From: Nitrososphaerota archaeon
GTDB lineage: Archaea; Thermoproteota; Nitrososphaeria; Nitrososphaerales; UBA57
Assembly (NCBI GenBank): GCA_002713205.1
Contig: PAVW01000015.1
Span: 1 to 5,241 of the forward strand
Length of the DNA stretch: 5,241 nt
Direction of reading: 5' to 3'
Part shown: one piece after another, positions 1 to 5,241 of the stretch
How positions within the stretch are numbered: the first letter of the stretch is position 1
Layout of the letters: every line of letters begins with the position of its first letter
Program-made: the position numbers and the translations under genes
Notes under the pieces: model-generated
The model's input: the letters and a program-made list of their open reading frames with translations, nothing else
Database searches by the model: none
Told to the model about the DNA's origin: nothing

Positions 1-17
1 GACGTGTTTTTTAGTTA

Positions 18-29
18 TTTTAATATATA
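18..29 (+). promoter_or_regulatory. Candidate archaeal TATA box (TTTTAATATATA)
   Basis: AT-only TATA-like element. It lies about 20 nt upstream of a tiny ORF (ATG 45) and about 110 nt upstream of the MORN gene start, so it is unclear which of the two it serves. Confidence 0.3.
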
Positions 30-134
30 CTATTGTGATTCATTATGAAGCCAAAGACCGAACTAGAGCCCGTAGTTGAACCAAAGCCAGTTGTTAAAAA
101 ATCTCGAGTTAGGAATTGACAGGACTTACAGTAA

Positions 135-647
135 ATGAAGGATAGAAACGTACTTTTGTTAGGAGCTGGGTTGGTCGTAGTTATAGTGTTAGTGTTTGGT
201 ATATTGGTTTTTCAATTTATGATATTTGGAACTCATCCTACACCCGAGGAGTTGGTTTGTTGTATTCTTATTCAAGATGATATGGGAAAAGACAGAGGTA
301 TAGATTACACATGGAGTGGTGAATGGAAATTTGAAAGAGGATTAGATATTTGGCTTCCTCATGGATATGGAATTTTAGAAACCATGTATGCGAGTTATGA
401 GGGATTGTATGTGGATGGAATGTTGGAAGGAAAAGGAAATTCTTACCATAAAGTGGAGATGTTGGAATGTACAAATGAGTATGTAAATGGAGAACGGCAT
501 GGTCAGGGGATTTGTATTGCGGATGATGGGAGAGAATGGAATGGTGAATGGAAAGATGATGGAGTTTTTCCACATAATGGAGTAATGTTTGATGCATCAG
601 GTAAGATAACAATTGAATGGAGAAATGGGGAAGAGATCAAGAAGTAA
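135..647 (+). CDS. Membrane-anchored MORN-repeat protein (170 aa)
   Basis: The N-terminal hydrophobic helix is LLLGAGLVVVIVLVFGILVFQFMIFG. It is followed by about 4 degenerate YxGxWxxGxxxGxG-type repeats: WSGEWKFERG...PHGYG, YEGLYVDGMLEGKG, YVNGERHGQG, WNGEWKDDGVFPHNG, IEWRNGEE. The antisense ORFs inside it are low-complexity shadows. Confidence 0.75.
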   Translation: MKDRNVLLLGAGLVVVIVLVFGILVFQFMIFGTHPTPEELVCCILIQDDMGKDRGIDYTWSGEWKFERGLDIWLPHGYGILETMYASYEGLYVDGMLEGKGNSYHKVEMLECTNEYVNGERHGQGICIADDGREWNGEWKDDGVFPHNGVMFDASGKITIEWRNGEEIKK

Positions 648-691
648 GATGAGTGAATATCTTGATCAACGTAGTAGTTTTTAGTTATTTT
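635..691. terminator. Hairpin plus T-tract between convergent genes
   Basis: GATCAAGA (635-642) pairs with TCTTGATC (660-667) as an 8-bp stem with a 17-nt loop that spans the MORN stop codon. T5 (678-682) and T4 (688-691) runs follow on the + strand. The element sits in the 37-bp gap between the convergent stops at 647 and 685. Confidence 0.4.
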
Positions 692-912
692 GATTGAATT
701 GCTTTTGATGTTGTTTTACGTTCAGATTTATTGTTATAGTATATAATTAACAAAAATGTCGTAAACAACATTTCGTAAACCATGTAAGGAATTGCAAAAG
801 ACCATACAAAAAAGAACAGAGGTATGGTAATATAGAATTTCTTTATCCAGATTTCTACAAATAAATGGAGAAGAGAGCGAACTCTCTTCTTGTCCAATTG
901 TTTACCCAACAT
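685..912 (-). CDS. Small hydrophobic (about 2 TM) hypothetical protein, 75 aa
   Basis: An ATG at 912 is preceded by GGTGAT (reverse complement of 922-927) with a 9-nt spacer, which is a good SD. Hydrophobic segments are ITIPLFFFVWSFAIPYMVY and MLFTTFLLIIYY. It is the last gene of the minus-strand small-gene cluster. Confidence 0.45.
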   Translation of the reverse strand: MLGKQLDKKRVRSLLHLFVEIWIKKFYITIPLFFFVWSFAIPYMVYEMLFTTFLLIIYYNNKSERKTTSKAIQSK

Positions 913-1000
913 TGTCTTTTTATCACCTATGAATTAATTCGCTTGGTTTTGGTAGATGCCCATTATAAACCGATATTTTTGCAGGGCTTTAACTTCACCT

Positions 1001-1210
1001 TCAACTATGTGGTAAGCAGGCATAAGCTCGGCAAATCTTACAATAGAAGGTGTTCCATTTTTTCCAAAATTTTGGCATTTTATTTTCTTGTTTCTTCATT
1101 CGAATCATACTTCGTAGTGCTTCCTTTGAGTAGATAGGAGGATCAGGTACGCCTAACAGATAGGCCTCCCATTGAAGATCATCAGTGTTATCCGTACCGC
1201 AATCTGTCAT
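1001..1210 (-). CDS. Hypothetical small protein, 69 aa as tracked; possibly frameshifted, with an alternative frame open to 934
   Basis: Its ATG overlaps the upstream gene's stop as ATGA (1207-1210). The C-terminal tail has CKIC-x4-C-x2-H. A second frame is open from 1095 to 934 and reads protein-like after the A6 run at 1058-1063. No family was recognised. Confidence 0.4.
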   Translation of the reverse strand: MTDCGTDNTDDLQWEAYLLGVPDPPIYSKEALRSMIRMKKQENKMPKFWKKWNTFYCKICRAYACLPHS

Positions 1211-1485
1211 TTCAATGATTCCCGCACCATGGTGCTGACTGGTTGTGTAACAACCAGCCCAGTTGGCTTGATTGAGATAAATTGATTATCTGCCCATTCA
1301 TGATCGGTTTTTTGTGGAATTCGTAAATTCTCGGCTTTGTCGCCTCCCTTTACTGTACTCTTGTGAGAGCTTTGTGCTAAACTACCAAATTCAGATTTGA
1401 TAGCTTTACCCACCATGAATGATGGGTTAACTGTAGGAACAACAAATGTTCCAACAGTAATAGAAGATTCTTTTGAATTTTCCAT
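1207..1485 (-). CDS. Small protein with an HNH / beta-beta-alpha-Me (colicin-DNase-like) motif, about 92 aa
   Basis: The motif is SSHKSTVKGGDKAENLRIPQKTDHEW, i.e. H-x5-GG-x4-N-L-R-x7-H. The tracked start at 1494 is TTG. The ATG at 1485 lies 24 nt downstream of the centre of a TATA box, so I prefer it (leaderless transcript). Confidence 0.5.
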   Translation of the reverse strand: MENSKESSITVGTFVVPTVNPSFMVGKAIKSEFGSLAQSSHKSTVKGGDKAENLRIPQKTDHEWADNQFISIKPTGLVVTQPVSTMVRESLK

Positions 1486-1502
1486 AATAACCAATAGTTT
1501 TG

Positions 1503-1515
1503 TTTAAATATAAAG
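1503..1515 (-). promoter_or_regulatory. Archaeal TATA box (minus strand CTTTATATTTAAA)
   Basis: This is a near-consensus TATA element. Its centre is about 24 nt upstream of the ATG at 1485, the spacing expected for a leaderless archaeal mRNA. Confidence 0.55.
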
Positions 1516-1521
1516 CCATAA

Positions 1522-1540
1522 GGGGAAAATACGAAAAATG
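1522..1540 (-). terminator. Oligo-T terminator candidate downstream of GGGPS
   Basis: The minus strand reads CATTTTTCGTATTTTCCCC (T5 and T4 runs), 35-50 nt after the GGGPS stop at 1575. Confidence 0.4.
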
Positions 1541-1574
1541 AGCCAAGTACTTTGAATCCCTCTTGTTCAAGTAA

Positions 1575-2318
1575 TTATGATCTAATCGCTTTTGTAATTT
1601 TTAGAAGAGCTGTTTTATAGTTTTTTGTTTCTAATACTGAACCTATAATGATTGCATCAACACCTGTCTTGGCAATTTTCTTTGCTGTGGGTGCGTCTTT
1701 AATACCACCACCGACCATGAGAAAGCCAGAATAAAGTTTCCTTACTGTGGAGATGATGTTGATGGGGATGGAATTTTTAACTCCTGAACCTGATTCTAGG
1801 TATAGAAATCTCATACCCATATATTCGGCTGCTAGGGCATACATTCCTGCTATCTCCGGTTTATCTAATGGGATTCCTCTTGCTCTACCTATAAACCCTG
1901 CTCCTCCGCCATCACCTATAATGATGTAGGCAGTTGGTAGTGCTTCCATATTGAGTTTCTTTACCGTAATTGCACCTAATGCTTGGGCTCCAGTAATAAA
2001 ATATGGGTTTTCAGAATTAAGTAATGACATAAACAGAATTGCGTCTGCGTTAGAAGCAACCCCACTGATATTACCTGGAAATAGTATAACTGGAAGCTTG
2101 GTTAGTTTGTTAATATGATTTACCAGGGTTTCAATTTCGGTCTGATCAGATATTGTTGAGCCGCCTACGAATATTGCAGACGCCTTAGATTTTTCAATTG
2201 TTTTTATTAATTTAGGTAAGGATTTGAGGTTGGTTGTTTGTGAATCTAAAAGGGTAAAACAAAGGGTCTTGTCTTTTGATTCTTTCAGTAAGTATTTTTC
2301 TATCTTCCTTGGATTCAT
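1575..2318 (-). CDS. Geranylgeranylglyceryl phosphate synthase (PcrB/GGGPS family), 247 aa
   Basis: The sequence has the TIM-barrel PcrB/GGGPS hallmarks: FTLLDSQ near the N-terminus, FVGGSTISDQ, IIIGDGGGAGFIG, YLESGSG, and the C-terminal phosphate-binding stretch MVGGGIKD...DAIIIGSVLE. Confidence 0.9.
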   Translation of the reverse strand: MNPRKIEKYLLKESKDKTLCFTLLDSQTTNLKSLPKLIKTIEKSKASAIFVGGSTISDQTEIETLVNHINKLTKLPVILFPGNISGVASNADAILFMSLLNSENPYFITGAQALGAITVKKLNMEALPTAYIIIGDGGGAGFIGRARGIPLDKPEIAGMYALAAEYMGMRFLYLESGSGVKNSIPINIISTVRKLYSGFLMVGGGIKDAPTAKKIAKTGVDAIIIGSVLETKNYKTALLKITKAIRS

Positions 2319-2596
2319 TGTTGCCCGCCTTTCATAAACCAGTCTACAAAGTCGTTGTATACATCAATTGGTTCTTTATATGAAGAGGGATAGTCATTAT
2401 TTATGTTGCAGTTTCCACAGTGAATATTAATATCAAACATTTTTCTAATTCGTTGTCCTGGTATGTGTTCAGGTTGATCTTCTGCTTTAAGGAGTTGGCG
2501 TGTTATTCTTACCGAAACTGTGCCACAGCTTGGACATTGGTATACTTTTGGTAATTTACGAGTTATTTTAATTATCTTTCTGCGTTTTCTTGCCAT
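2315..2596 (-). CDS. elf1: Transcription elongation factor Elf1 homolog (zinc ribbon), 93 aa
   Basis: It has a basic N-terminus (MARKRRKIIKITRK), the zinc pairs CPSC...CGNC, and the Elf1 signature EPIDVYNDFVDWF (compare eukaryotic PVDVYSDWFDA, recalled from memory). Confidence 0.85.
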   Translation of the reverse strand: MARKRRKIIKITRKLPKVYQCPSCGTVSVRITRQLLKAEDQPEHIPGQRIRKMFDINIHCGNCNINNDYPSSYKEPIDVYNDFVDWFMKGGQQ

Positions 2597-2617
2597 AGAT
2601 AAATTGGTTATGTATTG

Positions 2618-2629
2618 TTTTTAATAAAG
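2618..2629 (-). promoter_or_regulatory. Candidate TATA box for the elf1-GGGPS operon (minus strand CTTTATTAAAAA)
   Basis: Its centre is about 28 nt upstream of the ATG at 2596. Confidence 0.4.
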
Positions 2630-2726
2630 TCTTTTTATTAGTTTTTTATATTTTTAGGTTAAAGAAAATAATTTTTACATAGTTTTTGATAAATCGGGAA
2701 AAAATTGAAGATATATAGAATTAATG

Positions 2727-2734
2727 TTTATAAT
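2727..2734 (+). promoter_or_regulatory. Candidate TATA box (TTTATAAT) for the HTH operon
   Basis: It lies about 27 nt upstream of the ATG at 2757 and overlaps the 18-bp palindrome. Confidence 0.45.
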
Positions 2735-2748
2735 ACAAATTTGTATTA
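2731..2748. promoter_or_regulatory. Perfect 18-bp palindrome TAATACAAATTTGTATTA (candidate operator)
   Basis: The sequence is exactly self-complementary. It spans the TATA box to the expected transcription start and ends 9 nt before the ATG at 2757. Confidence 0.5.
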
Positions 2749-2756
2749 CAATAATC

Positions 2757-3161
2757 ATGATAGATGAACTAATAAAAAACGATAGTTTGCTTCAGTTTTT
2801 GTTGAATAATAGCCATTTTACAAAAACACAGATTGATTCGTTATTATTGGCTTTTGAGTACAAGATAGAGGGATATTCCCTGGGTGAAATAGTGAAATTA
2901 CGTGACTCTGGTCCTGTGACCAAGGGATCTTATGGAAGAAGTTTAAAGCAATCAAAAAGGAATTTCAGCAAGTCGTTGTATACGTTAGTATTAGCAATAT
3001 ACCTAGGTATATTGGATGTTAATACATTGAATTCAATGATTGAGTTATCTAATAAATTAAAATCAATTAAGGAACTTGAGTTACCTCCTAACATTATAGA
3101 ACAGGTTGAAGATTTAGTAGAAGAAATATGTGATAGGGTTACTGCTGATAAAGTTATTTAG
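2757..3161 (+). CDS. HTH DNA-binding protein, sigma-70 region 4 / LuxR / Tfx-like, about 134 aa
   Basis: FTKTQIDSLLLAFEYKIEGYSLGEIVKLRDSGPVTKGSYGRSLKQSKRNFSKSL matches the pattern LTxxQxxvl...GxSxxEIa...vtxGtvxxxlxxAxxnl. The tracked start at 2724 lies upstream of the TATA box and adds an odd MFIIQICITII leader, so I prefer the ATG at 2757. Confidence 0.65.
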   Translation: MIDELIKNDSLLQFLLNNSHFTKTQIDSLLLAFEYKIEGYSLGEIVKLRDSGPVTKGSYGRSLKQSKRNFSKSLYTLVLAIYLGILDVNTLNSMIELSNKLKSIKELELPPNIIEQVEDLVEEICDRVTADKVI

Positions 3162-3163
3162 TA

Positions 3164-3196
3164 GTGATGTCTTATGTGATATTATTGATATCAAGT
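3164..3196 (+). repeat. Direct repeat copy A (GTGATGT-CT-TATGTGATAT-TATTGATAT-CAAGT)
   Basis: It covers the start codon of the wHTH gene and matches copy B apart from 2-nt and 9-nt insertions. Confidence 0.55.
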
Positions 3197-3724
3197 GATT
3201 ATATTATATTAATTGGAATTACTGGTATTTCATTTTTATTCACAGGAATTATTATTTTATATTTACGTCAGAGTGTATTTGATATTCAACAAAGAAAGCA
3301 AGCTGGAGATATATTAACGGAGATTGTATCTACACTCAATAAATCAATAGATGAGAAGGAAAGTCGTATTATTGATTTAATGATGCGGGTTGATTTACTT
3401 GAATTACGTTTGCAAAAACAAGTGGGGCAAGAAATTAAAAGTGGTTCTAATGTTTATCCAATAACTAATATTAATAGAAGTGATATCACAGATAGTTTAA
3501 GTGATATCAATTTATCAGAAACAGAGGAAGTAATAATTAAGAGTTTAAGTAAGGAGCCTATGTTTGTTTCTGAAATTAGAACACAGATTAATAAGTCAAG
3601 GGAACATACAAGTAGGTTAGTTTCCAGGTTAAGTAAGTTAAATGTGATTAAGAAAAGAAATATTAATGGACAGGTTTCTTGTGAATTGACTGATCGGGGA
3701 AAGGATATTCTAGCTGGTTTGTGA
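3164..3724 (+). CDS. Membrane-tethered winged-helix (MarR/ArsR-like) DNA-binding protein, 186 aa
   Basis: The N-terminal hydrophobic segment is SYVILLISSDYIILIGITGISFLFTGIIILYL, followed by basic residues (C-terminus inside). A coiled-coil-like stretch follows (EKESRIIDLMMRVDLLELRLQKQ). The C-terminal wHTH is LSETEEVIIKSLSKEPMFVSEIRTQINKSREHTSRLVSRLSKLNVIKKRNINGQVSCELTDRGKDIL. The start (GTG 3164 or ATG 3167) is 2-5 nt after the upstream stop. Confidence 0.75.
   Translation: MMSYVILLISSDYIILIGITGISFLFTGIIILYLRQSVFDIQQRKQAGDILTEIVSTLNKSIDEKESRIIDLMMRVDLLELRLQKQVGQEIKSGSNVYPITNINRSDITDSLSDINLSETEEVIIKSLSKEPMFVSEIRTQINKSREHTSRLVSRLSKLNVIKKRNINGQVSCELTDRGKDILAGL
3186..3193. repeat. TGATATCA palindrome, site 1
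   Basis: Exact 8-bp palindrome, read as L-I-S codons. The extended 11-mer TGATATCAAGT is identical to site 4. Confidence 0.6.
3481..3488. repeat. TGATATCA palindrome, site 2
   Basis: GTGATATCAC, read as S-D-I-T. It is 21 bp from site 3. Confidence 0.6.
3502..3509. repeat. TGATATCA palindrome, site 3
   Basis: GTGATATCAA, read as S-D-I-N. Confidence 0.6.
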
Positions 3725-3742
3725 TGTTATGTGATATCAAGT
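3721..3742 (+). repeat. Direct repeat copy B (GTGATGT-TATGTGATAT-CAAGT)
   Basis: It covers the stop codon (TGA 3722-3724) of the wHTH gene. All 22 of its nt match copy A if two gaps are allowed. Confidence 0.55.
3732..3739. repeat. TGATATCA palindrome, site 4 (intergenic)
   Basis: GTGATATCAAGT, located outside the wHTH CDS and 35 nt upstream of the small RHH-like ORF. Confidence 0.6.
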
Positions 3743-3773
3743 TTAATGATATGGTTTGGAATGTGGTGAGATT

Positions 3774-3902
3774 ATGGTAAAAAAATATATTTGTATTACA
3801 AATGACGAGGATTTTAAAATAAGAGCTAGAAAAAGGCTCAAAGAACTTGCAATAGAGCAGGGATGGAGTCTCAAAGAAAGGGCACAAGCAGGACTTGATT
3901 AA
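3774..3902 (+). CDS. Small ribbon-helix-helix-like protein, 42 aa (not in the ORF track)
   Basis: My translation is MVKKYICITNDEDFKIRARKRLKELAIEQGWSLKERAQAGLD, which has a beta-strand-then-helices pattern like CopG/Arc. GGTGAG (3765-3770) sits 3 nt before the ATG, and a T7 terminator lies 43 nt downstream. The protein is short, so the call is tentative. Confidence 0.4.
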   Translation: MVKKYICITNDEDFKIRARKRLKELAIEQGWSLKERAQAGLD

Positions 3903-3944
3903 AAAATGGATAAGGTAATTATAATTAGTAATATATAATTATTA

Positions 3945-3951
3945 TTTTTTT
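3945..3951 (+). terminator. Oligo-T (T7) terminator of the plus-strand regulator operon
   Basis: TTTTTTT lies in an AT-only spacer between convergent genes. The complementary A6 run at 3901-3906 could act as the T-run for the minus-strand stomatin transcript. Confidence 0.45.
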
Positions 3952-3988
3952 ATAAATATTTTGGGTTTAGGTTGTTGTGTAAATTAGG

Positions 3989-4876
3989 TTAAGAAGTTGG
4001 TCTTTCCATAATACTTCTCAAAATATCTTTAATTTTTTCTATATCACTTGCAAGCTCTTTAAATCGTTTTTCGGCTTCAATTATTTTTCCTTCAGATTTT
4101 TGTTGGATCTTCTTTGTTGTCCCAAGGACTGTCCCAAGATCTGAAGTTGTGCCTCTATTACCTACTTCCGTAACTATAATGAGGTTCTTTTCTCTAGCAA
4201 CCTCTGCCCAGGTCTGGAGCTCTCTGAGTCTCAACGCTGCGGGGTCTTTACTGTAGGACTCTGCGGCTTTTGCCATATTTTTCGCTGCCTGTAATTCTCC
4301 CTCTGAGATTATTATCCTACTTCTTTTCTCTCTTTCTGCCTCTGCCTGCTTTGCAATTGCTCTCTGCATAACATCTGGTATAGCAACGTCCCTAATTGCC
4401 ACTGAGTTTACCTTTATTCCCCAGGGATTTGTTACTTCATCAAGTATAACCTTCATTTTCTTATTCAGTTCGTCCCTCTTGCTTAGAATGTCATCAAAAT
4501 CACATTGACCTATTACATCTCTAAGGGTAGTCTGAGAGAGAAGGCTGGAGGCGACAATATAATCTTGGACCTTTATAACGGCATCCAAGGGATCTGCAAC
4601 CTTTAGATAGACTACAGCATCAACATCAACCGTAACATTATCCCTTGTTATAATACCCTGTTTTGGAATATCTAGAGTAAGTATCCTTAGGTCAATAATT
4701 TTAATTTTATCAATTATTGGTATAACTATGAAGACTCCAGGACCCTTTGGGGTGCCAAGAACTCTTCCTAACCTGAAGATTACAGCTCTTTCGTACTCTT
4801 TGATAATTTTAATCATATTAACAAGGAGTATAATTGTCATAATTCCAAGGAATCCTGTTATGAGAAGGTGTTGCAT
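3989..4876 (-). CDS. Stomatin / prohibitin-homology (SPFH, band 7) membrane protein, 295 aa
   Basis: It has an N-terminal membrane hairpin and then the canonical IKEYERAVIFRLGR...TRDNVTVDVDAVVYLKV...TLRDVIG...WGIKV..V.IRDV..P..MQRAIAKQAEAEREKRSRII.SEGE. A C-terminal coiled-coil-like tail follows. Confidence 0.93.
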   Translation of the reverse strand: MQHLLITGFLGIMTIILLVNMIKIIKEYERAVIFRLGRVLGTPKGPGVFIVIPIIDKIKIIDLRILTLDIPKQGIITRDNVTVDVDAVVYLKVADPLDAVIKVQDYIVASSLLSQTTLRDVIGQCDFDDILSKRDELNKKMKVILDEVTNPWGIKVNSVAIRDVAIPDVMQRAIAKQAEAEREKRSRIIISEGELQAAKNMAKAAESYSKDPAALRLRELQTWAEVAREKNLIIVTEVGNRGTTSDLGTVLGTTKKIQQKSEGKIIEAEKRFKELASDIEKIKDILRSIMERPTS

Positions 4877-4903
4877 ATACCGGTTTGAAGCCTTAATCCT
4901 TCA

Positions 4904-4918
4904 AAAATATATCTATAA
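4904..4918 (-). promoter_or_regulatory. Candidate TATA region for the stomatin gene (minus strand TTATAGATATATTTT)
   Basis: An AT-rich TATA-like element about 30-35 nt upstream of the ATG at 4876. Confidence 0.3.
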
Positions 4919-5158
4919 CATAGTAAATAGATAATAACTCTTCAAACGGTCGAGTTTAAGGATTTATGTGTGTTATTGATAGAAACTGGGTTAAAATTGT
5001 GGTTTTATAGTCAATATAGTAAAGAAAATGAGTAAATGTGGGTAAAAATAGAGATTTGATAACGATTATTGTTATGGTTACTAGAGTAATTATGGGTTAC
5101 AAAAATTATTCATATTGTTAAGTAATAAATTAAAGATGTATTGGTTTTAAAATAGTTT

Positions 5159-5241
5159 ATGAAAAAGAGGGCACGTAATCAATTTTTAATTGGGGGGTTA
5201 ATTATGTTAGTAGCCATTGGACTATATTTTTCTGTAGTAAC
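5159..5241 (+). CDS. Partial ORF (5' end only): basic N-terminus plus hydrophobic helix, running off the window
   Basis: My translation is MKKRARNQFLIGGLIMLVAIGLYFSVV..., with no stop before the window end. An alternative ATG at 5204 is preceded by GGGGGG. Only 27 codons are visible. Confidence 0.3.
   Translation, partial: MKKRARNQFLIGGLIMLVAIGLYFSVV

Follow-up and report, generated by a model that had tools for sequence, protein, structure and literature searches.

Organization and conservation of the locus

The window analyzed here, a stretch of 5,241 nucleotides from a Nitrososphaerota archaeon (contig PAVW01000015.1 of assembly GCA_002713205.1), carries three tightly packed genes on the forward strand. 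ORF1 (positions 2757–3161) encodes an all-helical protein of 134 amino acids, which is predicted to be cytoplasmic and to be the partner of the ORF2 product. ORF2 (3167–3724) encodes a predicted membrane-anchored winged-helix protein of 185 amino acids (186 when counted from 3164), for which the alternative starts are a GTG at 3164 and an in-frame GTG at 3176. ORF3 (3774–3902) is a lineage-specific small ORF of 42 amino acids, and its Shine–Dalgarno motif, GGTGAG, lies at 3765–3770 on the same strand. The gaps between the genes (2–5 nt and 49 nt), the run of seven T residues on their 3′ side (3945–3951, forward strand), and the convergent SPFH/Band_7 gene beyond it (3989–4876, reverse strand) all agree with a preliminary description of this DNA. 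Oligo-T is a transcription termination signal in archaea, and the run, which like the Shine–Dalgarno motif was read from the sequence, is the likely transcription stop for the operon; no run of five T residues occurs between ORF1, ORF2, and ORF3. For ORF1, the start at 2757 is preferable to the one chosen by the gene callers (2724), because the 11 extra codons correspond to a TATA-like box and a palindrome (described below), and the palindrome is conserved at the DNA level even in loci in which the frame is closed. An Rfam scan of the whole window returned zero RNA families at E ≤ 1, and a scan for bacterial-type promoters and terminators, a type of scan not applicable to archaea, returned nothing above chance.

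In the Nitrososphaeria, the class of the ammonia-oxidizing archaea, ORF1 was located directly upstream of ORF2 in all 26 species loci that reached far enough upstream. The comparison of gene neighborhoods, which the preliminary description had proposed as a check on the three genes, showed that ORF1 and ORF2, rather than all three genes, stay together in every sampled locus of the class, and these two genes appear to constitute a core operon of unannotated families in all the Nitrososphaeria loci sampled. In both marine and soil lineages, the pair was part of a syntenic block composed of a large ORF, GGGPS, ORF1, ORF2, p131, cdc6, and an ORF of ~500 amino acids. ORF2 diverged in parallel with its neighbors: where ORF2 was 45% identical, GGGPS was 79% identical, and where ORF2 was 24–33% identical, GGGPS was ~50–55% identical. 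GGGPS was also considered as a regulated target, but this candidacy was weakened by five loci with enough upstream sequence and no GGGPS there. The SPFH gene adjoined the pair only in the window's own clade, and the speculative link between this gene and the operon was not borne out.

Intact copies of ORF3 were confined to the window and the L042 clade. In L042–L046, ORF3 was 81% identical and differed at 6 synonymous and 8 nonsynonymous codons; its Shine–Dalgarno motif was conserved there. A gene of 223 amino acids replaces the 5′ two-thirds of ORF3 in L167, and ORF3 was absent from L168 and all more distant lineages. The preliminary description had named a lack of co-conservation in related genomes as grounds for abandoning the trio as a unit, and the trio is abandoned here on those grounds because ORF3 is not co-conserved. 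The assignment of ORF3 as an RHH-like protein gained no support, with no match to any RHH protein in Pfam, PHROG, PADLOC, or the PDB, and the searches assigned ORF3 to no other family or fold. The idea that ORF3 is left over from the C-terminus of ORF2, raised by their shared AGL ending and by a copy of the ORF2 5′ end located nearby, was rejected when hhalign showed no similarity. ORF3 appears to be a lineage-specific passenger, dispensable to the core pair.

Predicted architecture of the ORF2 and ORF1 proteins

The architecture first proposed for ORF2, an N-terminal anchor followed by a coiled coil and a C-terminal MarR/ArsR winged helix, was supported by AlphaFold2, Foldseek, and a PDB profile search. 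The AlphaFold2 model (pLDDT 75) consisted of a single helix at residues 2–89, disorder at residues 87–111, and a winged helix at residues 118–184. Residues 12–33 (3200–3265, forward strand) form a putative hydrophobic signal anchor with a predicted N-out/C-in orientation, and the Kyte–Doolittle maximum of 2.6 over 19 residues indicates at least one predicted transmembrane segment. An N-terminal hydrophobic segment was found in 162 of the 175 ORF2 family members, with a median of 7 residues before it, and the family showed a positive-inside bias, with 0.12 lysine and arginine residues before the segment versus 3.4 within the 15 residues after it. The protein is predicted to have essentially no extracytoplasmic domain, as previously suggested, and its upstream partner gene is presumed to be co-transcribed with it.

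Residues 50–82 (3314–3412, forward strand), which fall within the long AlphaFold2 helix, form a predicted coiled coil of about five heptads that presumably acts as the dimerization element; its a and d positions, taken from the amino acid sequence, are L50, V54, L57, I61, K64, I68, L71, V75, L78, and L82. The ORF2 motif DLMMRV(E/D)LLEL was invariant among marine clades. The linker at residues 87–111 (3425–3499, forward strand) was disordered (pLDDT < 50), and the REH motif followed the end of the hydrophobic segment by 97 to 232 residues, depending on the family member. In the winged helix-turn-helix identified with AlphaFold2 and Foldseek (residues 118–184; 3518–3718, forward strand), helices at 118–129, 134–141, and 145–157 are followed by strands at 161–166 and 169–174. 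The recognition helix (145–157) carries KSREHTSR (3593–3616), and the pattern [ST]REH[TV][SA]R was nearly universal in the family.

Foldseek matched ORF2 to MarR/ArsR proteins with a probability of 1.0 (92 matches at E ≤ 1e-3), with rmsd values of 2.4–2.5 Å over 83–84 columns for BigR and SqrR, and the PDB profile search identified AdcR at E = 1.6e-4, with the whole domain covered. All the scores of ORF2 against Pfam and NCBIfam were below the curated cut-offs, the best Pfam scores being those of HTH_5 (13.9 bits; cut-off 22) and TrmB (12.1; cut-off 25.6), and we infer that ORF2 would probably be missed for this reason by a census of transmembrane regulators based on annotated DNA-binding domains. 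ORF2 has neither a sensor domain nor MarR-type dimerization helices; one short helix (176–184) follows the wing, and the linker and coiled coil lie upstream. Approximately 399 clusters at 50% identity, of 162–301 amino acids, matched ORF2 over its full length. [quoted passage not shown]

The ORF1 family comprised 4,554 clusters, all of which were unnamed or "hypothetical" and none of which had a Pfam domain. The comparison of ORF1 with its counterpart in L042 revealed 42 synonymous and 16 nonsynonymous codon differences, and the AlphaFold2 model (pLDDT 66) contained seven helices. The preliminary description had read ORF1 as a sigma-r4/Tfx-like HTH protein, an assignment that proved to be without statistical support. 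ORF1 had no sequence match in Pfam, NCBIfam, or the PDB, and none of 34 family members matched a sigma or HTH family. The best Foldseek matches, the r4-like UPF0122 proteins 1s7o and 1xsv, had E values of 0.8–0.9 and TM scores of 0.31–0.46, and hhalign against a UPF0122 sequence gave a probability of 0.9%. Furthermore, the segment corresponding to a putative HTH helix 2 was deleted in most soil ORF1 orthologs. A comparison with viral predicted structures yielded nothing significant.

Conserved palindromes and possible functions of the pair

In the ORF1–ORF2 promoter, a TATA-like box, TTTATAAT, was read at 2727–2734 (forward strand), with its center ~26 nt upstream of the A in the ORF1 ATG, and AT-rich TTAAT-type boxes occupied the equivalent position in other lineages. 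Leaderless transcripts in archaea usually have a TATA-to-start distance of this size, and the transcription start of ORF1–ORF2 would be leaderless when placed from this geometry alone. Palindrome O1, TAATACAAATTTGTATTA (2731–2748, no strand), is located between the TATA-like box and the ORF1 start and is a perfect 18-mer and a candidate operator, the class-wide core of which is ATACAA-NN-TTGTAT (2733–2746). O1 was found in ~42 of 46 thaumarchaeal loci, in one copy per locus and always just upstream of the ORF1 start, and was common to marine and soil lineages, including the soil Nitrososphaeraceae. Its arms were nearly invariant across loci, whereas its center and flanks varied. Only two matches to O1 occurred elsewhere in the 284 kb of examined loci, and no further copies with ≤2 mismatches were present in the origin region of these loci. 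A metagenome scan for a regulon with the 16-mer TATACAAATTTGTATA was uninformative, with at least 120 chance matches in unrelated organisms and an ORF1 homolog adjacent in only 1 of the 80 loci listed.

A second palindrome, O2, TGATATCA, is located at the ORF2 start (3186–3193), and three further copies were counted at 3481–3488, 3502–3509, and 3732–3739 (all without strand). These four copies in the window compare with 0.17 expected, and none of 200 shuffles reached four. A copy at the ORF2 start was found in 16 of the 26 loci examined, soil lineages included. Immediately downstream of the ORF2 stop, positions 3720–3760 (forward strand) repeat the ORF2 5′ end (3164–3200) in degenerate form, and the junctions of both the 5′ end and the copy align and are conserved in the window, L042, L167, and L168.

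We consider, with a probability of about 0.5, that the pair represents an unannotated family of transmembrane transcription regulators that repress their own promoter and have an obligate small partner. An invariant O1 palindrome together with a nearly invariant ORF2 recognition helix is the pattern expected of a cognate protein–operator pair. The signal anchor of ORF2 would place the remainder of the protein in the cytoplasm, the five-heptad coiled coil would dimerize it, and the flexible linker would allow the two winged-helix domains to contact DNA. The dimer may then occupy ATACAA-NN-TTGTAT, between the TATA-like box and the putative leaderless ORF1 start. Archaeal repressors bound between the TATA box and the start block the recruitment of RNA polymerase, and O1 occupancy would repress the operon in this way. 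ORF1, translated from the same transcript, might modulate ORF2 or contact the DNA itself, conceivably via O2 at the ORF2 start. Besides ORF2, other candidates for binding O1 are ORF1, the winged-helix protein p131 encoded next to the pair, and some unrelated factor. Transmembrane regulators are an established and common class, with ~4 per archaeal genome, 56% of which are single-pass, according to a census (PMC10269533), and ArnR and ArnR1 are archaeal members (PMC6396743).

The oriC-adjacent position of the pair brings in a different possibility, in which ORF2, on a single conserved site beside oriC, anchors origin-proximal DNA to the membrane and, with its small partner, serves chromosome positioning, segregation, or the control of replication initiation, with autoregulation as a secondary role. 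In 25 of the 26 species loci that extended far enough, cdc6/orc1 was located 0.5–1.1 kb downstream of ORF2, and two or three canonical ORB repeats of the GTTCCAGTGGAAATAAAGGGGT type, ~60 bp apart, lay between the two genes in L009, L013, L018, L042, and many other loci. ORBs adjoining an initiator gene are the signature of an archaeal origin (PMC4010727), and these loci display it. The linkage to cdc6 was also retained in the five loci without a GGGPS neighbor, and in a review of the archaeal cell cycle, a segregation machinery (SegA/SegB) is reported for Sulfolobus only and none for the Nitrososphaeria (PMC7617429). On the other hand, the origin region contains no repeats of O1, and the entire block is syntenic from marine to soil lineages, so the adjacency of the pair and cdc6 may reflect inherited gene order rather than function. 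In addition, ORF2 in the window's clade is set apart from the ORBs and cdc6 by variable genes spanning ~2.4 kb, the window itself contains no ORB repeat, and L036, a complete Nitrosopumilaceae chromosome, has no cdc6 within 6 kb of the pair. Anchoring of the origin is possible but unlikely on this evidence. If it did occur, it would provide a concrete archaeal version of the membrane attachment site of the replicon model, with a centromere-like palindrome, and a first handle on origin positioning in the Nitrososphaeria.

We regard as improbable a division of labor in which ORF1 is the actual DNA-binding regulator and ORF2, responding to a membrane signal, either retains ORF1 at the membrane or lets it go; this arrangement is the functional core of the ECF analogy drawn in the preliminary description. 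It would suit the strict co-conservation and tight packing of ORF1 and ORF2, the three-helix HTH-like layout of helices 23–37, 42–48, and 56–82 in the AlphaFold2 model of the marine ORF1, and the r4-like UPF0122 proteins as its two best PDB fold matches. The two distinct conserved palindromes, one upstream of each gene, could also fit two DNA-binding proteins. Nevertheless, the fold matches were not significant (Foldseek E ~0.8; hhalign probability 0.9%), no HTH family was matched among the 34 ORF1 family members, and most soil orthologs lack the segment for the putative HTH helix 2. ORF2 itself has a well-supported DNA-binding domain that an anti-factor would not need.

It is quite doubtful that a signal-triggered cut in the linker frees a soluble winged-helix fragment, as in SREBP, ATF6, and Mga2, even though the linker is disordered, of low complexity, and variable in length, and ORF2 itself lacks a sensor domain. 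No conserved protease gene lies nearby, with the SPFH gene adjoining only in the window's clade, and a cut downstream of the coiled coil would remove the only evident dimerization element, and the monomer left behind would be ill matched to a palindromic site. Membrane-resident regulators also commonly work without release (PMC10269533). Finally, derivation from a mobile element as a regulatory or partition module, which had also been suggested and to which an integrase gene just past cdc6 in one marine clade (L009, L012) and the variable ORF2–oriC interval in the window's clade might point, is highly improbable, given that the pair keeps its chromosomal position from order to order, within a syntenic block that is inherited vertically, diverges in parallel with its neighbors, is without relatives in searches of 50,697 phage records, IMG/VR, PHROGs, and PADLOC, and is not bounded by a tRNA or att-type sequence.

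Comparison with known systems

To our knowledge, very little is known about gene regulation and chromosome segregation in the Nitrososphaeria. This class is among the most abundant archaea of oceans and soils (PMC6593220). What is new here is the presence of two unannotated protein families in every Nitrososphaeria locus sampled, together with a candidate operator and a position adjacent to oriC.

The best fold matches of ORF1, UPF0122/YlxM (1xsv, 1s7o), are collinear with it and share LTxxQ/FTxxQ and VSRQAVY/ISxGAYYR motifs, but the likeness was not significant by any measure, and most orthologs of ORF1 lack the middle helix of the HTH. The pair resembles the ECF sigma/anti-sigma systems in its gene order, with the gene for a small helical protein ahead of one for a single-pass membrane protein that is mostly cytoplasmic. 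The parallel drawn in the preliminary description did not extend beyond this order, because ORF1 has no detectable sigma-70 region 2 or 4 (in Pfam, NCBIfam, or the 34 family members), and ORF2 has no anti-sigma domain on its cytoplasmic side, which consists of a coiled coil, a linker, and a DNA-binding winged helix. As far as we know, archaea have no sigma factors, and archaeal transcription uses TBP and TFB.

The bacterial DNA-to-membrane tethers Noc, RacA–DivIVA, and ParB–PopZ are similar to the proposed origin anchor in that a sequence-specific DNA-binding protein contacts the membrane, and in the origin-proximal gene and presumed site. These proteins are not homologous to ORF2, for which a tethering function is a proposal, and they rely on many binding sites, or on spreading from their sites, and on amphipathic helices or adaptor proteins, whereas ORF2 has a predicted transmembrane segment and one detectable site. 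The winged-helix elements of ORF2 occur in the same order as those of the MarR/ArsR regulators (AdcR, ZitR, BigR, SqrR, and ST1710), and the palindromic candidate site at its own promoter, O1, is a further likeness. In contrast to these regulators, ORF2 lacks the N- and C-terminal dimerization helices and the ArsR-type metal sites and is predicted to be membrane-anchored.

Like the one-component, membrane-resident regulators ToxR, CadC, and TcpP of bacteria and ArnR/ArnR1 of Sulfolobus, ORF2 is predicted to combine a membrane anchor and a DNA-binding domain in one polypeptide, and it is presumed to work on DNA while anchored. Some transmembrane regulators also have partners encoded in the same operon, such as ToxS and TcpH. 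The topology of ORF2, with an N-terminal anchor and a C-terminal winged helix, is reversed relative to ToxR and CadC, which have an N-terminal DNA-binding domain, and ArnR also differs in its N-terminal HTH and two C-terminal transmembrane helices (PMC6396743). As further differences, ORF2 lacks a sensor domain of any kind (periplasmic, HAMP, or other), appears to dimerize through a coiled coil, and has a soluble helical protein as its partner. If the pair is indeed a self-repressing regulator, a type with reversed topology and without a sensor would be added to the known transmembrane regulators.

Gene content of the window and architecture of ORF2

The window is AT-rich (GC content of ~28-39%). 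Marine metagenomes, including Tara samples, supply near relatives of every gene in it, and farther relatives occur in genomes labelled Nitrosopumilales, Nitrososphaeraceae, and Nitrosopolaris; because of these origins, the window is assigned to the chromosome of a marine archaeon in the class Nitrososphaeria (Thaumarchaeota). The reverse strand encodes the archaeal geranylgeranylglyceryl-phosphate synthase (GGGPS; 1575-2318) and an Elf1-type zinc ribbon (2315-2596), and the forward strand carries ORF1 (2757-3161), ORF2 (3164/3167-3724, with a further possible start at the in-frame GTG at 3176), and ORF3 (3774-3902, with the Shine-Dalgarno sequence GGTGAG at 3765-3770). The ORFs are separated by gaps of 2-5 and 49 nt, and downstream of ORF3 are a run of seven T (3945-3951) and a convergent, reverse-strand SPFH/Band_7 gene (3989-4876). 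The ORFs, gaps, and T-run were all read from the window as the preliminary description had given them. An insertion of ~860 nt (708-1569) between a MORN-like gene and GGGPS is missing from all close relatives (L172, L173, L167, and L042), in which 707 joins 1570 directly. An imperfect 25-nt direct repeat that flanks it (683-707 and 1570-1594) duplicates the 3' end of GGGPS and looks like an integration scar; the small reverse-strand ORFs inside the insertion (1001-1210 and 1207-1494) had no Pfam or viral matches.

The architecture proposed for ORF2, with an N-terminal membrane anchor, a coiled coil, and a C-terminal winged helix, held in AlphaFold2, Foldseek, PDB profile, hydropathy, and heptad analyses. 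In an AlphaFold2 model built with 12 homologues (mean pLDDT 75), residues 2-89 form a single continuous helix, residues 87-111 are disordered, and residues 118-184 form a winged helix-turn-helix (HTH). Residues 12-33 are strongly hydrophobic, and residues 50-82 show a near-perfect a/d heptad pattern. MarR/ArsR regulators matched the model with a Foldseek probability of 1.0 (92 hits at E <= 1e-3), and AdcR was matched across the whole domain in the profile search of PDB sequences (E = 1.6e-4), while every match in Pfam and NCBIfam scored under the family cut-off. HMMER, run in full against 1.84 billion representatives, found ~399 relatives, most of which align end to end. Sampled relatives are 162-301 amino acids long; 162 of 175 have the N-terminal hydrophobic segment, and nearly all carry the recognition-helix motif [ST]REH[TV][SA]R. 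Across the family, the hydrophobic segment has a median of 7 residues before it, with 0.12 K+R, against 3.4 K+R after it, a positive-inside pattern that fits the predicted N-out/C-in anchor.

Palindromes at the starts of ORF1 and ORF2

The promoter of ORF1 comprises a TATA-like box (TTTATAAT, 2727-2734) and then a perfect 18-mer palindrome, O1 (TAATACAAATTTGTATTA, 2731-2748), before the ATG; the interval from TATA box to start is the classical position of archaeal repressor sites. The O1 core, ATACAA-NN-TTGTAT, is present as a single copy per locus, each time immediately ahead of ORF1, in about 42 of 46 loci, with only two further matches in the 284 kb of compared loci. It is also present in soil Nitrososphaeraceae, where it reads ACTATACAAATTTGTATAGT, and its arms are nearly invariant, whereas the centre and flanks vary. 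Gene callers place the start of ORF1 11 codons further upstream, at 2724; the start at 2757 given earlier is preferable, because the promoter and palindrome DNA of those codons is kept even in lineages in which that frame is closed. A 28-nt stretch of the promoter/operator (2724-2751) shares 79% identity, including ATTTGTATTACAA, with the 5' end of ORF3 (3774-3801); this likeness is probably due to chance or a decaying duplicate, because a G common to both stretches is lost in L042.

The natural candidate for the O1 binder is a winged-helix dimer whose recognition helix hardly varies. Our preferred reading, with a probability of about 0.5, is that ORF2 represents a family of transmembrane transcription regulators, single-pass and so far unannotated, that would control its own operon by binding O1, with ORF1 as its obligate partner.

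A second palindrome, O2 (TGATATCA), has four exact copies in or beside ORF2 (3186-3193, 3481-3488, 3502-3509, and 3732-3739), against 0.17 expected in the window. Of 26 loci examined, 16 carry a copy where ORF2 begins, marine and soil lineages among them. In soil lineages, it lies ~25 nt after a TATA-like box, which hints at a possible separate promoter for ORF2; in marine forms, part of the signal may reflect a Shine-Dalgarno-like GTGAT plus the GTG start codon. In the window's clade, directly after the ORF2 stop, a degenerate ~40-nt copy (3720-3760) of the ORF2 5' end (3164-3200) is kept in four lineages with differing downstream genes. O2 could act either as another operator (for ORF1, perhaps) or as an RNA/translational element.

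Conservation of the ORF1-ORF2 pair beside the putative origin

Among 29 species loci taken from GTDB genomes, 26 are not truncated by a contig end, and in every one of these ORF1 immediately precedes ORF2. Divergent GGGPS lies upstream in 19 loci and is missing from five with enough upstream sequence. Of 26 loci with sufficient sequence downstream of ORF2, 25 have cdc6/orc1 there at a distance of 0.5-1.1 kb. The interval between ORF2 and cdc6 holds two or three GTTCCAGTGGAAATAAAGGGGT-type repeats, ~60 bp apart (L013:6951-7053, L009:4027-4128, L042:5616-5697, and L018:6932-7256), which match the canonical archaeal origin repeat (ORB). Archaeal origins are defined by ORBs beside the initiator gene (PMC4010727), and the repeats likely mark oriC in the Nitrososphaeria loci examined. 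The window itself contains no ORB repeats; in its clade, inserted genes (ORF3, small ORFs, and SPFH) separate ORF2 from the ORBs.

The same interval encodes a protein of ~131 amino acids, p131 (L009:4260-4655, L042:5850-6263, and, on the reverse strand, L018:6410-6781), whose C-terminus gives a weak winged-helix match (Penicillinase_R, E about 1e-3). It always adjoins the ORBs, on a strand that varies by lineage, and may be an origin-associated factor. The stretch from ORF2 to oriC is rearranged among close relatives (window 5159-5241; L042:3547-3795; L167:2246-2917 and 4272-4514): an 82-amino-acid membrane-protein gene follows SPFH in the window and L167 and precedes it in L042, and L167 has an extra 223-amino-acid gene. 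The gene directly after cdc6 in one marine clade encodes a tyrosine integrase (L009:6071-7081 and L012:5763-6752). The contigs L013, L024, and L040, which bear the labels SAR202 bacterium, 'bacterium', and Bathyarchaeota, hold the full thaumarchaeal block (GGGPS, ORF1, ORF2, and cdc6) and are probably mis-binned.

The position of the pair near the likely oriC would suit a role in tethering the origin to the membrane, which we regard as unlikely; the nearness may be simply inherited gene order, because synteny of the wider block (large ORF, GGGPS, ORF1, ORF2, p131, cdc6, and a ~500-amino-acid ORF) extends across marine and soil lineages.

ORF1, ORF3, and comparison of ORF2 with known regulators

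A profile search with ORF1 retrieved 4,554 clusters, all unnamed or 'hypothetical' and none with a Pfam domain; none of 34 diverse members matched an HTH family, and ORF1 matched no PDB sequence. Its AlphaFold2 model is all-helical, with seven helices (pLDDT 66). The top two PDB fold matches, 1s7o and 1xsv, are sigma-r4-like UPF0122 proteins, at E only about 0.8; hhalign against a UPF0122 sequence gave a probability of 0.9%, and the would-be middle HTH helix is absent from most soil orthologues. For the marine forms, the sigma-r4/Tfx assignment is a reasonable guess rather than an established one. A sequestration pair with ORF1 as the DNA binder, for which these fold matches would speak, is slightly less probable than the tether. 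Codon differences from L042 (42 synonymous and 16 nonsynonymous) clearly indicate purifying selection on ORF1.

In the L042 clade, ORF3 has 81% identity and a conserved Shine-Dalgarno sequence; the L042 comparison shows 6 synonymous and 8 nonsynonymous codon differences. In L167 (ORF2 83% identical), the 223-amino-acid gene replaces the 5' two-thirds of ORF3, and in L168 (ORF2 71% identical), a convergent gene directly follows ORF2; ORF3 was not found in any lineage more distant than these nearest relatives. As judged from these loci, ORF3 is a small ORF restricted to one lineage, outside the conserved unit, and none of the searches linked it to ribbon-helix-helix proteins. Thus, of three supposed DNA-binding proteins, ORF2 stands, whereas ORF1 and ORF3 are unsupported in that role, and the conserved unit is the pair rather than the trio.

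Release of the membrane-anchored protein by proteolysis is slightly less probable still, and a mobile-element module is very improbable, since phage, viral, PHROG, and PADLOC searches were all empty. Rather than an odd local operon, ORF1-ORF2 is a core pair in all sampled Nitrososphaeria loci, with a conserved candidate operator beside the likely oriC. In its more ordinary aspect, the regulator that we favor joins a known class: transmembrane transcription regulators are frequent in both archaea and bacteria (PMC10269533). Archaeal examples include ArnR and ArnR1, which have a sensor domain and a topology opposite to that of ORF2 (PMC6396743). What sets the ORF2 family apart from known transmembrane regulators is its N-terminal anchor and C-terminal DNA-binding domain, its lack of a sensor domain, its predicted coiled-coil dimerisation, and its soluble partner protein.

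Follow-up and report, generated by a model that had tools for sequence, protein, structure and literature searches.

Palindromic sites clustered on a membrane-anchored winged-helix gene near the replication origin of Nitrososphaeria: predicted control sites of the gene's own product

We asked why a single short palindrome, TGATATCA, should be gathered on one gene of a Nitrososphaerota archaeon, in a stretch of contig PAVW01000015.1 (assembly GCA_002713205.1, positions 1 to 5,241, forward strand), which was analysed over its full 5,241 nt and is hereafter called the window, and which protein, if any, the sites might serve.

The site cluster and the genes around it

An exact count agrees with the initial annotation of this DNA in placing four copies of TGATATCA in the window (Table 1) and in restricting GATATC to them: the hexamer also occurs four times, each time within the 8-mer, so that the flanking T and A are always present. 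The annotation had regarded the cluster as improbable by chance, with roughly 0.2 copies expected, and shuffling leads to the same conclusion, giving an expectation of 0.17 per window and no case of four copies in 200 shuffles. The sites are read in different frames, as had also been pointed out, with site 1 read as ttG-ATA-TCA (L-I-S) and sites 2 and 3 as agT-GAT-ATC-A (S-D-I), and one copy is intergenic: site 4 begins 8 nt past the TGA stop (3722-3724), with no further ATG until 3774. Sites 1 and 4, at the two ends of the gene, do have in common the 11-mer TGATATCAAGT, and the similarity of the gene ends can be followed over the longer sequence GTGATGT(c)TTATGTGATAT...TCAAGT. Sites 2 and 3 had been described as lying two helical turns apart on the same face of the helix; the spacing of 21 bp stands, but the phasing is not conserved, the next clade having two sites 9 bp apart. 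TGATRT half-sites form a short array, with a spacing of about 10 bp, at both the 5′ end (3165, 3177, 3186 and 3196) and the 3′ end (3722, 3732 and 3747) of the gene, and 13 of the 23 TGATRT occurrences in the window fall within 3150-3760 (binomial P = 2.7e-7).

Table 1. Features of the winged-helix locus, in coordinates of the window
Feature	Position	Strand	Remarks
Likely promoter/operator of 134-aa gene	2727..2756	.	Putative
TATA-like TTTATAATA	2727-2735		Ahead of 134-aa gene
Palindrome TACAAATTTGTA	2734-2745		Ends 11 nt before ATG 2757; motif differs from TGATATCA
Conserved 134-aa all-alpha partner gene	2757..3161	+	
5′ site array	3164..3200	.	Over winged-helix gene start
Degenerate site TGATGTCT	3165-3172		Overlaps GTG/ATG start codons
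185-aa membrane-anchored winged-helix protein gene	3167..3724	+	
Half-site TGATAT	3177-3182		Part of 5′ array
Exact site 1, TGATATCA	3186-3193		Within TTGATATCAA; 5′ array
GTGAT	3195-3199		Part of 5′ array
Site 2, TGATATCA	3481..3488	.	Within GTGATATCAC; codes S-D-I-T, disordered linker
Site 3, TGATATCA	3502..3509	.	Codes S-D-I-N, disordered linker
3′ site array	3721..3752	.	
TGATGT	3722-3727		Overlaps TGA stop; 3′ array
Exact site 4, TGATATCA	3732-3739		3′ array
TGATAT	3747-3752		3′ array
42-aa ORF	3774..3902	+	Downstream of site 4

The AlphaFold2 model of the 185-aa product (pLDDT 76) has a transmembrane helix at about residues 12-33 and a long coiled-coil helix up to residue 88, followed by a disordered linker (residues 88-111), and includes no external domain; residues 118-184 form a MarR/ArsR-like winged helix-turn-helix (wHTH). 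This domain matches AdcR in the profile search (3tgn, E = 4e-5) and, in the Foldseek search, ZitR, AdcR, BldR and ST1710 (structures 3f3x and 3gfi) and also AspA, the last match being generic to wHTH domains. The helix K[ST]REHTSR is invariant across the family alignment, partly through ascertainment, because the peptide patterns by which the related loci were retrieved include the REHTSR helix. A search of 1.84 billion proteins points to a small family, with 109 representatives at E <= 1e-10. An exact look-up of the protein with the GTG start gave no match, and Pfam yielded no family at threshold for either this gene or the 134-aa gene upstream of it, the database names being "hypothetical".

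The 134-aa gene accompanies the winged-helix gene, in conserved synteny, at almost every related locus, and its stop codon lies 2-5 nt ahead of the winged-helix gene start; in the clade of the window this gap is 2 nt, any separate promoter of the winged-helix gene is putative there, and one transcript may cover both genes. All 4936 homologues of its product are named hypothetical and none has a Pfam domain, nothing reliable on its fold came from Pfam, NCBIfam, PDB sequence and profile searches or Foldseek, and its AlphaFold2 model, built from 38 sequences, reached a pLDDT of 61. The initial annotation had called this protein an HTH protein and the product of the 42-aa ORF an RHH protein, labels that receive no support from any library or model. 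A resemblance of the 134-aa protein to sigma region 4 or to the Tfx helix-turn-helix found no confirmation in these searches. The 42-aa ORF matched no family; its protein is 80% identical in two related loci (L045 and L046), with the frame kept, and the promoter-like sequence of the 134-aa gene recurs at the 5′ end of the ORF (ATTTGTATTACAA, 3789-3801).

Conservation of the motif and selection on the nucleotide sequence

Comparison of 103 distinct related loci, with 729 kb of their flanks as background, shows that the motif is conserved at the winged-helix locus across Nitrososphaeria. TGATATCA is 30-fold denser in the winged-helix gene regions (128 copies in 68 kb versus 45 in the 729 kb of flanks), and its transition variants TGACATCA and TGATGTCA are enriched as well, 21-fold and 12-fold respectively. 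The 14 controls, palindromes comparably rich in A+T, include 12 whose enrichment is at most 2.2-fold; one of the remaining two reaches 3.1-fold, and the other 9.5-fold from just 4 versus 4 counts. Judging from the sequences, the functional consensus is apparently TGAYRTCA, built from TGAT/ATCA half-sites, which are found as single copies too, spaced at about 10 bp. At least one TGAYRTCA is present in 88 of the 103 loci, with 1-4 sites per locus and the most in the window. The exact 8-mer is held by 12 of 18 protein clusters defined at 60% identity, compared with about 4% expected by chance; it is absent from the other six lineage clusters, some Nitrosopumilus relatives among them, and TGAYRTCA variants stand in for it at equivalent places in relatives. 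A search with the GGGPS protein encoded by a neighbouring gene returned ten near-identical marine contigs, which are useful as strain-level replicates only.

The individual positions are conserved to different depths. Within the 5′ array, TATGTGATATTATTGATAT is unchanged in a clade with 45% protein identity, third codon positions included, and in most related lineages an exact site is found 16-60 nt past the stop codon of the upstream gene. At the position of site 2, sub-clade L047 has TGATGTCA, and in the 45%-identity clade one site is aligned with site 3 and a second lies 9 bp upstream. The block TTGTGATGTTrTGTGATrTCA-AGTTTrAT of the 3′ array is kept in three sub-clades, including L048, despite a differing downstream gene; a site is located within -2 to +8 of the stop codon in three lineage clusters, and in one soil clade two convergent genes overlap at their 3′ ends and the 3′ site falls in that overlap, a placement that counts against an operator, since a promoter is not to be expected there. 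A second winged-helix gene, located beside orc1/cdc6 in Nitrososphaeraceae and Nitrosopumilus relatives, likewise has TGAYRTCA at its 5′ end.

The same comparison bears on whether the cluster could be a restriction or modification island of the EcoRV type, which had been offered as an alternative, or a coincidence of chance or peptide sequence, readings that we regard as very improbable. GATATC is indeed a known restriction target, and sites 2 and 3 do code for a conserved S-D-I peptide. However, orthologous positions are occupied by GACATC or GATGTC, neither of which would be a target for an enzyme of this type and both of which show an enrichment of their own (12- to 21-fold), the T and A on either side of the hexamer are retained without exception, the position at one gene is conserved throughout the class, and the window contains no methyltransferase or nuclease gene. 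Chance is excluded by the shuffles, the comparison with flanks and the breadth of protein clusters that share the motif.

A peptide-driven origin is excluded by codon usage. Asp-Ile is written as GATATC in 33 of 38 cases in the linker; the corresponding counts are 0 of 44 for the rest of the winged-helix gene and, among other long ORFs, 9 of 135. Among synonymous codons, the share of the majority codon reaches 0.95 beneath the sites as opposed to 0.69 outside them (Mann-Whitney P = 6.6e-9), with 0.77 over the invariant recognition helix, and third-position conservation is maximal, at 0.85-0.94, at codons 3-12. Sites 2 and 3 fall in the segment modelled as disordered, so that the constraint on the peptide should be weak there. 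Selection therefore acts at the nucleotide level, not only on the peptide. The initial annotation had argued for DNA-level selection and had proposed looking for conservation at synonymous positions in orthologous loci; the codon fractions, together with the enrichment at the locus, the confinement of the GATATC bias to the linker and the conservation of noncoding sites, substantiate that argument.

Such selection might also operate on the transcript, if the copies paired as hairpins that altered the processing or stability of the mRNA or its translation, for instance through pausing once the membrane helix has emerged, and we consider this improbable. All four sites in the window are on the sense strand of one possible transcript, and sites 2 and 3 can make a 9-bp hairpin of -10.4 kcal/mol (z = -3.15), but in the 45%-identity clade, with its sites 9 bp apart, the fold is not significant (z = -1.3), nor are folds of the 5′ and 3′ regions (z about -1). 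It is sequence rather than pairing that is conserved, with no compensatory changes seen; the 5′ site of soil relatives precedes the start codon and is next to a TATA-like box, one gene carrying the motif is on the opposite strand, and Rfam has no match in the window or in L058.

The predicted binder and the geometry of the promoter

We predict that the TGATATCA copies are double-stranded DNA sites for a dimeric sequence-specific protein, most likely the product of the gene that carries them, and hold this prediction with slightly better than even confidence. The motif marks the same origin-adjacent gene across ammonia-oxidising archaea and their relatives, and is therefore most likely to represent the control sites of that protein. 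The earlier suggestion that an adjacent DNA-binding protein is served by the sites fits both the MarR/ArsR-like winged helix and the 5′ site of soil relatives, which is found between the TATA-like box and the start codon. In soil Nitrososphaeraceae the 5′ layout is TTTAATAAATA-N15-ATCACATGATATCACATG, with ATG 2 nt past the site; for soil relatives as a whole, the TATA-like box is followed by the site after about 15 nt and the site by the start codon after 0-2 nt, and in three other lineages the start codon is 0-2 nt past the site or within it, as GTG-ATA-TCA. A position between the TATA box and the start is the classic one for archaeal repression. The cluster is probably an operator array, with the winged-helix protein itself as the autoregulator.

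We infer the identity of the binder, the leaderless transcription starts and repression as the outcome. The 5′ array would span the interval from the TATA-like box to the start of both transcription and translation, and its occupancy would therefore block recruitment of RNA polymerase, resulting in negative autoregulation; intragenic and 3′ sites may contribute a roadblock, looping or cooperativity. Half-sites of variable spacing and orientation would suit a protein with the coiled coil and flexible linker of the model. Retention of sites in coding sequence at a cost in codon choice suggests more than simple autoregulation.

Autoregulated archaeal MarR/ArsR repressors such as Sulfolobus BldR and ST1710 likewise combine a winged helix with a palindromic site at their own gene. 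In contrast to them, the present protein is predicted to have an N-terminal helix as its membrane tether, and any dimerisation would proceed via the long coiled coil instead of a MarR-type dimer fold. The site consists of an 8-bp palindrome together with single half-sites; such a palindrome is more compact than MarR operators usually are, which is a point against the assignment. The locus keeps extra intragenic and 3′ copies and is fixed beside the replication origin. A winged helix held at the membrane by a single transmembrane helix recalls ToxR and CadC, in which an N-terminal OmpR-type wHTH is followed by the transmembrane helix and a C-terminal periplasmic sensor, whereas here the order is reversed, with an N-terminal anchor, almost no external part and a C-terminal MarR-like wHTH.

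Proximity to the replication origin

In other lineages the winged-helix gene is located 0.2-0.9 kb from canonical pairs of ORB boxes and from orc1/cdc6, and in L045, the only contig of the window clade that reaches ORB boxes, the distance between boxes and gene is about 2.4 kb, over a stretch that does not extend to cdc6. The window itself stops before that point, and no ORB was found in it with up to 3 or 4 mismatches allowed. ORBs, which are bound by Orc1/Cdc6, resemble the present sites in being repeated elements near orc1/cdc6, but their consensus, TCCA[CG]T[TG]GAAA[TC][GA]AAGGGGT (PMC4164010), is unlike TGATATCA, and canonical ORBs occur separately in the related loci; identity of the motif with ORB was accordingly rejected.

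These neighbours raise the question of whether the sites, while genuine, bind another factor: the second winged-helix protein near orc1/cdc6, the 134-aa partner or Orc1/Cdc6 itself. The occurrence of TGAYRTCA at the second winged-helix gene too, the constant adjacency of the 134-aa gene and the border with the origin all speak for such a factor, to which we give a rather low probability. The window has neither the second winged-helix gene nor cdc6 and is nevertheless the richest in sites; the 134-aa protein has no recognisable DNA-binding fold, and its gene has a distinct conserved palindrome of its own, ATACAAnnTTGTAT, just upstream of the start in almost all of some 50-odd distinct lineage sequences (with L031 as the outlier); and for Orc1/Cdc6 the difference from the ORB consensus weighs against the assignment.

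If the winged-helix protein is the binder, as we favour, the purpose of binding may still differ: a membrane protein occupying the cluster could hold the origin region at the membrane, as a tether, a centromere-like site or a device for origin sequestration, with autoregulation secondary. This reading agrees with autoregulation on the binder and differs from it on what binding is for, and we rate it as possible, though unlikely. The initial annotation had mentioned a centromere-like or looping array, an option that gains weight because the locus borders a replication origin, but the window contains no ParA/SegA-type ATPase, and the fold of the binder is a MarR/ArsR-like winged helix, neither a ParB HTH nor RHH. 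The N-terminal membrane helix and long coiled coil of the model are in line with a tether, as are the distances to ORB pairs and orc1/cdc6, the preservation of several sites, intragenic or at the 3′ end, that a promoter operator does not require, and the resemblance of the wHTH to AspA, the pNOB8 centromere binder, generic as that match is. On the other hand, there are just 1-4 sites per locus, regulation is the simpler account of a 5′ site lying between the TATA-like box and the start, and the clade of the window has moved other genes between the winged-helix gene and the ORBs with the sites retained.

Site-specific organisers of chromosomes provide partial parallels. In bacteria, ParB-parS and Noc-NBS have palindromic sites near the origin, some of them in the gene of the binder (parS in spo0J), and Noc joins DNA to the membrane via an amphipathic helix; the clustering of palindromic sites near the origin, some inside the gene of the presumed binder, is similar here, but the folds are unrelated, the present protein having a MarR-like wHTH and a transmembrane anchor. 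SegB of Sulfolobales, a site-specific archaeal protein proposed to organise and segregate the chromosome, sets a precedent in that one palindromic site is just upstream of the start codon of its own operon and most others are intragenic; it is a soluble ribbon-helix-helix protein that recognises TCTAGA-S-TCTAGA and has the ParA-like partner SegA (PMC12284271), whereas the present locus is devoid of a SegA-like gene and differs in fold and motif. Limited literature searches found no segregation machinery in Nitrososphaeria; those for TGATATCA brought up primers and unrelated uses only, and those on membrane winged-helix regulators of Thaumarchaeota and on Nitrosopumilus origins gave nothing on the locus.

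Ammonia-oxidising archaea are among the most abundant microbes of ocean and soil, and to our knowledge almost nothing is known of their gene regulation, replication timing or chromosome segregation. What is new here is a cis-element together with two uncharacterised genes, an origin-adjacent module held across the whole class, with sites strong enough to override codon choice inside a gene and a specific hypothesis attached to them, namely that the winged-helix protein binds TGATATCA at its own gene. If autoregulation is all that the sites provide, they would constitute an operator whose conservation is unusually high, serving an archaeal regulator tethered to the membrane. There is also a small chance that the module, throughout Nitrososphaeria, fixes the origin region to the membrane by means of a coiled-coil winged-helix protein seated on the TGAYRTCA cluster; it would then represent an archaeal device of a kind not described before, serving to position or sequester the origin or to segregate chromosomes, and would bear on the organisation of archaeal chromosomes.

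The palindrome at the winged-helix gene and its relatives

The window comes from a marine member of Nitrososphaeria (Thaumarchaeota); contigs near-identical to it originate from marine metagenomes, and one homologue carries the name Nitrososphaerales. As the initial annotation had it, the palindrome TGATATCA is present four times in the 5241 nt. Dinucleotide-preserving shuffles put the expectation at 0.17, and none of 200 reached four copies. GATATC is confined to these positions, and the reading frames and the 11-mer common to sites 1 and 4 were also described correctly. Absent from that description were arrays of the half-site TGATRT, spaced by about 10 bp at both ends of the 185-aa winged-helix gene; the window contains 23 TGATRT copies, 13 of them inside 3150-3760 (P = 2.7e-7).

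Genes and sequence elements of the window
Feature	Position	Strand	Remark
GGGP synthase (PcrB)	1575-2318	minus	
Elf1 zinc ribbon	2315-2596	minus	
TATA-like TTTATAATA	2727-2735		
Palindrome TACAAATTTGTA	2734-2745		
134-aa protein	2757-3161		
5′ half-site array (TGATRT)	3165, 3177, 3186, 3196		start of 185-aa gene
Degenerate TGATGTCT	3165-3172		
185-aa winged-helix gene	3167-3724		site-bearing
TGATATCA, sites 1 to 4	3186, 3481, 3502, 3732		
3′ half-site array (TGATRT)	3722, 3732, 3747		end of 185-aa gene
42-aa ORF	3774-3902		
SPFH/band-7 protein	3989-4876	minus	

A further 113 loci encoding a relative of the 185-aa protein (33 species genomes and 80 metagenomes) were retrieved by peptide patterns containing the REHTSR helix, so that the sample is biased to proteins retaining the recognition helix and REHTSR invariance is partly built in. 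To allow for the close relationship of many of these loci, duplicates were removed and lineage clusters were counted (18, by single-linkage clustering at 60% identity). The order GGGPS, (Elf1), 134-aa gene, winged-helix gene is common to soil Nitrososphaeraceae, Nitrosopumilales and the marine clades nearest the window.

Comparison of these orthologous loci upheld the initial picture. Across 103 distinct loci, the gene regions (68 kb in all) contain 128 exact copies of the 8-mer and the flanks (729 kb) contain 45, a 30-fold enrichment. It is present at the winged-helix gene in 12 of the 18 lineages, against a chance expectation of about 4% at background density, and at the 5′ end of the gene in seven; together with the shuffles, this excludes a chance origin. 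Equivalent positions in lineages or strains without the exact form are occupied by TGACATCA and TGATGTCA (enriched 21-fold and 12-fold at the gene), and once these are counted 88 of the 103 loci carry a site. Of 14 control palindromes comparably rich in A+T, twelve were enriched at most 2.2-fold, one 3.1-fold and one 9.5-fold, the last on counts of only 4 versus 4. Since GACATC and GATGTC thus substitute for GATATC, a restriction or modification island, the alternative initially offered for the cluster, is unlikely.

One low-GC marine group has an additional conserved copy about 1.66 kb upstream, just past the 3′ terminus of GGGPS (L076 8225, L082 623, L087 7323, L096 8312, L098 3595, L100 8186, L116 8339). 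Its extended context is again ATCACA-R-TGATATCA-CAT with an A/T-rich box in front, which suggests another local target. One locus, VFGY01000050.1 (L011), was deposited within a MAG of a SAR202 cluster bacterium but contains the archaeal block of GGGPS, Elf1, winged-helix gene, ORB and cdc6, and is therefore probably a mis-binned thaumarchaeal contig.

Codon choice and placement of the sites

Sites 2 and 3 code for a conserved S-D-I peptide in the disordered linker of the 185-aa protein. In the marine clades, the linker Asp-Ile is written GATATC in 33 of 38 cases, versus 0 of 44 elsewhere in the same gene and 9 of 135 in the other long ORFs that these loci contain. Conservation of third codon positions is highest over codons 3-12 and 99-114, and among sequences sharing the majority amino acid, use of the majority codon is near fixation under the sites (0.95) as compared with 0.69 elsewhere (P = 6.6e-9) and 0.77 over the invariant recognition helix. 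These tests exclude a peptide-driven origin and agree with the initial proposal that selection acts on the DNA. The window clade and a clade with only 45% protein identity share the 19 nt TATGTGATATTATTGATAT without a single difference. The 21-bp interval reported between sites 2 and 3 is correct for the window and its clade but is not kept across clades, being 9 bp in the next one: the number of sites is retained, and their geometry is not. In Nitrosopumilus-type loci (L101 774, L105 2091, L108 3307, L112 7747, L037 10422), the conserved internal copy, either TGACATCA or TGACGTCA with ATCACA repeats on its flanks, lies in the winged-helix coding region (M-T-S-R-D-I-Q) and not in the linker; the internal site recurs across lineages, and its place in the protein does not. 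Conservation of the motif could also reflect a role in RNA, which is unlikely: the sequence is conserved but pairing is not, the single significant local fold is not conserved either, and the motif serves an opposite-strand gene too.

At the 5′ end, the 28 soil Nitrososphaeraceae loci share the intergenic arrangement AAAAAT-TTTAATAAATA-N15-ATCACATGATATCACATG, with ATG 2 nt past the site. Archaeal TATA boxes have their centre about 26 nt upstream of the transcription start, so transcription should begin here within the site or immediately after it, which is where archaeal repressors usually sit. The start codon lies 0-2 nt after the site in three other lineages, and in two marine clades the site contains it (GTG-ATA-TCA). 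In the window, the upstream gene stops 2 nt before GTG 3164, the degenerate TGATGTCT takes the position of the next clade's exact site, and exact site 1 takes that of the next clade's TTGATATTA; the 5′ array is conserved as a whole, while its perfect unit varies between clades. TTG 3185 is possibly a leaderless start under the gene's own putative promoter.

The 3′ site is found at -2 to +8 of the stop codon in three lineage clusters. Because the window clade retains the block from the stop through AGTTTrAT even with a different downstream gene, and because in one soil clade two convergent genes overlap at their 3′ ends and the site lies in the overlap, the 3′ site is not just an operator for a promoter downstream. 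In L048, a 223-aa membrane protein is inserted directly after site 4.

A second, distinct palindrome, TACAAATTTGTA, overlaps the end of the TATA-like TTTATAATA and ends 11 nt upstream of the ATG (2757) of the 134-aa gene. Its ATACAAnnTTGTAT form directly precedes this gene in almost all lineages examined, from marine clades to soil Nitrososphaeraceae, and seems to be an operator in its own right, serving a second regulator. The promoter-like sequence of the 134-aa gene recurs at the 5′ end of the 42-aa ORF (3774-3802; ATG..A/T-rich..ATTTGTATTACAA, 79% over 28 nt). The ORF is kept in frame with 80% identity in L045 and L046; it matched no family in a family search, which leaves its ‘RHH’ label without support.

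The adjacent predicted replication origin

Nearly all lineages carry a second winged-helix gene, for a soluble protein, downstream of the first; orc1/cdc6 comes next and matches Pfam Cdc6_lid and Cdc6_C. A search with a published origin recognition box (ORB) consensus (PMC4164010) located canonical boxes between the winged-helix gene and orc1/cdc6, for example at L058 1830-1859 and 1892-1921 (reverse strand, TCCAGTGGAAAT-AAAGGGGT). The pairs are about 61 bp apart and in most lineages lie just downstream of the winged-helix gene (L045 3237/3297, L016 11171/11232), at 0.2-0.9 kb in marine, soil and Nitrosopumilus-type loci, which places the entire block beside a predicted replication origin. No ORB was found in the window. 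In its clade, the SPFH gene and small ORFs are inserted between the winged-helix gene and the origin, and in L045 the ORBs and the second winged-helix gene lie about 2.4 kb downstream of the first, just past the point at which the window ends. TGATATCA itself is unlike the ORB consensus.

The inserted segment is rearranged within the clade (window 3903-5241 versus L045 980-3300): a small membrane ORF follows the SPFH gene in the window (from 5160) and precedes it in L045 (1156-1416). Between cdc6 and the winged-helix gene, L013, L024 (after 10693), L079 and L089 have TTAACAC in tandem (3 to 6+ copies), and in these soil lineages the second winged-helix gene went undetected; related TTAACA-rich sequence is also present in L014, L020 and L106.

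A membrane-anchored candidate binder

The AlphaFold2 model of the 185-aa protein (pLDDT 76) consists of a single long helix (residues 2-88), a disordered segment (88-111) and a winged helix-turn-helix (118-184). In the model, the hydrophobic part of the helix (about 12-33) is a predicted membrane anchor, and the remainder resembles a coiled-coil stalk. The winged helix has a profile match to MarR/ArsR regulators (AdcR, E = 4e-5) and fold matches to ZitR, AdcR, BldR and ST1710, and additionally to AspA and Sso10a. The family is small, with 109 representatives (E <= 1e-10) among 1.84 billion proteins.

The simplest account of the sequence data is that the sites are duplex-DNA binding sites for a dimeric protein. 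The best candidate for the putative binder is the product of the winged-helix gene itself, since its winged helix is the sole recognisable DNA-binding domain always present. The binder may instead be the second winged-helix protein, the 134-aa protein or Orc1/Cdc6; the gene for the first of these has TGAYRTCA at its 5′ end, as GTG-ATA-TCA, in Nitrososphaeraceae and Nitrosopumilus relatives. If the 185-aa protein binds, two DNA-binding domains would be suspended from the coiled coil via flexible linkers, an arrangement that fits half-sites that are abutted, single or variably spaced. An archaeal parallel is SegB of Sulfolobales, with a palindrome at the start of its own operon and the majority of its remaining sites intragenic (PMC12284271), although SegB differs in fold, motif and partner ATPase. 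Binding of the 185-aa protein to the 5′ array would provide negative autoregulation, and the copies inside the gene and at its 3′ end point to cooperative binding, looping or a roadblock. In view of the predicted membrane anchor and the nearby origin, these copies may also be structural, keeping the origin region at the membrane.
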